DNA of 64,000 bases from a bacterium (lineage in GTDB: Bacteria > Patescibacteriota > Saccharimonadia > Saccharimonadales > SZUA-47): positions 102,436 to 166,435 of the forward strand of contig RFTN01000002.1 in the NCBI GenBank assembly GCA_009923445.1, in the 5' to 3' direction. The notes under the pieces are model-generated. The model had not been told where the DNA came from, did not search any database, and saw only the letters and a program-made list of their open reading frames with translations. The position numbers were made by a program, and so were the translations under genes. Below, piece by piece: positions 1 through 64,000 of the stretch. Numbering within the stretch: position 1 is the first letter of the stretch; each line of letters begins with the position of its first letter.

Positions 1-57
1 TCGTACTTATCATAATTATGAACAATTTACGAACATCAGCAATGGGGTAACGGGGAT

Positions 58-960
58 CTATTTTACGAAAACACGTTCTGCTAAACGAACATCTATATAC
101 TCGGTTTTTTCATTTATAATACCTGCCTGTTTTTTAATTGCTAAATAAGCTCCTGTTTGCTGCTTGGCATCACCACTAAGTAAAAACTTGATTATGTAAG
201 GTGCTTGTTTTGTTGTAATGTGCACCTCCCCTGCTCCTACGGGTAGCGATATCTTCTCTACGTCTATAGCTGCTAATTTCAGCTCTTCTGTGACTGATCT
301 TAAAAAAGATACATCGCTTGGTAATAACACTGCCGTACCGTTATTAGTCTTTATAGGTGCGCTATCAGCTACAATCATAAGGTTTTGTAAGACACTTTTT
401 TTTACTAACTCTGATCGCGCAAGTACGACACCATTTGCGCCTACAACTACTTCGTTACCATTAGCAGGCTTAAACAAAAACTCGGGTGTTATAAAGCTTA
501 ACCCTATACTTAACTGGCGACTAGTCAGTGGAATAGATACATTAACATCGTTAACTTCTGGATGTAGATTCTTGAACTTATTTTTGAACGATACATTATC
601 AAATGTTAGCTTAGACTTGTTAATTAAACTATCTTTCAATATAAGACTAGCAGAATCAATATATTGTTGTTTATTGTACAATGCCCTGTCTTCTTCTATA
701 ATAATTTTAGGTGTTGTATTGAGTATACTCGCTACAAATATCGCCACTGCAATGCAAAGTAGTGCGATGTATGAAGGCATCCTTTTAAAATGAGCACGAT
801 TCTGCCTTGAGCTAACCAATAATGAGCGTTTTGTTGATTCTGGCCTTACGACGGAGGCTAACGCATTGCTTTTTTGTGACTTGTAATAGTCGTTGTACGT
901 TTGCCTTGTTTGTACGGTTGCGCTGCGCCGCATATTTCGTTTATTTTTATCAAATACCAT
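58..960 (-). CDS. ftsQ: Cell division protein FtsQ/DivIB-like
   Basis: 300-aa ORF with a basic N-terminal tail, one TM helix (YIALLCIAVAIFVASIL) and a POTRA/FtsQ-like ectodomain. It is the last gene of the dcw run, immediately after murG. Confidence 0.7.
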   Translation of the reverse strand: MVFDKNKRNMRRSATVQTRQTYNDYYKSQKSNALASVVRPESTKRSLLVSSRQNRAHFKRMPSYIALLCIAVAIFVASILNTTPKIIIEEDRALYNKQQYIDSASLILKDSLINKSKLTFDNVSFKNKFKNLHPEVNDVNVSIPLTSRQLSIGLSFITPEFLFKPANGNEVVVGANGVVLARSELVKKSVLQNLMIVADSAPIKTNNGTAVLLPSDVSFLRSVTEELKLAAIDVEKISLPVGAGEVHITTKQAPYIIKFLLSGDAKQQTGAYLAIKKQAGIINEKTEYIDVRLAERVFVK

Positions 961-973
961 ACATTTTCTACGC

Positions 974-2146
974 CTACTTTTGTGATTTTTCTGCAGCAGC
1001 TAACAGTATACCCGCAAGTAATGAAGCACTATCTTTTGTCGCAAACTGAGATATGTTTTTAGATAACTGTTCGCGTTTTTCTTTATTATTTAGTAGCATC
1101 ACGGCGACATTTATAAGCTCATCTATGTGATCTTCTGAGACAACAATAGCAGCCTGTTTTTCTCTATATGCTTGGGCATTTTTTAACTGATGTCCTCCAG
1201 TAAGTACTGGGTTTGGTACGATTATACAGGCCTTACCCTGAGCAGAAAATTCTGCTAAATTTGTTGCCCCTGCTCTAGTTATAACAACGTCCGCTGCTTC
1301 GCCCAGTAGTGCGACACGGTCCGTAAATCCGTACACTACAACACGTTTGCGATCTATTTGAGAAAGCTCGGTATCGTAAAATGCATTAGCAGCTTCTTCA
1401 TTTGATCGACCCACTACATGAAATACATATAAATTAGAAATGTCTAATAATTTTTTTACATCAGCCATAATGACTTTGTTTATTCGCTCAGCCCCTAAAC
1501 CTCCGCCGATAATTAAAAGGGTCTGGGCTTTATGCGGTATGTGCAATGATTCTTTAGCTTTAGAAGTCGCTTGTTCTGTAACATGCTTGAATTTTGTCGC
1601 AATTGGCACACCTACTGATACTGTTTTATCGAAAGGATAATTGTACATTTCTTTTGGCAGCGCAACAGCGTGAATAGTAGCGCCCCTTGCTATAAGCCTA
1701 TTGGCAAGTCCTGGTATTGCGTCTGAATCATGGGTGACATATGGTATACGCAAAAAACGCGCCGCGAATGCGACAGGCACTCCTACAAAACCACCCTTGC
1801 AAAACAATACGCTCGGCCGCATGTGACGCAGTAGCCTAAATGACTGCACAAACCCAATACATACAAAAAAACTATCTCTTAAGTTTAGTGCTAATGTTTT
1901 TACATCAAGAAGCTGCTTTAAACCCTCGCCGTGGTATCTTCTGAATTTGCCGGCTCGTACAGTGTGAACGGCATTAAAAAGGCCCGACTTACTCATAATA
2001 TCACCTAGACCGTCGCCAGTTTGACCTATGTAAACAAGCATGTAATCAGGAGCAACTTTTTTGAGTTGTTCGGCAACGCTTATTACGGGCGTTAAATGGC
2101 CACCCGACCCACCGCCAGTCATTACAATTATTTTTTTCTTAGTCAT
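974..2146 (-). CDS. murG: Undecaprenyl-PP-MurNAc-pentapeptide GlcNAc transferase MurG
   Basis: N-terminal GGGSGGHLTP glycine loop with GT28-like length and layout. It sits between ftsW and ftsQ. Confidence 0.9.
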   Translation of the reverse strand: MTKKKIIVMTGGGSGGHLTPVISVAEQLKKVAPDYMLVYIGQTGDGLGDIMSKSGLFNAVHTVRAGKFRRYHGEGLKQLLDVKTLALNLRDSFFVCIGFVQSFRLLRHMRPSVLFCKGGFVGVPVAFAARFLRIPYVTHDSDAIPGLANRLIARGATIHAVALPKEMYNYPFDKTVSVGVPIATKFKHVTEQATSKAKESLHIPHKAQTLLIIGGGLGAERINKVIMADVKKLLDISNLYVFHVVGRSNEEAANAFYDTELSQIDRKRVVVYGFTDRVALLGEAADVVITRAGATNLAEFSAQGKACIIVPNPVLTGGHQLKNAQAYREKQAAIVVSEDHIDELINVAVMLLNNKEKREQLSKNISQFATKDSASLLAGILLAAAEKSQK

Positions 2147-3432
2147 GCCGAACGCCTTCTTACAATTAGTGGTCTTGGCCGCTGTTTATCACGCTGAACT
2201 GAACTATTTTCTTCCTGCGTATCTAGACGATTCGAAAATGTAGTATAGCGTGATACATGAAATACAATACCAAGCGCACCCGTTACAAACAATAGGCTCG
2301 TACCACCGTAACTAACAAACGGAAGCGTTATGCCTTTTAAAGGGAGTAGCCCTATCATGGCGCCGATGTTAATAATTGCCTGCATACTAAACCAGGCCAG
2401 TATACCGCCTACAATTAGTCGTGCGTATAAGCTTGGAGCCAACAACATTATTCGCTTCATTCTAGAAAACAATAACAGATATGTTACTATTACTAATGAT
2501 ACTCCAATGAATCCAAACTTTTCTGCAATAATTGCAAAAATTGAATCGTTTGCGGCCTCTGGTAGGTAGCCATTTGCTTGCACGCTTTTGCCAAGTCCCT
2601 TCCCTAATACTCCACCAGATCCTATAGCTATTAACGCCTGACACGATTGATACCCTGCGTTTTGACAGTCACTGGTTGGATGCAAAAATGTACTAAAACG
2701 ATCCACGCGGTAACGGAGCGATGGAACAACGAATGATGCTGCTAGCAACACGACAACACTAGCAGCTACGACAGCAGTTAGACCTAAAAACCTTTTGAGA
2801 GGCATGCCAGCAAGATACACTATACATACAATGATTGCCACCATAACTGCTGCCGAACCCAAGTCGCTCTGTAAACCCGCAACAATAATGGCAATACCAA
2901 TAATAATAATAATAATATATAGAAGTGGTTTTAATGTTTTTTGCCCATCACTAAGCTCACCGCGTAACGCTCGCATTGAAATAAAGTGCGCGCACCACAG
3001 TACAAGCGTTAGTTTTAAAAACTCAACAGTCTGAAACGATAAACCACTAAAGCGTATCCACCTATGGGCCGGATACTGTGCATTCACAGGAGTTAAAAGT
3101 GCACCAATCGTTAGCAGGCCTGCAAATAAAACCAAAACTGCTATTGATTGTCTCCATGCTCTGTAAGGGATAACCGAAAAAATTAAAAAAGTAGCTATTC
3201 CGAGAAAAATAGCGATAATTTGCTTACTCAATAAGTACTGCTCGCTTACTTGCCTGGCAGATGCTATACCTGGACTAATTGCATATACAACAACAAAACC
3301 AAGCGCCAATAGTACCAACGCCAACAGCGCAATAATATAGTCTGGTCGATGTTTACGAACGGTAATATCGTTATGATTAGCAGTGACAGCATGACGTGTA
3401 ATACGACGTTGCGACATGCTTACGAGGCTCAT
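2143..3432 (-). CDS. ftsW: SEDS peptidoglycan polymerase FtsW/RodA family
   Basis: About 10 TM helices and the C-terminal SEDS block LPLKGITLPFVSYGGTSLL. Overlaps the murG start by 4 nt. Confidence 0.85.
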   Translation of the reverse strand: MSLVSMSQRRITRHAVTANHNDITVRKHRPDYIIALLALVLLALGFVVVYAISPGIASARQVSEQYLLSKQIIAIFLGIATFLIFSVIPYRAWRQSIAVLVLFAGLLTIGALLTPVNAQYPAHRWIRFSGLSFQTVEFLKLTLVLWCAHFISMRALRGELSDGQKTLKPLLYIIIIIIGIAIIVAGLQSDLGSAAVMVAIIVCIVYLAGMPLKRFLGLTAVVAASVVVLLAASFVVPSLRYRVDRFSTFLHPTSDCQNAGYQSCQALIAIGSGGVLGKGLGKSVQANGYLPEAANDSIFAIIAEKFGFIGVSLVIVTYLLLFSRMKRIMLLAPSLYARLIVGGILAWFSMQAIINIGAMIGLLPLKGITLPFVSYGGTSLLFVTGALGIVFHVSRYTTFSNRLDTQEENSSVQRDKQRPRPLIVRRRSA

Positions 3433-4469
3433 TACGGAGTCCTACCTAAAAGGTACAATAGTATTCCAATGACAGCCGAAATTTGTCCTATTATCCAAAA
3501 GCGCATAGTAACTTTAGTTTCTGGCCAACCACTCGCCTCAAAATGATGATGAATTGGTGCAATTTTGAATATTTTTTTGCCATTACGAAGTTTTTTACTA
3601 GCTATTTGCAGTAAACTTGAACCAGCCTCTGTCACAAACAAAAGACCAATTATTGGTAGGATCAAGACTGTATCGGTTAAGAGCGCAACTACACCAAGTG
3701 CAGTTCCAAGAGCAAATGATCCGACATCACCCATAAAAAATCTAGCTGGAAAGATATTAAACCATGTATAGCTTAGTAGTGCACCGACTATTGTGAGGCA
3801 GAACCCTGCTATACCATAGCGACCCTCCAGCATGGCGATTATGGCATATGCTGAGAAAGCTGATACACATAACCCGCCGGCAAGTCCGTCAAGACCGTCA
3901 CTTATGTTCACTGCGTTCGCACAAGAGACTACAACGAGTACAAATAGCGGTATTACAAAAATACCGAGTGCGAGTTGACCAAAAAATGGCACATGAATAC
4001 CCGTTACATCTAGCTTTGCGTAAAACCACCACCCACCCACGGCTGCAACTGCAAATATAAGCCACGATTTTAGTGAAGCTCTCATACCAGCTATACCACC
4101 ACCAAATCCACGAATATTTAAAATATCATCGACGAGTCCTATGCAACCGGCACCTACCATAGCAGAGAGTGGCAGCCATGTATCAACACGGCTTAAGTTA
4201 GCGACGAGTGTTATTAATAGCGTAGTAAGTACAAAAATACTACCCGCCATTGTGGGGATATTTCGTCGATGCTTTTTAGCGTGTAGCTGCTGATAGACCG
4301 TGGCCGACTCGCCGGTCACTGCATTTGTACGTGCTTTTTTCCACCACTCATATTTATAGGCTAGGGTTGTATAAAGCGGTGTTATGGCCATACTGAGTGC
4401 GAATGCAAAAAAAGCGAATAAGAATGGCTGTAAAACTGTCGACAGATCAAGGCTAATGTTTAAATTCAT
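3432..4469 (-). CDS. mraY: Phospho-N-acetylmuramoyl-pentapeptide transferase MraY
   Basis: Polytopic membrane protein carrying the MraY blocks NAVNISDGLDGLA, MGDVGS and APIHHHFE. Confidence 0.92.
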   Translation of the reverse strand: MNLNISLDLSTVLQPFLFAFFAFALSMAITPLYTTLAYKYEWWKKARTNAVTGESATVYQQLHAKKHRRNIPTMAGSIFVLTTLLITLVANLSRVDTWLPLSAMVGAGCIGLVDDILNIRGFGGGIAGMRASLKSWLIFAVAAVGGWWFYAKLDVTGIHVPFFGQLALGIFVIPLFVLVVVSCANAVNISDGLDGLAGGLCVSAFSAYAIIAMLEGRYGIAGFCLTIVGALLSYTWFNIFPARFFMGDVGSFALGTALGVVALLTDTVLILPIIGLLFVTEAGSSLLQIASKKLRNGKKIFKIAPIHHHFEASGWPETKVTMRFWIIGQISAVIGILLYLLGRTP

Positions 4470-4511
4470 TATTTTTATTGTTACTTACTATACAAGCTAG
4501 TATACCATAAG

Positions 4512-6275
4512 TTAAGGATTAGATACGTTAAACGAATCGATTAACATGTTAGACAGCGCAGCAAAAAGAGGTGCTGCAGCTTGTGCGCCAGCGTACCCCG
4601 CCACACCCGGCTCGTTCACGCGAACAACTATGACGTACTGGGGATTGTCTTTTCCTACAAATCCCAAATAAGTTCCATTGTAGCGATCCTTATAGTAGCC
4701 ACCTTCTTCTTTGGCAATTTCAGCCGTACCCGTTTTACCACCAACAGTATAGCCATTACGTACTGCAGGACGATTATTTTTTTGAACTACGTAGTTCATT
4801 AAATCACGCATTTCTTTTGAAATTTGTGGTGTTACAACACCAGTACGTACTACCTCGGGTTTTTTGATAGTTTCGAAACCAACCTTTGAAATTGTTTTTT
4901 GAACAAGACGCGGCTTATAATATGTGCCGTCATTTATGACGGCTGCCAGTGCCGCGCCCATTTGCAGCGGCGTAGCAGTCATTCCCTGCCCAAATGCTGT
5001 GTTTGCGTAACGAATATTCAAGCCATATCCTTCGGTTGGGCTTGGTATAATTCCAGCTTCTTCATAGCCCTGCTCAATCCCGGTTTTGCTACCAAAACCA
5101 TATTGCTTTGTCATAAAATCATACCATTTTGTGCGGGCTTGATAATTTATTTGACCACCACCCATTTGCATTAAAAGCCATGTAGCCCCCGTGTTAAGCG
5201 AAAGCTGTAAGATATCTGCAATACTTCGCACACCCGCTCCACCGTCTTCTTCTATATTATTAATAGTCGCGTCGTCAACCTTAAATCTACTTGGATCATA
5301 ATACGTACTATCTTTTGTGACAACGCCGTACTGTAACGCTGCAGCAGCTGTAAGTGGCTTCATTATTGAACCGACTTCAAGTGGGGCACTAACCGAGGCA
5401 TTTAAGAACAAACCAGTATCTGCTACACTCGAAAATTCGCTTGGACTGTACGTCGGATAGTTTGCCATAGCTTTTATTGCGCCAGTTTTGGCTTCGAGTA
5501 TAAGTGCGCTTCCTGATTTACTTTTAGCGGCATCAAGACCTGACTTTAAAATATCCTCTAATTGGCGCTGCATTCCGACATCGATTGTCAGCACAACATC
5601 ATCACCTTCTGTCGGATCAATAAGAATGTTATCACCCGAGGCGAGCAATGGCACACCCTTTTGATCTGTTATGGCCTTCAAACGACCATCTTGACCTCTA
5701 AGCAAAGCATCGAGAGATTCTTCAACACCATATCTGCCCTTATTTGAGTCATCGACAAATCCAAGTAGCTGAGAGGCGAGTTCTCCCTGCGGATACGTAC
5801 GAATAGTAACCTCATCTTCAAACACACCGATAAGATCAAGTTGTTTTATGTTGACATGTACATCTTTAGTTTGTTTTTTAGCTAGAATGACATAGCGAGA
5901 ATTTTCACTAAGTTTACTTATTAAATCGTTAACGGGTAATGATAAAACCGGGGCCAATATTTCAGCGCTTTTCGAAGGATCTTTTATTAGTTTTGGATCA
6001 GCAATTATATTATAACGTTTCTCGTTTAAAACGAGTGGCACTACACTGCTCCCATCGAGTGCGCGTATTGTTCCGCGTTCTGCAGGAATGTCATATTGCT
6101 TTAACTGTCCCAGCAATGCCGACCTTTGATAATAGTCATGTCTGAACACTTGGAGATAAAAAAGTCTTGCTGTAAATATTCCAAATATAATAATAAGCAA
6201 CGTGTACCAAAGTGTAATACGCTGCTTTAAAATAGAATTTTTAGTGGATATACTTTCGTATGTATTTGTAAGCAT
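4512..6275 (-). CDS. ftsI: Class B penicillin-binding protein (FtsI/PBP2 transpeptidase)
   Basis: N-terminal TM anchor plus a dimerisation domain. Transpeptidase motifs are SxxK (SIMK), SxN (SLN) and KTG (KTGTA). Confidence 0.88.
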   Translation of the reverse strand: MLTNTYESISTKNSILKQRITLWYTLLIIIFGIFTARLFYLQVFRHDYYQRSALLGQLKQYDIPAERGTIRALDGSSVVPLVLNEKRYNIIADPKLIKDPSKSAEILAPVLSLPVNDLISKLSENSRYVILAKKQTKDVHVNIKQLDLIGVFEDEVTIRTYPQGELASQLLGFVDDSNKGRYGVEESLDALLRGQDGRLKAITDQKGVPLLASGDNILIDPTEGDDVVLTIDVGMQRQLEDILKSGLDAAKSKSGSALILEAKTGAIKAMANYPTYSPSEFSSVADTGLFLNASVSAPLEVGSIMKPLTAAAALQYGVVTKDSTYYDPSRFKVDDATINNIEEDGGAGVRSIADILQLSLNTGATWLLMQMGGGQINYQARTKWYDFMTKQYGFGSKTGIEQGYEEAGIIPSPTEGYGLNIRYANTAFGQGMTATPLQMGAALAAVINDGTYYKPRLVQKTISKVGFETIKKPEVVRTGVVTPQISKEMRDLMNYVVQKNNRPAVRNGYTVGGKTGTAEIAKEEGGYYKDRYNGTYLGFVGKDNPQYVIVVRVNEPGVAGYAGAQAAAPLFAALSNMLIDSFNVSNP

Positions 6276-6301
6276 ACAGATAATTTTCCACTCGCTAGAA
6301 A

Positions 6302-6646
6302 CTAATTTTGTATAGCTGTAGGAGCAATAGATACGAGAGAAATCGCTTGTGAACTCTTCTTAATTGTATCAAGAGCCTGAAGTCTAGCAGCCGTAACCTC
6401 TAACTCGTCACGCTGCTCTTTTAAATTCGACTGCTCGTTTTGTAATTTTTTAATTTGATAACTGTATGCGTTTGTTTTGGTTACCTGTGTTAGGTACACC
6501 AACCCTAATAAACAAGCCAATATCACCAATACGACAGCATAACTTATAGGGCCTAGACGAAGTGATTCTTTTTTAAAACTAATAGAGTTTTGGTTGCGAC
6601 GTGCGTACCTGTTTCGGCCAACACTCATAGTTGATGAATATGTCAT
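6302..6646 (-). CDS. ftsL: FtsL-like septation protein (single TM plus coiled coil)
   Basis: Position between rsmH and ftsI. TM helix AVVLVILACLLGLVYL is followed by a heptad-like segment, KKLQNEQSNLKEQRDELEV. I chose the ATG at 6646; the longer ORF to 6721 would run through an 11-bp hairpin. Confidence 0.55.
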   Translation of the reverse strand: MTYSSTMSVGRNRYARRNQNSISFKKESLRLGPISYAVVLVILACLLGLVYLTQVTKTNAYSYQIKKLQNEQSNLKEQRDELEVTAARLQALDTIKKSSQAISLVSIAPTAIQN

Positions 6647-6693
6647 ATTGTTTTTTTTAAGCCCATTTTTATTTTTAAATTCAATGTTTATAC

Positions 6694-6729
6694 AACCTAG
6701 CGTGTAATACTTATAAAACACGCTAGGTT
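6694..6729. other. 11-bp perfect stem hairpin in the rsmH-ftsL spacer
   Basis: AACCTAGCGTG (6694-6704) and CACGCTAGGTT (6719-6729) flank a 14-nt A/T loop. Confidence 0.6.
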
Positions 6730-6954
6730 AGGTTTTATCATAAAGTCAGTCAAGTGTGTTTATATTTTATAAACTACACTACCCTGACAACAACCTTATA
6801 GGCCCGAGAAGAACTTTTAACCTGTATAGGCATATCCTACTCCAATCTTTTTATTGGACACCACGAATAACTTTGCATACACTAAAAATACCAGAGTTAT
6901 TATAAGAACTATGTCTTAATTTCTTATGATTTTTATGTTTATGTCTTTTGTGGT

Positions 6955-7851
6955 TTATCCATTTGTTTTTATTTTCGCTACGGCACGTAGTTTAGCGCTA
7001 CGAGCACGCGGGTTGATAAGCAATTCGTTTGGCCCAGCTGTAATTGGTCGTTTAGTAAGTATGGTTAGGTTAGCGTCATAACTGTCAGAGTGTTCATTGA
7101 AGTATCGCTTAACTATACGATCTTCTAAGCTATGGAAACTAATAACAGCTAAACGCCCACCCGGGGCAAGTAATGACTCCCATAAAGGCAACGAGCTTTG
7201 CAGTTGTTGCAATTCATCGTTTACCGCAATACGTATTGCTTGAAACGTACGTGTTGCTGGATGTACTTTACTATACCCCGGCCAAGCCTGGGCAACTATT
7301 TCGGCAAGTTCATGGGTTGTTTCGATTGGCCTGTTTTCTACAAGTATTGCTGCTATTTTTTTAGCTTTTGGCTCTTCACCATACACTCGCAACAATACTT
7401 CTAGTTGTTCTACGCTGTAGCTATTTACTACATCATAGGCGGACAATGCGGCGGTTTGATCCATACGCATGTCTAGCGGGCCATTATGTTGAATCGAAAA
7501 TCCACGACTCGACTCGTTAAGGTGCGGTGACGATACTCCTATATCCGCCAAAATAAGGTCAAAAGTTTTGCCCTCACCTGCTAGTTTTTTGCTCGCAGAT
7601 AGAAAATCTGAATGCAGCACGGTAACCCGCTTTTTAAATAAAATTTCGAGTTCACGCACGGCATTACAATCCCTGTCAACTAATACACTTAGTGGTGAAA
7701 AACCTATTTTATTAAGTATTTCATTTGCGTGTCCACCATAACCTGCCGTTAGGTCAAGGTATGTTTCGCCGTTTTTTGGTTTTAGTATGGACACTACTTC
7801 TTGGAGTAGTACGGGGACGTGATTTTTTTGTTTTGGTGTGTTTATTTGCAT
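6955..7851 (-). CDS. rsmH: 16S rRNA (cytosine1402-N4)-methyltransferase RsmH (MraW)
   Basis: HVPVLLQEV start block, the SAM-binding block DLTAGYGGH, and SFHSLEDRIVK. The ATG at 7851 is preferred over the GTG at 7884. Confidence 0.9.
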   Translation of the reverse strand: MQINTPKQKNHVPVLLQEVVSILKPKNGETYLDLTAGYGGHANEILNKIGFSPLSVLVDRDCNAVRELEILFKKRVTVLHSDFLSASKKLAGEGKTFDLILADIGVSSPHLNESSRGFSIQHNGPLDMRMDQTAALSAYDVVNSYSVEQLEVLLRVYGEEPKAKKIAAILVENRPIETTHELAEIVAQAWPGYSKVHPATRTFQAIRIAVNDELQQLQSSLPLWESLLAPGGRLAVISFHSLEDRIVKRYFNEHSDSYDANLTILTKRPITAGPNELLINPRARSAKLRAVAKIKTNG

Positions 7852-8183
7852 CTTGTACTTGTTTTTTTGTTTTTGCAAGGTCACCTAATCAGCAGCCAAC
7901 TATTTGTTTTTTTGTTGTTTTTGTTTTTGTTATGACACTAGCTGAATGTTAGAAGGTGTAAATTTAGATTTGAAAAATCTATATAACTTCTTTCTTCTAG
8001 TATCTTGAGAGACTTATGTGAGGTGGAGTTTTGGGAGGTGTCTTGTGAGAATGTGCGAAGGTTTTTAAAGTGGTGCCTTAGGATCCACTTGTTGACTGCC
8101 AATTAGCTAACCTCGAGTCGTTTAATCGATGTTTTTGCTAATTGCTTACCAAGTTGTCAAAGACCTTTTGCAATACTCTTTTG

Positions 8184-8567
8184 CTAACTCACTTTAGAAA
8201 TGAGCCGCCAGTATTTGCCTACCCTAACAGCTGCTATGTCACGCTTTATATCGGCGTAATCCAGCAAGTGCTGCTCAATCGTAAACCTTCCTTGCTTGTC
8301 GTCTAGGATGGTTTCGACCTTGCCCATTCGGAATTGCACGTTAAGGTCTGCTATTTTTTCGTCGAGGATATTCCCCGATAGCTGCGGCTCAACGAGCTCG
8401 TTCCAAACTGATAATGGGTACAGGTGCAGATAGTTTTTGTAGCCCCTTGTTATAACTACTCCGCTCGAAAACTCAGCACGAATTTCAGTCGGTATTGTTA
8501 ACCGCCGCTTGTCGTCAAGCTTCCTTTCGAAGTAATCTGTTTGGGCCATATTTTTTAAATCTGCCAA
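8184..8567 (-). CDS. mraZ: Transcriptional regulator MraZ
   Basis: Two SpoVT/AbrB-like halves, each with a DxxxR-type block (DDKRRLTIP and DDKQGRFTI). First gene of the dcw cluster. Confidence 0.88.
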   Translation of the reverse strand: MADLKNMAQTDYFERKLDDKRRLTIPTEIRAEFSSGVVITRGYKNYLHLYPLSVWNELVEPQLSGNILDEKIADLNVQFRMGKVETILDDKQGRFTIEQHLLDYADIKRDIAAVRVGKYWRLISKVS

Positions 8568-8599
8568 GTGGTTTTTGTTTTTTAGCGCGGAGTTTGGTT

Positions 8600-8645
8600 A
8601 CCCACGTTTACCCACTGAACTAACAATACTACCCACGCTCACCCA
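8600..8645 (-). promoter_or_regulatory. Four TGGGT direct repeats (candidate MraZ operator)
   Basis: On the mraZ coding strand, TGGGT occurs at 8645-8641, 8635-8631, 8614-8610 and 8604-8600. Spacing is 10 nt within each pair and 21 nt between pairs. This matches the TGGGN-N5 repeat architecture described for E. coli MraZ. Confidence 0.6.
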
Positions 8646-8651
8646 CTGCAA
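8623..8651 (-). promoter_or_regulatory. Candidate mraZ/dcw promoter (TTGCAG-17-TATTGT)
   Basis: -35 TTGCAG (8651-8646), 17-nt spacer, -10 TATTGT (8628-8623). Two of the TGGGT boxes lie inside the spacer. Confidence 0.5.
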
Positions 8652-8783
8652 GTATATTTTAAATAGAATTACGAGTATTGCGCGACTTATCCACAGTTTT
8701 AATGCTGGTTTTATTACAGACACAACATGCAGCGTTCTAAAGCTGTACTTCGCCACTAGTCTGATAGTAGCTCAGCTTCAATA

Positions 8784-10076
8784 TTATTTGCGGTTGGCAA
8801 GCCAGGTAGCCCACCACTTGGCGCTCGGTCGTATTGTACGTTTCATGCCGTTTTCTCGATCAACTGCTATAAGTCCAAATTTTGGCCACCAGCCATATGC
8901 CCACTCAAAGTTATCAAGTAAACTCCAATGTAAATAGCCCTGTACTTTTATGCCTTCGCTTAATGCACGCTCAATTGAAATCATAGATTCTTCGATCCAC
9001 CACCTTCGATATTCTTCTTGGGCATCAGCAACACCATTCTCAGTAATAATAATCGGCTTTTTGTAGTGCGACCAAATACGCACCATTAGCGGGTATATGC
9101 CCTCGGGCTCCATATACCATCCTAGGTCATTTTTAGGAACTTCGGGGTTAGCCCGAGTAAAGAACTTTCCTTTTATGATCGATCGAATGCCCAAGAACTG
9201 GTAGTAATCGGTAAAGTAGTAGTTAAAGCCAACAAAATCCTGATAGTTTTTTATACGATTTAAAAACCACCAGTTCCAAAAATATCTCATCCACCACGTG
9301 ACGACTTGATCAAGTATATTATGCGGGCGTTTTGCTTGTATGTTTGCTAGTTGTGGCGCAATTCCAATTTGTAAATGTTTGTATGATTTTTTTAAATAGC
9401 GATACGTTCGCCTATGAGCAACAGCAAGATTATAGTAGACACACATAAATTGTAGTGGTTTTTTAACATTGGGTGGCCATTCGCCCGTTAAATAACCAAA
9501 AGATGCGTACACGTTAGGCTCATTTAGCGTAATTATATATTTTAGATCAGCTATCTGTAGTTCTGCGCAGAGTTGTTGCACGAATTTATCAAAATACGCT
9601 AAATTGGAACGTTTTGCAAAGCCGCCCTTTTTAGCAAACCATACAGGCAGTGTCCAGTGCCAAATGTTAAGAACCGGCTCAATACCCAAATCGATCATTG
9701 CTTGAATGTAGTTTCTGTAATGTTCCCATTCGTGCTTGTTCCACACACCTTCTTCAGGCTCAACTCTTGACCATTCAATGCCGAAACGTAAACTGTTTAA
9801 ATTTAGCTTTTTTAAAAGAGCCAAATCATGTCGATAGACTTTATAGTGTTCGATACCACGCCCAGAAATATAGTTTTTTGGTGTCTCGGCTTGGGCGCGA
9901 AACTTCTGCCAGTCTGGTAGCCATAATAAACGTTTATTAGCGGTTTTGGCTTGCTGCGCTGCAACCGACAACTCCCACTCTGTCCATTGATTGTGATTGT
10001 GTCCCTCAACTTGGTGGCTGGCGGTACTTGCTCCCCATAAAAAATTTTTCGGAAAGAGCTTTTTTTGTTTATCCAT
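8784..10076 (-). CDS. Glycoside hydrolase family 1 beta-glucosidase
   Basis: GH1 signatures FLWGASTASHQVEG, TLNEPN (acid/base Glu) and ITENG (nucleophile Glu). Confidence 0.9.
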   Translation of the reverse strand: MDKQKKLFPKNFLWGASTASHQVEGHNHNQWTEWELSVAAQQAKTANKRLLWLPDWQKFRAQAETPKNYISGRGIEHYKVYRHDLALLKKLNLNSLRFGIEWSRVEPEEGVWNKHEWEHYRNYIQAMIDLGIEPVLNIWHWTLPVWFAKKGGFAKRSNLAYFDKFVQQLCAELQIADLKYIITLNEPNVYASFGYLTGEWPPNVKKPLQFMCVYYNLAVAHRRTYRYLKKSYKHLQIGIAPQLANIQAKRPHNILDQVVTWWMRYFWNWWFLNRIKNYQDFVGFNYYFTDYYQFLGIRSIIKGKFFTRANPEVPKNDLGWYMEPEGIYPLMVRIWSHYKKPIIITENGVADAQEEYRRWWIEESMISIERALSEGIKVQGYLHWSLLDNFEWAYGWWPKFGLIAVDRENGMKRTIRPSAKWWATWLANRK

Positions 10077-10119
10077 AAGCCTTATTGTAACAAAACCGCT
10101 CGCCCGAAGTACTACAGAA

Positions 10120-11397
10120 TTAATCGTCTTTGTATAGTTGGTGGTTATCGGCCAAAGTTTTTGCAGAAAGCGCCTGCAAAGTGCGCTCTAACTCAAATGC
10201 TTCTGGACTTATTTGCAAAGCCATTTCGTTAATACCCTTAAGGTACACTTGGCCTAAATTTTTCACTCGTGACAAGGCTACATATCCCATTCCTGGCGTA
10301 AATGCACGGGACAGATCAATTTCGGCCGCGTCGAGTGTCATGCCTTGGCTTTTGTGTACGGTTATTGCCCAGGCAAGCCTGAGCGGTAATTGCGTAAGGC
10401 TCGCACGTTTTGTTTCGCCGTCAATAAGTTCCCACGATTCTGGTTTGATAGTAACTTCTCCACCATTCTGCAGTGCAACCTGCGGATAATCAGTCCCCTT
10501 CTCGAAACCAATTACAGATCCAAGACTACCATTTACATATGACTTATCTTGAGCATTTTTTATACACATGACAGCGGCACCAATTTTAAGCTGGAGCACT
10601 TCGGGGGCTAAGCAACTTTTTTTAAGCGTATCGACATACTGTTTTTTACCAGTTGTCTCCATGAAGTAAGAGACAGTAGGACTATTAATAGTTTGTAGTT
10701 TTTTAGAATTCACGGCATCGACATCTATATTGGTGGTGTATAGTTTTGTAATAGTTTCAAACGGATCAATAAATGCGCCTATGCGTGAGTGCAGCTGTTC
10801 GTACTGGTCTTCGCTGAGTGAATTGTCGCGTATCGCCTGTAGTAGTGTCGCATAATTGGCATCGTTAATTTGCCTGTAGTTTGTCTTGAGGTAACAAACA
10901 CTAAATTCTGCCTCATTCCAAACACGTGATTTATGTATAAAGCTACCGCTTCGACTTCCTTGCCGATTTATTGGAGGCAGCTGAAAAAAATCTCCACTTA
11001 AAACTACCTGCAGACCTCCGAACGGCCTTTCGCTCTTGCGAGCGTGACGCAAAACCCGGTCGATCATATCGAGCCGAAAATCGTGTAGCATGCTTATTTC
11101 ATCTATTATTAAAATATCAGTTTTTTTAATTGTATCGAGTCTTGAACTCGGTAGTTTTTTTAACATATGCTCAGACACATCATCATGAATACCAATACCC
11201 GCCCATGAATGTATGGTCGTGCCGCTCAGATGCGTTGCAGCCAACCCAGTCGTTGCCGTTACGGCCACCACCCTACCCTTTAAACGTGCTTGAGCTATAA
11301 AATCTTGAAGTAATGTCGTTTTACCGCTACCAGCGGCGCCAGTTAATACAACATTTTTGCCGGCGAGTAATATAGCTCTTGCATGATGCTGTTCCAT
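10120..11397 (-). CDS. PIF1/RecD-family SF1 helicase
   Basis: Walker A GAAGSGKTT, Walker B DEISML, and the C-terminal block TVHKSQGMTLD typical of RecD/PIF1-like helicases. Confidence 0.8.
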   Translation of the reverse strand: MEQHHARAILLAGKNVVLTGAAGSGKTTLLQDFIAQARLKGRVVAVTATTGLAATHLSGTTIHSWAGIGIHDDVSEHMLKKLPSSRLDTIKKTDILIIDEISMLHDFRLDMIDRVLRHARKSERPFGGLQVVLSGDFFQLPPINRQGSRSGSFIHKSRVWNEAEFSVCYLKTNYRQINDANYATLLQAIRDNSLSEDQYEQLHSRIGAFIDPFETITKLYTTNIDVDAVNSKKLQTINSPTVSYFMETTGKKQYVDTLKKSCLAPEVLQLKIGAAVMCIKNAQDKSYVNGSLGSVIGFEKGTDYPQVALQNGGEVTIKPESWELIDGETKRASLTQLPLRLAWAITVHKSQGMTLDAAEIDLSRAFTPGMGYVALSRVKNLGQVYLKGINEMALQISPEAFELERTLQALSAKTLADNHQLYKDD

Positions 11398-11413
11398 ATA
11401 TAGCTAGTCTATA

Positions 11414-12031
11414 CTACTTGGCGCGTTTTTTGGCAGCGGCTTTTTGGGTAGGTGGCGGTATACGCAGTCTCAGTTGAATTAGTAGTACAACAAATAGAGC
11501 GTTCGTCGTGGCAACGACTATCGGATAATACACAGTCGTGAACGAATAGTTTTCTAGAGCCATAATTGCAAATATATATTTTAGTGATGTAAAACCAAAA
11601 GTAACAATTGTTTCTTCATACGGTTTAGTTAAAGATTTTCGAACCGTAGGAATAAAGCCAATAACATCTACAGCGCTAATAATAACGAGTGCCAAAACTT
11701 GACTATCATTAATGGTAAAGAGTGCCACTCCCAAAAAGGCTCCCATGAGACAAAGCCAGTCGAGGTTTGTAATATTTGTTTGGCCTTTATAGACAGACAG
11801 TATAAAAATTATAAAATTCATAACAGCCGTAAAAGCCAATACCCATGTGCCCACACCGCCACCGCCATTCACTTGCGAAAAAAAAGCAACAGTACTCATT
11901 GTGCACCAAACCAGCCATGTAAAAGCATGGGGCCTTGTGTTGCCCTTAAAAATATCTTTTAAATAATTATAATAGGCTAAGATGGCACACAATAGAGCAA
12001 CAATTGTTAGTAGCGTTTTTGTTTCGTACAT
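11414..12031 (-). CDS. Polytopic membrane protein, function unknown
   Basis: 205 aa with about 6-7 hydrophobic helices and a basic C-terminal tail. No motif recognised. Confidence 0.6.
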   Translation of the reverse strand: MYETKTLLTIVALLCAILAYYNYLKDIFKGNTRPHAFTWLVWCTMSTVAFFSQVNGGGGVGTWVLAFTAVMNFIIFILSVYKGQTNITNLDWLCLMGAFLGVALFTINDSQVLALVIISAVDVIGFIPTVRKSLTKPYEETIVTFGFTSLKYIFAIMALENYSFTTVYYPIVVATTNALFVVLLIQLRLRIPPPTQKAAAKKRAK

Positions 12032-12078
12032 TACAGTTACTTTAGCACAAGCACTACGCGTAATGAAGTAACTTTGGG

Positions 12079-12369
12079 CTAATCGTCGTCTTCTTTATCT
12101 TGGTTTTGTATCTTAGCTGGATTATCTTGCACCTTTTTTGCAGGAGACGACACTGTTTGATCGACTACAGATGCAGGCGTTTGAGCTGGTTGCGGGGTTT
12201 GTATTGGTGCCGATTGTTCAGTTGTGATTGTAGCCTTAGGTAAGACGTCGGCAGTAGATTTTTTATTTTGCACATAAGCAAATACTGCACCGCCTAAATA
12301 TACAGCCAGAAAAAATGACACTATAATAACCATTGTTTTATTCAATGCGCTAGTATTAGCATCTGCCAT
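12079..12369 (-). CDS. Small single-pass membrane protein with a Pro/Gln/Thr-rich acidic tail
   Basis: 96 aa with one TM helix (MVIIVSFFLAVYLGGAVFAY). The start lies 2 nt after the stop of the LRR gene. Confidence 0.5.
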   Translation of the reverse strand: MADANTSALNKTMVIIVSFFLAVYLGGAVFAYVQNKKSTADVLPKATITTEQSAPIQTPQPAQTPASVVDQTVSSPAKKVQDNPAKIQNQDKEDDD

Positions 12370-12371
12370 GT

Positions 12372-12878
12372 TTACAATAAAATTGTCGTCTTAGTTAGTG
12401 TTTGTTTAATAACATTAAGGTCTTGCATCGACACGTTATTTCCGCGTAAATCCAGGGTCTCTAGTTGCGTAAGCTTACCTAGTTCGTTTGGCAAGCCAGT
12501 AAGTTGGTTATTTGCTAGGTTTAACATTTTAAGTTTTGTTAATTGCCCAACCTCTGCTGGTACGCCAGTCATCATGTTATTGCTTGCATCTAAAATTTGT
12601 AAACTAGATAGTTTTCTGATTTCGGCAGGCATTGCACCTGTTAATTTATTGTTTTGAATATATAACTCAGTAGTGCCGGTTTTACTTAGCACGTCTTTAG
12701 GAAATTCTGTTAACCCTTGATTACTTCTATCTACAATGGTCTTACCGCTCTGTATAGTTTGTGAACTATTGGAACTGTTTGGATTTTGCGTACTTGGTGC
12801 TTGAGACTTATTTTTTATAAGTGCCACACCAACTACTACACCAGCTACAAAAAATATTAAAAATGTGAGTTTTTTCAT
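12372..12878 (-). CDS. Secreted or membrane-anchored leucine-rich repeat (LRR) protein
   Basis: N-terminal hydrophobic anchor, then at least 4 tandem 23-24-aa LRRs (LxxLxLxxNxLTGxPxExGxL). ATG at 12878 chosen; a TATAGT box lies 6 nt upstream. Confidence 0.8.
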   Translation of the reverse strand: MKKLTFLIFFVAGVVVGVALIKNKSQAPSTQNPNSSNSSQTIQSGKTIVDRSNQGLTEFPKDVLSKTGTTELYIQNNKLTGAMPAEIRKLSSLQILDASNNMMTGVPAEVGQLTKLKMLNLANNQLTGLPNELGKLTQLETLDLRGNNVSMQDLNVIKQTLTKTTILL

Positions 12879-12927
12879 ATTCTCACTATAGCACGTTACC
12901 ACTTTTACTTAAGTGATGCTATGTGTA

Positions 12928-13737
12928 TTACTTGTACAACTCGGGTAATAGATTGGCTATTTCGTCATAGCTTGGCGCACCCTTATATGCACGTGTTTTT
13001 TCAGGTAAAATGCCACTGCCAATTAGTGCATGAATACCAATTATTAAGTCGGCCGCAGTGGGTATATTTAACAATTGCTCACTAGCTTCAAAATCAATAG
13101 TAGTTTCGCCAAACCTATATAATCGTTCAGCATCTTGCTGCAAAGCAAATGTTAATGGAAATTCAGCTTCACGAGCATGCACCACATTCGCCCCCACTTC
13201 ATCATTATCTAAATCTATAACGTTAAAAAATATTGATTTTTTGGCATCTATAAAGTTTTTTGATCTTATAATATCTAATTTTGTTTCGTGCTCTAAAAAC
13301 CCTTCTGAAACGCCTAACACGTCATCATACTCGTCTTCATCATATTGATCGAATACACTTACCATAAGATCGTCTTCGTCATATTCTGATTCATGCTCGT
13401 TAATTATGTCATCATCAATTTCAATATTATTTATATCTAGAAAGCTCGAACCTAAAAATAGTTTTGCTGCTTCTGGACTCCATGTTTTATTTATTGGAAT
13501 TGATCGTAAGTGCAAAAATGTTATTTCTTCACTATGCTGATCTTTATCGTATCTAAACTTTAATGAACCGCCTTCATCATCGCCGTGTCCTACATATAGC
13601 GATAGCTGAACCTTATATATATCTTTAAATGGTCGACCTACTCTATGGGCCACACCAGCTAATTTATTTGCAAATCCATGCAACATAAAATCTGATGCAG
13701 GTAAATAAAGCTCACTATATTGTTCGGTGTTATGCAT
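12928..13737 (-). CDS. Hypothetical acidic protein (269 aa)
   Basis: Long ORF with no signal peptide or TM helix. It has Asp/Glu-rich runs (EYDEDDLMVSVFDQYDEDEYDD). Overlaps the upstream orphan by 8 nt. No motif recognised. Confidence 0.6.
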   Translation of the reverse strand: MHNTEQYSELYLPASDFMLHGFANKLAGVAHRVGRPFKDIYKVQLSLYVGHGDDEGGSLKFRYDKDQHSEEITFLHLRSIPINKTWSPEAAKLFLGSSFLDINNIEIDDDIINEHESEYDEDDLMVSVFDQYDEDEYDDVLGVSEGFLEHETKLDIIRSKNFIDAKKSIFFNVIDLDNDEVGANVVHAREAEFPLTFALQQDAERLYRFGETTIDFEASEQLLNIPTAADLIIGIHALIGSGILPEKTRAYKGAPSYDEIANLLPELYK

Positions 13738-14422
13738 TGCTATACCCTAGCGCCATACGTAATTTGGCAAGCTGCGTTTCTTCTTTAACAAAATCTACTA
13801 CCTCGTGAACTACGTACCCCAAAGTAACATCATCGGCAGATGAATACTTATAGTCTTCTTCTAAAAATGGTTGCTCTAAATAAAAATCTTCAGCTGCTTG
13901 TTCACAGCTATCAACAAAGCCACCCGTATACGGCGATTCATTACCTGTTCTAAGTACTAGTTTACCCACGACGCTACCGTTAGCCAAAAAGGCCATTTTA
14001 AATAATCGAGCTAAGTGAGATTCTTTACTATTTTGCTCTACTAAGGCAATGCTCTTTTTATTACTAAACATAGCGTCGTTAATACTTAATTCTTCGACTG
14101 TAGGTTTGTCTACTGCAAAACTAGGGCTATATACATACTGCATACTTACACTAATGACGCCGTGCAGTGTATTGCCATCAAACCAACGCTCGACTACTCG
14201 CAACCTGCGTCGCTCTTTATGCTCGGTGTAGTCGTTTGTAAAGTTTTCGTAATCGTACCAAGGCTTGCCTACAGATATAGCCCTACTAAATGCATAGCCT
14301 AGATGTTTTTCTTTAACTATTGTATGCGGCAATTGGCGGGCGCTATTTATAGCATCTATCAGCTCCGTAGCCAGCGGAACCTCTAGCTGCTGTACTGGTA
14401 TGTGCGCATGACGATTAGCCAT
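13730..14422 (-). CDS. Hypothetical protein (230 aa)
   Basis: ORF with an AAGGAT Shine-Dalgarno sequence 4 nt before the ATG at 14422. The ORF-track start at 14458 is a GTG with no SD. No motif recognised. Confidence 0.6.
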   Translation of the reverse strand: MANRHAHIPVQQLEVPLATELIDAINSARQLPHTIVKEKHLGYAFSRAISVGKPWYDYENFTNDYTEHKERRRLRVVERWFDGNTLHGVISVSMQYVYSPSFAVDKPTVEELSINDAMFSNKKSIALVEQNSKESHLARLFKMAFLANGSVVGKLVLRTGNESPYTGGFVDSCEQAAEDFYLEQPFLEEDYKYSSADDVTLGYVVHEVVDFVKEETQLAKLRMALGYSNA

Positions 14423-14553
14423 AAGATCCTTACTAACTTTTACCGCCAATAAACCCACCGCTGTTTATTTTTTGACTTATAGCTAGCTTACCGCAACGTA
14501 AACTGTGCTGCAACAGTTTTGTTTGGCATGCGAAAAACTGATACAGTAAAGTC

Positions 14554-15060
14554 ATGATACGAAGAGTTGCTGTGCGAGCTGTGATAGTAAATGACCAGGG
14601 CTACATGTTTGCCGTGCGGCAACGAAAGCGTGATGGCACTGCGAAAGATTTTTGGTGCACTATTGGAGGCGGCGTAGATATACAAGAGACTCTGCAAGAT
14701 GCGATAGTTCGTGAATGTATTGAAGAAACTGGCGTAACACCAGCTGTTGGTGCCCTGCTGTATGTGCAACAGTTTAGCGATGCAACCTATGACCATTTAG
14801 AGTTCTTTTATAGGGTAGAAAATTGGCAAGATTTTGTTGATGTGGACCTTACTAAAACAACCCACGGCATGGCCGAGATTGTTGAGTGCAGATTTATTGA
14901 TGTACATGAACAAAAAACGCTGCCAACGTTTTTACAAGAAGTTGATATAACCAAAAACGAGGCTGTACAGTTTTTTAGTTATAAAGTAGTAATAATCCGA
15001 TCTACTACATCTGTTAGTGTTGCTGCTACGCGGTCTGCTTCGGGCGAGTTATCTTCTTAA
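14554..15060 (+). CDS. NUDIX hydrolase
   Basis: Nudix box GGGVDIQETLQDAIVRECIEETGV (GX5EX7REUXEEXGU). Confidence 0.85.
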   Translation: MIRRVAVRAVIVNDQGYMFAVRQRKRDGTAKDFWCTIGGGVDIQETLQDAIVRECIEETGVTPAVGALLYVQQFSDATYDHLEFFYRVENWQDFVDVDLTKTTHGMAEIVECRFIDVHEQKTLPTFLQEVDITKNEAVQFFSYKVVIIRSTTSVSVAATRSASGELSS

Positions 15061-15118
15061 TTGGCAGTCTTAACAAGCATACTCGTATTTAGCTAGCTTC
15101 ATATGTATGACTCCTAAT

Positions 15119-16417
15119 TTACGTTAACAAGTCTTCTATTTTTACACGCGTTTGCTGTGTGGTGTCGCGATCACGCAATGTCACGGTGCCGTCTTTTTCG
15201 ATAGTATCAAAGTCAATAACAACGCAGTACGGTGTGCCAATTTCGTCTTGGCGACGATAGCGCTTACCTATGTTGCCGTTGTCGTCCCACATGACAGCGC
15301 CATGCTTCTTTTTAAGCGCGGCATATACTTCACGGGCCCTAGCAACTAGTTCTGGCTTGTTTTTAAGTAGCGGCGATACACAGTACTTAATTGGGGCAAG
15401 GTGCACTGGCAGTTTAAAGTACACGCGTTTTTCGCCGTTTACTTCGTCTTCGGTATAGGCAGCTACTAGTACGGCCATTAACGCTCGTTCAACACCAAAG
15501 CTTGGTTCGATTACGTGTGGTACAAATACCTCTGCGCCGTCTTTGGTTCGGTAGTCCATGCTTTTACCAGAGTTATTTTGAATGTTCATTAAGTCAAAGT
15601 CGGTACGGTATGCTAGGCCTAAAAGTTCTTTGCGGCCATGCGGAAAATCAAATTCAAAGTCGATGGTACGCTTGCTGTAGTGCGCACGATCGTCACCTTC
15701 AACCTCTAGTTCATGAATCGAATCTTTTGGCAAACCCAGTTGGTCACACCATTCGTGGATTAACTTTACCCACATATCAAAACTAGCTTCCCAGTCTTTA
15801 GGGTTTACAAAATATTCGATTTCCATTTGTTCGAACTCGCGGCTTCTAAACACAAAATCACGAGGACTAATTTCATTGCGGAACGCTTTACCCTGCTGCG
15901 CTAAACCAAATGGCAGATCTGGGTAAAGCGTATCAACAACGTTTTTAAAGTTAGTGAATATACCCTGTGCTGTCTCAGGCCGTAAATAACTAATGCTACT
16001 TTCGTCGGCTACAGGACCAACATTTGTTTTAAACATCATGTTAAACGCTCGAGCCTTGCCAAACGTGCCCACCTTGCCGCACGTTGGACATTTGCTTGTG
16101 TCTATTTGATCTTCGCGGAATCGGGCCTTACAATTACTACACTCAACAAGCGGGTCGGTAAATGTATCAACATGGCCACTTGCCTGCCACACCTTTTGGT
16201 TCATTAAAATAGCAGCGTCAATGCCGTACATGTCGTCGCGGTCGTCTACGAACATCTTCCACCACAGCTGCATAATATTGCGCTTGAGCGCCACACCAAG
16301 TGGGCCGTAGTCCCATGTACCGCTCAAGCCGCCATATACTTCACTACCCTGATACACGAACCCACGGCGCTTACATAAACTGGCAATATCTTCGAGGGTA
16401 ACTTTGTTTGAACTCAT
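15119..16417 (-). CDS. glyQS: Glycine--tRNA ligase (alpha2 type)
   Basis: The class II aaRS GlyQS N-terminus (RGFVYQGSEVYGGLSGTWDYGPLG), the FRNEISPR motif 2 region and a C-terminal anticodon-binding domain. Confidence 0.93.
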   Translation of the reverse strand: MSSNKVTLEDIASLCKRRGFVYQGSEVYGGLSGTWDYGPLGVALKRNIMQLWWKMFVDDRDDMYGIDAAILMNQKVWQASGHVDTFTDPLVECSNCKARFREDQIDTSKCPTCGKVGTFGKARAFNMMFKTNVGPVADESSISYLRPETAQGIFTNFKNVVDTLYPDLPFGLAQQGKAFRNEISPRDFVFRSREFEQMEIEYFVNPKDWEASFDMWVKLIHEWCDQLGLPKDSIHELEVEGDDRAHYSKRTIDFEFDFPHGRKELLGLAYRTDFDLMNIQNNSGKSMDYRTKDGAEVFVPHVIEPSFGVERALMAVLVAAYTEDEVNGEKRVYFKLPVHLAPIKYCVSPLLKNKPELVARAREVYAALKKKHGAVMWDDNGNIGKRYRRQDEIGTPYCVVIDFDTIEKDGTVTLRDRDTTQQTRVKIEDLLT

Positions 16418-16445
16418 TACCTAATAGTATAGCGCGGACCAGTGA

Positions 16446-16473
16446 AATAAAAAATAACCCGCCAAGAAGCGAG
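16446..16473 (-). terminator. Candidate intrinsic terminator after the two-gene small-protein cassette
   Basis: Minus strand reads CTCGC-ttcttg-GCGGG followed by TTATTTTTTATTT. Confidence 0.5.
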
Positions 16474-16489
16474 AATTATTATGTTTAAG

Positions 16490-16726
16490 TTATTTATCTG
16501 GACTGATAATAGTTTGCTGAACGTGCGCCTCTACCGCACGGGCACCAAGCTGATATGCATCCGGATCAATAGCAATAGTTTCTATAGCGTTTTCAAAATC
16601 ATCGCCCATTGCCCCCACTCTATCTGCTGCAGCCGTATACTGTGCGTCAATATTGTCTAGGGCGTTAGACAAAACTTTCATTTCGTCTGTTCTTGGAATG
16701 CCGTATGCTGGCGCATCGTCAGTCAC
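16490..16726 (-). CDS. Hypothetical acidic small protein (78 aa)
   Basis: The GTG start lies 1 nt after the stop of the upstream ORF, suggesting translational coupling. No motif recognised. Confidence 0.5.
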   Translation of the reverse strand: MTDDAPAYGIPRTDEMKVLSNALDNIDAQYTAAADRVGAMGDDFENAIETIAIDPDAYQLGARAVEAHVQQTIISPDK

Positions 16727-16727
16727 G

Positions 16728-17030
16728 TTATGCTACCTCAGAGTGTGTGGGCATATTTACGTGTACATGTATTGGTATTGCAGGTTCGTCTATAGATTGT
16801 ATTGCTACTGTCACACTGTTTTCTAATGCTGCTAAACCTACTTTATGATTTAATAATGGCCCTCTTTCTACTGAAACATCTGAAGGTTTATAAGAATCTA
16901 GAAGCGAAGTAAAGTAATTATCTGCATTATTTTGCCCTACCACTTTAGCAACTTTGTTATAATCTTGCCATGCTTTATTAGAAGCATTCTCTGCTTGTTC
17001 GTCTGCATATGTTCTGTTTGTTTTAGTCAT
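16728..17030 (-). CDS. Hypothetical small protein (100 aa)
   Basis: The ATG at 17030 lies 9 nt downstream of a consensus-like promoter. The longer GTG-initiated ORF would contain the -10 box. Confidence 0.5.
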   Translation of the reverse strand: MTKTNRTYADEQAENASNKAWQDYNKVAKVVGQNNADNYFTSLLDSYKPSDVSVERGPLLNHKVGLAALENSVTVAIQSIDEPAIPIHVHVNMPTHSEVA

Positions 17031-17039
17031 AACATAAGC

Positions 17040-17068
17040 ATAATACACTATAGTGGCATGTATGTCAA
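17040..17068 (-). promoter_or_regulatory. Sigma70-type promoter TTGACA-17-TATTAT
   Basis: -35 TTGACA (17068-17063), 17-nt spacer, -10 TATTAT (17045-17040). The start codon is 9 nt downstream, implying a leaderless or near-leaderless mRNA. Confidence 0.6.
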
Positions 17069-17099
17069 TAATATATTTAATGTGTACATTTTTTATTCA

Positions 17100-17807
17100 C
17101 TACTTTAGGTTTTTTTGTGTATGTAAACTAGCAATATCTGACAACAAAGCTACTAAGTCACTAGCGTAGTGTTGTGTTTCTTGCACCATTGAGAAACTTT
17201 TCACCGTAAGTGCAGATGCAATACGCAGTACCTTAATGTGACTTGCGCTATAGTGACCGGACGCTTGTGGCTCAAAAGCCATACTGGGCAAATCAAATTC
17301 AAAGTTATCGCTCGCCAGCAACTTTGCGCCGTCTGCTGCGTAATCGGTATTTATGCCGTGGCCTGACAGCTTTAACAGTTGCATCATAAACCATACGTAA
17401 ACGATGTCTTTATTAGCGCCGTTATGCATTTGAACGAGCGCATCTGAAGTAATGGTGTAGTAGCTATTTTCGCATTCGTGTTCGGTGTAGGCATGAATGG
17501 TGCGGAGTATTTTATAGCCAGTTTCGAGTGTCTCGAGGTTTTTTGTAATATTGCTCAGCTGCAGTAGTGCGTTTGCAGATACGAGTCGTTTTAGCTCGTT
17601 TTGCGATTGCATGTACGTTACGTTGTTTATGCAAAACGGTTCGATGCCGCCAGCTAACTTACTTTTAGGTTTACGTACACCGCGAGCGAGCAGTGAAAAC
17701 TTACCACCAGATTCAGATAAAACGCTCAGTATTCGATCTGCCTCGCCGTAGTCGATACGCTTTAGCACTAATACGTTGTCGACTATTTTATGCATGAGTT
17801 TTAACAA
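17100..17807 (-). CDS. recO: DNA repair protein RecO
   Basis: RecO N-terminal OB-fold block (VLVLKRIDYGEADRILSVLSESGGKFSLLARGVRKPKSKLAGGIEPF). Its 5' end overlaps the REC gene. Confidence 0.85.
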   Translation of the reverse strand: MLKLMHKIVDNVLVLKRIDYGEADRILSVLSESGGKFSLLARGVRKPKSKLAGGIEPFCINNVTYMQSQNELKRLVSANALLQLSNITKNLETLETGYKILRTIHAYTEHECENSYYTITSDALVQMHNGANKDIVYVWFMMQLLKLSGHGINTDYAADGAKLLASDNFEFDLPSMAFEPQASGHYSASHIKVLRIASALTVKSFSMVQETQHYASDLVALLSDIASLHTQKNLK

Positions 17808-18162
17808 GTGAATCTAGTTTTTGCTGTAACTGCAAAAGCGTTGTAAGCGGTTTATACAACACGGCGCTTACGCCCAACTGCTTGAGGGCGCTTATTTGTG
17901 CTTGTGTCATTTGCTGCATTGTCCACACAAGTATTGGTACATGGTTCCAGTCGTGGTAACTTCTAAATTCGTGTAAAAATTCTATGCCGCTATGCCCTCT
18001 TAGCGCTATATCGAGTACAACGACGTCAGGTGAGGTTGTATCAATTTTATGAATCGCTTCTTGGGCACCAGCAACAGCAAAAACGTCATAGTTATATTTT
18101 TTTAAGTAACGGCTAACCGTTGCTACGACTATTGGATCTGATTCTATAAGAATAACGCGCAT
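17788..18162 (-). CDS. Single-domain response regulator (REC only)
   Basis: CheY-like fold with ESD acidic pocket, phospho-acceptor Asp in VVVLDIAL, Thr in LVWT and Lys in LYKPL. No output domain. ATG at 18162 chosen. Confidence 0.8.
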   Translation of the reverse strand: MRVILIESDPIVVATVSRYLKKYNYDVFAVAGAQEAIHKIDTTSPDVVVLDIALRGHSGIEFLHEFRSYHDWNHVPILVWTMQQMTQAQISALKQLGVSAVLYKPLTTLLQLQQKLDSLVKTHA

Positions 18163-18167
18163 ACAAC

Positions 18168-18863
18168 CTACACTAAACAAAGTTGATTTGTAATTTTCAT
18201 ATCGAATACGAGCCCATGTAACCCACCATGCCTTGCAAGCCGAATCGAAGAGCTCATTGCATCAACAAGTTGGTCGGCAATAAATAACTGGCTTGACGCG
18301 CCATTTGCTAGGTCAGAAAAAGGCCTGAGCGCTTTGCCTATGTTTGCTTTTGCCTTTGCAGCGAACTGCCGACTAAACTGCTGCGATGAATCTGTAAAGA
18401 CACCAATACAGATACCATTTTTTGTGGAATACGATGCGAGTGTAATGATTTGTTTTGCTTGTGGTGATGAATGTTGATGAGATTCAATAAATGCTCTGCC
18501 CATCATTGTTAGTGCGGTCGTAGCTACGTGCCTATTTGCCAAAATGACTGCTTGTTTTTTAGGAGTAGTTATCAGTACATTACAGCTAAATTGTTTTGCA
18601 TGATCGGCCAGTGAATATGCCGCATCAACAACTACAGCCGCCGGACTAATTGGCTGCAGGGCGAGTTGTGTTTGTTGACTGCTTGTACTAAGCGTATAGG
18701 CATCTATCGTGTCTATGGCATGCCTGGCAGCAGAACGAATGTCTGCGCGCGCTGACTCTGCTTCGGCCATAAACAAAATACGCACAAGTGGTGTCTTTAG
18801 ATCTTGTGCGAGCGCACTAAACAACGAATAAGCGCTTTGCGTGTCGTGCTTGCTAGCCGCCAT
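18168..18863 (-). CDS. Degenerate histidine-kinase-like protein (pseudo-HK, no sensor or TM region)
   Basis: The H-box-like segment FSALAQDLKTPL has Gln where the phospho-accepting His sits in SHELRTPL. The C-terminal half keeps HATPase-like spacing, but the N, G1 (DSSQQ) and G2 (GASSQL) boxes are degenerate. Confidence 0.6.
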   Translation of the reverse strand: MAASKHDTQSAYSLFSALAQDLKTPLVRILFMAEAESARADIRSAARHAIDTIDAYTLSTSSQQTQLALQPISPAAVVVDAAYSLADHAKQFSCNVLITTPKKQAVILANRHVATTALTMMGRAFIESHQHSSPQAKQIITLASYSTKNGICIGVFTDSSQQFSRQFAAKAKANIGKALRPFSDLANGASSQLFIADQLVDAMSSSIRLARHGGLHGLVFDMKITNQLCLV

Positions 18864-18947
18864 TGTTACCCCTTTATATAACTAGTATACCAGCAGGGTC
18901 ACAAATAGATGACGTGCTTTTTACCATAGTTAAAATTGGTATTGATA

Positions 18948-19607
18948 CTACGGCACAAAACGAAGGCTCGGTACTACATACGTATCAAAATCTGCCAGGT
19001 AATCTTTGTTTTCGGTCCATATTTTGATTGTTTTGTCCCTAAGCGGTAGCAGTATAACGCTTCCCTGTTTGCCGGTTTCTATCTCGCCACTAATGCGAAC
19101 CCCCAATACGCCACTGACATTAGCGGCCCTGAACGGCACAGAGGCTGCCTTGCCTGATTTGATGGCGCTGTCATAGGACTTTAGCTGCGCATCGTAAGTT
19201 GACTGCAACACTTGAAAGCGCAGCGCATAGGTAACGGTGCGCTCATCTTTTGGTACTACTCCGGGGTGAAAATAAGCGTTTACTGCGCCAGCACCCGATA
19301 ATGACTCGTCGACATAGCCGCTAAATGTTTTTGGGTAATCGAATGATACCGTACCGTACACCGTAGGTCCTGTGTATGTTTTTACAGGTGATTTTTCTTT
19401 AGCCGCAAACTCTGTATCTTTTTTTGATTCTGCTTGTTTAACAGCAGTTCCAACTTGAGCCTGTACTTTTTTGTCGAGATTTTTTTGTAAATCTGACTTA
19501 CCGACCAGCATGCTAAGCCCAAAAACTAAGCTACCAATAAACAAAAATGTCATAATAACAGCGACTAAAGCTGAAGTTTGTACTGCGCCTGACTCTTTAT
19601 ATTTCAT
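18948..19607 (-). CDS. Membrane-anchored extracytoplasmic protein, function unknown
   Basis: 219 aa with an N-terminal TM helix (ALVAVIMTFLFIGSLVFGLSML) followed by a soluble domain. No motif recognised. Confidence 0.6.
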   Translation of the reverse strand: MKYKESGAVQTSALVAVIMTFLFIGSLVFGLSMLVGKSDLQKNLDKKVQAQVGTAVKQAESKKDTEFAAKEKSPVKTYTGPTVYGTVSFDYPKTFSGYVDESLSGAGAVNAYFHPGVVPKDERTVTYALRFQVLQSTYDAQLKSYDSAIKSGKAASVPFRAANVSGVLGVRISGEIETGKQGSVILLPLRDKTIKIWTENKDYLADFDTYVVPSLRFVP

Positions 19608-19631
19608 TACTCTTATGGTACCGAATGAGCC

Positions 19632-20120
19632 TTATTTATACAAGTACAGGCGCATGCCATTGTTTTCTTTAGCAGGTTTTTTGTTCGGGATAACGAAGGC
19701 AAATGATACTAATTTAACTGGGGTCATTTTAGAATGTGTAATTTTTTTATCAAGTTTTTGCATATATGGCTGCAATAAAAATACATAAATTCCCTGTGCT
19801 TTTGGTAGGTCTACATACCAATAGTTAGAGAGCTTTACTTTGGCTAGTTTACGGTAGCGCCATAGCCGCAATCGACTGTACCAAACAAGCAGCGGATTAA
19901 GCTCGTAACCAATACTTTTTATACCGCGCTTTGCGGCTTCGGCGAGCAAACGGCCATCGCCCGAACCAAGTTCAAGTAGCAATTCACCTGGTTTTAGGTC
20001 AAGCATATCCAGCGCATCGTTGGTACGGTTTTGCAGAGTTGGTAAAAATGGTGCTCCAAATAAAACAGTAAACCCAAAAAACAAAATAAGCGCAATAACA
20101 ATTGCCCAAATTATTAACAT
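19632..20120 (-). CDS. Class I SAM-dependent methyltransferase with N-terminal TM helix
   Basis: SAM motif I LLELGSGDGRLL preceded by GAPFLPT. ATG at 20120 has a GGGGG SD-like run 7 nt upstream. The ORF-track start at 20189 is a TTG. Confidence 0.75.
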   Translation of the reverse strand: MLIIWAIVIALILFFGFTVLFGAPFLPTLQNRTNDALDMLDLKPGELLLELGSGDGRLLAEAAKRGIKSIGYELNPLLVWYSRLRLWRYRKLAKVKLSNYWYVDLPKAQGIYVFLLQPYMQKLDKKITHSKMTPVKLVSFAFVIPNKKPAKENNGMRLYLYK

Positions 20121-20220
20121 AGCGAAGCCCCCGCTCCATTGCTTGGCAAAGAGCCGTGGCCGTAATTGGCCAGCCGAACGCTTGTGCAAAAATTATTTTT
20201 TATTTTTGCGCTAAATGTGT

Positions 20221-20273
20221 CTTTGCAAGTAACGGGTCGGCGGTTGAGCGCCGTCGCTCTCGTCACTGCAAAG
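20221..20273. other. GC-rich extended hairpin between xseB and the methyltransferase gene
   Basis: Outer stem is CTTTGCA/TGCAAAG, the middle stem is GTAACG/CGTCAC with one mismatch, and the apical stem is CGGCG-gttgag-CGCCG. An A/T hairpin (GCAAAAAT...ATTTTTGC, 20186-20209) follows. Confidence 0.45.
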
Positions 20274-20296
20274 TACACTCGGTACGCAGCTATCAT

Positions 20297-20485
20297 TTAC
20301 AATTTGGCTAGTTTAGTAATAGTGTTTTCGGCAGATTTTAATCGCTTTTCAAGCTCAGCAATAATATCTGTACCTCGTTTGTATTTTGTTACAGCATCGT
20401 CTAAATCTATACTACCCTGTTCAAACCACATAATAATTTCGTCGAGTTCTACCTGTAGTTGTGCAGTTGTTTGTTCTTTACTCAT
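20297..20485 (-). CDS. xseB: Exodeoxyribonuclease VII small subunit
   Basis: 62-aa helical protein in the typical position directly after xseA. Contains the block LDDAVTKYKRGTDIIAELEKRL. Confidence 0.85.
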   Translation of the reverse strand: MSKEQTTAQLQVELDEIIMWFEQGSIDLDDAVTKYKRGTDIIAELEKRLKSAENTITKLAKL

Positions 20486-20495
20486 ACTTACTAGT

Positions 20496-21599
20496 TTACC
20501 TTACTAGAGCCTTGATAATACCATCTTGTAGCGTTATATCTAATGTGTCGTTCGATGAAGTATTTTTAACAGACGAAACTATACCTTTTGGCCCGCGTAC
20601 AATGGCGTAACCGCGCTGTAGTGCGGCATGAGGGCTCATTGCAGTAAGCAACTTAGCATTATGCGCAAGGAGCTGCTGCTGCTTAGTTAGTTCAAATGTA
20701 ATGCCGCTGCGTAAGTGATCTTTTTGGGTTGCTAAAACTGTTTTAGCGTTTTGCAGCTGCGTCAACAATCCTTGTTGTAACCATTCGGCTTTATGAGTAA
20801 GTTTCAGGAGTTGTTCTTTTTTGTCGGGCACCAACAACTCGGCGGCGTTGCTGGGCGTGCTGGCGCGGACATCGGCAGCAAGCTCGGCCAAACTTAGGTC
20901 AACTTCGTGCCCAATAGCTATAAGCGTTGGTACGCGACTGCCCGCGACAGCGCGCACGACCTGTTCGTGGCTAAATACACTTAAGTCGTCGGCACTACCG
21001 CCACCGCGAGTAATAACTAACACGTTTGCCAGTTCGGCGTGTTCGGCAAAGTGTTTTATAGCTTGCACAATATCTAGCACAGCTTGCTCGCCCTGCACTT
21101 GTACGTCATATACATTAATTTCAAGCCCACCAAACCGCGCACCAATCACTTTTATAAAGTCAGCGTATGCAGCTGATTGCACGCTAGTAATTAAACCTAT
21201 TTTTTGTGGCGGGTATGGTAGTGAGCGTTTTTTATCAGTGTCAAACAAGCCTTCGGCCTGCAACTTTGCTAGTAACAAATCGGCCGCTTTTTTTATGCTT
21301 CCCTGGCCTACTGGCTGTACCGTTTGAACTTGCACACTAAACCCGTAAAGCTCATGCATGTGTGGTCGGCCACTCACACTTAACACCATGCCGTCTTGTA
21401 GCGGACCTGGCAGCGCAAATACAGTACCAAAAAAACGCACACTTGCGTTGTCGTCTTTTAGATCAAAATACACCCACTTGTTTCGACTAATTTTAAAGTT
21501 AGCGAGTTCACCTTGTATAACTACCTTCGGGTAAGCGTAGTCGAATGTTTGATTAACCAGCGCAATAAAATCACTTGGCGAAATGACTAGCTCTTCCAT
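20496..21599 (-). CDS. xseA: Exodeoxyribonuclease VII large subunit
   Basis: N-terminal OB fold (VVIQGELANFKISRNKWVYFDLKD), catalytic core (ITRGGGSADDL) and a C-terminal coiled coil. Confidence 0.9.
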   Translation of the reverse strand: MEELVISPSDFIALVNQTFDYAYPKVVIQGELANFKISRNKWVYFDLKDDNASVRFFGTVFALPGPLQDGMVLSVSGRPHMHELYGFSVQVQTVQPVGQGSIKKAADLLLAKLQAEGLFDTDKKRSLPYPPQKIGLITSVQSAAYADFIKVIGARFGGLEINVYDVQVQGEQAVLDIVQAIKHFAEHAELANVLVITRGGGSADDLSVFSHEQVVRAVAGSRVPTLIAIGHEVDLSLAELAADVRASTPSNAAELLVPDKKEQLLKLTHKAEWLQQGLLTQLQNAKTVLATQKDHLRSGITFELTKQQQLLAHNAKLLTAMSPHAALQRGYAIVRGPKGIVSSVKNTSSNDTLDITLQDGIIKALVR

Positions 21600-21600
21600 G

Positions 21601-22641
21601 CTAGTTCTCGGTTTGGTTTGCGTGTAGGGCTTTGTGGTAAAAATACGCTCCAGGAGGCAGCTGTATGAGCGAATTAAGAATTCGATACATAACCGTAACT
21701 GGCAAACTTAAAGCGGCTGGAATACCCGCAGCTGCAAGTGTAGCCGTCATTAAGGCCTCGTATATACCAATACCGCCTGGTAGCACCGAAATAAGTCCCG
21801 CAAAGTTACTCACTGCATAGGCAATAATAATGGCGCCGGGGTTAATAAACTGACCAAACGCCATATACACTGCATAAATTGTAAGAATTTCGGTTGCATT
21901 TGCAAGCAGTGCATAAGCGAGTGGTTTTTTGAGTTGCCGAAGGTCCTTACGAAGTACCATATAATTGTCGTGTAACTCATAAAATGTTTCGTGTACTTTT
22001 TCTACATTAATAGTCTCGGGGCTGTCGCGCTTAAAATAAAAAATTACTCTGTTGAATAGTTTTGTAAAAAATGCAAAAAAGCTATTTATACGCCCCCTAC
22101 TGCCCAATACATACGCAAGCAGCAGTGTGCCAACAAACAAAAACGTCGATAAGCTACTAGCAATAAGCAACAAAAATCCACTAGCTTGGCCGCCAATAGC
22201 AAGCGCCAACAAACCAACTGCAAGTAGAATTTGAAACGATATAAACACGAGCGAGAATTTTATAACCTGCACAAGAGTTGACTTGCCCGCGCCTGCGCCC
22301 AGCCTGCGCATACGTAAGCTAAAATAACTTATGCCAGACACGCCTCCACTTGGGAACACGTTATTAACAAAATTAAGCTCTAGCTGCACCTTATACATTT
22401 GCTTGTACGCTAAATTATCGCCTAACACCTCATAAATCTGCATATACATCTTGGTATACGCATGGTAGTTTACTAGCTGAAATAGCGGCATAAGCGCAAG
22501 CGCCCACGGATTAACATTATTTAAGTTTTTAAATGTATCGACAATTTGGTGGCGCAGCGCATACACTAAAACAACCAACGCAATAATTGTGGCTATACTA
22601 ATGTAGGTTTTAATTTTACTGTTAGATTCTTTTTTGGGCAT
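21601..22641 (-). CDS. UPF0104 / MprF-flippase-like membrane protein
   Basis: About 8 TM helices with the family's PGG-type loops (FPSGGVSGISY and LPGGIGIYEALM). ATG at 22641 chosen. Confidence 0.65.
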   Translation of the reverse strand: MPKKESNSKIKTYISIATIIALVVLVYALRHQIVDTFKNLNNVNPWALALMPLFQLVNYHAYTKMYMQIYEVLGDNLAYKQMYKVQLELNFVNNVFPSGGVSGISYFSLRMRRLGAGAGKSTLVQVIKFSLVFISFQILLAVGLLALAIGGQASGFLLLIASSLSTFLFVGTLLLAYVLGSRGRINSFFAFFTKLFNRVIFYFKRDSPETINVEKVHETFYELHDNYMVLRKDLRQLKKPLAYALLANATEILTIYAVYMAFGQFINPGAIIIAYAVSNFAGLISVLPGGIGIYEALMTATLAAAGIPAALSLPVTVMYRILNSLIQLPPGAYFYHKALHANQTEN

Positions 22642-22718
22642 TAAATATATAGTAGCACTTTTACTTTGCTTTAATAAGGTGTTAATAAGTGACCGTACCA
22701 CGTATACTATGACTATAT

Positions 22719-23897
22719 ATGAAATCATTACTTACCCTTGGTCGCCAGCCTAAACTTGGTATAGCCGAGCTAGAAAGCTTGTTTGGTGCCGAAGCTGTTA
22801 CGCCGTTTGGTGCGCAGGCAGTTTTTTTAGATGTAGAGCCTGAGCACGTACCTTTTGCCCGCCTAGGTGGCAGCACAAGGCTGTGTAGCAAACTCGCACA
22901 ACTTCCCTCGCCTAATTGGCCGGACATTCGCGACTACATTGCTAAATCCATACCCGAGCAAGAGCACTATGTGCCCGAGGGTAAGTTAACTATTGGTCTG
23001 AGCGTAATAGGCGTAAAAACATCAATAAAAGATATTGAGCGCTGCTTACTAACCGCTAAAAAAGCGGTTAAAGCACTTGGTAGATCAGTACGCATTGTGC
23101 CAAATAAACAGCTCGAACTTAATGCTGCACAGATTATTCACAATGGCTTAACCAACACTAACGGCTGGGAGCTAGTAGTAATTAGCGACGGCCAAAATGC
23201 CTGGCTTTCCCAAACCGTGAATGTACAAGATATCGAGGGCTACGCCGCCCGCGACCAAGCCCGCCCCTACCGTGACGCCCGCGTTGGTATGTTGCCACCA
23301 AAACTAGCACAAACAATTATTAACCTTGGCGCCTCTTCACTACAACCCACTAAGCAACTGCTACTGGACCCGTTTTGCGGCACCGGTGTTGTGTTGCAAG
23401 AAGCAAGTCTAATGGGGTTTGATGTGTACGGCACTGACATCAACCCACGTATGGTCGAATACACTATTGGCAACCTACATTGGCTACGCGAGAAGTTTGA
23501 CGTTGCTGGTGAGTATGTGCGTATTGAACTTGGCGATGCCACTAAGCACGGGTGGCAGCAACCAATAAACGTTGTAGCCTGCGAAACGTATTTAGGTCAG
23601 CCCTTGATGTCGCTGCCAAACAGCGAGCATTTAAGCAAAATAATTTATGAAACTAACCTAATAAATCACAATTTTATTAAGAATTTGGCGCCTCAACTAA
23701 AAAGCGGTACCCGTATATGCTTGGCTGTGCCAGCCTGGCGCGGCAAACACGAGTTTTTACACCTACCAATGCTTGACCATTTAACAGAGCTAGGCTATAA
23801 TAGAGTTAAGTTTGTTCACGCTAGTAATAGCGATCTGATTTATCACAGAGAAAATCAGGTAGTTGCCCGTGAACTAATAGTATTAGTAAAAAGTTAA
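22719..23897 (+). CDS. Putative RNA methyltransferase (UPF0020/Trm11-like)
   Basis: C-terminal Rossmann motif I DPFCGTGVVLQEA followed by YGTDINP. The N-terminal half resembles a THUMP-like RNA-binding module. The catalytic tetrapeptide is divergent (ETYLG). Confidence 0.65.
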   Translation: MKSLLTLGRQPKLGIAELESLFGAEAVTPFGAQAVFLDVEPEHVPFARLGGSTRLCSKLAQLPSPNWPDIRDYIAKSIPEQEHYVPEGKLTIGLSVIGVKTSIKDIERCLLTAKKAVKALGRSVRIVPNKQLELNAAQIIHNGLTNTNGWELVVISDGQNAWLSQTVNVQDIEGYAARDQARPYRDARVGMLPPKLAQTIINLGASSLQPTKQLLLDPFCGTGVVLQEASLMGFDVYGTDINPRMVEYTIGNLHWLREKFDVAGEYVRIELGDATKHGWQQPINVVACETYLGQPLMSLPNSEHLSKIIYETNLINHNFIKNLAPQLKSGTRICLAVPAWRGKHEFLHLPMLDHLTELGYNRVKFVHASNSDLIYHRENQVVARELIVLVKS

Positions 23898-23913
23898 AGC
23901 TACCTGAGCTTGA

Positions 23914-24034
23914 GATTCTTTCTGGCAGATGAAGTGCAAGAAAGAGACGAGCAACGGAACGAATCGTACCAAAGCGGTACGATGAGTGAGTAGCACAAGC
24001 ATCTGCCGCAGCAATTCGCTGCCCAGAAAGGATC
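23914..24034 (+). promoter_or_regulatory. Structured 5' leader of rpmA with a sequestered Shine-Dalgarno
   Basis: A 12-bp helix GATTCTTTCTGG (23914-25) / CCAGAAAGGATC (24023-34) continues as CAGATG/CATCTG. Internal hairpins are CGTACC-aaagc-GGTACG and GCAGC-aattc-GCTGC. The 3' arm contains the AAAGGA SD, 8 nt before the ATG. Confidence 0.5.
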
Positions 24035-24040
24035 GATTAT

Positions 24041-24313
24041 ATGTCACATGTTAAAGCGGGCGGAACAGCCAAAAACACCAAAGACAGTCCCGGCCAGCGG
24101 CTTGGTATTAAGCGCAGTGGTGGCCAAACGGTTACCACGGGTCAAATTATCTTTAGGCAAATTGGCATGACCAAGCTACCAGGCAAAGGTACGACCATGA
24201 GCCGTAACTACACTATTCATGCTGCTAAAGACGGCGTTGTTACATTTATTACTCGCAGCAAAAAGACCTACACCGGCAAAACAGTTCGCCGCACCGAAAT
24301 CCAGGTTATTTAA
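24041..24313 (+). CDS. rpmA: 50S ribosomal protein L27
   Basis: The N-terminal block SHVKAGGTAKNTKDSPGQRLGIKRSGGQ matches the L27 consensus AHKKAGGS..NGRDS..KRLG.K..GG. Confidence 0.95.
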   Translation: MSHVKAGGTAKNTKDSPGQRLGIKRSGGQTVTTGQIIFRQIGMTKLPGKGTTMSRNYTIHAAKDGVVTFITRSKKTYTGKTVRRTEIQVI

Positions 24314-24321
24314 TTAACTCA

Positions 24322-24891
24322 ATGAGCAAAGCTTCAAATCCCCAGAGTATTCAGCCTCTGGGGATTGCTGTTTATACAGCTATTCTTACCGTAGTAGTAT
24401 GTTACTGTATTAAGCCTGAGCTTATAGGTATAAGATCGGCGTTTAGTTCACTCGGCGCCTTCCCTCCTACATCATATATATTTACGACTGGGTTTGTACT
24501 AACAGCCTTACTGCTACTAGTTGATGCCAAAGCAACAAAACGCCTGCTACAAAAAATCTGTCGCATAGTTGCAGCGACAGGCTTTTTTATGCTTGGCGTG
24601 TTTCAGATAGAACATGGCCAAATCAAGGGCGACCTACACCGTTTGGGTGGGCTTATAATGCTACTAGCAATTATTGTAAGCATGATTGCACACGTAATTA
24701 CCGAATGGCGCACTGCGTCTGCAAAACAGCATGCACTATACTCGATGTTTACTCTACTAGCTATAACTTCTGTTGTTATGTCAGTGCTATCTAGTAGTCA
24801 ATTTAAAGTTATGGCACTGCAGGGGCTTGCACAATACATTGGCATTGTTAGCCTTGTTGGCTGGGCTATGCTAGACAGCAAGCAGCGCTAA
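24322..24891 (+). CDS. Polytopic membrane protein, function unknown
   Basis: 189 aa with about 6 hydrophobic helices. Starts 8 nt after rpmA. Confidence 0.6.
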   Translation: MSKASNPQSIQPLGIAVYTAILTVVVCYCIKPELIGIRSAFSSLGAFPPTSYIFTTGFVLTALLLLVDAKATKRLLQKICRIVAATGFFMLGVFQIEHGQIKGDLHRLGGLIMLLAIIVSMIAHVITEWRTASAKQHALYSMFTLLAITSVVMSVLSSSQFKVMALQGLAQYIGIVSLVGWAMLDSKQR

Positions 24892-24942
24892 TTATTAATA
24901 ACCTACTTTAATTCTATAACGCAATGAGACTACGCCGTGTCA

Positions 24943-25977
24943 TTACTGAGCGTCAACTAGTGTTTTTTGTATTAACCGCATTATATTGCCACGGCTATTA
25001 TTGTCAGATAAACCTACTGCAAGTCCCTGCAAGAATAGCTCTGTTTGGCGGGCTGCTTGTTGGTTATCGGCTGAAATCAGCTCACGTACTGCTCTAGATT
25101 GCTCGATCATATCAGAAACAAGTTGATTTTTTTGATAAGCTGCATAATTAGGATCTGTATTTGAAGTTTTACTCATAGTTTCTATAAGTGTACTTACGAC
25201 TGAATCTATACGATTTAAAGCTGAAGTATCTGATCCTAGTAAATTCTGCAGTGCTGGACGGACACTATCTGCATAATAATCGTTAGCGAATCGAGGATCA
25301 CGTAACGCACCGATTGCAGCACCTTCAAACGTTCGCCGTATATCAACTTGTTGTCTTTGGGTATAATCTACTAATCTGCCAATACTATTATTCACTGCAG
25401 CGTCTGGCATATTCGCAAATCTATTTAGTTCAGAATATAAAGTACCTAAATCATTATTTACACGTTGTTTAAACTCGGCTGTTTTCGTAGGATCTAGCTG
25501 TGCCTGTTCTGCACCTTCTTTTATAACAGCTTCAGCAACAATATCAACTTCTATTTCAGCATGTACTGCAGGAGCCCCTATATGTCCTAGGGCTTTTTCT
25601 GCTTCTACAACTTCAGCTGAATTGTCAGCTTCTGAGTTTTGCCAACTATTGAACGTATCTACCCACACGTTTTTTATAACACCTTCAATATGTCCATTTT
25701 CATCACGTAATGGTTTACCATCTACGCCAAGTTCGGCGTTAGATATAATGACGTATTGACGCTCTATTCCAGTTGTTTTATCGGTATCCATACCAACTTC
25801 TACGACATTCCAGCCATTTTCGGTGTATGCGTTCTCGCCTGCGCCACGTTTTACATCAAAATTTCCATCTACAACACCTAGCGATTCTGCGGGTGTTGGT
25901 TGTTTGGCTGACTCAGCTGCGGCAACAAAGTTCTGCGCATTTGAGTCTTGAGATAGTTGTGTTGGATCTTGATTCAT
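24943..25977 (-). CDS. Hypothetical protein (344 aa), A+T-rich island
   Basis: No signal peptide or TM helix. ATG at 25977 chosen because the longer ORF would contain its own promoter boxes. No motif recognised. Confidence 0.6.
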   Translation of the reverse strand: MNQDPTQLSQDSNAQNFVAAAESAKQPTPAESLGVVDGNFDVKRGAGENAYTENGWNVVEVGMDTDKTTGIERQYVIISNAELGVDGKPLRDENGHIEGVIKNVWVDTFNSWQNSEADNSAEVVEAEKALGHIGAPAVHAEIEVDIVAEAVIKEGAEQAQLDPTKTAEFKQRVNNDLGTLYSELNRFANMPDAAVNNSIGRLVDYTQRQQVDIRRTFEGAAIGALRDPRFANDYYADSVRPALQNLLGSDTSALNRIDSVVSTLIETMSKTSNTDPNYAAYQKNQLVSDMIEQSRAVRELISADNQQAARQTELFLQGLAVGLSDNNSRGNIMRLIQKTLVDAQ

Positions 25978-26005
25978 TTTTTTTGTTTTATGTTGTAATA
26001 TTACT

Positions 26006-26034
26006 ATACTAACATATGCTTTATATATTGTCAA
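26006..26034 (-). promoter_or_regulatory. Sigma70-type promoter TTGACA-17-TAGTAT
   Basis: -35 TTGACA (26034-26029), 17-nt spacer, -10 TAGTAT (26011-26006). An A-rich leader without SD follows. Confidence 0.55.
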
Positions 26035-26164
26035 TATAGTATTTTTACTATAGTAACTTGAGCTCTTTAATCAAATCCTCTGTGCTATGATAGTCCCAGT
26101 TTTTATTAGTTGTATCTCTAGCGCACCGAAATCCAGATTCTTTAATACTACTTCTCTGTAATTT

Positions 26165-26191
26165 AAAAAGCGCCCTACTGGGCGCTTTTTT
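26165..26191. terminator. Bidirectional intrinsic terminator
   Basis: AAAAAGCGCCC-tact-GGGCGCTTTTTT: a perfect GC-rich stem flanked by A and T runs, downstream of the 489-aa gene. Confidence 0.75.
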
Positions 26192-26334
26192 ATTAGCTAC
26201 GAACTTCTGCAGCCTTACCGAGTGTTTGGATTTATTCCCAGCTTTCACCCGCAGCATGTCGAGCTTGTTGTTCTACGAATACTGCTGACTGATGCGCAGC
26301 ACTTTGTTAGCTTTTTATCTTGTAGAAATCAACT

Positions 26335-27804
26335 TTAAAAGCCTGAAGGCGAAACATAATCAGAGGGTTTTTCTTTGTCCCATAATTCAAGTGCCTTCCT
26401 GGCAATATAAGGAAACCCACCGTACTTATAGAAGCTCTCTGGGTCCATTTTTTCTGCTATTAATTTCGTAAATTCACGTAAATTCGCTTCGATACCTTCT
26501 ATGCCAATTGTTTTAACGGCTTTATCCCAAGCTTTTTCTTGCAAACCGTCAATACCCCCAACGTAATCGTTAATCGATTTTTGTAGCTTGTTGGATCCTT
26601 CGTCTTTAATATAGTTCGACGGATTAAGTAATACGGCGTCTAGAAGGCCATCTAGTCCTTCTTGTTGGGCTATTTTTGTATAAAAATTTGCCGGATCAAA
26701 TACTTCCCCTTCTGCTCTATCATCAAAAATATCTTTAGGGCTGAATCCTGATAACTTAGATACAAATTTGAAGTGTCTTTTTACGTCAGCGTAGCCGTGC
26801 TTATCGCCCGAAAAATGCTCTGCACGCAGTTCTTCTAATCCAATTCCCAAATACGGCTCACCGTTAACAGAGACACCTTTTTGGGTATGCGTGTATTCAT
26901 GTTTTAGCAAAGCTAAATCACGTGCCCTATCATCTTCTGTAAAATAACTTGATCGGGCTTCATCTTTGTATAATATTTTTTCTGCGGTAGTTAGCGATAA
27001 ACATAAAATTGTTCTTCCATCTATTGTCGTTATCCATGCTGGCGCAAAAGAATCACCTTCTCTGCCCATACTTTTATTAAAATCTTTGCCATTTTTGATT
27101 AGACCTTCTTCGTAATCCTTATAAGCCTCGTCGTCTTGATCAAATTCTTTTACTTTTGGATCGTCATATTTTAGATCATACAAACCATCAGGAGGGGTAG
27201 GACTCATACCATAGGCTTCACCGCCATCTTCTGACAAAACATTCAAAACACGAACCTCATACTGGTCTTCATTATCGGCTGTTATACCTAAATTTTTCTT
27301 AACATCATCTAGTAACCCATTAGCGATGGCAGCCGTCATTTCACTACTAACTACTTTATTTGTAAATTTATCGTAGGTCGCTAGCATTCTTTCACTAGAT
27401 ATATCATCTTCACCTTTTGAACCCCCGTAGACATCCGCATAAGCACTTTCTTTACCCGCTAGCAAAACCAACGTATCAGCTAAAAATTCTTTGTGTGCGG
27501 TTATAACACCTACGTTTTCTACCTTCGAGTCCTTTAAGTCTGCATAGTCACTAGCCAAAGCTGCAAAAATAATAGATTTTGATTCATCTTCAAAGAATTT
27601 ATCTGTTATACCAAAATCATCTATCATTTCTTGTCCGGCGTCCTGAATTTTTGCCCTTCGTTCAGGGTCAGTAATTACACCAACCTCTACAAGTTTACCT
27701 AGTGCTGTGTTTAATAATTCATGCTGAATAGGTATCGCTTCAGGGTTCACAGGCGAGAATGGTGCATTTTCTTGAGGACTTGTTTGTAATTGTATTTCTG
27801 ACAT
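26335..27804 (-). CDS. Putative gluzincin metallopeptidase-like protein (collagenase-type HEYTH...EExxAExF)
   Basis: LLKHEYTHTQ, then GLEELRAEHFSG 18-19 residues later. This resembles the M9 collagenase zinc site (HEYTHYL ... YEEGxAEFFAG). No signal peptide. The rest of the protein is unrecognised. Confidence 0.45.
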   Translation of the reverse strand: MSEIQLQTSPQENAPFSPVNPEAIPIQHELLNTALGKLVEVGVITDPERRAKIQDAGQEMIDDFGITDKFFEDESKSIIFAALASDYADLKDSKVENVGVITAHKEFLADTLVLLAGKESAYADVYGGSKGEDDISSERMLATYDKFTNKVVSSEMTAAIANGLLDDVKKNLGITADNEDQYEVRVLNVLSEDGGEAYGMSPTPPDGLYDLKYDDPKVKEFDQDDEAYKDYEEGLIKNGKDFNKSMGREGDSFAPAWITTIDGRTILCLSLTTAEKILYKDEARSSYFTEDDRARDLALLKHEYTHTQKGVSVNGEPYLGIGLEELRAEHFSGDKHGYADVKRHFKFVSKLSGFSPKDIFDDRAEGEVFDPANFYTKIAQQEGLDGLLDAVLLNPSNYIKDEGSNKLQKSINDYVGGIDGLQEKAWDKAVKTIGIEGIEANLREFTKLIAEKMDPESFYKYGGFPYIARKALELWDKEKPSDYVSPSGF

Positions 27805-27832
27805 TTTTATGTTTTAGTTATTTACTTATATA

Positions 27833-27861
27833 TTATTAGCATAAGTTTTATTATTTGTCAA
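27833..27861 (-). promoter_or_regulatory. Sigma70-type promoter TTGACA-17-TAATAA
   Basis: -35 TTGACA (27861-27856), 17-nt spacer, A/T-rich -10 (27838-27833). An A-rich leader without SD follows. Confidence 0.55.
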
Positions 27862-27937
27862 TTTTAGTACAGATAGTTACTCCAACTAGGAAGTATTATG
27901 TTTAGTGCGATTTGGGGTGAATCACGAGAAACGTAAA

Positions 27938-27963
27938 GAGGCTGTACGTTTCTGTACAGCCTC
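27938..27963 (-). terminator. Intrinsic terminator after the pyrG-REC operon
   Basis: 10-bp perfect stem GAGGCTGTAC-n6-GTACAGCCTC, followed on the minus strand by TTTACGTTTCT. Confidence 0.7.
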
Positions 27964-27997
27964 AGAGTGTCTGGGCTATTCGCCCAAAGTATGCAAA

Positions 27998-28414
27998 CTA
28001 AACCTGCGAGGTCATACCAAGATGCTGTCGAACCTTTTCTACCACATCAGCAATAACAACTTGAGATTTTACTAAATAATCGTCTACCCCGAGTTCTTGG
28101 GCGCGCTGACGGTCGCTGTCTTGGCTGAGTGCTGTAAGCATAATTACACGAACATTTGTGGTTTCGGGTGTGTTGCGCAGAATGTCTAGTACATCAAAGC
28201 CACTCACTTTGGGCATCATGACATCGAGCAATATAATATCTGGCCTAAACTCGAGTGTTGCGGCTAAGGCGTCTTCGCCATTTTGTACACGCTTAACAAT
28301 AAATCCTTCCGCATCGAAACGAGTTGCATACACACTAGCCAGAGAATCATCATCTTCGACTAATAAAATCTTTTTTGGGCTTGTTGATGTTGAGTTTATT
28401 ACTTGTTTATCCAT
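27998..28414 (-). CDS. Single-domain response regulator (CheY-like)
   Basis: ILLVEDDD acidic pocket, phospho-acceptor Asp in IILLDVMMP, MLTA, and DDYLVKS. ATG at 28414 has an AGAGGT SD. Confidence 0.85.
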   Translation of the reverse strand: MDKQVINSTSTSPKKILLVEDDDSLASVYATRFDAEGFIVKRVQNGEDALAATLEFRPDIILLDVMMPKVSGFDVLDILRNTPETTNVRVIMLTALSQDSDRQRAQELGVDDYLVKSQVVIADVVEKVRQHLGMTSQV

Positions 28415-28427
28415 AATACCTCTTATG

Positions 28428-30047
28428 CTACTTTGTTTGTGCGCATGCGTCAATGAATCCAGCAAATAATGGGTGCGGGTGTGTGGGCCGAGATTTAAAT
28501 TCGGGGTGAAATTGTGAAGCTATAAAGAACGGATGATTGGTGCCCTCGATAATCTCTACCAGAGTACCGTCAGGCGACACACCACTTGCGCTTATGCCCC
28601 AATTGGCGTATTGACCTACATACTTATTGTTCGCCTCGTAGCGATGCCTGTGGCGTTCGTTTACTGTTTTTGCTGTGTACAACTTACGCGCTAGCGAACC
28701 CTCTACTAGCTCACAGGGATAGTTACCAAGCCGCATAGTACCTCCCGTGCCCTCTTTGCCCTTTTGGTCGTTCATGGTATGAATTACAGGGTGAGGCGTG
28801 TTAGGGTTTAGCTCAATAGTGTTTGCGCCCTTTAGCCCTGCGCGACGTGCGGCCGCAATAACGCCAACCTGCATACCCAAACACAAGCCTAAATAAGGCA
28901 GTTTTGAGTCTAGGCTAAAAGTAGCGGCACGGATTTTGCCCTCTAGCCCACGTTTACCAAACCCACCTGGCACGACAATGCCATGCAGCCCACTAAGCTC
29001 TTTAGCAATATTTACTTTTGTATTTTCAAACTTTTCGGCATCAATCCATTTGATACGAACTTGTTTGCCCGCTGCCCACGCTGCGCTTTTTAGCGCCTCA
29101 ACGACCGACATATACGTGTCTTGGTTGTTTAGATATTTGGCAACTATACCAATGTGTAGCACTGGCGCACTATCATTACTAGCCCGCTCGACGAGTTTAT
29201 GCCACGATGCAACGTTTGCCTTTTTATTTGGCAAGTTAAGTCGCTCGACAAGCACCTTGCCTATGTTTTGTTTTTCAAGAGTAAGTGGAACTTGGTAAAT
29301 GGTATTGGCGTTTGGCAATAGTACAATTGCCCTTTTGTCGACCCCACTAAACAAACTCAGCTTACTAATTACTTCGTCGGGTGCCTGCGCTTCGCTACGG
29401 GCAACCAAAACATCGGGTACTATACCCAGTCCACGGAGTTCTCGAACCGCGTTTTGAGCAGGCTTAGTTTTAAGTTCGCCACTTGCGCCTAAATATGGCA
29501 AGTATACAACGTGTACATAGGCACAGTTTTCGCGGCCAACTCTCATACCCAGTTCGCGAATTGCCTCAATAAAGCTAAGACCCTCGTAATCGCCGACCGT
29601 TCCGCCAACTTCTATTATATGAACATCAAAACCCTTAGCAGCATTTTGAATATGCTCTTGTATGGCACTTGTCACATGAGGAATTATCTGAACTGTTTTA
29701 CCTAGATATTTTCCAGCCCGCTCGTCGTCAATAACTTGCCGCATTATACGCCCGCTCATAAGGCTACTTTGGCGGGTTAGTTCTATGTTTAAAAAGCGTT
29801 CGTAATGACCAAGGTCAAGATCTGTTTCGGCACCGTCTGCTGTTACAAAGCATTCACCATGCTCGGCGGGGTTGAGTGTGCCGGCATCGGTATTTAAATA
29901 AGGGTCACATTTTTGGATGTTTACGCTTAGGCCGCGGGCCTTTAATATGTTGCCGATTGAGGCGGCCGTTATACCCTTGCCGACTCCAGAGAGGACACCG
30001 CCAGTGACAAACACATATTTAGTAAGCCCAGTTTTGGCTTTTGCCAC
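28428..30047 (-). CDS. pyrG: CTP synthase
   Basis: N-terminal block KYVFVTGGVLSGVGKGI, and a C-terminal glutamine amidotransferase domain with GLCLGMQ and HRHRYE. Confidence 0.95.
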   Translation of the reverse strand: MAKAKTGLTKYVFVTGGVLSGVGKGITAASIGNILKARGLSVNIQKCDPYLNTDAGTLNPAEHGECFVTADGAETDLDLGHYERFLNIELTRQSSLMSGRIMRQVIDDERAGKYLGKTVQIIPHVTSAIQEHIQNAAKGFDVHIIEVGGTVGDYEGLSFIEAIRELGMRVGRENCAYVHVVYLPYLGASGELKTKPAQNAVRELRGLGIVPDVLVARSEAQAPDEVISKLSLFSGVDKRAIVLLPNANTIYQVPLTLEKQNIGKVLVERLNLPNKKANVASWHKLVERASNDSAPVLHIGIVAKYLNNQDTYMSVVEALKSAAWAAGKQVRIKWIDAEKFENTKVNIAKELSGLHGIVVPGGFGKRGLEGKIRAATFSLDSKLPYLGLCLGMQVGVIAAARRAGLKGANTIELNPNTPHPVIHTMNDQKGKEGTGGTMRLGNYPCELVEGSLARKLYTAKTVNERHRHRYEANNKYVGQYANWGISASGVSPDGTLVEIIEGTNHPFFIASQFHPEFKSRPTHPHPLFAGFIDACAQTK

Positions 30048-30113
30048 ACATACCCCTTAATTTATATATGTAATACTACCCTACTTCGCTAGCGCTGCGC
30101 AAGTGTAGAACAG

Positions 30114-31337
30114 TTACTTTAGATATGCTTTGGCGGCGTCGATTTGCGGGTCGACACCATTTTTGATGTCTTGATCAGATATTTTTACTTCTTGATCGGG
30201 CTTAATACCCTCTTTATCAATATTTTTATCATTTGGGGTAAACCAACGAGCTATAGTTACTTTGAGCGTACCACCCGCCGATAAATCAATTATTTGCTGT
30301 ACGCTCCCCTTGCCATATGATGTTTCGCCTATGAGAGTCGCAACTTCGTTGTCGTGCAGTGCACCGGCGGTTATTTCACTGGCACTCGCACTACCGCCAT
30401 TTATAAGAACTGCCGTTTTTATACCCTTTAATGTCGGCGCTCCACTTGCTTTAAAGGTCTTTTCTACTTTTCCGCCACGTTTTTCAAGCAACACCACCTT
30501 GCCATTATCGAGCCACAAGCTACTTACTTTAACAGCAGCGTCAAGCAACCCGCCTGGGTTACCACGCATATCTAATATAACTCCGCGCACGTTTGCGTCC
30601 CGACACTCGGTTGCAGCTTTTTGCATGAGCGATGCAGTATCTTCGCCAAATCGACTCAGCGTAATGGTACATATGCCGTCTTTAATCTCCCACTTAACAC
30701 TCGGGATTGAAATTTTTCCGCGTGTAATAGTTAGCTCAACCTTATTGCCATCGCGAGCCAAGGTTAGTTTTACGTCTGTACCTGCCTTACCCCTTATAAG
30801 CTTTACCGCTTCTGCAATAGACATATCAGTTGCTTGGGTATCATCAATTTTAACAATTATATCTTTAGACTTTAAGCCTGCTTTTTCGGCCGGACTACCG
30901 GCTATCGGAGTTATTATTACGATATTGTTGCCATCTTTACCAAGCTCTGCGCCAATGCCTTCAAAGCTGCCACTTAGCTCATCACTAAAAGCCTTGCTGT
31001 CTTCGCTGTTAAAAAACTCAGTATACGGGTCACCAGCTGACTTTGCCGCACCAGACTTTAAGCTGTCCATGAGTTTAGTGTCGTCAATAGCGCCGTCATA
31101 GTTATCGCGGAGCGCCTTTACTACTTCATTAACCTCGTTAAAATTTTGTATATTACCGCGTACAGCCCCACTACTAAGGCTAGTGATTCCAATATTACCC
31201 CTGCCGAATGCCCAGCCGCTTGCAAAAAGCAATAAAGCCACTATGACGCTAGCTGCTGCATATACCGAGCGATTGGTCACCTCTGTGTTTACTTTTTTAC
31301 TCTTTGTGTCTTGTTCTTTTTTTAATGTCAACGCCAC
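30114..31337 (-). CDS. ctpA: S41 carboxy-terminal processing protease with PDZ domain
   Basis: N-terminal anchor, PDZ domain (SPAEKAGLKSKDIIVKIDD), catalytic blocks DMRGNPGG and GSASASEI, and YGKGSVQ. Confidence 0.88.
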   Translation of the reverse strand: MALTLKKEQDTKSKKVNTEVTNRSVYAAASVIVALLLFASGWAFGRGNIGITSLSSGAVRGNIQNFNEVNEVVKALRDNYDGAIDDTKLMDSLKSGAAKSAGDPYTEFFNSEDSKAFSDELSGSFEGIGAELGKDGNNIVIITPIAGSPAEKAGLKSKDIIVKIDDTQATDMSIAEAVKLIRGKAGTDVKLTLARDGNKVELTITRGKISIPSVKWEIKDGICTITLSRFGEDTASLMQKAATECRDANVRGVILDMRGNPGGLLDAAVKVSSLWLDNGKVVLLEKRGGKVEKTFKASGAPTLKGIKTAVLINGGSASASEITAGALHDNEVATLIGETSYGKGSVQQIIDLSAGGTLKVTIARWFTPNDKNIDKEGIKPDQEVKISDQDIKNGVDPQIDAAKAYLK

Positions 31338-31398
31338 GAAATATACACTCCATTATTTAGTAACTACTAATTGTATTGTACTATGTATAGTGCGACTT

Positions 31399-32505
31399 TT
31401 ATGGGAATCTTATGTATTTATTGGCAAAGTTAGTCGAAACAGTTGCCTCACTATATTCACCCGAAACTTGCGCGTTGTACTGACTTATGCGCATGGTGCC
31501 GTTGTTATATACAGTCTCTACGTACACCACGTGCCCAAACGATCCACCCGTTAATACGCCAACATCTCCTGCTTGCGGTGAGTTATACTGCCATGCATCT
31601 GGAGCTGCGTTTACCCAGTTTTTGGCATTACCATAATACAGTGGCGCCTGACGACCAGAACGTTCGACCGCCCAAGCAGCATAACTGACGCACTGGCGCG
31701 TACAATAGCCCCATCTGTCTGGACCTTCACCAGGGCCACAACCCCAAGGAATCATACTAAACGCATAATCAGCATACGGATACCCGCCGTTATTACCATT
31801 ACCCCGCTCAAGCTGAATCTGTGCAAATAAAGCCCGGTTAACCTCAACCTGCTGGGCGCGCAAATCAGCAACAAGACTACGGTATCGTACTTCATCACCA
31901 CGTGTTTGGTCTAACAAGGCTTGACGGTCGTTGCGCTGGATAGCAACAGCGTCTTTTTGAGCTTGCTGCACCTTTAGTAGTTCTTCTTGCTCGAACTGCT
32001 GCTTTTGAATTTCTTGTTTGAGTGCAATAACTTTATCGGTCGACGTTTGTATGGCCGACTTAAGCCTCGTTAAGTATTCTTGACTGTCTATAAACTGCGA
32101 AAAACTATCACTACCAATTAGTAATTCGATTGGTGATGCACCACCTTTTTTATACAACGCACGCATACTGTCTTTTAACAGATCTTTTTGACGATCGAGT
32201 TCGGCCTGTGTCTCGTTGAGTTTATTTTGTAAGTCTTGTATTTTAAGATTTGTTTGTTCGATACGAGCATTTTCTTGGTCAATTTGTATATCAAGTGCAC
32301 CAACGGCTTTTTTTAAGCTATCTGCTTGTTGTGCGAGCTCTTTTGCCTTGGCTGTACCGGCGTTTATCTGCGACTGTAGCGTGTTTACCTGTTCTTGTAA
32401 CTGCACTGATGTAAGTGCGTGAACAGTACCCGAAAACATACCCGCCATTAGAATTGTACTGGCAATAAAAGTAAATAGTTTTTGTTTTAGACGAATAGTC
32501 TTCAT
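31399..32505 (-). CDS. PcsB/CwlO-like peptidoglycan hydrolase (coiled coil plus CHAP domain)
   Basis: Signal peptide, about 230 aa of Gln/Leu/Lys-rich coiled coil, and a C-terminal CHAP domain (catalytic Cys in YCTRQCVSYAAW, His in GHVVYVE). ATG at 32505 chosen. Confidence 0.8.
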   Translation of the reverse strand: MKTIRLKQKLFTFIASTILMAGMFSGTVHALTSVQLQEQVNTLQSQINAGTAKAKELAQQADSLKKAVGALDIQIDQENARIEQTNLKIQDLQNKLNETQAELDRQKDLLKDSMRALYKKGGASPIELLIGSDSFSQFIDSQEYLTRLKSAIQTSTDKVIALKQEIQKQQFEQEELLKVQQAQKDAVAIQRNDRQALLDQTRGDEVRYRSLVADLRAQQVEVNRALFAQIQLERGNGNNGGYPYADYAFSMIPWGCGPGEGPDRWGYCTRQCVSYAAWAVERSGRQAPLYYGNAKNWVNAAPDAWQYNSPQAGDVGVLTGGSFGHVVYVETVYNNGTMRISQYNAQVSGEYSEATVSTNFANKYIRFP

Positions 32506-32590
32506 CACCTTAGTATTATAGCATAAGTACACAACACCTTTTTGCTTACCACAGAGGCTTCTTTATGTTGTTTTGAGGAATCAATCTTTT

Positions 32591-32612
32591 CAACTTTTGA
32601 TGTCAAAAGTTG
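32591..32612. repeat. 10-bp perfect inverted repeat with 2-nt spacer
   Basis: CAACTTTTGA-tg-TCAAAAGTTG, about 85 nt upstream of the PcsB-like start codon. Confidence 0.7.
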
Positions 32613-33152
32613 AGCAAAACCACTGGGACCAAAGCTTTCGTGGTATGCCCCTAATTGTAAAAAACAACACTGCTCGGCAGAACTCCCCGCCAGCTGGAGG
32701 GTCGGGATTATTTTTTCTAAATATTTTAGGTAGAAAAAATAACCATGCTGCCTCCTTTTAAGTGTTATTTTTATACAATGGGCATCCAGGAAAGACTTTG
32801 ATAGTCCCAGACCATATTAGTAACCATAGCTCTAGCGATAGCTCGACCACAAAGTGGTCGCACCGCCATTCTAAGAACACCCAACAGGTGGAGTGGTTAT
32901 ATTACGGAATAGTTTCTGAGGGCTTCATTTTTTACCTACTTAAAGTTAACTAGTAAAAAATGTGCACCAGAGCGCAATCCCGAAGAACCGTAAAATAGGC
33001 AGTACACATGCTGGAGTGTTTTTAGCATGGCACGGTTTTGGGTTCCGTTTTGCCAAGACAAAATGGAACAAAGAAATCAAACCATAGGTTTGAAAGAAAT
33101 TTTGCCACCAAAAGTGTGAAAGAGGCCTCTTCTGAAAGCAGAAAATAAGATT

Positions 33153-34100
33153 TTACCAGTGCTTGAGTTTGAGGTGTTTGTTCATTGCCAACATACTCGA
33201 AAAAATACCAACCATTATACCTACTAGTATTGCTCCTGCGAGCGATATAAGCATGACTGATGTGCTTGTAAATAGTGCGTAGCTAGCCGAAAACTCTGCT
33301 TGGTTTTGTATTTTTGGACCAATGCTTAATATGGCTGTGTAAACAGCGACATTTGCCAGCACGCCCGCAATAAAACCGTACATACACGACTCAACTAAAA
33401 ATGGTCCGCGTATGTAATTTGGTGTAGCGCCAATCAATTTCATAATACGAATTTCTTCACTCCTTGTAAAAATCGCCATACGAATAGTATTAAAAATTAT
33501 TAGCACAGACACTGCGGCAAATAATATTGCTGCAAAAATACTACCCCGAGTTATATAGCGCTGAGCACTGGTTGCGCGCTCGATAGTTTCTTTGGCGACA
33601 TCGTTTTTACCAACCGATACGTCGTCAACAACGTCTTTATAACCCTGCTCTTTTGCGATAGCTACAATGCTATTACTCTTAGATAAATCGGTCAGCGATA
33701 CTTCAAGTGACTCTGGTAGCGTCGTTGCACCGGTCAGGGCTAGAGCTTGCTCGATAAAAGCTTTATCTTGCTGATTTTGATTTGTTTTAAAGCGGCGCTC
33801 AGCCTCTCTTCGATCTACGAAAGTAATGTTATCGACACCTTCTTGTGACTGGAGCCTTGCCTTAACCATGTCCCGACGCTCCTCGGTGGCACCATCTTTT
33901 AAATATATTGTAACTTTTATTTTTTTACTAAGTTCTTTGACTGCATTACCCGTAGATACGTGCAAAACAACTGCACCCAACATTATTGTTAGGGCAACAG
34001 TCATAACTGCCGTTGCTGCTATAGAAAGCCATGCGTTTCGCAAAAAATTGTTACCACCGGCTTTTGTAACACGCCAAAATGCGTTTAACTTACGCTTCAT
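33153..34100 (-). CDS. ftsX: Cell division ABC transporter permease FtsX
   Basis: 4-TM FtsX topology with a large first extracytoplasmic loop. Overlaps ftsE by 4 nt. Confidence 0.9.
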   Translation of the reverse strand: MKRKLNAFWRVTKAGGNNFLRNAWLSIAATAVMTVALTIMLGAVVLHVSTGNAVKELSKKIKVTIYLKDGATEERRDMVKARLQSQEGVDNITFVDRREAERRFKTNQNQQDKAFIEQALALTGATTLPESLEVSLTDLSKSNSIVAIAKEQGYKDVVDDVSVGKNDVAKETIERATSAQRYITRGSIFAAILFAAVSVLIIFNTIRMAIFTRSEEIRIMKLIGATPNYIRGPFLVESCMYGFIAGVLANVAVYTAILSIGPKIQNQAEFSASYALFTSTSVMLISLAGAILVGIMVGIFSSMLAMNKHLKLKHW

Positions 34101-34774
34101 TTATAGCTGCCTCCGGCTTTGTCAGAAACGATATGTCCACCGTCTATTGTCACGACTCGGCGTTTGAGCTTATTAACAATTTCTTGGTTGTGAGTCGTCA
34201 ACAGTACGGTTGTGCCATAGTGGTTTATTTTTTCGAGAACTCGAATAACATCCCACGCATGTTTTGGATCTAAATTGCCGGTAGGCTCATCTGCAATGAG
34301 TATTTTAGGCTGGCGAACGACTGCCCTTGCGATTGCAACTCGCTGTCGCTCACCTCCAGATAATTCGCTTGGGTAGCTGTCTTCTTTGCCTTTTAGACCA
34401 ACCAAATCTAGCACCTTTGGTACCGTATGCTTTATTTCTCTGTTACTAAGTCCTACAATCTCGAGTGCAAATGCAACATTTTCGAATACAGTTTTAGCTG
34501 GTAATAGCTTAAAATCTTGAAAAACGACGCCTATTTTACGCCTTAAATAAGGTATATCTCGGTCTTTTAGCCGTTCGTAATCAATACCGCCTACCAAAAT
34601 TTTGCCACTAGTCGGTTTTTCTTCACGTGTGAGCAGTTTTAATAAGGTACTTTTACCTGCGCCACTATGACCAACAATAATAACAAACTCTTTTGGTTCG
34701 ACGTGCAAACTGATACGCTCAAGCGCAGCGCCCTTTTTACTATATGTTTTTGTAACTCTATCAAGTAATATCAC
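34097..34774 (-). CDS. ftsE: Cell division ATP-binding protein FtsE
   Basis: Walker A GHSGAGKST, ABC signature LSGGERQR and Walker B ILIADEPTGNLD. Confidence 0.93.
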   Translation of the reverse strand: MILLDRVTKTYSKKGAALERISLHVEPKEFVIIVGHSGAGKSTLLKLLTREEKPTSGKILVGGIDYERLKDRDIPYLRRKIGVVFQDFKLLPAKTVFENVAFALEIVGLSNREIKHTVPKVLDLVGLKGKEDSYPSELSGGERQRVAIARAVVRQPKILIADEPTGNLDPKHAWDVIRVLEKINHYGTTVLLTTHNQEIVNKLKRRVVTIDGGHIVSDKAGGSYK

Positions 34775-34790
34775 TAATACTAGTATATCA

Positions 34791-35879
34791 CTAACGCTTA
34801 GCTGTGAGTAAGTAGGCTGCTATACATTCGTCGATATCACCCTCTAGCACGCCCTGTGTATCACTTGTTTCGTAGCCGCTGCGTACATCTTTTACCATTT
34901 TATATGGGTGAAGCACATAGTTACGGATTTGGTTACCCCATGCTGCCTGTTCGTTTGGTCCGCGTAGTTCAGATACCTTTTTATCATGCTGTTCTTGCTG
35001 CAGCGCTGCTAATTTTGATCGTAGTATTGTCATTGCTGTTTCGCGGTTTTGTAGCTGTGAACGTTCGTTTTGGATTGCAACGACAATGCCAGACGGAATA
35101 TGTGTAACACGTACAGCACTATCGGTTGTGTTAACACTCTGCCCGCCCTTACCGCCACTACGGTATACATCAATTTTCAGTTCTTTTTCGTCAATTGTTA
35201 TGTCGGCTTCATTTTCGATTTTAGGAACTACTTCAACACGAGCAAAACTCGTTTGCCTTAAGCTGTCAGCATTAAAAGGACTTAGGCGCACGAGCCTATG
35301 TACGCCGTGTTCTGAGCGTAACTTGCCATACAAAAATGATCCTGAATCAATTGCGAACGTTACACTTTTTATACCAGCTTCATCACCATCAGATTTATCT
35401 AGTATCGTCGTTTTAAGCTTGTGATTTTCTGCCCAGCGCGTATACATGCGTAGCAACATTGCAGCCCAGTCTTGAGCATCGGTCCCACCTGCCCCTGCAT
35501 ATATACTCATAACGACATCGTACTTGTCGTATGGATGTGAAAAATCTAGTTCTATTTTGGCTGTTTTAAACTGATTTTGTAGTTGTGTAAGATTTGCAGA
35601 TATTTCGACTTGCATACTGGCATCGTTCATCTCAGATAATTCTTTTAAAGTCTGTGCACCCTGCCGAAGCTCTGTCCATGTATCAAGAGTACGTTTTGCT
35701 TCTGCTGCTTGCTTGCTTACCGCCTGCGCTTGAGCTTGATCGTTCCAAAAATCTGCTGCCGACATAGTAACCTCGGCATCAGCTACGGTTTTTTGTAAAT
35801 CTGCTATTGGTACTTTTTTTATAGCATTATTAACAGATGTATAAAATTCACTCACTGCTGTTGTAACACTGTCTTGCAT
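34791..35879 (-). CDS. prfB: Peptide chain release factor 2
   Basis: SPF tripeptide (RLSPFNA) and GGQ (SGGKGGQSVN). A single uninterrupted ORF, with no programmed +1 frameshift site. Confidence 0.93.
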   Translation of the reverse strand: MQDSVTTAVSEFYTSVNNAIKKVPIADLQKTVADAEVTMSAADFWNDQAQAQAVSKQAAEAKRTLDTWTELRQGAQTLKELSEMNDASMQVEISANLTQLQNQFKTAKIELDFSHPYDKYDVVMSIYAGAGGTDAQDWAAMLLRMYTRWAENHKLKTTILDKSDGDEAGIKSVTFAIDSGSFLYGKLRSEHGVHRLVRLSPFNADSLRQTSFARVEVVPKIENEADITIDEKELKIDVYRSGGKGGQSVNTTDSAVRVTHIPSGIVVAIQNERSQLQNRETAMTILRSKLAALQQEQHDKKVSELRGPNEQAAWGNQIRNYVLHPYKMVKDVRSGYETSDTQGVLEGDIDECIAAYLLTAKR

Positions 35880-35891
35880 AGGCTTAGTATA

Positions 35892-37166
35892 TCAATTACT
35901 GAACAAAGGCGTCAGTATATCATAAAGCTGAGTGGCATGGTCGCTGGCAACATCGCCAAGCAAACCAAGCATCCACGGGCCGCTCAAAACCGTGGCTAGT
36001 ATAGCCTTTATGTCGTCGTTGGTCACCTCTGAAATCCGCTGCTCGTACCCAAGTTCATTTGCTATAGTGTCGTCGCGAAAGTACGGCGCACTGTATCGTG
36101 AAAGTAGCGAACGAACAGTTTGCGCAGAGCGCTCATGATTACCAAGCATGTACAATTTTGCTGCCTGTAGATCTTTTTCGGACACCCCTTTTTCACGAAT
36201 AGTGATGAGTGAATGCACCATAAGCTGAAACAATTCTGATGCATTCTTTTTACTAACTTGTGCGCCTAGCCAAAAGCTAGAATAATCTTTTATATGCTGT
36301 TGCCCGGAGCCCATTGCATACACCAAGCCCCGTTCTCGAGCCGTACCAAACAAAATCGAATGGAGCGTATCTGTTAACAAAGTACTTAAGATGCCTAGCG
36401 CGTCTCTTTCGCGTTGATTAAATCGCCTTGTTGCGTATGCATCTACATAAAAATAATAGTTAGGTACATCTTTTTTGATTATGACAAGTGGAGAGTTATT
36501 GTGTATTGGTGTTTCGGTTGGCATGGAAATACGCGGCGTAGCACACTTTAGTTTAAGTTTAGCTAAAACATCAAGATGTTCTGACGTTACGTTGCCCGCG
36601 ATTATACAACGAGCGTTTTGAATGCTGTGCGTTGCATTATAATGGCTATTAATGTCGTCTTTTATTACATTTTGCATGAGTGTAACTCGCTCGGTGTCGC
36701 TCACACTACATAAACCTTGGGCTTCTCTAATCGCAATATTAAGTGTTCTAAAGTGATTGTTAGATCGTCCTTCGAGCTCTTCGGCAACGTTACCAAATTC
36801 TGCTTTGAATTCACTCGATTTGAATACGGGACGCTCGAGCGCTTGTGTTAATAAACCAAGTACGCGCGCTGTATCAAAATGAGCGCTTTCAACTTCGTAC
36901 GTTATATCATATGCACTCGTACTGGCGTTGCTATATGCGCCATTTTTTTCGAGGGCTGCCTGAAAATCACGCGACGTTGCAAAATTGCTATTCGACCCGA
37001 GCATCATATGTTCCATGATGTGCGCTGTTTCCCACTTTTCACGACCAAGCAAAAACTCGCCCGCCCTAAAGCTTATCTCGCAAGCTACCACTGGTGCATC
37101 TGGGACATTTAGAACAAGTGTTTTAAGGCCATTTTTAAAAGTTATTTCTTCGACGGAATGTTTCAT
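35892..37166 (-). CDS. M16 (pitrilysin/insulinase) family zinc peptidase
   Basis: Inverted zinc motif HxxEH (AHIMEHM) near the N-terminus, with two M16-like halves. ATG at 37166 chosen because the longer ORF overlaps the secA 3' end. Confidence 0.8.
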   Translation of the reverse strand: MKHSVEEITFKNGLKTLVLNVPDAPVVACEISFRAGEFLLGREKWETAHIMEHMMLGSNSNFATSRDFQAALEKNGAYSNASTSAYDITYEVESAHFDTARVLGLLTQALERPVFKSSEFKAEFGNVAEELEGRSNNHFRTLNIAIREAQGLCSVSDTERVTLMQNVIKDDINSHYNATHSIQNARCIIAGNVTSEHLDVLAKLKLKCATPRISMPTETPIHNNSPLVIIKKDVPNYYFYVDAYATRRFNQRERDALGILSTLLTDTLHSILFGTARERGLVYAMGSGQQHIKDYSSFWLGAQVSKKNASELFQLMVHSLITIREKGVSEKDLQAAKLYMLGNHERSAQTVRSLLSRYSAPYFRDDTIANELGYEQRISEVTNDDIKAILATVLSGPWMLGLLGDVASDHATQLYDILTPLFSN

Positions 37167-37194
37167 AGGTATGTGTACTTTGCAAGGCGGCAGG

Positions 37195-39801
37195 TTAGCG
37201 CCGCTTGCGTGCTGCCTTTTTACGGGTACGTTCTGCCTTACGAACTTTTTTCTTTTGATTATGCTTTTTGGCAACACTAGCTTTTGCAGTACTTGAACTA
37301 ACAAAATCTTGCTCCTCAAATTCAGTCGCATCGAGTATTTTATCGGCATTGTCGACCGAACTACGCGCAGCACGAGTCAGTTCGGTTTCAATTGGTTGGT
37401 CGAGGTTATCAAAGTTTGCAGGTTCAGCACTAAACAAGCTCTTAAGTGTTTCGTGACGCAAGTCTTGCTGCATTTTTTCGAATAAATGCTGGCCTTGTCG
37501 ACGATACTCAACAAGCGGATCACGCTGACCAACTGAAATCCAGTGAATTCCCTCGCGTAAATGATCCATGTTTTCTAAGTGTTGCATCCACAAATTATCG
37601 AGTACCTGCAAATAAACATCACGTTCGACTTTGCGCATTATTTCGCTGCCAAATATATCTTCACGCATTTTGTATGCTTCGAGAGCTTCTTGCTCGAGCA
37701 CTTTTTGGAACTTGCTTGCAGGCTGGTCAAATAATGTATCTAGTTGTGCATCTTCAAACGGAAATACGCTTGCAATAACTTGGTCAAAACCACGCTTAAG
37801 AGAATCCGGTGATTCGACTAATGCACGAACTTCGTCTTTAATAAATTCTTTGATTCGTCCACCAATTTCGGCTTGGTGCAAAATTTCGCGGCGCATGATA
37901 TAGGTAGCTTTGCGGTGACGGTTCATAACATCATCGTATTGAACTACATTCTTGCGCATATCAAAGTTAAAGCCTTCGACTTTTTTTTGCGCTGACTCTA
38001 GACTCTTACTTATAACTCGGTTTTCAATAGGTGTTGCGTCATCAATTTTTAATCGGTTCATAACTGCAGCAATACGATCACCACCAAATATACGCATTAA
38101 ATCGTCTTCGGTACTTACGAAAAACTGCGATTCGCCTGGGTCGCCTTGCCTACCCGAACGACCACGCAACTGATTATCTATACGGCGCGATTCGTGTCGT
38201 TCGCTACCCAGCACAAACAAGCCGCCCAATTTTTTTACATCTTCGTCTAGCACAATATCTGTGCCTCGGCCCGCAATGTTGGTCGCGAGCGTGACAGCAC
38301 CTTTGTGACCAGCTCCAGAAATTATTTTTGCTTCTCGTTCATTATTTTTTGCATTTAGAATTTGGTGTGGAATAGACTCTTTTTTTAATAGGCTGCTGAG
38401 TAGTTCGTTCTTTTCGATAGAAACCGTACCTATGAGTACTGGCTGCCCTTTGGTGTGCAGTACTTTAACTTCTTTGGCAATAGCTTTAAATTTACCAGCT
38501 TCGGTTCGATAAATACGGTCCGAACGGTCAATACGCGTTAACTTACGATTAGCCGGTATCTCAACAACATCAAGTTTATATATCATATGAAATTCTTCGG
38601 CTTCGGTGTTTGCCGTACCAGTCATTCCTGATAGTTTTTTGTACAACCTAAAATAGTTTTGAAAACTGATGGTAGCAAGCGTCATTGACTCTTCTTGTAC
38701 GTCGACACCTTCTTTGGCCTCTATTGCCTGGTGCAAGCCCTCGTTATAGCGCCTTCCAGCAAGCAAGCGACCAGTGAATTCGTCAACAATAACTACTTCA
38801 CCGTCGGCAGTTACGACGTAATCCTTATCTCGCTTAAACAAACCATGCGCTTTTAATGCTTGATCTAGGTGGTAAATGGTTCGAATATTTACGGTGTCAT
38901 ACAAATTTGGAATACCAAGCGCTTTTTCAACAAATTCAATACCTTCATCTGTAAGCACAACTGAACGCCGTTTTTCGTCGACTTCAAAATGAGTATCTTT
39001 TTTTAATTGTCTAGATAGTTTTGCAAATTGTGCATAGGCACTACCGCTTGCCGCAGCACTGGCGCTAATAATGAGCGGCGTACGCGCTTCGTCGATTAAA
39101 ATACTGTCGACTTCGTCAACAATTGCATAGTTTAGCTCGCGCTGGCGCAGTTGGTCGATTTCTCGTACCATGTTGTCTCGCAAATAATCAAACCCGTATT
39201 CGTTGTTTGTGCCGTATGTTATGTCGGCCTTATAAGCTTCTTGGCGTGTAGCAGGTTTTAGGTGTGCGAATCGCTCATCTTCGTGGTCCTTGTTGGTGAA
39301 TGTTGCGTCGTATATAAAAGATTGTTCGGGAATGATAACACCGACACTAAGGCCCAAAAATGTGTATATTTGACCCATCCAACCAGCATCACGCTGTACT
39401 AGGTAATCGTTAACGGTGACTAGGTGCGCACCTTTACCTTGCAATGCATTAAGGTACATTGGTAGAGTGGCTACAAGCGTTTTACCTTCACCAGTTTTCA
39501 TTTCGGCAACTTTACCTTCGTGCAACACCATACCACCGATTAATTGCACGTCAAAGTGACGCATACCGAGTACTCGCCTTGATGCTTCGCGTACAACGGC
39601 AAAAGCATCTGGCAATATAGTATCGAGTGTATCCTTACCTTTTAAGCGCGTACGAAGCACGTCAGTTTGCGAAGCAAGCTGCTTGTCAGACATGGCTTTA
39701 TACTTTTTTTCGAGGCTATTTATGGCTGCAACCCTCTTAGTAAGCCGCTTGAGTGTTTTGACCTGAGGATCACCGAGAATACGCTTGAATGTTTTATTCA
39801 T
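37195..39801 (-). CDS. secA: Preprotein translocase ATPase SecA
   Basis: 868 aa with Walker A MKTGEGKT, the DEAD-like block DEVDSILIDEARTPLI, and TNIAGRGTDI. Confidence 0.96.
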   Translation of the reverse strand: MNKTFKRILGDPQVKTLKRLTKRVAAINSLEKKYKAMSDKQLASQTDVLRTRLKGKDTLDTILPDAFAVVREASRRVLGMRHFDVQLIGGMVLHEGKVAEMKTGEGKTLVATLPMYLNALQGKGAHLVTVNDYLVQRDAGWMGQIYTFLGLSVGVIIPEQSFIYDATFTNKDHEDERFAHLKPATRQEAYKADITYGTNNEYGFDYLRDNMVREIDQLRQRELNYAIVDEVDSILIDEARTPLIISASAAASGSAYAQFAKLSRQLKKDTHFEVDEKRRSVVLTDEGIEFVEKALGIPNLYDTVNIRTIYHLDQALKAHGLFKRDKDYVVTADGEVVIVDEFTGRLLAGRRYNEGLHQAIEAKEGVDVQEESMTLATISFQNYFRLYKKLSGMTGTANTEAEEFHMIYKLDVVEIPANRKLTRIDRSDRIYRTEAGKFKAIAKEVKVLHTKGQPVLIGTVSIEKNELLSSLLKKESIPHQILNAKNNEREAKIISGAGHKGAVTLATNIAGRGTDIVLDEDVKKLGGLFVLGSERHESRRIDNQLRGRSGRQGDPGESQFFVSTEDDLMRIFGGDRIAAVMNRLKIDDATPIENRVISKSLESAQKKVEGFNFDMRKNVVQYDDVMNRHRKATYIMRREILHQAEIGGRIKEFIKDEVRALVESPDSLKRGFDQVIASVFPFEDAQLDTLFDQPASKFQKVLEQEALEAYKMREDIFGSEIMRKVERDVYLQVLDNLWMQHLENMDHLREGIHWISVGQRDPLVEYRRQGQHLFEKMQQDLRHETLKSLFSAEPANFDNLDQPIETELTRAARSSVDNADKILDATEFEEQDFVSSSTAKASVAKKHNQKKKVRKAERTRKKAARKRR

Positions 39802-39917
39802 ATTTTTTGATCAACCTTAAATTTTATATGGTGACATGCTTGCACGTATGTATTACTAGCAAACGTGCATCCACCTAGCGCAGTCATTCAGATATTAGTA
39901 TAGCGTATTGACCCGAC

Positions 39918-40286
39918 TTAGCGCGATAATATTTTACCCAAAAATAGTCGCACTTTTTTTTCTTTTTTGCCAGCCCGTTCACTTATGTGTTTTTCTTTGT
40001 ATTTTTTGATTCTATTGCGCATGGTTGCCTCAGCTATATCTGTTGCTGCAAAGATGTTTAGGGTACTCTCACTTACCGAAATCGTGTCGCCTGTTAGTGA
40101 AAGTGTCATTTCACAGGTAAATTGCCTTTTATTTTTAGTATGTGACTCTTTTAATACAACGCTCATGTGTGCAGACTGGCGGACTTGCCGCGGCACGTAC
40201 TTTTCAAGCTTCGTAACTTTTTTGGTGACATATTTTTTGAGGTCAGCTTGTAGGTCAGTATGCAGTGCGGTAATTTCTAGCTTCAT
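39918..40286 (-). CDS. hpf: Ribosome hibernation promoting factor (short HPF/RaiA type)
   Basis: S30AE-family N-terminal pattern (MKLEITALHTDLQADLKKYVTKKVTKLEKY). ATGA overlap with the serS stop. Confidence 0.85.
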   Translation of the reverse strand: MKLEITALHTDLQADLKKYVTKKVTKLEKYVPRQVRQSAHMSVVLKESHTKNKRQFTCEMTLSLTGDTISVSESTLNIFAATDIAEATMRNRIKKYKEKHISERAGKKEKKVRLFLGKILSR

Positions 40287-41587
40287 AATACTTCTTTGCC
40301 TCCTAAATATTTTTGTAAAACTAGCGGAATAATAATGTGACCATCAGCAGTTTGGAAGTTTTCTATTATAGCAATCATAATACGGCCAAGCGCAAAAGCC
40401 GTAGCGTCGTTTGTATGCATAAGTTCGGTAACACCCGACGCACGCTTAACACGAGTCTGCAGCCGACGCGATTGGTAATCTGTCATGTAATCTGCAGTAT
40501 GCGTTTCACGGTATTTGTTCTGGCCAGGCATCCATATGTTTATATCTATACCTCGGGCATTTGGTTTACCAATATCAAAGGTACATTTTTGCAGTAATTC
40601 GTATGGTAAACCAAGTTGCTGCACTAAATATTCTTGAATTGCTACCAGCAATTTATGTTCATCCAGGCCTGTTTCGGCGGTACTAAACACTTCCATCTCG
40701 AGCTTATCAAACTGGTGCATACGTAAAATACCCTCGGTGTCTTTACCGTAGGTACCTGCCTCGCGTCTAAAACTAGTTAAGTATCCAACATAACGGATTG
40801 GTAATTGAGTTTCGGGCAGTGTCTCGTTCCAGTACATACTGCCCAGTGTGTGCTCAGCACTTCCCTGCAACCACAAGTCGTCTTCGTCGGCACCAACTTT
40901 GTAACGGTCGTCACTCGGCTCCAAACGATCCATGGCATCATATGCGTCGGTTCGTATCATAGCTGGAGGCAAAATTGGTGTAAACGGTTTAGCACTTACG
41001 TTTAGATTATTTTCAGTTATTAGCTGCTGTAATACAGATTCGTTGCCAAGCGTATCAACTACCCACTGCATAATTGCGAACTGCAACTGTACTAACGGGC
41101 CTTTAATATACGCAAAACGACTGCCTGCAATTTTAGCTGCACGATCTTTATCAATAAGGCCACGCGCCTCGGCAATAGCCCAGTGTGACTTTGGTTCAAA
41201 ATCAAAGTGTGGTTTGTCTCCCCACGTTTTAACGACCACGTTTTCTTCTTCGCTACTACCAACCGGCACATCATCGAACGGCATGTTTGGTACTTTTTTA
41301 AGTAGCTCTGTGAGTTCTTGGTCGATTGGTTTTAGTGCATCTTCTATTAACGCTAGATCTTCTTTTACCCGTTTACCCTCGGCAATGTCTTGGTCTGATG
41401 GTCGCCCGCCCTTCATGCGTCCTGCTATTTCGTTACGCTGTGCGCGTAGCACTTCTATCTCAGATAGAAGTTCCTTTCGCTTGCTGTCGAGTGACAAAAT
41501 TTTATCTGCGTCAATTGGGTAGCCCTTTTGGGCTGATTTTTCGGCAACTTGTTTTGGATTGTCTCGAAGTATTTGTATATCTATCAT
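40283..41587 (-). CDS. serS: Serine--tRNA ligase
   Basis: N-terminal tRNA-binding coiled coil (MIDIQILRDNP...) and a class II core (FRREAGTYGKDTEGILRMHQF). Confidence 0.95.
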   Translation of the reverse strand: MIDIQILRDNPKQVAEKSAQKGYPIDADKILSLDSKRKELLSEIEVLRAQRNEIAGRMKGGRPSDQDIAEGKRVKEDLALIEDALKPIDQELTELLKKVPNMPFDDVPVGSSEEENVVVKTWGDKPHFDFEPKSHWAIAEARGLIDKDRAAKIAGSRFAYIKGPLVQLQFAIMQWVVDTLGNESVLQQLITENNLNVSAKPFTPILPPAMIRTDAYDAMDRLEPSDDRYKVGADEDDLWLQGSAEHTLGSMYWNETLPETQLPIRYVGYLTSFRREAGTYGKDTEGILRMHQFDKLEMEVFSTAETGLDEHKLLVAIQEYLVQQLGLPYELLQKCTFDIGKPNARGIDINIWMPGQNKYRETHTADYMTDYQSRRLQTRVKRASGVTELMHTNDATAFALGRIMIAIIENFQTADGHIIIPLVLQKYLGGKEVL

Positions 41588-41625
41588 TAGCTATAGTATA
41601 CATCTGGAACTAAACAGTTAACAGG

Positions 41626-42408
41626 CTATTTTTTATTTTTTATTGCGTCGAGGGTTAACATTGTACGTGCTTTAGCATAGGCACAAAAATCACACTCACC
41701 ACCCATAGCAGCTGTGCCAACGGCCGGCATGTCGCCGTCCATACACTGCTTCATTTTTAGGAGTGTTGGATCTACCCATCCATCATCACCCGTATACGGT
41801 ATAAGTTTTGTAACAAAATCTAAGCGATCGCCAAAGGCGTCAACATCAATTCGAGCGTTAGTATACACAAAGTAACCAGTGTCGCTTACTAACAGTCCAT
41901 TTTGACGCAGCAGCCACTGGTACACCTCTAACTGGCGCTTGTAACTAATTTGCCAATCACTATCAATACTTACCTCTTTATCTTTACTGGTGGCTTTATA
42001 GTCTACAACTATTGCTTCGCCGTCATCGTTTACCCACACATCGTCTATGCCACCAAAAACATGTAAGTTTGTTGGCTTATGCAGCGTAGTGACGCCAACA
42101 AAGGTATTACGCCAATCATCTAGCTGTTGGTGTTGCATCGGCACAGCATTAAGTCCACCAGCTGCCATAATAGGATGCGGTGTTTGAGCTTCGCGGTGTG
42201 TATCGAACTCTTTTTTAAATAGTTCATCGATAGTTTTATTAATGTTAAATGGTGGACTGTTAGGACGAGTAATTTTTAGGCGCACGTCTAACCAGAAACA
42301 TCGCGGACACTGCATAAATAGCTCGATCTTACTACGAGACACCTTGAACGGAGTGGTCTGCCCCACCTTATATGGTTGACTACGTTCCCGCCAATAGTTG
42401 TTTGCCAT
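41626..42408 (-). CDS. PD-(D/E)XK nuclease, Cas4/AddB-like with Cys cluster
   Basis: N-terminal CPRCFW plus C-terminal CDFCAY cysteines, a D...VVDYK catalytic block and QLEVYQWLL. No CRISPR or cas genes nearby. Confidence 0.7.
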   Translation of the reverse strand: MANNYWRERSQPYKVGQTTPFKVSRSKIELFMQCPRCFWLDVRLKITRPNSPPFNINKTIDELFKKEFDTHREAQTPHPIMAAGGLNAVPMQHQQLDDWRNTFVGVTTLHKPTNLHVFGGIDDVWVNDDGEAIVVDYKATSKDKEVSIDSDWQISYKRQLEVYQWLLRQNGLLVSDTGYFVYTNARIDVDAFGDRLDFVTKLIPYTGDDGWVDPTLLKMKQCMDGDMPAVGTAAMGGECDFCAYAKARTMLTLDAIKNKK

Positions 42409-42412
42409 TAAA

Positions 42413-43120
42413 CTATTGTAGCAGTAAAGTAGCGGCCGTGACACAGGCGGTTTCTGCACGCAAGGTAAACTGAGCGATGTTTAGTTTTGTACAATTTTGC
42501 TCAAGTAGTTCTTTTTCGGCATCTGTCCAGCCACCTTCGGGGCCAATAAATACACCGCATGGTTCGGTATTGGCTTTAGTATCCAGCGCACCTTCGTGCT
42601 GTTCAGCATAATACAGCGTCATTTTACCTTTAAATTCATTAATTACAGTCTGTATGCTTAGTGGTTCACGGACACGCGGAATATCGCTTCGGCCACATTG
42701 TTCGGCGGCTTCAGTGACAATTTTTAGTGCCCTACCCTCGTCAAAACCTGTTTTTTCGGTGCGCTCGCTAAGTAGCGGCACGAAGTGGCTCACACCAAGT
42801 TCGGTACATTTTTGTAGGACCCACTCGTTTTTATCTTTTTTTAACATGCTAAAAAATAAATATATTTCACGCTTCGGGTAGACTGGTTCTAGTTCGGTTA
42901 CTAATTCTAGGCCAACACTTTGTTCTTCGAACTTATGTATTTTGTACAGCCTGTCTTCGCCGTCACCATTAAATAAAACAAGTTCGTCACCAACCTTATA
43001 ACGCAATACTCTCGACCACTGATTAACGAGTTCTGGGTCGTTTACCCATACGTGTTGGCGAAGCTGAACCTGGCCAAATTTATCACGCAAGTTTCCGGCA
43101 AAAAATCGATGTAGTTTCAT
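42413..43120 (-). CDS. rsmE: 16S rRNA (uracil1498-N3)-methyltransferase RsmE
   Basis: MKLHRFF start, a PUA-like N-terminal domain, and a SPOUT C-terminal domain with IGPEGGW and LRAETA. Confidence 0.88.
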   Translation of the reverse strand: MKLHRFFAGNLRDKFGQVQLRQHVWVNDPELVNQWSRVLRYKVGDELVLFNGDGEDRLYKIHKFEEQSVGLELVTELEPVYPKREIYLFFSMLKKDKNEWVLQKCTELGVSHFVPLLSERTEKTGFDEGRALKIVTEAAEQCGRSDIPRVREPLSIQTVINEFKGKMTLYYAEQHEGALDTKANTEPCGVFIGPEGGWTDAEKELLEQNCTKLNIAQFTLRAETACVTAATLLLQ

Positions 43121-44379
43121 TACTTTAACTTTAGCACAGCTAGCGATTCGATGTGAGGTGTACGTGGGAAAAAGTTATAGCCTTCAAAAAATGTAATTTT
43201 GTACCCTGCCTCTTGCAGCAGTTTAATATCGCGCGCCTGCGTACTTGGGTTGCATGATAGGTAAGCTATAACCGGTGGCTTAGCCTGAATAAGTCTATTT
43301 GTGACGTAAGCGCCAAGCCCTGCCCTTGGCGGGTCAACAATTACCGCCTCTTTACCTGTTATGTAGTCGAGTGATTTATCTGAACTTGCATGCACAACTT
43401 CGATTGGCTTATTGCCCACGTTAACGGTAGCCATGTCTATGTTTGCAGCATCCAGTTCAACTAATGTCTTAGTATTGCCAATTGGTATTCCTATGCTACC
43501 TACTCCGCTATACAAATCAATCTTTGGAATGTCGCCAATGTGCGCATCTATTTGCTTTACTGCAGATTCGAACACTGGTAGATTTACCTGAAAGAACGAG
43601 AGCACATCGTACATAAGTTCCGTGCCCAACACTAGGTCTGTTAATGTTCGGTCACCTTCGCGTTGTAAAAGTTCGGTCGGTACACTAGCTGGACTTTTGG
43701 GGTTACTATGAAACACTAACAAGCCTTTTAAACTTGCAGGAATAGTAAGCGTTGGAAATCTTTTTGGTTTTACAAAAAGCGCTGCAACCGTATCGCCATT
43801 TTGTGCGGTACGTAAAATTATAGATTTTATATCACCTGCCCGAATTGCTTTTTTGCCAGACGTTAATGTATTTAACTGCGCGACAATATCTGCCACTGCC
43901 GTGTTAATACTGGGCTTAGCAAGCATGCTACCTACTACTTTTGTTTTACCGTGAGACCCTCGTACAAAATGCGCCAAACTAATGCCCTCACTGTCACCCC
44001 AAAAGCCAAATTCCATTTTGCTACGATAAGCCTCGCTTGTGTCGCCACCCACAAAATTAAATTCTGGTAGAGTGATTTTTTCGCGTTCAAAAGTCTCGGC
44101 CAATATGTCTTTTTTAAAAGTATTTTCAGATTCAAAACCCATTATTTGCCACGGGCTTGTTGCTAAATAACTTGCTGGTTCTTTAGGTGCTATACGCTCT
44201 TTACTAGGCTCAATTATCTCTTCGGCAATTGCTTCGGCAAAACCTTTTTTACTTTTTAGCATGCGCAAGCTGACCGTCTCGCCTGGCAGCGCATTCCATA
44301 CAAAAACTTTGCGTCCGTCTGCAAGTGTCGCAAGCCCTTGCCCGCCGTGTACGAGCTTTTCAATTGTTACTTGTTCCAT
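43120..44379 (-). CDS. RNA (uracil-5)-methyltransferase, RlmD/TrmA family
   Basis: TRAM-like N-terminus, SAM motif DLYSGVGSIG, DPPRAG, and the catalytic Cys in YLSCNPSTQARD. Confidence 0.8.
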   Translation of the reverse strand: MEQVTIEKLVHGGQGLATLADGRKVFVWNALPGETVSLRMLKSKKGFAEAIAEEIIEPSKERIAPKEPASYLATSPWQIMGFESENTFKKDILAETFEREKITLPEFNFVGGDTSEAYRSKMEFGFWGDSEGISLAHFVRGSHGKTKVVGSMLAKPSINTAVADIVAQLNTLTSGKKAIRAGDIKSIILRTAQNGDTVAALFVKPKRFPTLTIPASLKGLLVFHSNPKSPASVPTELLQREGDRTLTDLVLGTELMYDVLSFFQVNLPVFESAVKQIDAHIGDIPKIDLYSGVGSIGIPIGNTKTLVELDAANIDMATVNVGNKPIEVVHASSDKSLDYITGKEAVIVDPPRAGLGAYVTNRLIQAKPPVIAYLSCNPSTQARDIKLLQEAGYKITFFEGYNFFPRTPHIESLAVLKLK

Positions 44380-44431
44380 TACCCATAGTCTACACTGTTA
44401 TATCTGTTATTACGAATTTAAAAATACATGA

Positions 44432-44550
44432 GACCGTAGTATTTTAGGCTAGTTGTTTGGAATAAACTAAGCCCGCAAGCAAGCCGTACTAAAGGTACGG
44501 TGCGTGCGGACTGGAGTTTATTACGAAGAAATAGTCAAAATACTACGGTC
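44432..44550. repeat. 119-nt extended palindrome / giant hairpin with 14-bp perfect terminal inverted repeats
   Basis: GACCGTAGTATTTT (44432-45) pairs with AAAATACTACGGTC (44537-50). Inner stems are AATAAACT/AGTTTATT, CCGCA/TGCGG and CCGTAC-taaag-GTACGG. The right arm covers the heliorhodopsin stop codon. A U-rich tract follows on the minus strand. Confidence 0.7.
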
Positions 44551-45511
44551 GTAATGCGCCGGCAAATACCTGCCATGCAAGCAATGATTTAGCAACAAGC
44601 GACAATATCATGTAGACTCGCTCACCATACAAATAGTCTGCCCACTTACCTTTTTTACGGTACTGCAAGTACATATTTATAGCAAAACTGTTAAACAACA
44701 AGAATATACTAAATAGAATATAGTACACGAATGTTGGTGGCCCACCGCCGTCGCCGAACCTGCTCGAGCCTACAATGTAAAACACATATACTATCCAGGG
44801 TGCAATACCGGCTATACAGCCAACAATATAACTAGTCCAATTAATTTTTTCTTTGCCTTGATTAGTGACTTCCATTATTAATCCACAGAGGTTCATAACG
44901 GCCGTAAGCACAAACATAAGAACAAGCGTTCCTATATCGAAAATGCCTGCAAGTAGCGCAATAGCAACCATCATCGTGCTGGCGCTTAAGCTATACTCGT
45001 ACCAACGCACTTTGTTAATACCTTTTTGTAAGTTTGCTTCGTACGTTTTGCGGTAGCGCGTTGCAATAAATAAATGCGCCAACGAACAAATTATGAAGAA
45101 GGCAGCAACAAAACAGGATAGATTAACATCAAACAAACTACGAGTTGCAGATACCAAAACTGGTTTTTCGGCAGTACTTGCTAGTGTATCAAGCGACAAG
45201 AAACTAGTAGTAACGGTCTGAACACCCAAATCTGGTTTTGATAACACTATAATTGCCACTGCCTGTACAGCATGCAGTGCAGCTAAAATAATATTCCAGC
45301 GGAATAGTTTCTCCATTTTAGTTAAGGGAGATTTTACTTTTTTTACTTTACTTGACTGTTGCTTATGGGCAAATTTTGAAGATGCTTTTTGAGTTTTTTG
45401 TACTGGTGCTTTAACATTTTTTTTGGATGTGGTTTTTGAAGATGTCTTAGTTGATGATTTTTTTGGTGTTGGTTTTTTACGTGCAGACGATTTTTTAGTA
45501 GTTGTAGCCAT
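44543..45511 (-). CDS. Heliorhodopsin with Lys/Ser/Thr-rich N-terminal extension
   Basis: 7-TM core with the heliorhodopsin blocks RWYEYSLSAS, GCIAGIAPW, FNSFAINMYLQYRKKGKW and GERVYMILSLVAKSLLAWQVF (Schiff-base Lys). The first 69 residues contain 21 Lys by hand count. Confidence 0.85.
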   Translation of the reverse strand: MATTTKKSSARKKPTPKKSSTKTSSKTTSKKNVKAPVQKTQKASSKFAHKQQSSKVKKVKSPLTKMEKLFRWNIILAALHAVQAVAIIVLSKPDLGVQTVTTSFLSLDTLASTAEKPVLVSATRSLFDVNLSCFVAAFFIICSLAHLFIATRYRKTYEANLQKGINKVRWYEYSLSASTMMVAIALLAGIFDIGTLVLMFVLTAVMNLCGLIMEVTNQGKEKINWTSYIVGCIAGIAPWIVYVFYIVGSSRFGDGGGPPTFVYYILFSIFLLFNSFAINMYLQYRKKGKWADYLYGERVYMILSLVAKSLLAWQVFAGALRP

Positions 45512-45600
45512 GGAATTAGTTTACTCTGTGAGGCTTGTGCTTACAAGGTGTGGAATTAGCTACAAGCATGTTATGACTTTTGTGCAATTAAAGTCTGTAC

Positions 45601-46230
45601 TTAATTTGATGAGATTATAAGGGGGACTGGTAGAAAAGTAGCGAGCGCTGGGTCACTATAAAAACGCATCTCAAACTGCTCTGATGGACCAAAGCTATTA
45701 AAATAGAGCGTACCTTGGTTTGCGTCGCCTGGCGCTAACGGACCGCCGTCATATAACACAGTCCCATTAGGAGAAAACGGTTTATTAACTACTCCTGAGC
45801 TTAGGCTAGTTATATCAAATTGCAAAAACGGTGAAGTCTGTAGAATAATTTGTGAACTATTTGTAATGCGTAAACCAACTGCTAAAACGCCGTTAGCTTG
45901 TGAAACTGACGTTACCGAAATTACATAATCAGCACTTATTGAAGTTGTCGTTTGTGCCTGGTCTTGTGCGCTAGTTTTCTGCCCGCCTGAATCACCACCT
46001 AATGCTTGCTGCGTTTCGTTAGCAGGACCTGTGGCTTGTTTGTTTTGGCTAAGTTTTAGTAGCACACTTTTTGGAACAAATAATCCAACTATTAATATAA
46101 TTGTAATTAATAGTAAAGATGTACCCATAGCAATTGCAACACTAATTTTTAGCTTGTTTTTAGGCGGCCGCAAACCTGAAAATTTATTTTTTGTAAGCAG
46201 TTTAGTATTTATAGACATGGACTCTTTCAT
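45601..46230 (-). CDS. Membrane-anchored extracytoplasmic beta-rich protein (DUF4352-like)
   Basis: One TM helix, a Gln/Thr-rich linker, then about 110 aa of alternating beta-strand pattern. The family assignment is tentative. Confidence 0.5.
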   Translation of the reverse strand: MKESMSINTKLLTKNKFSGLRPPKNKLKISVAIAMGTSLLLITIILIVGLFVPKSVLLKLSQNKQATGPANETQQALGGDSGGQKTSAQDQAQTTTSISADYVISVTSVSQANGVLAVGLRITNSSQIILQTSPFLQFDITSLSSGVVNKPFSPNGTVLYDGGPLAPGDANQGTLYFNSFGPSEQFEMRFYSDPALATFLPVPLIISSN

Positions 46231-46234
46231 AGGG

Positions 46235-47617
46235 TTATTGCATTGAAAATTCTTCTGAATGTATTCTACGATTTGGCACGCCCAATTGGCGCAGCTGTGA
46301 GCGTAACGAGCTCATCATAAGTGGTGGACCGCAAATAAAAATCTCTTTACCGTTTAGTCCCCCGCACATATCACTAACCTTCTGTGCCGTTAAAAAACCG
46401 TCTTGTTCTTTAGCAATATATGAAAAATAGCGAAACGACTTGTAAGTGCTAGGTAAAAATTCTGCAACAGCTTTTTGATCGAGTAATTCGGTACGATTAA
46501 CGACGCTATATACTAAATCTACTTGCGGGCTGTCAGGCATATAGCTACGAGCCATGCTCAAAAATGGCGTTATGCCAATACCGCCGGCAATCCACACTTG
46601 CGGCGCAATACCAAAACGCGTAAAGGTAAACTTGCCGTACGCACCTTCAATTTCGGCAAGGGTACCTACCTTAAGATTTTTAAGACTTGTTGTATAGTCG
46701 CCCAAAGATTTTATATACAAGCGCACATTTGCCTCACCCGGTGAACTGGCAATACTAAACGGGTGTGCTTCGCGAATAATTCCCTCTTGCTCACTCCATA
46801 AAAAGCGTATAAACACAAACTGGCCAGCTTTGTATGTCATTTTTTTCTCGAGCGGCTCCATGGTGACGCCCACAACATTACCATTTTGATGTGTTACCGC
46901 AATAACCTTGTAGGTATAGCGGCGTACAAATACATTACTCATAAGAGTACGGTACACAAAAGCACTTAGCCCAATTATCACCCAAGCTAACATATAGAAC
47001 TTTAAAAAATTATCCCTAGAAGTATCTGAGCTTATAAGCACAACATGCAAGCCAGCAAACATAAAAGCGACGCCTAGAAATTTGTGTGTCGCCAGCCAAA
47101 TACGGTATGGTAGTTTTACAAAAAACGTCAAAACTAATAGCACTACCATGCCAATAAATGCCACTATTCCGGCGTTAATAGCGAGTGATTGTTGCAACTG
47201 GTAAAACACCGTATCTGACGTAAACGCTCTTGGCAGTAAAAAAGTGGCAGCATCTTTAAACGAGCTTAGAATTTTATAGTCTATAAATTTAACGGCCAAA
47301 AATAGCGGGTGAAATACAAGCAGTATCAGTGCAATTCCGCCAGTTAAGTGATGTGCAATATACACCTTGTTTAGTCCATTAAATAAGTTTTCCATCCAGC
47401 GAGTACGTGCAGCAAGTAACAAATTTATTGCATACAACACAAGCCCAACTAAGCCCGTTAGCTTACCAAACGATGAAAAAAATGAATTAGGGTTAGCAAA
47501 CAAGTAAGAAACATCTTGCAGCATTACCCAGCGAATAACTGGAATAGTGCAGAATAGTCCTATAAGCATCCATCCACCGTATGACTCAATCCACTGCTTG
47601 AAATCTTTTTTACTCAT
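46235..47617 (-). CDS. NOX/ferric-reductase-like transmembrane flavocytochrome
   Basis: 6-TM ferric-reductase domain with two His pairs spaced 13 residues apart (HLTGGIALILLVFH and HKFLGVAFMFAGLH). FAD motif HPFSIASSP, NAD(P)H motif AGGIGITPF, and CGPPLMM. Confidence 0.8.
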   Translation of the reverse strand: MSKKDFKQWIESYGGWMLIGLFCTIPVIRWVMLQDVSYLFANPNSFFSSFGKLTGLVGLVLYAINLLLAARTRWMENLFNGLNKVYIAHHLTGGIALILLVFHPLFLAVKFIDYKILSSFKDAATFLLPRAFTSDTVFYQLQQSLAINAGIVAFIGMVVLLVLTFFVKLPYRIWLATHKFLGVAFMFAGLHVVLISSDTSRDNFLKFYMLAWVIIGLSAFVYRTLMSNVFVRRYTYKVIAVTHQNGNVVGVTMEPLEKKMTYKAGQFVFIRFLWSEQEGIIREAHPFSIASSPGEANVRLYIKSLGDYTTSLKNLKVGTLAEIEGAYGKFTFTRFGIAPQVWIAGGIGITPFLSMARSYMPDSPQVDLVYSVVNRTELLDQKAVAEFLPSTYKSFRYFSYIAKEQDGFLTAQKVSDMCGGLNGKEIFICGPPLMMSSLRSQLRQLGVPNRRIHSEEFSMQ

Positions 47618-47700
47618 TACTTAGCCTTAGTATAGCCGACGATTACTCTATACTGCTAACGTTATGGCTTAAATAGAACAACTCTAACTACTGTAAACTT

Positions 47701-48276
47701 TTACAATTTTTGCAATATTGTATTGGCTACCGAATCAGAAAATTTCTTTAGTGCGGAACCGTTAGATGAGCCTACTTTTGAAGCGCTAATCTCATATACA
47801 ACTGCTCCTTTTAAAATATAGTGCGCGCCGGTCGCATAAATGTCTCGGGTATTAGCAGTTGCAAGTTTACCGGGTTCGGTATAAATAATATTTTTTATAT
47901 ATTCGTTGTAGGCTTTGGTTGCAATTTGCTCGGTTTTGTATGTTTTTATTACTATGTCAATGTATGATATGTTGTTTGCTAAATATGTATGCGTGCAACT
48001 ATCTATGCGCGGGCTACCCAGCCTCACCGCAGCAGTTAATGCATCAGAAGGTATAATAGTTCCGCTGCTTATTATTTGCTTAACTTCTAAAAACATTCCA
48101 GCTTCTTTACTGGTTAGTAGTCCACAGGCCAGGCCAGGTTTTAATTGTTGTCTAAAAGCCGCCGATTTTGATTCAAATGCTTGACGTTGTAGATGTGCTA
48201 TTTTGTTTTGCTGAATAGATAGAGCAATTAAGCATCCTACAAAAAGTATTACTAAAAAAGCACGGCTTCGCTTCAT
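47701..48276 (-). CDS. Secreted or lipoprotein-like protein, function unknown
   Basis: Signal peptide with a lipobox-like LFVGC. The start is 3 nt after the ABC transporter stop. Confidence 0.55.
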   Translation of the reverse strand: MKRSRAFLVILFVGCLIALSIQQNKIAHLQRQAFESKSAAFRQQLKPGLACGLLTSKEAGMFLEVKQIISSGTIIPSDALTAAVRLGSPRIDSCTHTYLANNISYIDIVIKTYKTEQIATKAYNEYIKNIIYTEPGKLATANTRDIYATGAHYILKGAVVYEISASKVGSSNGSALKKFSDSVANTILQKL

Positions 48277-48279
48277 GAA

Positions 48280-50511
48280 CTACTCAGTTCTTAAAGCCTC
48301 TACCGGGTCAAGCTTGGCGGCCTTACGTGACGGCAACCAGCCGGAAAAGATCGACACAAAGATTAGTATAATTATAAGTATACCGACTTGAAGTGGCTCA
48401 AAGATTATAAGATTACCGTCATAATCAATTGCTTTACGAATAGCCGGATTACCGATTAACCCCGCAATAAGTGACAAGCCAGTGCCAATTAGTCCGCCAA
48501 AGAGCCCTATAAGTGCCGCTTCGATACGGAAAAGGCGACCAACATCACGCCTACGCATACCGAGTGCTTTCATTAGCCCTATTTCACGTGTACGCTGTAG
48601 TACGCTAATGTACATCGTGTTAATAATGCCGAAAATTGACGCAACAACAGCAATGGCACCAAAAGTGACAACTATTGCCTGTAGAATTCCGATTGCTTGG
48701 TTTAAGAATGCCTGAGTCTCTTTAACGCTCAAAGAGTAGTAACCAAGATCCTTAATCTCTTTTTGGGCAGCTAGCAGATTACTTGGGGTTTCGCCGTTTT
48801 TAACCTTGACGTTAACTGTAAAGAACTTGCCAAAATCTGCGGTACCTGCCGTGCTTATATCTTGCAAACTGCGTGCATCACTGTTGTTAATGTACATGTA
48901 TAATTCTGTACCAGGTTGTGAAGTTGTCGGTTTTTTGAGAACTGCTGCGATTGTAAATTCTTTTAACACAATACTTGACGCTGTTATTTCATCAAGTTTT
49001 TGGGGGTTGGACTGAATTTCTAGTAGGACTGCCGGGTCTAAAGTAGCAGGATTTATTGGCTTACGCAAAGCCACAGTAATTTTTTGTCCGATTGCTTCGC
49101 TATCTGATGTAAAACCAAGTGATTGAACAAATGCTTCAGGTATCAAAATTGTTTGATTTTCAGGCGGTCGCTTTAGCTCACCACTCAGAATTTCTGGATT
49201 TTGTGATGGGCTTAAGCCTGCGATGGTAGTAACATACTTTTTTTGACCCTCACGTGTTACATATAGTACGTTGAGCTGTATGCCTTCACGAACCGATTCG
49301 ACACCGTCTAGTGCCTTTATCTTTTTTATGTCTTCGTCTGTGATGCGCTTAATCTGAATTGTTGCGCCTGCCCCAGAAGCCGTAGAGCCAAAACTCGGGT
49401 CGTAAAGCTGCGGAGTAGATGGTGCAGCGTTAGTAGTAATTGACTCGTCGGCAGCAACAATGAGTTCTGCTGGGTCAAAATTGTCTGAAATGATTTGATC
49501 AACAAATTTTTGGGCACCATTACTTGCAGCTAAAGTTAAGCTGAGCGCGAAGGTGCCAACAGCTATAGCCAGTGCCGTTAAAAAGGTACGGCCTTTTGCT
49601 GACTTTAGTGTTCGCCCACTGCGCAAAATTAAGGTATAAAATAAACTAACTGATGATGGCAAATTTTTAATTGTTCGCACTAGAGCGCCGGGCCATCTGT
49701 CTATACGTATGATTGCGGTTGCAATTGCTAATGTCTCTTTTACGATATGGTTCATCGATGCTGCAAGTTTTGACTGTGCTTTAGTGACCGCTTTTTTAAT
49801 TAATCCAGGTCCTTTTGTTTCATACGCAGCCTTTACGTCGCCAGTTATTTTGGTAATTTTGCCGTCTTGCACATGAATTTGTGCGTCGCAACGGTTAGCG
49901 AGGTCGTGATCATGCGTGACCATAACGAGTGTCGCACCGAGCGTTTTGTTAAGTCCAAATAATATTTGTACTATTTTTTCACCTGTTGTGCTATCAAGAT
50001 TACCTGTAGGTTCGTCGGCAAAAATTAATTTTGGCTTATTAACAATGGCACGTGCAATTGCAAGGCGCTGCTTTTGGCCACCCGATAAATTGCGCGCCTT
50101 ACTATCGGCTTTATCTTCGAGACCAACTTCTTTTAAGGCCTGTAGTGCTAGTTGTTTGCGTTTGCGTAGTGGTACGGCGGCAATTTCGAGCGGTAAACTA
50201 ACATTGTTTACGCAAGATTGGTTGGCCTCTATAAAAAATGACTGAAAAATAAAGCCCATTTGTTTGTTACGAAACACGTCAACTTGTTTTTCGCTCATTT
50301 TTGTCAGGTCTTTGTCTGCAACTGTAACGATACCACTTGTGGCGTGATCGAGACCACTCATTACATGCATGAGCGTACTTTTGCCTGAGCCACTTTTACC
50401 TATAATAGCAACGCTGGCACCGTCTGCAACAAATACTGACACATCATTAAGAGCTTTAAATTCCCCAGATTTTTTACCATATACTTTACTGACGTTTTTT
50501 AAATCTATCAT
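48280..50511 (-). CDS. Fused ABC transporter (ATPase plus MacB/FtsX-type permease)
   Basis: N-terminal Walker A GKSGSGKST, signature LSGGQKQR and Walker B IFADEPTGNLD. C-terminal 4-TM FtsX-like permease with a large extracytoplasmic domain. Confidence 0.85.
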   Translation of the reverse strand: MIDLKNVSKVYGKKSGEFKALNDVSVFVADGASVAIIGKSGSGKSTLMHVMSGLDHATSGIVTVADKDLTKMSEKQVDVFRNKQMGFIFQSFFIEANQSCVNNVSLPLEIAAVPLRKRKQLALQALKEVGLEDKADSKARNLSGGQKQRLAIARAIVNKPKLIFADEPTGNLDSTTGEKIVQILFGLNKTLGATLVMVTHDHDLANRCDAQIHVQDGKITKITGDVKAAYETKGPGLIKKAVTKAQSKLAASMNHIVKETLAIATAIIRIDRWPGALVRTIKNLPSSVSLFYTLILRSGRTLKSAKGRTFLTALAIAVGTFALSLTLAASNGAQKFVDQIISDNFDPAELIVAADESITTNAAPSTPQLYDPSFGSTASGAGATIQIKRITDEDIKKIKALDGVESVREGIQLNVLYVTREGQKKYVTTIAGLSPSQNPEILSGELKRPPENQTILIPEAFVQSLGFTSDSEAIGQKITVALRKPINPATLDPAVLLEIQSNPQKLDEITASSIVLKEFTIAAVLKKPTTSQPGTELYMYINNSDARSLQDISTAGTADFGKFFTVNVKVKNGETPSNLLAAQKEIKDLGYYSLSVKETQAFLNQAIGILQAIVVTFGAIAVVASIFGIINTMYISVLQRTREIGLMKALGMRRRDVGRLFRIEAALIGLFGGLIGTGLSLIAGLIGNPAIRKAIDYDGNLIIFEPLQVGILIIILIFVSIFSGWLPSRKAAKLDPVEALRTE

Positions 50512-50731
50512 GTATATACTCCTTTAAAATCTTAATGTTGGGATGTACTAGTGCTAAGTTTGGCGTAGCGTAAAACTAAACAACTTGACTGTTACAACAA
50601 TGAGACGATTTAGTTACTTTGCTTCCTGTGCGTTGGTCTCATAACTATATCATAGCAGCTAAGGGGGTGGTTGTGACAGTATGTGGCATAAGCATTTTGC
50701 TTTTAACGAGGTTGTGCTAATCTACATTTGA

Positions 50732-51283
50732 ATGGTTACAAAAAAACAATCTGTACTACAGGCTAACTTACAAACTTCTGCCCGTGCCGGCTTTTTATTT
50801 ATTTTGGCTTACGCGATATACATTGTAGTTTTTGATGCTGGTAACGTACTTACCAGGCAAGCCGTGTATTACCGCTGGATGATTTTAACCACCTTACTCA
50901 TTACGAATATAGTGTACTGGTCATTTACAAAAAAAACTTCTTCACGGGTGCGACTTACCTATGCAGTATGGATTTGTGCTTTAGCCCAATTGGTATTAGC
51001 AGGATTTAGCGTGTACTGGGAGCGCGGCATGGCCAGTATGTCTACGGTTTTATTTACGCTGCCGATTATGAATGTTGCGCTGCTTGGTAGTCGCACCTAT
51101 ACGCTTGCCACTGCCGCGCTGGCGTGTGCCGTGTACATAACCGCCTGCACAAAATACTTTTATGACTATTTTAACGAGGGTTACCGCGTGCAATTATACG
51201 GGCAACTATTCTTTTTTAGTGCAGTTTTTTTAATTATTGGCTACCTAATTGGTCGTTTAGCTCATACTGCGTATAAAAAGTAA
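50732..51283 (+). CDS. Polytopic membrane protein, function unknown
   Basis: 183 aa with about 6 hydrophobic helices. One of the few plus-strand genes. Confidence 0.55.
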   Translation: MVTKKQSVLQANLQTSARAGFLFILAYAIYIVVFDAGNVLTRQAVYYRWMILTTLLITNIVYWSFTKKTSSRVRLTYAVWICALAQLVLAGFSVYWERGMASMSTVLFTLPIMNVALLGSRTYTLATAALACAVYITACTKYFYDYFNEGYRVQLYGQLFFFSAVFLIIGYLIGRLAHTAYKK

Positions 51284-51691
51284 ACTAAGTGCTAAGTATA
51301 CAAACTCAAATGGCCAGTTGTAGGGTTTTTCGTATTTTTGAATAATGCTGTGAAATTTGTTAAAGCCACTTTTTGGCTTAGGGGGTAATTGACCTCGTTT
51401 TTCTTGTATTATGAATTTATATACCCATGCAAGGTCTGGACTGGTTGCAATAAAGCCCACAAACACACTGTAAAATCCTAAATAATGCCAACTAAACAAT
51501 AGCGCGATACTTAAACATAATGCATCAATAATCCAGACGTATTTTACTTTTGCTAGCGACAGTCCGCCGCCATAATGCGGCAGCGAGTCGGCTACCAAAT
51601 GACTTGCAAATGAAATAGGTAGCGCAAGTAAGGGCTGTTTAATTATTAACGAGACACCTACCCCAATTAAAAAATGATTTGTAGCAGTCAT
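51257..51691 (-). CDS. Membrane protein (possibly YdjM/DUF457-like hydrolase)
   Basis: 4-5 TM helices with His/Asp positions (NHFLIG and SHLVADSLPH). The ATG at 51691 lies 1 nt after the lysS stop. Function tentative. Confidence 0.45.
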   Translation of the reverse strand: MTATNHFLIGVGVSLIIKQPLLALPISFASHLVADSLPHYGGGLSLAKVKYVWIIDALCLSIALLFSWHYLGFYSVFVGFIATSPDLAWVYKFIIQEKRGQLPPKPKSGFNKFHSIIQKYEKPYNWPFEFVYLALSLLFIRSMS

Positions 51692-51692
51692 G

Positions 51693-53171
51693 TTACTTAT
51701 CGGTGCGTAATGCTGGGAACGGCACACCTTCTCGCGCGGTTACTCCCTCTAGCATCCAAAATAGTCGTTCGCTGTGACCATAGCCGCAGGCCGGCGGCAT
51801 GCCGTACTCTAGCGCCTCTACGTAGTCAGTATCTAGCATCATTGCCTCGTCGTCACCGGCATCACGCAATGCTTGCTGTTCGTTAAACCTAGCAAGCTGG
51901 TCAAGCGGGTCGTTAAGCTCACTATAAGCCTTGCACGCTTCGGTACCACCTAATAACAAGTTAAATTGCTCTGATAAACGCGGGTCATTTGCCTGTACTT
52001 TAGCAAGTGGTTGTAAAAAGGTTGGAATATCGACTAAAAATGCTGGCCCGTTTAGCTCAACACGAATCTTTTTCCATAGCTTGTCTATACAGCGGTTTAT
52101 GTTGTCGGCTTTTTCAACTTTGACACCGTTTTCTTTTACTTTTGCTTGTACTTCTTTAAGTGACGTGTTAAACACATCTATGCCGTAGCGTTCTTTTATA
52201 ATGCCCACAAAACTAACTTTTGGCCAGTCAGTGCCGTCGGCACCTAAGTCAACTTGCATACCATTAGCCAGCGTAAACTGGCGTGTGCCCCATGTTTTGT
52301 CAGCAATAGCCCGCACCATGTCTTGGGTAAGCTGCATGCCCATTTGCCAGTTAGCATAGGCCCAGTACCACTCCATAGCAACATGCTCGGGTAGGTGTTC
52401 GTCGCTGTAGTTTTCGTTTCTAAACCGTGGGCCTATATCAAAGACCTTTTCATAGCCGCCTACCAATAATCTTTTTAATGGTAATTCGTGACTAATGCGT
52501 AAGTAAAAATCTTGATCGAGTGCGTCCATGTGCGTTACAAACGGGTTGGCATCTGCCCCACCGGCAATGCTCTCAAGCACAGGAATATTAATTTCAATAA
52601 AGCCCTGCCCTATTAAATATTCGCGCGTTGCTTGCCAGAACTTGCTGCGCCGAATGTAGCGTTGATATACATCGGGGTTAACGTTAGTGTCGACATAACG
52701 GCGACGTAGGCGCTCCTCTTTATCGGTAAAACCTTCTTGCTCAGTTGGCAGTGGGCGCAGTGCTTTAGTAAGCATACGAATTGTAGCGACTTTTACAGAT
52801 ATTTCGCCTGTTTGCGTTTTTATAACCTCACCGTGACACTGAATAAAATCACCCGTGTCAAGCAGTGGGATATTACTAATTGCAAGTTCGTTGTTAGTGT
52901 AGTCAGGCTGCGCGTCAGATGCTGTCCAAAAAAGTTGCAATTGTGCGCTGTCGTCTTTAATAACCACAAAAGCAATTTTGCCAAATTTACGGAGTGACTG
53001 TATGCGGCCAACCACGGTAACTTGCGTGCCTTCTAAAGCTTTAAAATCATCTTTGATTTGTAGGTTTTTATGGGTACGCTCGGCATTAGCTGGGTACGGG
53101 TTTACACCAAGCTCTTTTAGCTCGGCTAGTTTACGTAATCGCTCGTCTCTAAAGTCTTTTAATGTTGCCAT
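51693..53171 (-). CDS. lysS: Lysine--tRNA ligase (class II)
   Basis: N-terminal OB anticodon-binding domain and a class II core (FRNENYSDEHLPE and GGADANPF), 492 aa. Confidence 0.95.
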   Translation of the reverse strand: MATLKDFRDERLRKLAELKELGVNPYPANAERTHKNLQIKDDFKALEGTQVTVVGRIQSLRKFGKIAFVVIKDDSAQLQLFWTASDAQPDYTNNELAISNIPLLDTGDFIQCHGEVIKTQTGEISVKVATIRMLTKALRPLPTEQEGFTDKEERLRRRYVDTNVNPDVYQRYIRRSKFWQATREYLIGQGFIEINIPVLESIAGGADANPFVTHMDALDQDFYLRISHELPLKRLLVGGYEKVFDIGPRFRNENYSDEHLPEHVAMEWYWAYANWQMGMQLTQDMVRAIADKTWGTRQFTLANGMQVDLGADGTDWPKVSFVGIIKERYGIDVFNTSLKEVQAKVKENGVKVEKADNINRCIDKLWKKIRVELNGPAFLVDIPTFLQPLAKVQANDPRLSEQFNLLLGGTEACKAYSELNDPLDQLARFNEQQALRDAGDDEAMMLDTDYVEALEYGMPPACGYGHSERLFWMLEGVTAREGVPFPALRTDK

Positions 53172-53204
53172 ACTATACAGGTTACAGGCTTTAGCGCTTA
53201 GGGT

Positions 53205-53480
53205 CTAGTACCAAGGGAAAATTTGTAGTGATGAGGTTAAAACATCTACCCATGCTTGCTGGTAGGCAGTTTTTGGCTTACTACGGTCTTTAGACATTTG
53301 TATAGTAACTAAAATAAGTGAGCCTAACATAGCTAAAGTTACCATACCAAAACTTATCAATACAAAAGTCAACACAGTCGTCGCCGAAAATAGGCCCAAC
53401 AGTGCCGTAACTAATGAAATAATAAGTAGTAATATACCTACTATGAATAATAAGCTAACAGCGTACTTTAATTTTTTCAT
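53205..53480 (-). CDS. Small two-TM membrane protein
   Basis: ATG at 53480, directly after the greA stop. Two hydrophobic helices. Confidence 0.5.
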   Translation of the reverse strand: MKKLKYAVSLLFIVGILLLIISLVTALLGLFSATTVLTFVLISFGMVTLAMLGSLILVTIQMSKDRSKPKTAYQQAWVDVLTSSLQIFPWY

Positions 53481-53481
53481 T

Positions 53482-53943
53482 TTAACTGATATCTGTGATT
53501 TTGTAGGTTGTGGTGTCGGCTGGAGTTTTGATTTCGACAGATTCACCGCTTTTTTTACCAAGTAATGCTTGACCTATTGGTGATTCGTCGCTAATTTTAC
53601 CATTTAATGGGTCGGCTTCGACCGTACCTACTACCTGAAACTGCTTAGTTTTACCATCGTCACTTTTAAGCGCAACCGTGCTGCCTAGTTGAACTTTGGC
53701 ATCGCCGCGAGGAGCTTTAATAAGCTCAACATTTGCTAGAATATTTTCTATTTCACCGATACGATTTTCGGCTTTTTCTTGCTCTTGTCTTGCTGAACTG
53801 TATTCGGCGTTTTCTGCTAAATCACCAAATTCACGAGCTGTCTTGATACGCTCAGCAACTTCGCTACGCTGCGAAATAAGCAGTGCAACTTCTGCCTTTA
53901 GCTCGTCGATACCTGATTGAGTTAGTTTGAATTGTTTTTTCAT
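53482..53943 (-). CDS. greA: Transcription elongation factor GreA
   Basis: Coiled-coil N-terminal domain with the acidic tip (DLAENAEY) and a C-terminal globular domain (ISDESPIGQALLGKKSGE). ATG at 53943 chosen. Confidence 0.9.
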   Translation of the reverse strand: MKKQFKLTQSGIDELKAEVALLISQRSEVAERIKTAREFGDLAENAEYSSARQEQEKAENRIGEIENILANVELIKAPRGDAKVQLGSTVALKSDDGKTKQFQVVGTVEADPLNGKISDESPIGQALLGKKSGESVEIKTPADTTTYKITDIS

Positions 53944-53969
53944 AAATATATATACCTTTACTGTGTCAT

Positions 53970-53993
53970 AAAAAAAATTAAGCATTATGCTTA
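53970..53993 (-). terminator. Weak candidate terminator after proS
   Basis: TAAGCA-taa-TGCTTA stem followed by an 8-nt U run on the minus strand. The stem is short and A/T-rich. Confidence 0.35.
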
Positions 53994-54149
53994 TTTGTAC
54001 AACCCTGCCATTGCGTATGATAACAAATTTGCACTACCATAGCTAGGCTTTGTTACTACCCTTCCGCACCATAGATAGCGCTTATGCGACTACTGTTAGC
54101 TACGGGACTTTAGTGTACCAAACACTGTGTCTAAACTGCAAGTATTGTA

Positions 54150-55397
54150 TTACACAAACTTAGCAATAAGCTCGGTGTGGCTAAGCATTTGTGCGTCAGT
54201 GTCGGTACGGCCTTTATACTCGTATACACTACTGGCTAGCGTTTTTTCGCTTATCACAATGCGGTACGGGATACCCATTAAATCAGCGTCTGCAAACTTC
54301 TCGCCTGGGCGAACGTTGCGGTCGTCGTACAAAACTTCGATACCTTTTTTGGTTAATTGCTCATATAATTTTTCAGCCTCGGTTGTAACTTCGACAGAAT
54401 CGCCAAGTGGTGCCAAATATACCTTAAACGGCGCAATGTTTTCGGGCCATACCAGTCCGCGGTCGTCGGCAAAATGCTCTGCTAGCAAGCCTACGAGACG
54501 ACTTGGGCCAATACCATAACTTCCCATAAATACAGGTTGCTTGGTACCGTCTTCGGCCGCATAATTTAAATCTAGAGCGTCAGAAAACTTCGTTCCTAGT
54601 GTAAAAATATTACCTACTTCGACTGCAGTTTTTTCTACCAAATCATTTTTATCAATGCCCAAATCCTTCATTACTTCATCGGTATAGACTTCTTGATTAA
54701 GGGCTATTCCCTTACCCTCATGAATAAAAATTGTGTCCTCGCCAACGGGGCTGACTGTTTGGAATTCGTCACTAAATTTACTAAAGCTACCACCACTGGC
54801 AAAGGTGCGGTACGTAATGTCCCCGATACCCAAGCGGTCAAAAATAACTTTGTACGCTGCTGCACATTTTTCATAAAAAGCTTCGTGCTCGGCTCGATCT
54901 TTACTAAATGAGTATAGGTCTTTCATAGTAAATTCGCGACCACGCATGAGTCCACTCTTGCTTCGCAGCTCATTACGAAACTTTATCTGAAACTGATACG
55001 GATAACTCGGCAAATCTTTGTACGAGTCTATGAAATTTTTCATAAGTGCCGTTAGGGGTTCTTCGTGCGTTGGTGCTAAGCCAAGCTCGGTACCGTTAGC
55101 TAGCGTGGTTCTAAACCATACATCCATGACATCGTCACTCCAGCGTCCACTCGCCTCCCAAACATCTTTTTGCTGCAGCGCAGTCAAGCTAATCTCATTC
55201 CCGCCAATGGCGTTCATTTCTTCGCGGATAATTTGTATAACATTCTCGAGCACTCGTTTACCAAGCGGCAAAAAAGTATATACACCGGCCATTTCTTTGT
55301 GTACAAAGCCTGCCCTAATAAGTAGCTGGGCATTTTTTGCGGTTTCGTCTGCTGGTGCTTGTTTACGAGTGCGTGTAAATAACTGAGATGATTTCAT
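54150..55397 (-). CDS. proS: Proline--tRNA ligase, bacterial-type N-terminus without INS editing domain
   Basis: MKSSQLFTRTRKQAPADETAKNAQLLIRAGF start, motif 2 FRNELRSKSGLMRGREF, motif 3 GSYGIGPSRL. Only 415 aa, with no insertion between motifs 2 and 3. Confidence 0.92.
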   Translation of the reverse strand: MKSSQLFTRTRKQAPADETAKNAQLLIRAGFVHKEMAGVYTFLPLGKRVLENVIQIIREEMNAIGGNEISLTALQQKDVWEASGRWSDDVMDVWFRTTLANGTELGLAPTHEEPLTALMKNFIDSYKDLPSYPYQFQIKFRNELRSKSGLMRGREFTMKDLYSFSKDRAEHEAFYEKCAAAYKVIFDRLGIGDITYRTFASGGSFSKFSDEFQTVSPVGEDTIFIHEGKGIALNQEVYTDEVMKDLGIDKNDLVEKTAVEVGNIFTLGTKFSDALDLNYAAEDGTKQPVFMGSYGIGPSRLVGLLAEHFADDRGLVWPENIAPFKVYLAPLGDSVEVTTEAEKLYEQLTKKGIEVLYDDRNVRPGEKFADADLMGIPYRIVISEKTLASSVYEYKGRTDTDAQMLSHTELIAKFV

Positions 55398-55493
55398 ATG
55401 TTACAGTTTACATGAAACTAAACTAAGATAACAGCATGTGGCAAATATGGGCGTACTTCTTTTGCGTAATACATATACGCATGTACAGGCTAC

Positions 55494-56246
55494 TTACTTA
55501 AGAACAAACAGCGTAACAAATGCTATAAGGTTTTTGACGGCGTGTATGCCAATTGCCGGGTAAAGCGAGTTTGTTTTATGGGTCACATACACTAGTACCA
55601 ATGACAGTACAAACGTATCCAGGGCGGCAGCAAAGTTAGGCGATACGCCACTGCCTAGTTCGAGATGTGCCGCCGCAAACAATACACTCACAACAATTGC
55701 AGACGCATACACGTTAATATATTTTTTTAGATTAGTGAGTAAATAGCCTCGAAACACGATTTCTTCGACTATTGGTGGCAAAATAACCAATGACAAAAAT
55801 GCCCACAGTAGTCCAAAGCCACTTGGGTTAACAAAACCAAGTTGCTGACTTTGATTAGTATCGATAAGTCCTGTTTGACTAATAATGGCAAAAACAGTAA
55901 TAAAAGTTACAAAATACAGCGCAAAACCTTTAATAGTCCAAATCGCATCACGCCGCTTAGGCCTACCACTAAGTCCTATAGTTTTGAATGTTTGTTTGCT
56001 ACGTTTTAGTAGCAAATAGATAAAATAAACCGTTATTAGCTCGACTGTTAAAATAAGCAAAAAACGGATTACTTCATGTGATTCAAGCGCCCACGAAACG
56101 TATTGCTCCTTCATTCCAAACGCAGTCAATAGCGACGTAAGTATGGTTGCACCGACTAATTGCCCACCCAAAAACGCTAAGACCGTGAATAAAACTACCC
56201 TTACGGCAAACAACCACTGCTTATAGTTGCCTACCGGCTTGTTCAC
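55494..56246 (-). CDS. CPBP (CAAX) family intramembrane metalloprotease
   Basis: EEIVFRGYL and FAAAHL motifs in a polytopic membrane protein. Confidence 0.85.
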   Translation of the reverse strand: MNKPVGNYKQWLFAVRVVLFTVLAFLGGQLVGATILTSLLTAFGMKEQYVSWALESHEVIRFLLILTVELITVYFIYLLLKRSKQTFKTIGLSGRPKRRDAIWTIKGFALYFVTFITVFAIISQTGLIDTNQSQQLGFVNPSGFGLLWAFLSLVILPPIVEEIVFRGYLLTNLKKYINVYASAIVVSVLFAAAHLELGSGVSPNFAAALDTFVLSLVLVYVTHKTNSLYPAIGIHAVKNLIAFVTLFVLK

Positions 56247-57400
56247 GATCGCAACCTAGATATGTCGACCATAGTGGTAAGTAATATGAGCGATAATACA
56301 ATCATAAAGCCAACAATTTGTATTTTTTCTTCGGTGTTTTGCGTGAGTGGTTTTTTAAATAACCGAAAAAGTAGCATTGTATATAAACGACCGCCGTCGA
56401 GCGCAGGAATAGGCAAAATATTCATTATTGCGAGTGTGAGCGAAATAACTGCAATTATAAACAACATGAACCCAAACCCTAGTCTGGAGCCTTCGTATAG
56501 TGTTTGCACAATGCCAACTGGCCCTGCTACCTGACTACTAGCGGCCGTTTGACCAGCCTGACGAGCCTCTTTATTGCCCGTAACACCGCCAGCTATAAGC
56601 GAACCTAGACCTTTAAGCGCAGTACCTAAACCTTTGAGTGTTGCAATGGTAATGTCTTTCATGACACCACCAGCAACGATTGGCGCACTCCAGGTGCTTC
56701 TGCGCAATTGAATGCCGTATTCATCACTAAATGATGCGACTCCTAAATACGGGCTTTGGTTGTTGAGTGTAATTCTAGCAACATCGGCAGCATCGCCGCG
56801 TTTAAATGCGACTTCTACCTCTTTGCCCGCGTTGGCGCTAGTTTGCTGACTGAGTGTATCTGTTTGGTCTATTAATACACCGTTTATACTGATTATTTCA
56901 TCTTCGGCTTTTAGGCCCGCCTTTGCGGCTGGCGAATCATCTACCACTGTAGCAACTTTAATGACACCTTTGTTTTGGTAATCACGAGTTATTTTTGAAT
57001 CTGACGCTATACTAAACTGCTCGAAACCAAGGCTTCGACTTAAATTCGGCATGCCAATTAAAGCGACAATTGTAAATAATACGTATGCCGTAACAAGGTT
57101 CATGCCAACGCCCGCAACCATAATGAGCATTTTTGCCCTAAAACTTGCTGCACCAAATGTACCATGACCCTTATCGGAATCGTGTTCGCCCTTAAGGCGC
57201 ACAAAACCACCTAGCGGTAGCCAATTTAAGCTATAAACTGTGCCGTTTTTTTTAGTAATTATTTTTGCAAGCGGCGGGAACCCGAGTCCGAATTCTTCTA
57301 CGTCGACACCATTTTTGCGGGCTGCAATAAAATGTCCCCACTCGTGTATTAATACTAACGATATAAACAGCACTGCACCCAAAATAAAGATAGCAATCAT
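56243..57400 (-). CDS. rseP: Site-2 protease RseP (M50) with PDZ domain
   Basis: HEWGH zinc motif, a PDZ domain (SPAAKAGLKAEDEIISING) and the C-terminal block NILPIPALDGG. Confidence 0.88.
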   Translation of the reverse strand: MIAIFILGAVLFISLVLIHEWGHFIAARKNGVDVEEFGLGFPPLAKIITKKNGTVYSLNWLPLGGFVRLKGEHDSDKGHGTFGAASFRAKMLIMVAGVGMNLVTAYVLFTIVALIGMPNLSRSLGFEQFSIASDSKITRDYQNKGVIKVATVVDDSPAAKAGLKAEDEIISINGVLIDQTDTLSQQTSANAGKEVEVAFKRGDAADVARITLNNQSPYLGVASFSDEYGIQLRRSTWSAPIVAGGVMKDITIATLKGLGTALKGLGSLIAGGVTGNKEARQAGQTAASSQVAGPVGIVQTLYEGSRLGFGFMLFIIAVISLTLAIMNILPIPALDGGRLYTMLLFRLFKKPLTQNTEEKIQIVGFMIVLSLILLTTMVDISRLRS

Positions 57401-57448
57401 TACTTATAGTATACAGTCAACTATGCGCACATGGCTATAATAATTTAA

Positions 57449-58855
57449 CTAAAATGTCGGTGTTGCTATGAAGTCGACGCTAGTTGTATAGCTACCAGTA
57501 GGCGTAACTACACCTGCGGCGGCACCGAAGCGTATAATTAACGCTTCGCTTGCAACAACCTTGATTGTTGATGCTGCTGAGCTTGCTATAGTTACTGCCG
57601 CACCTGTTTGTTGCCATGCAAAACCAGTAGTCGTGTCGTATGTACCAGATGTACCAGGTACGAATGTACCGCCAATGTACCCTGACTGTGGGCGTAAGTT
57701 GACTGTTCCTGTTGAGTAGTCACATGTATATCCGCCGTTAACGGCAGTGGGTACGTTAAAACATGCCACACCACCAATAGTCATACCAAATTCTTCGACA
57801 CCATTAGCTAACGCCGTTTGGGTAGTAGAGCTGTTAAAACATTGGTCGTTTGAACTTGAACCTGCATCTAGTATTGAGGAGCCAGTACATGTAACACCGG
57901 GTACTTTTAGGCGTCCGCCCGTTGCGCCGTCTTGCACCACCTGGTAAGCAACTATTACTCCGTTGTTAGCGTTTGTAGATAGCAGAGCGTAGGCGTTACG
58001 GGCGTCGCCGCCGTTAGGAGTCACCGGAACTGGAGTTACAGAAGTTGCACTACTTGATATTACGCCAAGATCTACACTGGTACCATCTGCAAGGGAGCAT
58101 GATGTAACATCGGCAGTATCTCCAGCGTTACGCAGTGCATCGTTACCGTTGGAGCCAATTGTGTTTGTTGTTGTTGTACCAATACAGAATGTTAATGATT
58201 CCAGGACACGGGCATTAATAGTAATTCGTTGGTTAAAAGATACAGCGACCACGCCGGTGTCGACAGCTGTCGTATAGGCGTTATCGCTGTAGGTTGTCAT
58301 GCGAATATACACAGTACCAGCAACAGAAGGAGCGGTCAGGCCACCAATGGTGTGGGTTACTGCACCGGTACCTGCGGTAGCGGCTGTACGATTGTAGCAT
58401 GCAAACGAAGCAGTAGATTGCAAGCAGCCGGCAGTATCGGTAGTAAGATTTCTTGGCGCAAACGCAGTTGCGTTAGCTGGAAAACCAGTCTGAGCTACAT
58501 GTGTTGTTGAGGTACGAGCGTCTAAACCAGTTGGCAAAGTACATGTACCTAGAGGTGTGGTGCAAAAATGATAGGTTAAGCTTTGAACGGTGGCATTTGC
58601 GGGTATGGTAAAGCCAAAAATAACCTGAACGGTTGAAGAGCCAGGGTTTGGTGCGTCAATAGTAGCGGAGCGATTAGTAAGTTGGGCGGCATTAGCGGAG
58701 CTGTGCATTAGCGTAACTAATGACAATAATATCAACATACTTACTGCTACGTTCAAAGACCTCTTGCCAATGGTCTGTATGTTTACATTTATCAACGTTT
58801 TTACCTTTGTTTTATATGTGTACCTCTTTATTTGTACCATAAGCAAAATTATCAT
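57449..58855 (-). CDS. Secreted Thr/Ala/Gly-rich, Cys-containing surface protein, function unknown
   Basis: Signal peptide ending SSANA/AQ. The mature region is rich in Thr, Gly and Ala and has about 12 Cys. No anchor motif recognised. The true start may be an internal TTG or ATG. Confidence 0.6.
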   Translation of the reverse strand: MIILLMVQIKRYTYKTKVKTLINVNIQTIGKRSLNVAVSMLILLSLVTLMHSSANAAQLTNRSATIDAPNPGSSTVQVIFGFTIPANATVQSLTYHFCTTPLGTCTLPTGLDARTSTTHVAQTGFPANATAFAPRNLTTDTAGCLQSTASFACYNRTAATAGTGAVTHTIGGLTAPSVAGTVYIRMTTYSDNAYTTAVDTGVVAVSFNQRITINARVLESLTFCIGTTTTNTIGSNGNDALRNAGDTADVTSCSLADGTSVDLGVISSSATSVTPVPVTPNGGDARNAYALLSTNANNGVIVAYQVVQDGATGGRLKVPGVTCTGSSILDAGSSSNDQCFNSSTTQTALANGVEEFGMTIGGVACFNVPTAVNGGYTCDYSTGTVNLRPQSGYIGGTFVPGTSGTYDTTTGFAWQQTGAAVTIASSAASTIKVVASEALIIRFGAAAGVVTPTGSYTTSVDFIATPTF

Positions 58856-58899
58856 ACAAGTCTAATAACAAAACTTGTATAACTTATCCACAGGTATAT

Positions 58900-59463
58900 T
58901 TATACTTTTAAAATTTCTGCTTCTTTTACTTTGGCGGCAACTTCAACCTCGGCTTTGATTTTTGCCATAAGGTCATCAATTTGCTTTTGATAACGCTTTA
59001 CGTCATCTTCTCCAATAATTTTATCTTTTTTGGCTTGGTCGATTTTGGCCATGGCGTCGTGGCGTATTTGGCGCATAGCTATCATGCTGTCTTCGATTTT
59101 TTCGCCAAGTTGCTTGACAATTTGCGTACGGCGTTCGGTTGTAAGTGCCGGAATAGGCACGCGCACCACGTGACCGTCGTCGCTTGGGTTTAACCCTAAA
59201 CTTGGGTTATCGCGGATAGCGCTAGCAATTGCCTGAATGTTGCTTGGGTCGAATGGGCTAATTTGAATTAACTGTGCTTCGGGCGTGGTAATAGTTGCAA
59301 GTTGGTTTAGTGGCATTGGGGTGCCATATGCTATAGCAGTAATACCATCGAGCATGCTGGGGTGGGCACGGCCTGTACGTAGCTTTTTAAGTTCTTCGTT
59401 AAAATGAGCTATTTGAGCGCTAAATTTGTCACTTGATTGCTTAATGACATCTTGTGGATTCAT
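58900..59463 (-). CDS. frr: Ribosome recycling factor
   Basis: Typical RRF length and blocks (LRTGRAHPSMLD and PIPALTTERR). Confidence 0.95.
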   Translation of the reverse strand: MNPQDVIKQSSDKFSAQIAHFNEELKKLRTGRAHPSMLDGITAIAYGTPMPLNQLATITTPEAQLIQISPFDPSNIQAIASAIRDNPSLGLNPSDDGHVVRVPIPALTTERRTQIVKQLGEKIEDSMIAMRQIRHDAMAKIDQAKKDKIIGEDDVKRYQKQIDDLMAKIKAEVEVAAKVKEAEILKV

Positions 59464-59513
59464 ATATAAAGTAATTCCCTTACTTATTCATTATTGTACA
59501 GGCTTGTGTAGTT

Positions 59514-60104
59514 TTATGCTATTTCACCAAGTTGCAAACGACTAAAGCGGCGCACAACAATGTTTTCGCCTAGCTGTGCGTTGGCTTCTTTAACAATGTC
59601 ACCAACAGTAACATCAGGGTTTTTAACAAATGGCTGGTTGAGCAAGCAGCGTTCTGCAAAGTATTTTTTTAGCATGCCGTCCACAATGTTTGGCACGATG
59701 TTTGCTGGCTTGCCTTCTGCAGTAACTTTTTCGGTAAATTCAGCATTCATTTTTTCACGAACGTTTGCTGGAATTTCTTCTTCAGACACATACTCGGGAG
59801 CGCTTGCAGCAACGTGTAAACAAAGGTCTTTAACAAGGTCTGTGAACTTTTCGTTGCGTGCAACAAAGTCGGTTTCGCAGTTTACCTCTACTAAAACACC
59901 AATACGGCTGTCGTGTACGTAGCTACCAATAATACCGGCACGGGCTTCGCGCTCGCCACGCTTGTCAGCTTTGGTCATTCCCTTTTTGCGCATAGCCTCA
60001 AGCGCTTTGTCAAAATCACCATCTGCGTCTACTAATGCTGCTTTTGCGTCTGTAAGGCCAACACCTGTTAGTTCTTTTAGTCTTTTAATTGTTGCAATGT
60101 CCAC
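59514..60104 (-). CDS. tsf: Elongation factor Ts (short form)
   Basis: UBA-like N-terminus (IKRLKELTGVGLTDAKAAL) and a core with VEVNCETDFVARN. GTG start with an AGGAGA SD. Confidence 0.92.
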   Translation of the reverse strand: MDIATIKRLKELTGVGLTDAKAALVDADGDFDKALEAMRKKGMTKADKRGEREARAGIIGSYVHDSRIGVLVEVNCETDFVARNEKFTDLVKDLCLHVAASAPEYVSEEEIPANVREKMNAEFTEKVTAEGKPANIVPNIVDGMLKKYFAERCLLNQPFVKNPDVTVGDIVKEANAQLGENIVVRRFSRLQLGEIA

Positions 60105-60117
60105 TTATTTTCTCCTG

Positions 60118-60324
60118 TTATCCTTGTTGAATGCGTTGTCTTATGAGTGCTTTACCAAGTTCTAAATGTGCGTCGTCTGAAAGTTTAGGATTTGATTGTT
60201 CTGCAAGAACTGCGCCTAAAACACCTAATATACCTAAGCCGTTTTTTTGATTAGCAAATACTTCAGCGCTTAAACCCTGGGCTGAAATATCAATAGTTCC
60301 TATTACGTCTGGACTTAAGTTCAT
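60118..60324 (-). CDS. Small hypothetical protein (68 aa) inserted between rpsB and tsf
   Basis: Its ATG shares one base with the rpsB stop (TAATG). Its stop lies just upstream of the tsf SD. Contains a Gly/Leu-rich hydrophobic segment, GLGILGVLGAVLA. Confidence 0.45.
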   Translation of the reverse strand: MNLSPDVIGTIDISAQGLSAEVFANQKNGLGILGVLGAVLAEQSNPKLSDDAHLELGKALIRQRIQQG

Positions 60325-61043
60325 TACTTCTCTTCTTTTGCGGCTTCTGGCTTATTGGCTTTTGCTTGGCCAGCTTCGATAGCGCCTTGAACATAGCTTA
60401 AAATTAGTTTGACTGCTTTTGCAGCATCGTCGTTAGCAGGAATTGGGTACGTGACATCAATTGGGTTCACGTTAGTGTCGCAGATTGCTACAACTGGTAT
60501 ACCAAGTTTTTTGGCCTCTAGTACGGCGTTTTTATCGTTTAAAATATCGACAACAAATACAGCGCCAACTTTAGCAGCCATGTTTTTGATTCCACCGTAC
60601 AAAATGTTCATTTCGTCGATTTCTTCTTGGTAGCGCTGTACCTCTAGCTTGCTGTACTTGTGAGCTAGCTCGCCACTTGCCATGCGCTCTTCAAGACTTT
60701 TTAGGTGCTTAATACGTACGTTAAATGTGTTGTAGTTAGTAAGCATGCCGCCCAACCAACGGTTTACTACGTATGGCATTTTTACAGCTTCGGCTGTTTG
60801 TTGCACGACTTCAGCAGCTTGGCGCTTAGTGCTAACAAGTAGTACTTGGCGGCCTTCGGCAACAGTTTTAGTAATAAAGTCTAGCGCTGTGTCTAGGCAA
60901 TCGACCGTTTTTGTTAGGTCAATAATATGACTACCGCCACGCTTGCTGTGGATATATGGTGCCATTTTAGGGTGCCAACGGCTGGTCTTGTGACCAAAAT
61001 GCGCGCCAGCGGCTAATAGTTCTTTTATGTCTACTTGTGACAT
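60324..61043 (-). CDS. rpsB: 30S ribosomal protein S2
   Basis: S2 blocks LLAAGAHFGH, RWLGGMLTN, and VVDILNDKNAVLEAKKLGIPVVAICDTN. Confidence 0.96.
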   Translation of the reverse strand: MSQVDIKELLAAGAHFGHKTSRWHPKMAPYIHSKRGGSHIIDLTKTVDCLDTALDFITKTVAEGRQVLLVSTKRQAAEVVQQTAEAVKMPYVVNRWLGGMLTNYNTFNVRIKHLKSLEERMASGELAHKYSKLEVQRYQEEIDEMNILYGGIKNMAAKVGAVFVVDILNDKNAVLEAKKLGIPVVAICDTNVNPIDVTYPIPANDDAAKAVKLILSYVQGAIEAGQAKANKPEAAKEEK

Positions 61044-61159
61044 GAGTGGTTCCTTCTACTTCACACAGGTGCTTGCCTTATTACTCCTACACGGTGGTAA
61101 TAAAGAGGAATTGTGCCCTGTGTTGCTTAATTTATATCTTAATTATTGTAACAGAAGTA

Positions 61160-61188
61160 TTGACCCTTTGCAACAGATACGTTATAAT
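61160..61188 (+). promoter_or_regulatory. Sigma70-type promoter TTGACC-17-TATAAT for rpmE
   Basis: -35 TTGACC (61160-65), 17-nt spacer, perfect -10 TATAAT (61183-88). The ATG is 11 nt downstream and there is no SD. Confidence 0.7.
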
Positions 61189-61199
61189 TGTAATTAATT

Positions 61200-61547
61200 A
61201 TGAAAACAGCTATACACCCAAACAATTACCGAGTTGTGGTCTTTGAAGACCTCAATAACGGTGTGAAATTTTTGACACGTTCGACCGTGGCAAGCGAAGA
61301 AACCGTTAAATGGGAAGATGGCAATACTTACCCTATAGTAAAAGTACACATCAGTTCAACTTCTCACCCGTTCTTTACTGGTCAAGAAAAGTTGGTCGAT
61401 ATTGAAGGTCGTGTCGATAAGTTCGAAAACCGACGCAAGGCCGCTGCAGCCGCTAAAGAAGCTCGCGCAACTAAAGCTGCAAAGCCAGCAAAAAAAGCCG
61501 AAAAAGAAGCTCCTGCAAAAATCGGTAATCTTAAAACAACAAATTAG
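61200..61547 (+). CDS. rpmE: 50S ribosomal protein L31 type B with Lys/Ala-rich C-terminal tail
   Basis: [17 protein letters not shown] start and HPFFTG block. There are no CxxC zinc ligands, which indicates type B. About 40 extra C-terminal residues are rich in Ala and Lys. Confidence 0.9.
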
Positions 61548-61562
61548 CTTCTGATACTACAT

Positions 61563-61598
61563 AAACTGCCCCACCACTAGCGGGCAGTTTTTATTTTT
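61563..61598 (+). terminator. Intrinsic terminator after rpmE
   Basis: AAACTGCCC-n10-GGGCAGTTT stem followed by TTATTTTT. Confidence 0.75.
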
Positions 61599-61751
61599 AG
61601 GATTTATGCGTTTGCACCTTTTTAGCAAAAAACTCCGGTTCGCGCTCACAGTACCAAAAAGTACATTTCAGATACGATCCTCGTTTTTAACCAAAAATGC
61701 GCTAAACACAATAAACCCTATACGGTATCGTGTAGAATAATAAGGACATAC

Positions 61752-62801
61752 ATGAACGGCGATTATACAAAAGAGTTAGCAGAAATAAAGGCACGCATCG
61801 AAGCGGACCCTTCTATTTATTCGTCAAGTGACTACCCGCGCCTTGCCAAGCGCCAAAGCTTTTTAGAAGATGTTATTGCCACACAAGAAAGGCTTAGAGT
61901 GTTAACGGCGCAGCGCGTTGAGGCCGAGCAGATTGCAGGCGGTACCGACGAACTTGCCGAGTTAGCCCAAATGGAGATTACCGAGCTCGATGCTGCCATT
62001 TTTGGTCTTACAAACAAGCTACAAGAACTTTTAATACCCAAAGACCCTAACGACGAAAAAGACTGCATTATTGAAATTAGAGCTGGTGCTGGTGGCGACG
62101 AAGCCAGTTTGTTTGTGGCAGAACTGTACCGCATGTACGCTCGCTATAGCGAAACGCACAGCTTTAAAGTAGAGCTTGTCAGCGAAAGCCCGAGTGAAGT
62201 CGGTGGCTACAAAGAAATTATTTTTGAAATTAAGGGCGATAACGCCTACAAAACATTCCACCTAGAGGCTGGGGTACACCGTGTGCAACGTGTACCAGCC
62301 ACTGAATCACAGGGCCGCATACACACCAGCACTGTAACCGTTGCAGTGTTGCCCGAAGCCGAAGAAAACGACATTGAGATTAAGCAATCAGATTTACGCA
62401 TAGACGTGTACCACGCCAGTGGCCACGGTGGCCAGAGCGTAAACACCACCGACAGTGCCGTGCGAATTACCTATTTACCAACAGGACTGGTTGTTACCTG
62501 CCAAGACGAAAAATCGCAAACCAAAAACAAACTAAAAGCCATGGGCGTGTTGCGTAGTCGTTTGTTACAACAACAAATCGAAACCGAGCAAGCCAAAATG
62601 TCAGCCGAACGCCAAAAACTGATTGGCAGTGGCGACCGGTCAGAAAAAATCCGCACCTATAACTTTCCGCAGGACCGTATTACCGACCACCGCATTGGCT
62701 ATAGTCGTAGCAATATACCGGGTGCAATGGCTGGGCAGATAGATGATTTAATAGAGGCACTAGCAGCGGGCGAAGCTGAACTGCTAAGAAGCGAGAGCTA
62801 G
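61752..62801 (+). CDS. prfA: Peptide chain release factor 1
   Basis: PxT tripeptide ([12 protein letters not shown]) and GGQ (SGHGGQSVN). Confidence 0.95.
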
Positions 62802-64000
62802 TTGTTTTTACCAGTTCCGGGCGTGTACCTGTTGTATATGGTAGCAGCACGTCTACCCGCAACATCCTGTACATCCATATTTTCGAAAGCTTGCGCGAAC
62901 ACACCTCGGCGCAACGGAATAATCACACCATATCTTGCATATGCTTCTAGGTATTCTTGTTGTACTTGTTTAACAACTTCAGCTGCAGCTGCAACACGTT
63001 CTTCATGTGATAGTTGACCCTCTTTAGGACGCTCTATAACAATGCGTTCAGGAAACCCAAAGCCAGTGCCTAAACCTAACAGCGCTGCTTCGTCTGCGTA
63101 CATGTCAGGTTGAGTCCGGTCTACTATATAAGAGCCTGGCTTGTTTGCTTTATCAAAAAGGCTAATAGCGTAATCGTCTGGTAATGTTTCTGATGTCTCA
63201 TCTGCAGAAGCAAAAAACACTCTGTCTTCACCAATTAATCCGGCCCTGTCAGATCTACCCGCACCACTTTGACTAATTGGTGTAGTAATTGTTGGTGTGG
63301 GCACTTTGTCGGAATCTCTATCTTTTAGTTTTACTACACCATATTGTGCATCGCGGGCGTATGGCGCCTGTTCGATAATTTTTATTAATGGTACTACAGC
63401 TGTGCCTCTATGTTCACCACTTGCATACTGCCCTAGTCCATAAAATTCAGAAAAGTGTGGTACCACACTATGCATTGTGTCACCACCAAAATTAAGAGCC
63501 GTCGTATTATTCATGACTCCGGTTTTGCGTAGTTGCTGGTTGCGAGACATTAATCCATGCATATTTATGCCACCAACTTGAGTTGTACCAGTAAATAATA
63601 GCTGACCTGCATGTCGTGTGTCTGCCCAGAACGTTTCACGCGCTGCTTCGATATTGTATCTAATATCTTTGCCAGTAAAGAACTGTGACTGATTTGCTGG
63701 ACCAAAGTAATGTAGCACATTAGTACCAGCTTGCTCGATTAATGTGTCGGCAAGCTGAGCGGCCTTTGTAATGTCAGATTCTTCAAGTACACTAACTCCG
63801 ACTGAAGATTCGGCAAATAACGCTTCAATTGCCTTACCACACAATTTTAGTGAGCGTAATCGACTTTCATCTGAACCATTTTGTAAATCTGGACTTGAGC
63901 GAACTAACTGAGCAATTCTAATCGCATAAGTGTTAGCGTTTGGTGCTAGCATAGGTCTTTCTGAACCATTAGATGCATAAAATGCCGCGCCGTGCCCTAT
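62798..64000 (-). CDS. Hypothetical protein, 5'-truncated by the window edge
   Basis: The reading frame stays open from 62798 to the window end, upstream of the first Met at 63952. Its stop overlaps the prfA stop by 4 nt (convergent). No motif recognised. Confidence 0.55.

Follow-up and report, generated by a model that had tools for sequence, protein, structure and literature searches.

A histidine-less kinase-like protein and its adjoining receiver as a putative pseudo two-component pair encoded upstream of recO in Saccharibacteria

We propose that the histidine kinase-like (HK-like) protein and the single-domain receiver encoded directly ahead of recO in the window (the whole 64-kb stretch of DNA analysed here) make up a cognate pseudo two-component pair, acting through protein-protein binding and not through ATP-driven phosphotransfer, a reading towards which we lean without holding it firmly. 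The earlier note on this DNA had described a protein derived from a histidine kinase that lacks both the phospho-accepting His and the ATP-binding motifs, and that description agrees with what we find. To judge from sequence comparison the arrangement is not peculiar to one genome but is one variant of a pair that occurs across Saccharibacteria. The features to which we refer are collected in Table 1.

Table 1. Features of the recO region and their positions in the window
Feature	Position	Strand	Basis
HK-like pseudo-kinase, 231 aa	18168..18863	(-)	ORF read from sequence
Gln20, codon CAA, phospho-His position	18804..18806	(-)	sequence and alignment to CpxA/PhoR H-box
Degenerate ATP-lid region, residues 157-196	18276..18395	(-)	family-profile alignment to PhoR
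Single-domain receiver, 124 aa	17788..18162	(-)	Pfam Response_reg
recO, 231 aa from ATG at 17795	17100..17795	(-)	RecO_N, RecO_C, TIGR00613
Conserved upstream gene, 219 aa, N-terminal TM helix	18948..19607	(-)	ORF
Promoter-like site TTGACA-17-TATTAT, just downstream of recO	17040..17068	(-)	consensus scan, 11/12 matches

The HK-like protein is soluble, with a DHp segment at about residues 5-61 followed by a CA-like domain at about residues 70-225, and ends in a conserved tail that reads T-N-Q-L-C-L-V. No transmembrane or sensor segment is seen in its 231 residues, the DHp helix beginning already at residue 5, in agreement with the earlier note. The H-box reads A-Q-D-L-K-T-P-L, and the family profile aligns Gln20 with the phospho-His of CpxA and PhoR, which bears out the replacement of His by Gln that had been read from the sequence. 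The residues from position 21 onwards (D21-L-K-T24) make up the phosphatase-type motif of HisKA proteins (D/E-x-x-T/N), which is kept in the window clade. A sequencing or assembly error at Gln20 could be ruled out, as the same protein is found in independent assemblies and is identical on seven contigs, including those of GCA_010031135.1 and of the Logan assembly SRR8075950. When aligned to PhoR, the protein has A124 (18492-18494) at the position of the N-box Asn, T157-D-S-S-Q-Q at that of the G1 box (D-x-G-x-G) and G188-A-S-S-Q-L at that of the G2 box (G-x-G-x-G-L), so that the three losses claimed earlier all stand, although the register given for G1 was one residue off (T157-D-S-S-(Q)-Q).

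Searching the PDB with the single sequence returned nothing useful, and kinases are reached by the family profile only, which matches CpxA (E 1.3e-9) and, over its full length, chain 7z8n (E 7.6e-9), has DivL among its best sequence matches (E 2.7e-7) and aligns to residues 201-407 of PhoR. Against Pfam, the HK-like protein gives a sub-threshold match to HisKA (E 0.006; 17.0 bits, cut-off 26.9) and none to HATPase_c at E<=1, and there is no NCBIfam match. The genes are currently annotated as "hypothetical protein" or, misleadingly, as "HAMP domain-containing histidine kinase".

The AlphaFold2 model of the HK-like protein (pLDDT 89.7, pTM 0.87) shows a bare DHp and CA histidine-kinase fold, with two long helices (5-32 and 36-61) followed by an alpha/beta domain; within the conserved C-terminal tail, the segment Q-L-x-L-V is predicted at low confidence. 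Foldseek matches the model to HK853, DivL, CpxA and RetS, all at probability 1.00, the best PDB matches being HK853 (E 1e-9, TM 0.69), DivL (4q20, TM 0.69-0.71) and RetS (6dk7 and 6dk8). Together with the profile match to CpxA, the model thus supports the DHp/CA architecture that had been supposed for this protein. It has the fold of a HisKA and HATPase_c kinase while lacking the His and the N, G1 and G2 residues and falling below the Pfam gathering thresholds; having a kinase fold with catalytic losses, a conserved family and an adjoining receiver gene, it may be classed as a pseudo-histidine kinase.

The receiver is a confident match to Response_reg (PF00072; E 4e-18, 66 bits against a cut-off of 30.2), and alignment with CheY and PhoB shows that it retains D51 (GAT, 18010-18012), T81 and K104-P105. 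The earlier note had it keep every phosphorylation-site residue, which is right for these positions but not for the acidic pair, which is E7-S8, with Ser in place of the metal-binding second Asp (D13 in CheY, D10 in PhoB) in both the MAFFT and the Pfam register. The protein therefore has the fold and sequence family of a canonical receiver without the full five-residue active site, and Ser8 makes it formally a pseudo-receiver under a published five-residue definition (bioRxiv 10.1101/2025.06.23.661182). That the partner is still phosphorylatable, as had been suggested, is doubtful in view of Ser8, of the Glu that replaces the phospho-Asp in most relatives and of the missing Thr in two siblings (L001 and L007). 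Some phosphoryl chemistry may nonetheless persist in the window clade, where the Asp, Thr and Lys of the receiver and the D-x-x-T of the pseudo-kinase are retained. Beyond the Asp, the receiver carries a family-specific motif, H57-S-G-I-E-F-L-H-E-F-R-S-Y-H-D-W.

The ATG of the receiver (18162) lies 5 nt past the TAG of the HK-like gene (18170-18168), in agreement with the earlier note, which also had the receiver overlap recO; the recO ATG (17795) lies within the receiver gene, whose stop is at 17790-17788, so that the two genes share 8 nt. The recO product has both RecO domains (RecO_N, PF11967, E 1.1e-18; RecO_C, PF02565, E 1.6e-5) and matches TIGR00613 well above its cut-off (E 1.5e-24; 86.8 bits against 48.7). 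We concur with the earlier suggestion of co-transcription and regard the three genes as translationally coupled as well, a view that the spacing of the genes across related loci fits; no terminator-like sites are present within the unit on the minus strand. The promoter-like site beyond recO likely, if tentatively, marks the 3' boundary of this three-gene unit, the total of such sites in the region being no higher than in shuffled sequence. On the other side, 84 nt separate the HK-like gene from a 219-aa upstream gene that has no Pfam or NCBIfam match; a gene is found at this position also in L004, L005, L006, L090, L174 and L175, and the window's is the syntenic equivalent of SEML1_0245 of Southlakia epibionticum, a PsbP/Mog1p-like gene that is essential there (Tn-seq call ES/ES/ES; PMC10633639). 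A search of the 64-kb window with PhoR and EnvZ found no bona fide kinase and gave only a second, canonical receiver; nor did the window show a CckA-like gene.

The HK-like protein belongs to an unnamed family of about 230 aa that is found throughout Saccharibacteria, the gene order being always HK-like, receiver, recO. There are 336 cluster representatives, all of about 225-245 aa, and the pair is present in 242 GTDB species genomes, its synteny persisting where the HK-like proteins are less than 30% identical. A receiver gene adjoins the HK-like gene in all 160 loci in which the latter was detected, and in 166 of 171 related loci the next gene after the receiver is recO, with 4 nt as the commonest overlap; these loci were sampled by receiver motif and are biased to receivers whose HSGIEFL/FRSYxDW motifs resemble the window's. 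Among 275 family members the phospho-His position is Glu in 233, Gln in 14, Asp in 11 and His in 7, so that about 97% lack the His, and the N-box position is Asn in only two. Pfam HisKA is matched by 20 of 139 members and HATPase_c by one, at E<=0.01. Two positions (G217 and Q227) are invariant and five others (P25, P71, A89, G154 and A196) nearly so, and the H-box of the Glu-type members reads E-Q-L-K-L where the window protein keeps D21 and T24. On the receiver side, Glu occupies the phospho-Asp position in 140 of 160 proteins. At the second acidic position 139 of the 160 have Pro and 20 have Ser or Thr, 18 of the 20 being Asp-type; within the genome loci, Pro goes with the Glu-type receivers (75 loci), and the window clade has Ser. 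The arrangement had been called uncharacterised, and this holds for both families: the literature searched, including that on two-component systems of Saccharibacteria, yielded no description of the HK-like/receiver pair or of any paired pseudo-kinase and pseudo-receiver.

Which residue occupies the former phosphorylation site of the HK-like protein is associated with which one occupies that of the receiver. Glu is present at both sites in 116 of 151 pairs, a Glu in the HK-like protein always being accompanied by a Glu in the receiver (116/116), and the receiver Asp, found in 20 of the 151 pairs, never occurs with a Glu in the HK-like protein; the Fisher p of 8e-17 ignores relatedness, the Asp receivers representing about three independent clades, of which the window's is one. 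The closest relatives of the window protein, from sibling species (P0002-P0007), have His (CAT) where it has Gln, and the nearest outgroups have Gln (CAA) or Glu at this position; the receivers of outgroups L090, L089 and L175 are of the Glu type, and in the His-type siblings L001 and L007 the receiver Thr position is Gly. A conserved His at the acceptor position, which the earlier note had named as evidence that would speak against it, is thus a property of a small sibling clade and not of the family. That the His of the siblings denotes a real phosphorelay was rejected as a rule, P0119 having His in the HK-like protein and Glu in the receiver. Mutual information between the two proteins (139 pairs, APC-corrected) is noisy and dominated by phylogeny, the top pairs being driven by the dimorphic receiver column H64. 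Within this phylogeny-confounded scan, R28 of the HK-like protein with D9 of the receiver, and A45/A46 with T15/V101, would be plausible interface pairs.

In Southlakia, SEML1_0246 and SEML1_0247 are taken to be orthologous to the window pair by synteny and size. Their Pfam matches (HATPase_c i-E 6.9e-6, HisKA 3.4e-4) are weak yet stronger than any in the sampled family, so that the HK-like protein of Southlakia may have degenerated less. Starting from a family member of Candidatus Saccharimonas sp. (an activated-sludge/environmental MAG), a homologue search recovered environmental relatives only, with no Southlakia/TM7x orthologue among them. Insertions in SEML1_0246 fall from 32 in the input to 8 at T0, 3 at T1 and 1 at T2, and those in SEML1_0247 from 10 to 2, 1 and 0 respectively, whereas those in recO (SEML1_0248) go from 38 to 25, 36 and 29 (PMC10633639 Table S1); the calls for recO are NE/NE/GD, and the two genes ahead of it become essential (PMC10633639). 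Losing the pair is thus worse than losing RecO, and since the syntenic pair loses its insertions whereas recO tolerates them, it is unlikely that the main role of the pair is exerted through RecO. The link to recO drawn in the earlier note is accordingly well founded in position, by synteny and overlap, but runs against the Southlakia contrast as far as function is concerned.

In the model that we favour, a dimer of the pseudo-kinase would dock the receiver in the usual geometry of kinase and regulator, which is assumed here from canonical pairs, and docking would bring residue 20 of the pseudo-kinase beside residue 51 of the receiver. The complex, or receiver released from it, would then act on some target, with the receiver motif HSGIEFLxEFRSYxDW and the C-terminal tail of the pseudo-kinase as candidate contact surfaces. 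The window lineage would be a Gln/Asp variant where most pairs are Glu/Glu, and RecO would be a co-expressed neighbour and not the main output. A bolder proposal, which we consider speculative and improbable, is that the pair constitutes a phosphate-free, fitness-critical and perhaps lineage-defining two-component system of Saccharibacteria, held together via its former phosphosites. One option under this proposal is a metal or charge network in which the Glu of the pseudo-kinase would replace in trans the carboxylate lost from the receiver when the second acidic residue became Pro. The complex would then serve as a central switch in the epibiotic life cycle, and in the window clade Asp and His would be evolving anew, the latter from Glu (GAA) through Gln (CAA) to His (CAT); if so, this would be a rare instance of two paired pseudo-enzymes returning towards catalytic residues.

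The retention of D51, T81 and K104 in the window receiver, and of D21 and T24 in the pseudo-kinase H-box, would also be expected if the pair worked in the manner of DivL, with D51 phosphorylated by another kinase or by a small-molecule donor, for instance acetyl phosphate, and the pseudo-kinase specifically binding the phosphorylated receiver or dephosphorylating it through D21-x-x-T24; the His-bearing siblings could also shuttle phosphate like Spo0B and ChpT. Phosphatase activity of HisKA proteins is possible without the His (bioRxiv 10.1101/2025.06.23.661182), a precedent exists in DivL, a kinase that has no His and yet reads a single-domain regulator (PMC4211667), and a bona fide PAS kinase, SEML1_0318, is encoded in Saccharibacteria (PMC10633639). 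However, the metal-binding second Asp is gone from the receiver and, in the His-type siblings L001 and L007, so is the Thr; the nucleotide-binding residues of the pseudo-kinase have all been lost, the window holds no true kinase, and the Glu receivers of the nearest outgroups indicate that the module worked there without an Asp. We regard a reader or dedicated phosphatase as a possibility to be kept in mind, though a rather unlikely one.

A pair that controls the activity or loading of RecO, for example during DNA uptake, would explain the coupling to recO, and is in keeping with the overlap of receiver and recO and with the maintenance of this gene arrangement across Saccharibacteria. Yet adjacency to recO tells little by itself, because the whole surrounding block from L27 through glyS is equally syntenic. 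In other phyla too, recO and glyS are probably neighbours. Since the Southlakia calls set a tolerated recO against an essential pair, we think such a recombination regulator quite unlikely. It could also be supposed that the pair is a relic, a former two-component system drifting to loss in a reduced genome, with all catalytic motifs degraded and Gln20 as one more inactivating change. This is already contradicted by conservation, the family having full-length frames of steady size, family-specific motifs and near-invariant positions, and both the confident AlphaFold2 model and the fitness cost of losing the syntenic pair in Southlakia tell against it as well; we consider it very improbable.

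The reading of the pair as a binding module has some wider consequences. Pseudo-kinases and pseudo-receivers are each known, mostly in isolation, but here both cognate partners appear to have lost their phosphorylation chemistry together, and, with its genes translationally coupled, the pair persists throughout a large radiation of ultrasmall epibionts, the syntenic genes being needed for growth in Southlakia, the one species with genome-wide mutagenesis. Cell-cycle regulation in Patescibacteria has been described as virtually unknown (PMC11665869), and for the biology of these organisms the pair is a testable candidate regulator. For research on two-component systems, it is a natural case in which to ask what the interface between kinase and receiver does without phosphate.

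DivL of Caulobacter has a Tyr in place of the His, is anchored in the membrane, contains PAS domains and acts on CckA, and DivK is a true, phosphorylated receiver. The Saccharibacteria pair resembles DivL and DivK in combining a His-less DHp and CA protein with a stand-alone receiver, and would likewise use the kinase core as a binding module and not as a catalyst (for DivL, PMC4211667). It differs in that the window protein consists of the bare core alone (231 aa), the His position being Gln, or Glu in most of the family, and in that its partner is itself degenerate; the similarity to DivL is one of structure and sequence only. Spo0B and ChpT, which act on receiver domains, are also small soluble proteins with a DHp and a CA-like domain, without ATP binding and without a sensor, a layout similar to that of the window protein's His-bearing siblings. 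Both need a conserved His, however, which in the window is Gln20, is absent from about 97% of the family and is found in this form only in P0002-P0007, and neither is present among the family-profile matches to the PDB at E<=10, which do include true HisKA kinases. With HK853-RR468, PhoR-PhoB and CpxA-CpxR the pair shares homology over the whole of DHp and CA, the order of kinase followed by regulator and coupled translation, whereas the window kinase lacks the His, N-box Asn, G1, G2 and an input domain, and the receiver lacks an output domain and the second acidic residue, its Asp being replaced by Glu in most members. RetS of Pseudomonas, a large hybrid sensor that binds the DHp of another kinase, is a structural match and a kinase-fold protein that signals by binding and not by phosphotransfer, but it has no dedicated single-domain receiver partner. 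Pseudo-receivers such as the plant PRRs and fungal Rim15p have Glu for the phospho-Asp, as do most receivers of the family, and aspartate-less receivers function independently of Asp phosphorylation (bioRxiv 10.1101/2025.06.23.661182). Those proteins are usually orphan or fused to an output, whereas the pseudo-receiver of the family sits with its own pseudo-kinase, and in the Saccharibacteria pair the residue at the His site is associated with that at the Asp site.

The 231-aa histidine kinase-like (HK-like) protein is truly kinase-like. A HMMER scan of 1.84 billion representatives places it in a family of 336 clusters (E<=1e-3), nearly all of 225–245 aa, and a profile built from 139 of these matches solved histidine kinases (CpxA, 1.3e-9; DivL, 2.7e-7; also ZraS, HK853 and RetS) and, over its whole length, 7z8n (E 7.6e-9). 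An AlphaFold2 model using the family alignment is confident (pLDDT 89.7, pTM 0.87), with long helices at residues 5–32 and 36–61 plus an alpha/beta domain, and its top Foldseek PDB match is HK853 complexed with RR468 (E 1e-9, TM 0.69), the other best matches being DivL (TM 0.69–0.71), ZraS, AdeS and RetS. Pfam alone gives a HisKA match below threshold (E 0.006, residues 14–51), and Pfam and NCBIfam searches give no HATPase_c match to the window protein; of 139 family members, Pfam detects HisKA in 20 (best E 6e-5) and HATPase_c in one, and the proteins are annotated "hypothetical" without a precomputed Pfam domain.

In the profile alignments Gln20 falls at the phospho-His position of CpxA and PhoR; the N-box Asn aligns with A124, G1 with T157-DSSQQ and G2 with G188-ASSQL. 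As the DHp helix lies at the very start of the protein, there is no transmembrane or sensor part. Profiles, AlphaFold2 and Foldseek thus bear out the earlier note on the fold, the replacement of His by Gln, the lost N, G1 and G2 boxes and the missing sensor, although its G1 register is off by one residue. An assembly artefact at Gln20 was rejected: seven contigs, drawn from NCBI and Logan assemblies, encode the identical protein. Conservation in the family peaks at the extreme C-terminus (residues 225–231, S/T-x-Q-L-x-L-V), with Q227 invariant and L228 and L230 nearly so among 139 sequences; AlphaFold confidence falls to about 51 here, and such a tail fits a short partner-binding peptide.

The receiver (Response_reg, E 4e-18) had been described as keeping every phosphorylation-site residue, which holds for D51, T81 and K104-P105 but not for the acidic pair, which is E7-S8 when aligned to CheY and PhoB and in the ungapped Pfam register, with Ser where the metal-binding second Asp is expected. 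Judged by its residues, it is formally a pseudo-receiver under the five-residue definition of a recent review (bioRxiv 10.1101/2025.06.23.661182).

Features of the window that bear on the HK-like/receiver pair
Feature	Position	Strand	Remarks
HK-like ORF	18168-18863	minus	231 aa; ATG preceded by GGGG-type ribosome-binding site
Gln20 codon (CAA)	18806-18804	minus	
HK-like residues 225–231	18168-18188	minus	
Receiver ORF	18162-17788	minus	124 aa; ATG at 18162, 5 bases past HK-like TAG
recO	17795-17100	minus	ATG at 17795; 8-base overlap with receiver stop
Promoter-like TTGACA-17-TATTAT	17040-17068	minus	near-consensus; directly past recO; scan total not above shuffled sequence
Small ORF (106 aa)	16728-17048	minus	no assigned function
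Small ORF (78 aa)	16490-16726	minus	no assigned function
219-aa membrane-anchored protein	18948-19607	minus	directly upstream of the pair
Second stand-alone receiver	27998-28465	minus	just downstream of pyrG
pyrG	28428-30047		

Across 275 family proteins the His position holds Glu in 233, Gln in 14, Asp in 11 and His in 7; the consensus H-box is L-A-E-Q-L-K-L-P-L, the N-box Asn is kept by two proteins, and a Gly-rich G2-like stretch (S-G-A-G-I-F) survives in many. At the 151 loci where both genes are readable, Glu in the HK-like protein accompanies Glu in the receiver in 116 pairs and various non-Glu residues do so in 15, while a receiver Asp accompanies Asp (8 pairs), His (5), Gln (3, all the window genome), Gly (3) or Asn (1). 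Glu in the HK-like protein is never paired with a receiver Asp (Fisher p 8e-17, uncorrected for relatedness, the independent Asp clades numbering just three or so). At the second acidic position, nearly all Glu-type receivers have Pro, and most of the Asp type have Ser or Thr. A strict tie between His and receiver Asp was rejected, as one family protein (P0119) has His with a Glu receiver. One sub-clade (L050, L065, L070, L074, L133, L152) has Leu, Tyr or Ile at the His position, a divergent H-box (L-D-L-Q-x-x-F) and still a receiver Glu, and to judge from these residues the DHp site appears to tolerate even non-polar side chains in some lineages.

The six closest relatives of the window protein (56–64% identical) all have the H-box L-A-H-D-L-K-T-P-L, and the next ones are Gln/Glu (L089, L175) and Glu/Glu (L090). 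In a crude, midpoint-rooted neighbour-joining tree built on concatenated protein sequences, the order runs from Glu/Glu through Gln/Glu and Gln/Asp (the window) to His/Asp, with codons GAA or GAG, then CAA, then CAT. Comparison with the outgroups mildly favours re-acquisition of Asp and His within a Glu background, although stepwise loss from an ancestral His/Asp pair is compatible with so crude a tree. The His/Asp relatives are also degenerate rather than restored canonical pairs, since the receivers of L001 (L001:1209-1583) and L007 have Gly, and that of L003 (L003:2037-2414) Ser, at the Thr position, and all three have D-S or E-S as the acidic pair.

The three genes form a unit in which a sequence scan of the minus strand sees no terminator-like site, and RecO is identified by RecO_N (1e-18), RecO_C (1.6e-5) and TIGR00613 (1.5e-24). 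The promoter-like site precedes two small ORFs between recO and glyS, a gap that likewise holds small unannotated genes in related loci. A search with the receiver motif HSGIEFLxEFRSYxDW finds relatives in 242 GTDB species genomes and 376 metagenome contigs, from each of which sources 80 loci were kept. The order L27, methyltransferase, LPG-synthase-like, xseA, xseB, methyltransferase, membrane protein of about 220 aa, HK-like, receiver, recO, glyS is retained even where the HK-like proteins are <30% identical to that of the window, and at 166 of 171 loci the receiver gene is followed by recO, most commonly with a 4-nt overlap. The family extends across the Saccharibacteria, and its sources, where named, are Candidatus Saccharibacteria or Saccharimonadales. 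Some module-bearing loci (L013, JAEYSX010000002.1; L060; L072) are recorded as Candidatus Parcubacteria or "Patescibacteria group", but in the tree these proteins fall within the Saccharimonadales, which makes it probable that the labels reflect loose taxonomy and not spread to other phyla.

The same block in Southlakia epibionticum is covered by published Tn-seq data, and from synteny and size we infer orthology of its HK-like/receiver genes with the window pair.

Tn-seq calls and insertions (input DNA, T0, T1, T2) in Southlakia epibionticum, from Table S1 of Wang et al. 2023 (Cell; PMC10633639)
Gene	Product	Calls	Insertions
SEML1_0245	hypothetical, PsbP/Mog1p-like	ES/ES/ES	
SEML1_0246	HK-like		32, 8, 3, 1
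SEML1_0247	response regulator, 366 bp	NE/GD/ES	10, 2, 1, 0
SEML1_0248	RecO	NE/NE/GD	38, 25, 36, 29
SEML1_0249	GlyRS	GD/ES/ES	

Because recO tolerates insertions, polarity on recO or glyS does not lie behind the loss of insertions in the two upstream genes. The Southlakia HK-like protein has weak Pfam matches (HATPase_c i-E 6.9e-6, HisKA 3.4e-4; PMC10633639 Table S2) that nonetheless exceed any in the sampled family, so that this protein may have degenerated somewhat less. No Pfam or NCBIfam model matches the 219-aa protein, which nonetheless occupies the same place at all loci examined; its counterpart SEML1_0245, predicted to be PsbP/Mog1p-like, is essential throughout the time course and "Patescibacteria enriched" (PMC10633639). 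The 219-aa protein might work together with the pair, for instance by providing extracytoplasmic input. The second receiver of the window is canonical (L-L-V-E-D-D-D, I-L-L-D-V, M-L-T-A, L-V-K-S) and by synteny (CHAP protein, S41 peptidase, receiver) the counterpart of the non-essential SEML1_0238; no kinase gene was found across the 64-kb window.

The pseudo-histidine kinase and the pseudo-receiver are both established as concepts (PMC4211667; bioRxiv 10.1101/2025.06.23.661182), His being missing in about 0.9% of HisKA domains and Asp in about 2% of receivers (bioRxiv 10.1101/2025.06.23.661182). We found no account of this pair in our literature searches. What is new is a cognate pair with both sites replaced, its retention in translationally coupled form over a large bacterial radiation, the association between the two replaced positions, and a fitness phenotype in published Tn-seq data; two-component proteins are not taken up in the main text of PMC10633639 or in that of a 2024 perspective.

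The best-supported reading, to which we lean by a little, is that pseudo-kinase and pseudo-receiver make up a module that works independently of phosphorylation. Its kinase-fold dimer would dock the receiver at the usual interface, bringing residue 20 beside receiver residue 51, and output would pass to some further partner; the module would matter for growth independently of RecO. That the pair instead regulates RecO is improbable given the Tn-seq contrast between recO and the genes upstream, and its being a decaying relic, which conservation contradicts, is hardly credible. The main rival to a phosphorylation-independent module concerns the window clade only, where the Gln protein might read or dephosphorylate a phosphorylated receiver; this is rather unlikely, as the receiver lacks a metal ligand, the siblings are further degenerated and the nearest outgroups have Glu receivers. 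In its favour, the receiver retains Asp, Thr and Lys and the H-box retains D-x-x-T; the precedent would be DivL, which reads a phosphorylated receiver, DivK.

Follow-up and report, generated by a model that had tools for sequence, protein, structure and literature searches.

The non-coding stretch between ftsX and the gene for a PcsB-like hydrolase appears, with a probability of roughly 0.5, to be a composite foldback element. The insertion, which is ~600 bp long and specific to its lineage, would then be a mobile or recombining but non-autonomous piece of DNA, similar to MITEs or mobile insertion cassettes. Its two arms, A and B, are diverged copies of a single structured unit (~230-290 nt) in inverted orientation. 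Read from the outside inwards, each unit starts with a small hairpin and its T-rich tail; a short hairpin, a ~180-nt hairpin containing a three-way junction and a GC hairpin on the inner side follow. A short linker joins the two units and is a possible slot for passenger genes, with a HAD hydrolase gene at another locus (L037) and nothing in the window genome, where the window is the whole 64-kb stretch of DNA that was analysed. The element family is most likely not described so far. The genomes of Saccharibacteria and other CPR bacteria are small and densely packed and are thought to be poor in repeated or mobile DNA; in the Saccharibacteria genome studied here the element takes up ~1% of the 64-kb stretch, is elaborately folded and has no Rfam match.

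The genes around the gap all lie on the minus strand: ftsE at 34774-34097, ftsX at 34100-33153 (Pfam FtsX and FtsX_ECD, with orthologues 74-88% identical in L001-L005) and the gene of the PcsB-like coiled-coil CHAP hydrolase, here called pcsB, at 32508-31399 (Pfam CHAP, 2.7e-15; CC_PcsB, 2.6e-6). The preliminary description had ended the gap at 32533, which is the first in-frame GTG. The conserved start codon is the GTG at 32508, and because of this the non-coding stretch spans 33152-32509 on the minus strand, 644 nt, with the insert beginning directly after the TAA stop of ftsX. The spacer is indeed unusually large, the biggest of the whole window, with the runners-up at ~300 nt. The earlier statement that it contains no plausible protein-coding ORF agrees with our results: no ORF inside the gap has a Pfam match, none is conserved, and gene callers predict no gene there in four independent assemblies of the same genome. 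In L007-L010, which represent the same genome, the gap is 100% identical to the window and holds no variation. A scan of the whole window found no tRNA or tmRNA, and the rule of our promoter scan identifies no sigma-70-type promoter in the gap.

Comparison with sister lineages identifies the gap as an insertion. In L001, L002 and L005, which include two of the closest relatives (FtsX ~84% identical), the ftsX-pcsB spacer is ~30-45 nt. Just the last ~40 nt of the gap align to these short-spacer relatives, and homology to their 40-nt spacer resumes at ~32551-32545. The short spacers of the sister lineages therefore argue for a ~600-nt insertion between the ftsX stop and the pcsB promoter. At the same junction other relatives carry a 202-aa ORF (L003/L004), a different structured element of ~125 nt (L011, L013, L070), a HIT gene (L014, L070) or a 106-nt spacer (L069), which we counted as an empty site. 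Filled sites, with arms after ftsX, are seen in the window, L068 and L066, and in L066 arm A starts right after ftsX.

According to their ftsX DNA, which is 98.3% identical, L068 and L014 belong to the same species, and the comparison of the two shows that the site of the element is polymorphic within it. The order in L068 is ftsX, arm A, linker, arm B, and in L014 it is ftsX, 142 nt, the HIT gene, arm B; the arm B copies of the two are just 83% identical. In this lineage all contigs (5/5) end at or inside the element, which fits repeats or polymorphism alike. By homology, the arm modules also occur at an unrelated locus, L037, where they flank a gene: the series arm A, HAD hydrolase gene, arm B is bordered by an unrelated ORF and by a ROK kinase gene in convergent orientation, and L037 and the window have no gene in common. 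Homologues of the arms are thus known from three lineages besides that of the window. At the loci of HAD orthologues (65% identity) we found no arms. Within the 64-kb window each arm is present in one copy, with no second one. A 2-kb "empty" stretch in L055 was explained by a 16S rRNA gene in the Rfam search of the related loci.

Arm A spans 33093-32861 and arm B 32810-32591, each consisting of a short hairpin and a ~180-nt long hairpin with a three-way junction. The predicted folds of both arms are conserved and covary. Covariation, which the preliminary description had proposed as a check, is strong in both: with 3-4 homologous copies per arm, all from metagenome assemblies, double changes are found in 13 of 73 pairs of arm B (0-2 with the partners slid; 98.6% of cells paired) and in 25 of 83 pairs of arm A (3-5 with the partners slid; 89.5% of cells paired). 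The stems change by compensation, and junction and loop sequences such as CUACCUAAA, CCCGAC and CUGCCGAGCAG are nearly invariant, a combination that is typical of functional RNA at least as much as of transposon ends.

The alignments also relate the two arms to each other as inverted, diverged paralogues. The covariance model of arm B (R1, 190 positions, scores of 185-222 bits) matches arm A of L037 on the opposite strand over the full length, with 45.9 bits and an E-value of 8e-10. In local alignments, arm A of L037 reaches z = 20 against the reverse complement of arm B and z = 1.7 in direct orientation, and nhmmer cross-matches between the arms agree with an inverted relationship. The order of the helices is mirrored, with the short hairpin outermost in both arms. 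In the window genome the similarity of arm A and arm B is weak (z ~4). One giant palindrome was considered for the gap and rejected: a global alignment of the gap to its own reverse complement recovers just the symmetry of arm A itself, and aligning the left half to the right half in reverse complement also gives a weak score (z 4.2).

Folded as RNA, the gap has a minimum free energy of -224.5 kcal/mol on the minus strand (z = -8.1) and -219.7 kcal/mol on the plus strand (z = -12.7); folded as single-stranded DNA it has a z of -11.9. When 213 windows of 600 nt from the entire 64 kb are compared, the gap is the top folding outlier on both strands, ~63 kcal/mol (roughly 5 SD) below the GC-corrected expectation. 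These values support the earlier view of an exceptional, densely structured spacer, the structure of which is evolutionarily conserved. All four stems named in that view are present in the sequence: CGACCAC-TTT-GTGGTCG (32844-32860), TGCGC-TCTG-GTGCA (32963-32976), CAACTTTTGA/TCAAAAGTTG (32591-32612) and a GC stem (32685-32701). Three of the four are preserved by compensatory changes in the homologues; the exception is the GC-only stem, a ~9-nt insertion specific to the window genome.

Along the minus strand, the insert starts with a left outer segment (33094-33152) that contains the palindrome AGAGGCCTCT (33121-33130) and is absent from the short-spacer loci L001, L002 and L005. Direct and inverted repeat pairs make it a weak inverted counterpart of 32545-32590. 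It is followed by the first helix of unit A, the outer hairpin TCAAACC-TAT-GGTTTGA and then TTTCTTTGTT (33067-33093), a terminator-like site that looks like a terminator for transcripts arriving from ftsX. A hairpin is found in the same place in L037 (CAAACC-TTGCA-GGTTTG) and in L068 (CCC-TTGCA-GGG). The short hairpin of arm A, GTTCCATTTTG-TCTTGG-CAAAACGGAAC (33042-33069), is helix 1 of alignment A10, shows compensatory double changes in 4 of 12 pairs, and mirrors the short hairpin of arm B. The long hairpin of arm A with its three-way junction (32861-33041) includes the TGCGC/GTGCA stem and the A/T-rich CATTTTTTAC/GTAAAAAATG (32926-32962); it aligns to 11277-11077 of L037 with 71.5% identity (E 2e-20) and is homologous to 2524-2733 of L068.

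Between the arms lies the inner GC hairpin at 32844-32860, helix 7 of A10, with double changes in five of its eight pairs. Relatives have a hairpin of other sequence at this position, CATGGTCG/CGACCATG in L037 and GGCTTCA/TGAAGCC in L068. Next comes the linker motif GAGCTATCGCTAGA (32831-32844), a 14-mer that the window and L037 share without a difference; the HAD gene of L037 is located between this motif and arm B. The long hairpin of arm B (32623-32810), again with a three-way junction, has a core of ~100 nt that is almost invariant (GGCAGC..GGTTATTTTTTCTACCTAAA..GAAAAAATAATCCCGAC..GGAGTTCTGCCGAGCAGTGTTG). Three G-U pairs in the core are invariant and would be mismatches on the other strand; the consensus folds are equally good on both strands. 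Arm B is 77% identical to 4479-4695 of L014 (E 4e-41) and 75% identical to 10340-10143 of L037 (E 8e-31). The GC-only stem (32685-32701) extends the small junction hairpin in arm B with GC-rich sequence; it is absent from L014 and L037, and L068 carries a different insertion at this point. The short hairpin of arm B, CAACTTTTGA-CA-TCAAAAGTTG (32591-32612), is helix 6 of alignment A6, with compensatory double changes in 4 of 9 pairs and 100% of cells paired. The insert ends with a right outer segment (32545-32590), also absent from the short-spacer relatives, which holds AAGAAGCCTCT (32553-32563) and TGGTAA (32546-32551) and forms part of a repeat pair.

The promoter and start of pcsB (32506-32523, minus strand) consist of an extended -10 box, TGCTATAAT (32515-32523), 6 nt and the GTG (32506-32508). 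The pattern TGnTATAMT-N6-GTG is common to the window, L001, L002, L003, L005, L011, L013, L069 and L070, and in nine of ten lineages 6 nt separate the extended -10 box from the GTG, whatever stands upstream. From this arrangement the pcsB mRNA is probably leaderless. The conserved -10 box and GTG lie 3' of the element, which is therefore located upstream of the promoter rather than within a 5' UTR. It is probable that ftsEX and pcsB, though adjacent, are transcribed separately.

The position of the promoter bears directly on the idea that the gap is a cis-regulatory leader, a riboswitch or attenuator that controls the PcsB-like hydrolase and links it to FtsEX, which we reject as highly improbable. 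The gap is directly upstream of the hydrolase gene and highly structured, and riboswitch control of cell-wall hydrolase genes occurs in other phyla, e.g. by the c-di-AMP/ydaO riboswitch, which resembles the gap as a structured element adjoining a peptidoglycan hydrolase gene. However, unlike such riboswitches, the element lies upstream of the promoter, occurs also away from hydrolase genes and matches no riboswitch in Rfam, and the -10 box with its GTG 6 nt on is the same in element-free relatives. At L037, which has neither ftsX nor pcsB, the HAD gene comes after arm A, and the 3' end of the convergent ROK kinase gene comes after arm B. The conserved promoter of pcsB and the modules at L037 both speak against a regulatory link between FtsEX and the hydrolase. 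A strong Shine-Dalgarno sequence with a 6-codon mini-ORF (AAGGAGG-N5-ATG, 32757-32725) could favour a leader, but its ATG is not conserved (L014 has TTT/AGG) and this part of the sequence forms a conserved helix; a leader peptide was rejected for these reasons. A T-box was rejected as well: AAUUAGGGGCAUACCACG is T-box-like, but the sequence is not kept in L037 and has no match in Rfam. The likewise suggested origin of the gap as a decayed gene, a remnant of e.g. the 202-aa ORF of L003/L004 or the HIT gene of L014/L070, has next to no probability and is also rejected. Other lineages do carry a gene at this junction and the length of the gap is about right, but tblastx and blastn against those loci yield arm B itself and nothing more (tblastx of the gap against L001-L006, best E 0.15), leaving no translated similarity at the site, and several relatives simply do not have the sequence. 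In addition, the folding energy is extreme, covarying helices extend over most of the length, and neither L037 nor L068 has coding sequence in its homologous modules.

A less likely explanation is that each arm is the gene of a structured RNA from a new non-coding family, ~230-290 nt in size and with a three-way junction in addition to a long hairpin; the two paralogues would stand on opposite strands. Such an RNA would work in trans or form a stable 3'-end structure, and its place in the genome would drift. The strong covariation in both arms, the nearly invariant junctions and loops within variable stems, the conserved G-U pairs in the core of arm B and the low copy number all favour such genes, as does the location of four of the seven units directly after a co-directional stop codon in the sense of arm A (ftsX in the window, L068 and L066; ROK in L037). 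On the other hand, no promoter or intrinsic terminator is conserved in a consistent position, in the arm A sense the terminator-like hairpin precedes the folded part, and the consensus folds do not distinguish the strands. Several close relatives have no arms at the junction, the site is polymorphic within a species, and a housekeeping RNA would not readily account for an inverted pair with a passenger gene in between. The preliminary description had expected a structured RNA in the gap, and for known families the search of Rfam gave no credible match. With the 4227 covariance models of Rfam 15, the whole window has no match at the gathering score; 32300-33400 has two chance-level matches at E<=10 (PreQ1 with 17 bits inside ftsX, and mir-1246), and L011, L013, L014, L068 and L070 have none at E<=1. 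6S RNA is a rod of ~180-200 nt with a large central bubble; the consensus folds have small internal loops and a three-way junction, and Rfam gives no 6S match. With OLE, ROOL, GOLLD, HEARO and raiA the gap shares the size class of several hundred nt, a dense structure supported by covariation, and a patchy distribution that is sometimes tied to mobile elements; unlike them, it matches none of their Rfam models and is built of two paralogous units in inverted orientation instead of a single asymmetric RNA. If the units are RNA, they would form a new class of large structured RNA.

We regard it as unlikely that the units are sites read as single-stranded DNA, either attC-like or a single-strand origin or recombination site of a (former) plasmid-like element, with the gap as the leftover of an integration or a cassette loss. 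Known cases of hairpins kept by compensatory change are attC sites, REPINs and the ends of IS200/IS605, the folding is equally strong with DNA parameters, and small passenger genes (HAD, HIT) lie immediately upstream of arm B. The linker contains, on the opposite strand, TAGCGA, which may resemble CS-6 of ssoA. However, there is no integrase, Rep or relaxase nearby, and searches of plasmid and phage collections and scans of IMG/VR give no match beyond chance (a chance-level BLAST match in the plasmid collection, none in the phage collection, and in IMG/VR pattern scans chance matches in coding DNA alone, with no transposase). Integron cassettes are similar in that an imperfect palindrome stands right downstream of small passenger genes, that the structure is more conserved than the stem sequence, and that cassette content varies between strains. 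attC sites, by contrast, are 57-141 nt long, with R''/R' core sites and in direct orientation; the units of the gap are far longer, inverted, and have a highly conserved sequence core. By eye, no core sites of the type RYYYAAC...GTTRRRY were recognised, and there is no integrase or array at the loci. The more far-reaching proposal that the units are a new class of large RNA or ssDNA element (~230-290 nt, with a three-way junction), specific to Saccharibacteria or CPR, whose inverted pairs bracket and exchange cassettes (none in the window, HAD in L037, HIT beside one unit in L014), is improbable too. If true, naturally competent bacteria with reduced genomes would have a cassette system of the integron-like or homology-arm type, in which the near-invariant core of ~100 nt would be the part recognised by a putative protein.

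The foldback element remains the reading that we prefer. Like MITEs, foldback elements and mobile insertion cassettes (MICs), the gap is non-coding and has two inverted homologous ends, as seen in the covariance match and the mirrored helices. It is present at some orthologous sites and absent from others, both among relatives and within a species, and copies exist at non-orthologous, unrelated loci, one of them with a passenger gene between the ends. MICs are inverted ends that flank passenger genes without a transposase. A further likeness is the intergenic safe harbour adjoining a terminator. The element differs from them in its very long ends of 230-290 nt, each an elaborate three-way-junction hairpin kept by compensatory substitutions, in an apparently low copy number (one in 64 kb), and in having no clear target-site duplication and no known cognate transposase. 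TGGTAA occurs at both borders (33153-33158 and 32546-32551) and may be part of the inverted ends; no convincing target-site duplication was found in the window and none is evident in L037. No transposase or recombinase adjoins any copy seen. In the literature on non-coding RNAs and repeats of Saccharibacteria we found no description of such a family.

The foldback element would be mobilised in trans by a putative transposase or recombinase, or it would be exchanged by homologous recombination on the conserved cores, and its hairpins may persist because single-stranded DNA or RNA is the form in which the ends are read. The place between the ftsX stop and the self-contained pcsB promoter would serve as a safe harbour, where the extra material differs among relatives. 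The outer hairpin with its T-tract probably ends transcription of ftsEX, leaving pcsB to its leaderless promoter, a putative terminator or insulator effect; regulation of the hydrolase by the element is probably absent. If the element is mobile or recombining, it would show where and how gene cassettes are turned over in these epibionts, and the stretch from the ftsX stop to the pcsB promoter may be a neutral integration site for the emerging genetic tools of Saccharibacteria.

REPINs, REP doublets and IS200/IS605 ends are also hairpin-forming intergenic DNA with compensatory stems, located after gene ends. REP units are 20-40 nt long and present in tens to hundreds of copies, whereas the units of the element are about ten times longer and have a conserved junction core, and no RAYT/TnpA gene was seen. 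Another similarity to these repeats is a second dispersed hairpin family ("Z") in the same genomes, which shares the insertion hot spot in relatives.

The minus strand carries, in this order, secA, an M16 peptidase gene, prfB, ftsE (34774-34097), ftsX (34100-33153, with the Pfam domains FtsX and FtsX_ECD), the gap, the coiled-coil CHAP hydrolase gene pcsB (ending at 31399, with Pfam CHAP and the PcsB coiled-coil domain), ctpA and pyrG. In a rough gene map of the whole window most spacers are shorter than 100 nt, and the runner-up has about 300 nt. The preliminary description was right to call the gap of about 620 nt exceptional, as it is the largest spacer on this map, and to find no protein-coding gene in it: none of its ORFs matches Pfam, and gene callers leave it empty in all four public assemblies of this organism that were compared. 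The idea that it hides structured RNAs gained nothing from known families, since a permissive Rfam search of the gap returned just two chance-level matches. At the gathering score no Rfam family is found anywhere in the 64-kb window, and the same region contains no tRNA or tmRNA.

Two further observations concern the neighbouring genes. The prfB gene (34791-35879) is one ORF without interruption and shows no trace of the programmed frameshift that is usual in this gene. Two NCBI MAG assemblies of this organism match the window at 100% elsewhere but lack pieces of about 31943-32309 and 30353-30793 (L007) and about 31693-31939 (L010). These pieces fall inside the pcsB coiled-coil region and ctpA, splitting the genes, and are either assembly collapses or true deletion variants in the population.

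The junction between ftsX and pcsB was compared with that of relatives, all freshwater Saccharibacteria MAGs. In several of them, including two of the closest (FtsX about 84% identical) and L005, the spacer is merely 30-45 nt, and the gap of the window can be aligned to it only over roughly its final 40 nt. A tblastx search of the gap against the loci of these short-spacer relatives gave no translated similarity. The gap is an insertion, neither an old spacer nor a dead gene; a decayed gene, the other proposal in the preliminary description, is contradicted by the tests, and we give it practically no credence. Other relatives differ in what follows ftsX: L003 and L004 have an unannotated 202-aa ORF that lacks a Pfam match (4337-4945 in L003, the same position in L004), L011/L012 and L013 a distinct structured element of about 125 nt, here called Z, L070 the order Z, HIT gene, hydrolase gene, and L069 a spacer of 106 nt.

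Whatever sits upstream, the motif TGnTATAMT-N6-GTG precedes the hydrolase gene in nine of ten lineages (window, L001, L002, L003, L005, L011, L013, L069 and L070). Its box occupies 32515-32523 in the window, with the GTG at 32508-32506. By its sequence the motif suggests an extended -10 promoter giving a leaderless or nearly leaderless GTG-initiated mRNA, and the annotated pcsB starts (GTG 32532 in the window, other GTGs in the relatives) are probably too far upstream. The insert lies upstream of this promoter and so cannot be the 5' leader of pcsB. A riboswitch or leader reading of the gap is contradicted by the conserved promoter 3' of the insert and is very improbable.

As RNA the gap folds with -224.5 kcal/mol on the minus strand (z = -8.1) and -219.7 kcal/mol on the plus strand (z = -12.7) when compared with dinucleotide shuffles; as single-stranded DNA it has z = -11.9. 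Among 213 tiled 600-nt segments of the 64 kb it is the top folding outlier on both strands, about 63 kcal/mol (roughly 5 SD) under the GC-corrected expectation. The same scan gives further outliers on one strand at 24001-24900 and 57901-58500; their residuals range from about -25 to -32 kcal/mol.

Read along the minus strand, the insert begins with an outer segment (33152-33094), followed by an outer hairpin, TCAAACC-TAT-GGTTTGA, and then TTTCTTTGTT (33093-33067), which a consensus scan classifies as terminator-like. Arm A comes next, its short hairpin at 33069-33042 and its long hairpin, which has a three-way junction, at 33041-32861. The inner GC hairpin CGACCAC/GTGGTCG (32860-32844) and the linker motif GAGCTATCGCTAGA (32844-32831) lead to arm B, with its long hairpin and three-way junction (32810-32623) and short hairpin (32612-32591), and a second outer segment (32590-32545) closes the insert. 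The four stems noticed earlier all find a place in this plan, as the inner hairpin, the arm B short hairpin and two junction hairpins: the third is a junction hairpin of arm A, and the GC stem (32685-32701) extends a junction hairpin of arm B in this genome only.

Four contigs encoding an identical FtsX have the gap unchanged and are therefore of no comparative use. In L014, a contig whose FtsX is 83% identical, a stretch of 142 nt and a HIT gene separate ftsX from a segment that matches arm B over 231 nt (77% identity, E 4e-41). A metagenome scan with an 18-mer common to the window and L014 gave 21 matches, of which only the contig L037 is a true homologue. One strand of this contig has, in order, a homologue of arm A (71.5% identity, E 2e-20), the gene of a 223-aa HAD hydrolase and a homologue of arm B (74.6% identity, E 8e-31); beyond this lies a convergent ROK kinase gene, its 3' end facing the arm. 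L037 lacks ftsX and pcsB and has no gene in common with the window, and the arms are absent beside HAD orthologues (65% identity; next to gyrA and a 16S rRNA gene). The contig L068 belongs to the same species as L014, since the ftsX DNA is 98.3% identical. Its layout is that of the window, with arm A directly after the ftsX stop, the linker and arm B, in a contig cut short by adapter; its arm B is just 83% identical to that of L014. In L066 arm A also starts right after ftsX. Every homologue stems from a metagenome assembly, and each arm is represented by no more than three or four copies. In the lineage of L014 and L068 all five contigs (L014, L015, L066, L067, L068) break off within the element downstream of ftsX or at its edge, in one case in Illumina adapter, and contigs of arm-less lineages run through the site; the contig ends fit strain heterogeneity or repeats there.

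Arm A and arm B are one unit in two inverted copies. R1, a covariance model built on the long hairpin of arm B, finds the three copies of arm B with 185-222 bits and, on the opposite strand, matches arm A of L037 along its entire length (45.9 bits, E 8e-10); nhmmer gives reciprocal cross-matches between the arms. In local alignment, L037 arm A against the reverse complement of arm B reaches z = 20, compared with 1.7 in direct orientation; as a result of divergence in its arm A core, the window reaches only about 4. The helix order is mirrored, with the outer hairpin and short hairpin outward in both arms, and the sequence past arm B in L014 reappears in reversed orientation past ftsX in L066. 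There are no additional copies of either arm within the 64-kb window.

Covariation had been suggested as a check, and it indicates that both folds are conserved through compensatory changes. For arm B, 98.6% of the cells in 73 pairs are paired and 13 pairs have double changes, against 0-2 when the partners are slid by 1-3 columns; for arm A the values are 89.5%, 83 pairs and 25 double changes, against 3-5. None of 500 shuffles reaches the observed number for either arm. With three sequences per arm these figures give an indication and not a calibrated value, though every helix agrees with them. The junction and loop sequences of arm B are almost invariant while the outer stems vary, and the conserved stretch of about 100 nt includes CUACCUAAA, CCCGAC and CUGCCGAGCAG. 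A consensus fold of the same quality is obtained from the reverse-complement alignment. For arm B, the minus strand of the window is weakly favoured by three invariant G-U pairs. Arm B expands at its small junction hairpin: the window has a GC-rich stem inserted at 32685-32701, L068 another hairpin at the same point (about 2935-2965, CCTGCCT-GACGG-TAGGCAGG), and L014 and L037 neither. A candidate leader peptide in arm B (strong Shine-Dalgarno, 6-codon ORF) was rejected, as its ATG is gone in L014 and it is part of a helix.

The inverted ends, variable passenger, patchy presence and location jointly lead us to read the insert as a foldback/MITE-like element, or as a mobile insertion cassette without a passenger gene in the window's genome, with a probability of about one half. 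The two long homologous arms would be the ends of this element; they enclose a passenger gene in one genome (HAD, L037) and none in another, and a solo arm lies beside a different small gene in a third (HIT, L014). The insert is missing from the ftsX-pcsB junction of several sister lineages, shows allelic replacement within one species (L014/L068), and is sited between a stop codon (ftsX) and a self-sufficient promoter (pcsB). The most likely consequence for the host, we infer, is that the outer hairpin and T-tract would end the ftsEX transcripts, with pcsB expressed from its own promoter.

The closest known kinds are MITEs, foldback elements and MICs, REPINs and IS200/605-type structured ends, and integron attC cassettes, and among RNAs the large orphan ncRNAs OLE, ROOL, GOLLD and HEARO. 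Unlike in a textbook MITE, each end is long with an elaborate three-way-junction fold, the fold is maintained through compensatory substitution, the core is nearly invariant and the apparent copy number is low (one of each arm in the 64-kb window); also unlike a textbook MITE, the insert has no clear target-site duplication and no transposase lies near any arm copy seen. All these features keep two other explanations alive. That the arms are a new pair of structured RNA genes is a tentative alternative to the foldback or cassette reading, and that the insert is a site acting in single-stranded form, either an origin or one for recombination of the DNA, is rather unlikely. The arms could also be a cassette-bracketing structured module specific to CPR bacteria, which we consider a long shot and which, if true, would have the highest pay-off. 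The literature on Saccharibacteria, within the incomplete coverage searched, gave no description of such repeats or ncRNAs.

Z is a second family of structured intergenic elements, of about 110-130 nt, with the conserved core ..GAGCGAAtAACTcCGTTCCGCaCTCGTCGTGCC..GCACGCcTcGTTTACgGTACTCgTT.. and no Rfam match; its closing stem and inner hairpin covary. It is located directly after the ftsX stop in three relatives (L011 2345-2469, L013 3950-4072, L070 1011-1130). One copy is found in L037 (7447-7343, E 9e-12), and diverged copies are present in three other intergenic gaps of the window, at 61611-61703 on the plus strand and at 28007-27901 and 44520-44464 on the minus strand (nhmmer E 6e-5 to 2e-3).

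Follow-up and report, generated by a model that had tools for sequence, protein, structure and literature searches.

A heliorhodopsin of Saccharibacteria bearing a polycationic N-terminal tail conserved in charge density across a large clade

The open reading frame at 44543-45511 on the minus strand of the window, as we call the whole stretch of 64,000 nucleotides analysed here, encodes a genuine heliorhodopsin (HeR) of Saccharibacteria, whose membrane core is preceded by a polycationic tail of about 65 residues. As judged from the homologs compared, such a long tail is standard in a large clade of Saccharibacteria HeRs and is under selection, with its charge density being maintained and its sequence not. 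We tentatively propose, at somewhat less than an even chance, that the protein senses light by means of scavenged retinal and that its tail would tether it electrostatically to a polyanion in the cytoplasm, for which nucleic acid is the favoured but unproven candidate.

The preliminary description of this DNA had placed a heliorhodopsin gene at these positions without stating the strand. The reading frame found there, 322 codons from an ATG plus the stop codon, has exactly these ends, the exact 322-aa product is also called in ENA and Logan contigs, and the motifs that had been quoted (RWYEYSLSAS, GCIAGIAPW, FNSFAINMYLQYRKKGKW and GERVYMILSLVAKSLLAWQVF) are all present. Profile, sequence and structure searches agree on the identity of the product. 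It matches Pfam family PF18761 over the entire profile (1-242/242; E=3.8e-90, 301.9 bits vs a cutoff of 26.7) and the NCBIfam HeR equivalog NF038020 (296.9 bits vs a cutoff of 100), and phmmer against the PDB retrieves TaHeR (3.3e-64) and 48C12 (3.2e-47). The AF2 model has a pLDDT of 83 overall and mostly above 90 in the 7-TM core (residues 66-322; 44546..45316, minus strand), where it shows seven helices together with strands 97-107 and 119-130, both of them in a long ECL1 beta-hairpin (residues 97-130). The best Foldseek matches in the PDB are the TaHeR structures 6is6, 7u55 and 7clj (TMt 0.91-0.92, rmsd 1.9-2.4 Å), followed by 48C12. Since the possibility had been raised that the best homologs might be membrane proteins other than rhodopsins, it is relevant that the top 10 PDB matches are all HeRs (TMt 0.85-0.92), type-1 rhodopsins being far weaker (E ~1.7e-4 or higher).

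Alignment to the solved HeRs upholds the assignment of the functional residues (coordinates in this paragraph are on the minus strand). Lys308 in TM7 (44588..44590), the retinal Schiff-base lysine, occupies the position of K241 in 48C12 and K238 in TaHeR, and completes with Ser304 (44600-44602) an SxxxK motif, S304-L-V-A-K308, aligned to S237/K241 of 48C12. Glu172 of the RWYEY block in TM3 (44996..44998), which had been proposed as the Schiff-base counterion, corresponds to E107 in 48C12 and E108 in TaHeR. His80 in TM1 (45272..45274), located 15 residues past the tail/TM1 junction, and its partner His146 (45074-45076) align with the His23/His80 pair of 48C12. The SxxxK motif, Glu172 and both histidines are invariant across 40 homologs, and the codons of Lys308, Glu172, His80 and His146 were verified. 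In the loops defined by the AF2 model, the core carries a charge of +7 on the predicted inner side and -2 on the outer side, a count that agrees with the inverted HeR topology and a predicted cytoplasmic N-terminus; the earlier claim that the tail faces the cytoplasm thus holds by HeR topology.

The best solved relative is TaHeR, from Thermoplasmatales archaeon SG8-52-1 (PDB 6IS6, 7U55, 7CLJ; ~46% identity), which superimposes on the model with a Foldseek TMt of 0.92 and an rmsd of 1.9 Å and shares with it the counterion Glu, the SxxxK Lys, the His pair and the long ECL1 hairpin. Unlike the protein described here, TaHeR is archaeal, not patescibacterial, and has a short N-terminus with no polycationic tail. 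The founding member of the family, 48C12 (PDB 6SU3, 6SU4, 6UH3), displays the same fold and agrees in the quoted motifs but is more distant (36-38% identity), and only ~17 residues precede its TM1.

The tail itself (residues 1-65; 45317..45511, minus strand) contains 20 Lys, one Arg, no Asp or Glu, 12 Ser and 10 Thr, which gives a net charge of about +20 to +21 and a Ser plus Thr content of 35%; the 21 Lys reported earlier for a segment of ~69 aa were likewise counted in residues 1-69. In the AF2 model the tail has a pLDDT of 41-58 and lacks secondary structure, and it is predicted to be intrinsically disordered. It holds three F/W/Y/L/I/M residues, Met1 included, and aromatic residues amount to ~0% across the clade, a scarcity that argues for pure electrostatics over membrane insertion.

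The preliminary description had regarded this tail as unusual. It is indeed polybasic and real, but it is not peculiar to this gene: when the representatives of the 120 nearest clusters (90% identity) were compared, 110 carried tails of 40-105 aa beginning with MATTTKK or a close variant, M being present in 110/110 of the tailed representatives, A in 108/110 and T in 99/110. The net charge of the homologous tails ranges from +14 to +25 at a density of 0.29 +/- 0.03, and acidic residues are nearly absent, with 7 D/E in 5,094 residues (first 60% of 129 tails) vs 10.6% in the proteins of the window. Tail identity, at 0.37-0.40, is near the shuffled level of 0.32, compared with 0.66 for the cores; lengths vary, with many indels, and over 100 diverged homolog clusters keep the tail reading frame open. 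Syntenic orthologs also exist with short N-termini of only 11-16 basic residues (+3 to +7; MKKLRAIFKSKHK), so that the long tail would be non-essential for HeR function in this lineage. An independent origin of the tails in the group of locus L031, which branches apart in a rough NJ tree, was considered and dropped as unproven, these tails also beginning with MAT[TSK]KK.

Outside this clade, relatives of the tail were not detected. A tail-only phmmer search of 1.84 billion representatives yielded no match at E<=1e-3, not even to other HeR tails, and other proteins showed no related module, so that the tail is not traceable as a mobile module. A tail-only word-index search of 5.8 billion proteins gave only 12 candidates with shared words, none of which scored; as the query is of low complexity, this outcome carries no weight. 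Among ~297 ORFs in 295 kb of Saccharibacteria loci, HeRs alone carry such a tail, and none of the outgroup HeRs compared (Dojkabacteria, WWE3, archaea, Clostridia) is tailed. By these comparisons, the tail is restricted to Saccharibacteria HeRs.

Extra modules on the cytoplasmic HeR N-terminus have precedents in the Znf-HeR and MORN-HeR fusions, which were reported together with uninterpreted N-terminal extensions named ntv2-ntv10 (Bulzu et al., 2021, PMC8612252). As presented in the main text of that study, the interpreted modules are folded (zinc ribbon, MORN repeats) and occur in Thermoplasmatales and Firmicutes, whereas the tail described here is a predicted disordered polycation of Saccharibacteria. 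According to the same text, all N-terminal HeR extensions of more than 50 aa were examined, and the Saccharibacteria tail type may be among ntv2-10; a polycationic tail is not described in that main text. In addition, judging by titles and abstracts, the papers searched on heliorhodopsins with lysine-rich or disordered regions contained no description of such a HeR tail.

Whether the tail is made at all depends on the start codon. The NCBI (PGAP) product of this gene (P0001), 100% identical and 257 aa long, begins at the internal Met66 (45314..45316, minus strand), a residue that is retained in the closest subclade; were this the real start, the tail would be an annotation artefact in front of an ordinary HeR. 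We consider this very improbable. The position of Met66 is occupied by L/F/V/I in most tailed homologs, more than 100 clusters have an open upstream frame that begins with the conserved MATTTKK, and neither a Shine-Dalgarno (SD) sequence nor a -10 element was found upstream of Met66. The upstream ATG, on the other hand, is preceded by a putative promoter (45518..45546, minus strand) formed by TTGTAA (45546-45541), a 17-nt spacer and TAAACT (45523-45518), which ends 6 nt before the ATG. The same arrangement is found at locus L005, and in 12 other orthologous loci, both long- and short-tailed, the ATG follows 6-8 nt after the end of TGnTAnAGT, so that 13 related loci share with the window a -10 element 6-8 nt upstream of that ATG, with no SD. 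This weak -35/-10 pair is evident only on comparing orthologous loci: a consensus promoter and terminator scan gave counts at shuffle level and missed it (8/12 matches, below threshold). Within the window, 19/63 genes have a leaderless-type architecture vs 9/63 with an SD. The HeR gene thus appears to be transcribed as a leaderless mRNA from its own promoter. Because Met66 is unconserved, MATTTKK is conserved and a -10 element adjoins the upstream ATG, true translation of the tail from that ATG is supported; Met66 is probably not the main start, and its retention in the closest subclade means that a minor isoform may be started there.

The core would obtain its chromophore from outside the cell. 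As the preliminary description had stated, no carotenoid or retinal gene (crt, blh) is Pfam-annotatable within the 64 kb, where several hypothetical proteins have no Pfam match at all. This context is already published: HeRs are present, and common, in Saccharimonadia (PMC9166423), and Saccharibacteria, which lack blh and retinal synthesis, bind external retinal and are thought to scavenge it (PMC9296517). As summarised in the latter source, the host of TaHeR also lacks retinal synthesis and TaHeR takes up external retinal. Lys308 of the 7-TM core would bind all-trans retinal and Glu172 would act as the counterion. The retinal would probably come from outside because the lineage makes none, and, by analogy with TaHeR as the closest characterised relative, the core would work as a slow-cycling light sensor and not as an ion pump.

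Taken together, these features allow us to propose how the tail could contribute. From a leaderless mRNA, translation would begin at the ATG of MATTTKK, and each HeR molecule would carry a disordered K/T/S/A tail of ~65 residues and +21 charges, hanging into the cytoplasm straight from helix A, the bearer of His80 of the proton-accepting His pair. By non-specific electrostatic attraction, the tail may then tether the protein to a polyanion in the cytoplasm. Nucleoid DNA or RNA, which would lie within the membrane's reach in a cell of ~0.2-0.3 µm, is the favoured candidate, and the light sensor would be coupled to, or co-localised with, nucleic acid. Electrostatic partner binding by a HeR has a precedent in the cationic ICL3 of AbHeR, described below. 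The stronger proposal, that HeR is a light-responsive membrane-nucleoid tether in a large Saccharibacteria clade, with the acid-free tail binding chromosomal DNA or RNA non-specifically, has a slim chance of being correct. If it were, the hold on nucleic acid at the membrane could change with the photocycle at the cytoplasmic face, because the tail is attached directly to the His80-bearing helix A. DNA protection from light and oxidative damage, or daylight changes in compaction or expression, could follow, and this HeR would be the first rhodopsin whose action on nucleic acid is direct and needs no protein transducer.

The likeness of the tail to histone tails, pointed out in the preliminary description, stands as regards composition and fails as regards family membership. 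In common with the tails of Chlamydia Hc2 (PF07382), it is lysine-rich, acid-free, of low complexity and apparently disordered; however, Hc2 and other H1-like tails are A/P-rich and sit on a soluble DNA-binding fold, whereas the HeR tail is T/S-rich, beyond the level of such classical tails, and sits on a 7-TM photoreceptor. No homology between Hc2 and the tail was detectable, and in Pfam the tail alone matches no family, DNA-binding families included. When 10 diverse homolog tails were scanned against Pfam at E<=10, 4/10 matched HC2, all below threshold (11-17 bits vs a cutoff of 40), alongside other compositional noise, and membership in an H1-like family was rejected; a precomputed PF07382 match exists for one relative (P0123). 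The HC2 likeness of the tails, on this sequence evidence, is one of composition only. SPKK-type (S/T-P-K-K) minor-groove motifs are not significantly enriched, with 17 vs 11.2 +/- 3.4 in shuffled tails (z=1.7). Lysine-rich H1-like tails are found in other bacterial proteins, at the C-terminus of HupB, the N-terminus of Deinococcus HU and the C-terminus of PhaF, and that of PhaF anchors a structure other than DNA on the nucleoid, which offers a functional analogy to the HeR tail.

Other roles, or none, can be envisaged for the same properties. Lying on the surface of the inner leaflet, the tail could bind anionic phospholipids (PG, cardiolipin), a reading that we regard as doubtful. In doing so it would strengthen the inverted, N-in topology, assist insertion into the membrane, or gather HeR into patches of anionic lipid. 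HeRs are N-in, the charge of +21 adjoins TM1, and, given the basic N-termini of the short-tailed orthologs, the long tail looks like an expanded positive-inside signal. Yet the loops of the core already satisfy the topology with no help from the tail, relatives with a short tail or none are evidently inserted properly, the tail lacks the aromatic and hydrophobic side chains with which polybasic segments typically bind membranes, and charge density is tightly held over 40-105 residues, beyond any topological need. It is distinctly improbable, in turn, that the tail is a neutral low-complexity expansion, produced by replication slippage on A-rich Lys codons and tolerated as cytoplasmic and disordered. 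In the DNA that encodes the tail, A makes up 51% of the bases and forms six runs of 6-8 nt, the Lys codons stand in a ratio of AAA 18 : AAG 2, and the variation in length, the indels, the near-shuffled identity and the existence of short-tailed orthologs would all be expected of such an expansion. Against it, D/E are nearly excluded although AAA->GAA is a single transition, charge density is constant, more than 100 diverged clusters have kept the frame intact, and no other gene is so expanded in ~295 kb of these genomes.

A further reading, which we consider unlikely, sees in the tail an arm for docking or signalling to another protein, such as an acidic enzyme or regulator, with the abundant Ser and Thr possibly permitting control by phosphorylation. 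The known HeR functions are all reported to be cases of protein-protein regulation through the cytoplasmic face, as in the pairs AbHeR-glutamine synthetase, TfHeR-photolyase and OcHeR-ABC transporter, and cationic residues of AbHeR in the cytoplasmic loop ICL3 (K216, K217, K220) are required for glutamine synthetase binding (PMC9529153). The equivalent loop, RKKGKW, is present in the protein described here. Moreover, the heptapeptide MATTTKK is far better conserved than the remaining tail, in the manner of a short linear motif. Its conservation could instead stem from requirements of the 5' end of a leaderless mRNA, however, and beyond these seven residues identity falls to shuffle level, which is unusual for a specific interface. 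The partners of AbHeR, TfHeR and OcHeR are encoded beside the HeR gene and none of the three is reported to have a long tail, whereas the conserved neighbours here (TrmA, RsmE, PD-(D/E)XK nuclease, SerRS) are unrelated housekeeping genes that offer no candidate partner, and no histidine kinase is encoded within +/-10 kb.

HeRs are abundant, and their physiological role has been resolved for a handful of cases, each with a different cytoplasmic partner. A predicted disordered polycation module of about +20, kept across well over a hundred diverged HeR sequences, is a natural tool for learning which intracellular targets these sensors address, and the orthologs at the same position with a short N-terminus constitute a ready-made comparison set for HeR cytoplasmic contacts. 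Should the tail bind nucleic acid, there would be a direct link between light sensing and the nucleoid in cells that are among the smallest known; should it bind lipid or protein, an interaction surface would still be defined. Furthermore, the truncation of the gene at an internal Met by NCBI PGAP implies that database surveys relying on PGAP can miss the tail, and the widespread gene starts of leaderless type are relevant to how start codons are called in Saccharibacteria generally.

As regards the surroundings of the gene in its host, a freshwater Candidatus Saccharibacteria (Patescibacteria/CPR) bacterium, an assignment of function from the gene neighbourhood was dropped, the conserved neighbours having no functional link to HeR. 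The 468-aa ORF at 57449-58855, for which the exact-protein look-up returned no record, was scanned against Pfam directly. A weak terminator-like hairpin lies at 44470..44485 (minus strand), in the 163-bp gap 3' of the HeR stop codon, and carries low weight, as the single hairpin found in the scanned region is not above the shuffle mean of 2.0. Upstream of the HeR gene lies a gene for a NOX-like ferric reductase, a feature shared only with the closest relative, L005.

The open reading frame at 44543-45511 (minus strand; 322 codons from an ATG) encodes a heliorhodopsin (HeR). The Pfam profile PF18761 (Heliorhodopsin) is matched over its whole length by residues 69-320 (E=3.8e-90), the NCBIfam equivalog model for HeR gives 297 bits (cutoff 100), and the best matches among PDB sequences are TaHeR, from Thermoplasmatales archaeon SG8-52-1 (6is6, E=3.3e-64), and then 48C12, the founding member of the family (6su3, 3.2e-47). 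The PDB-sequence alignments equate Glu172 with E107 of 48C12 and E108 of TaHeR, Lys308 with K241 and K238, respectively, Ser304 with S237, and His80 and His146 with H23 and H80; none of these five residues varies in a 40-sequence alignment, and their codons were verified. An AlphaFold2 model built from a 40-sequence homolog alignment (mean pLDDT 83, core mostly above 90) shows seven helices and a long ECL1 beta-hairpin, and Foldseek searches of the PDB return only HeRs as strong matches (TaHeR, TMt 0.92, rmsd 1.9 Å; 48C12, TMt 0.85-0.88). The preliminary description had recognized the family from four motif strings, all of which occur in the translation, and had proposed a Glu counterion and a Schiff-base Lys, now identified as Glu172 and Lys308. 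Since every sequence and structural feature that could be checked agrees, including the HMM search, the alignment to 48C12 and the predicted structure, the protein belongs to the HeR family, and its assignment as a putative retinal-binding HeR closest to the non-pumping sensor TaHeR is well supported.

The N-terminal extension of this protein is missing from the NCBI annotation, which starts the gene at internal Met66 (45314-45316, minus strand) and yields a 257-aa 'hypothetical protein' (P0001); the gene calls at ENA and Logan cover the full 322 aa. An in-frame segment of 40-105 residues precedes the core in 110 of the best 120 representatives of 90%-identity clusters, nearly all of the 110 opening with M-A-T-T-T-K-K. 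In most tailed homologs the Met66 position is occupied by L, F, V, I or Y, so that their tails cannot be skipped. Upstream of the query ATG lies TTGTAA, a 17-nt spacer, TAAACT and 6 nt, an arrangement shared with the nearest relative, L005, and in 12 further orthologous loci, long- and short-tailed, TGnTAnAGT ends 6-8 nt before the ATG, with a Shine-Dalgarno (SD) sequence in none of the 12. As judged from the DNA, this is the predicted architecture of a leaderless mRNA; Met66 has neither a -10-like hexamer nor an SD sequence upstream. The homolog tails, the non-conservation of Met66 and the upstream DNA favour the long form, and it is very improbable that the tail merely reflects a mis-annotated start. 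Met66 is retained in the closest subclade, where a minor isoform starting at this codon is conceivable.

Leaderless mRNAs may be widespread in this genome, which, if true, affects start-codon calling. In this regard, a TAnnnT hexamer ends 5-9 nt before the start codon in 19 of the 63 window genes, and an SD sequence is found in 9 of 63. Hexamers such as TATACT, TATAGT and TAAAGT occur without SD, for example, at the starts 41587, 43120, 44379, 16417, 35879 and 57400 (all minus strand), and the same pattern is seen upstream of HeR in loci L005-L031. Another Saccharibacteria protein annotated by NCBI as 'heliorhodopsin HeR' (P0126) is 248 aa long; public annotation may be losing the HeR tail systematically, and the present case flags start-codon truncation there.

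Residues 1-65 of the query contain 20 Lys, 1 Arg, 12 Ser, 10 Thr and no Asp or Glu (residues 1-69 hold the 21 Lys counted in the preliminary description), and in the AlphaFold2 model residues 1-60 are predicted to lack secondary structure (pLDDT 41-58). Across 110 tails the composition is K 30%, T 22%, A 13%, S 13%, V 7%, P 4% and R 1.4%, with aromatics near zero; the median length is 66 aa, the net charge +14 to +25 (median +19) and the charge density 0.29 ± 0.03. Acidic residues make up 7 of 5,094 positions (0.14%) in the first 60% of 129 tails, compared with 10.6% in window proteins, a near-absence that points to selection, since a single AAA-to-GAA transition creates Glu. Pairwise tail identity is 0.37-0.40 versus 0.32 for shuffled tails, while cores are 66% identical, which indicates that selection acts on charge, composition and the first seven residues rather than on sequence. 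That a cytoplasmic disordered tail of about +21 is kept by selection is thus well supported.

In a rough neighbour-joining tree of 161 HeR cores, the proteins of Clostridia, archaea, Dojkabacteria and WWE3 are tail-less, one subclade carries tails of 40-54 aa and the large clade of the query tails of 55-110 aa; in some Saccharibacteria orthologs the N-terminus is short and basic (9-19 aa, +2 to +7). Long- and short-tailed genes lie in the same syntenic block with the same putatively leaderless promoter type, implying that the tail expanded inside the gene itself, between a start that stayed in place and TM1. Of some 297 ORFs scanned across 295 kb in Saccharibacteria loci, only HeRs bear such a tail, other basic segments being the SecA C-terminus and a hibernation factor. 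A small group (L031:5722-6744; P0122-P0125, P0128) has R/A-richer, PAAKK/TPAKK-like tails of up to +31 in 85 aa, starting MAT[TSK]KK; its closest relatives by core have no tail and are about 255 aa long, and one member, P0123, has a precomputed Pfam match to HC2 (histone H1-like).

No Pfam or NCBIfam family falls on the query tail, and tail-only searches of two large protein collections, a word index for which this low-complexity query is uninformative and phmmer against representatives, gave no matches. SPKK-type motifs are not enriched in the tails (z=1.7), and 4 of 10 diverse homolog tails show compositional matches to Chlamydia histone H1-like HC2 at 11-17 bits, below the cutoff of 40. Our tentative reading, possible rather than probable, is that the tail would act through bulk electrostatics on a cytoplasmic polyanion. 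Nucleic acid is favoured because the composition is nearest to bacterial H1-like DNA binders, because hydrophobic and aromatic residues typical of membrane-binding polybasic segments are essentially absent, and because in a cell about 0.2-0.3 µm across an expanded chain of roughly 65 residues can reach the nucleoid. The tail leaves the core at helix A, and since this helix carries His80, of the proton-accepting pair, a putative tail-photocycle coupling is structurally plausible. Given the same lack of hydrophobic and aromatic residues, binding to anionic lipid is rather unlikely. So is a role in reinforcing topology, for which the tail is not needed, the charge of the core loops by themselves being +7 on the cytoplasmic face and -2 on the outer one.

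That the tail is a docking arm for a protein, perhaps under control by phosphorylation, is unlikely as well; this reading finds an analogy in AbHeR, whose cationic ICL3 residues bind glutamine synthetase (PMC9529153). Neutral, slippage-driven expansion accords with tail DNA (45317-45511, minus strand) in which A makes up 51% and forms six runs of 6-8 nt, but charge constancy and the exclusion of acidic residues speak against it and render it improbable. Such A-tracts are prone to replication and transcription slippage and to ribosome sliding; Lys codons here are AAA 18 to AAG 2, and a second open frame over this DNA (45343-45540, minus strand) is most likely a by-product of composition.

The HeR fusions interpreted so far join the core to a folded domain, in contrast to the polycationic disordered region described here. 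The survey of N-terminal extensions above 50 aa by Bulzu et al. (2021; PMC8612252) distinguished ten variants, only a zinc ribbon being interpreted, and MORN-repeat HeRs were found separately by standard domain searches; the present tail could be one of the variants left uninterpreted. A polycationic tail goes unmentioned in two recent HeR surveys, and full-text literature searches, with disorder-related papers judged from title and abstract, returned no description of one. Both the observation and the main points of its interpretation hold, but the case is less singular than the preliminary description supposed, since the unusual tail is clade-wide and the retinal-synthesis-free context, borne out within the window, was already published. 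The natural series of long- and short-tailed orthologs offers a probe of HeR function.

Regarding genomic context, an identical HeR protein occurs on a scaffold of 178 kb in ENA and in the NCBI assembly GCA_010031135.1, and GTDB species representatives hold 41 related loci, the closest in Candidatus Saccharibacteria MAGs, followed by Dojkabacteria and WWE3 and then by Thermoplasmata/Methanomassiliicoccales archaea and Clostridia. The flanking TrmA-like methyltransferase, RsmE, PD-(D/E)XK nuclease and SerRS genes are syntenic with Saccharibacteria loci (36-80% identity), which places the window in a Saccharibacteria (Patescibacteria/CPR) genome. In the 64-kb window, Pfam annotation picks out genes for the cell wall, translation, tRNA synthetases, SecA and ABC transporters and, as first noted from the sequence, no carotenoid or retinal genes, nor a type-1 rhodopsin. 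Saccharibacteria HeRs and the absence of retinal synthesis in this lineage are known: in Saccharimonadia, Chiriac et al. counted 80 HeRs (PMC9166423), and Jaffe et al. showed that Saccharibacteria with rhodopsins lack blh and are able to load retinal from outside, the source probably being actinobacterial hosts (PMC9296517). That the lineage of the query must scavenge retinal is well supported.

Directly upstream of HeR lies a NOX-like gene (46235-47617, minus strand), common only to the window and L005 (65% identity), whose product is a membrane protein of 460 aa that combines the domains Ferric_reduct, FAD_binding_8 and NAD_binding_1. It is adjoined by a gene for a 209-aa membrane-anchored protein without Pfam match (45601-46230, minus strand). 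A connection with the role in oxidative stress proposed for HeRs is an unsupported possibility. HeR-kinase linkage has been reported for other phyla; here, by contrast, the 10 kb on either side of HeR contain no two-component gene, and Pfam annotation shows no histidine kinase near it or in the whole window, which contains two stand-alone response-regulator receivers (PF00072; 17788-18180 and 27998-28465, both minus strand). Two class-I release factor genes with PCRF and RF-1 domains (34791-35879, minus strand; 61752-62801, plus strand) accord with use of the standard genetic code, where UGA means stop; some other CPR lineages differ in this respect. On this contig, immediately outside the window at its low-coordinate end, L046:16676-19240 encodes a VirB4/VirD4-like ATPase (854 aa; domains DUF87 and TrwB_AAD_bind) that recalls the type IV secretion/conjugation-like system reported for Patescibacteria.
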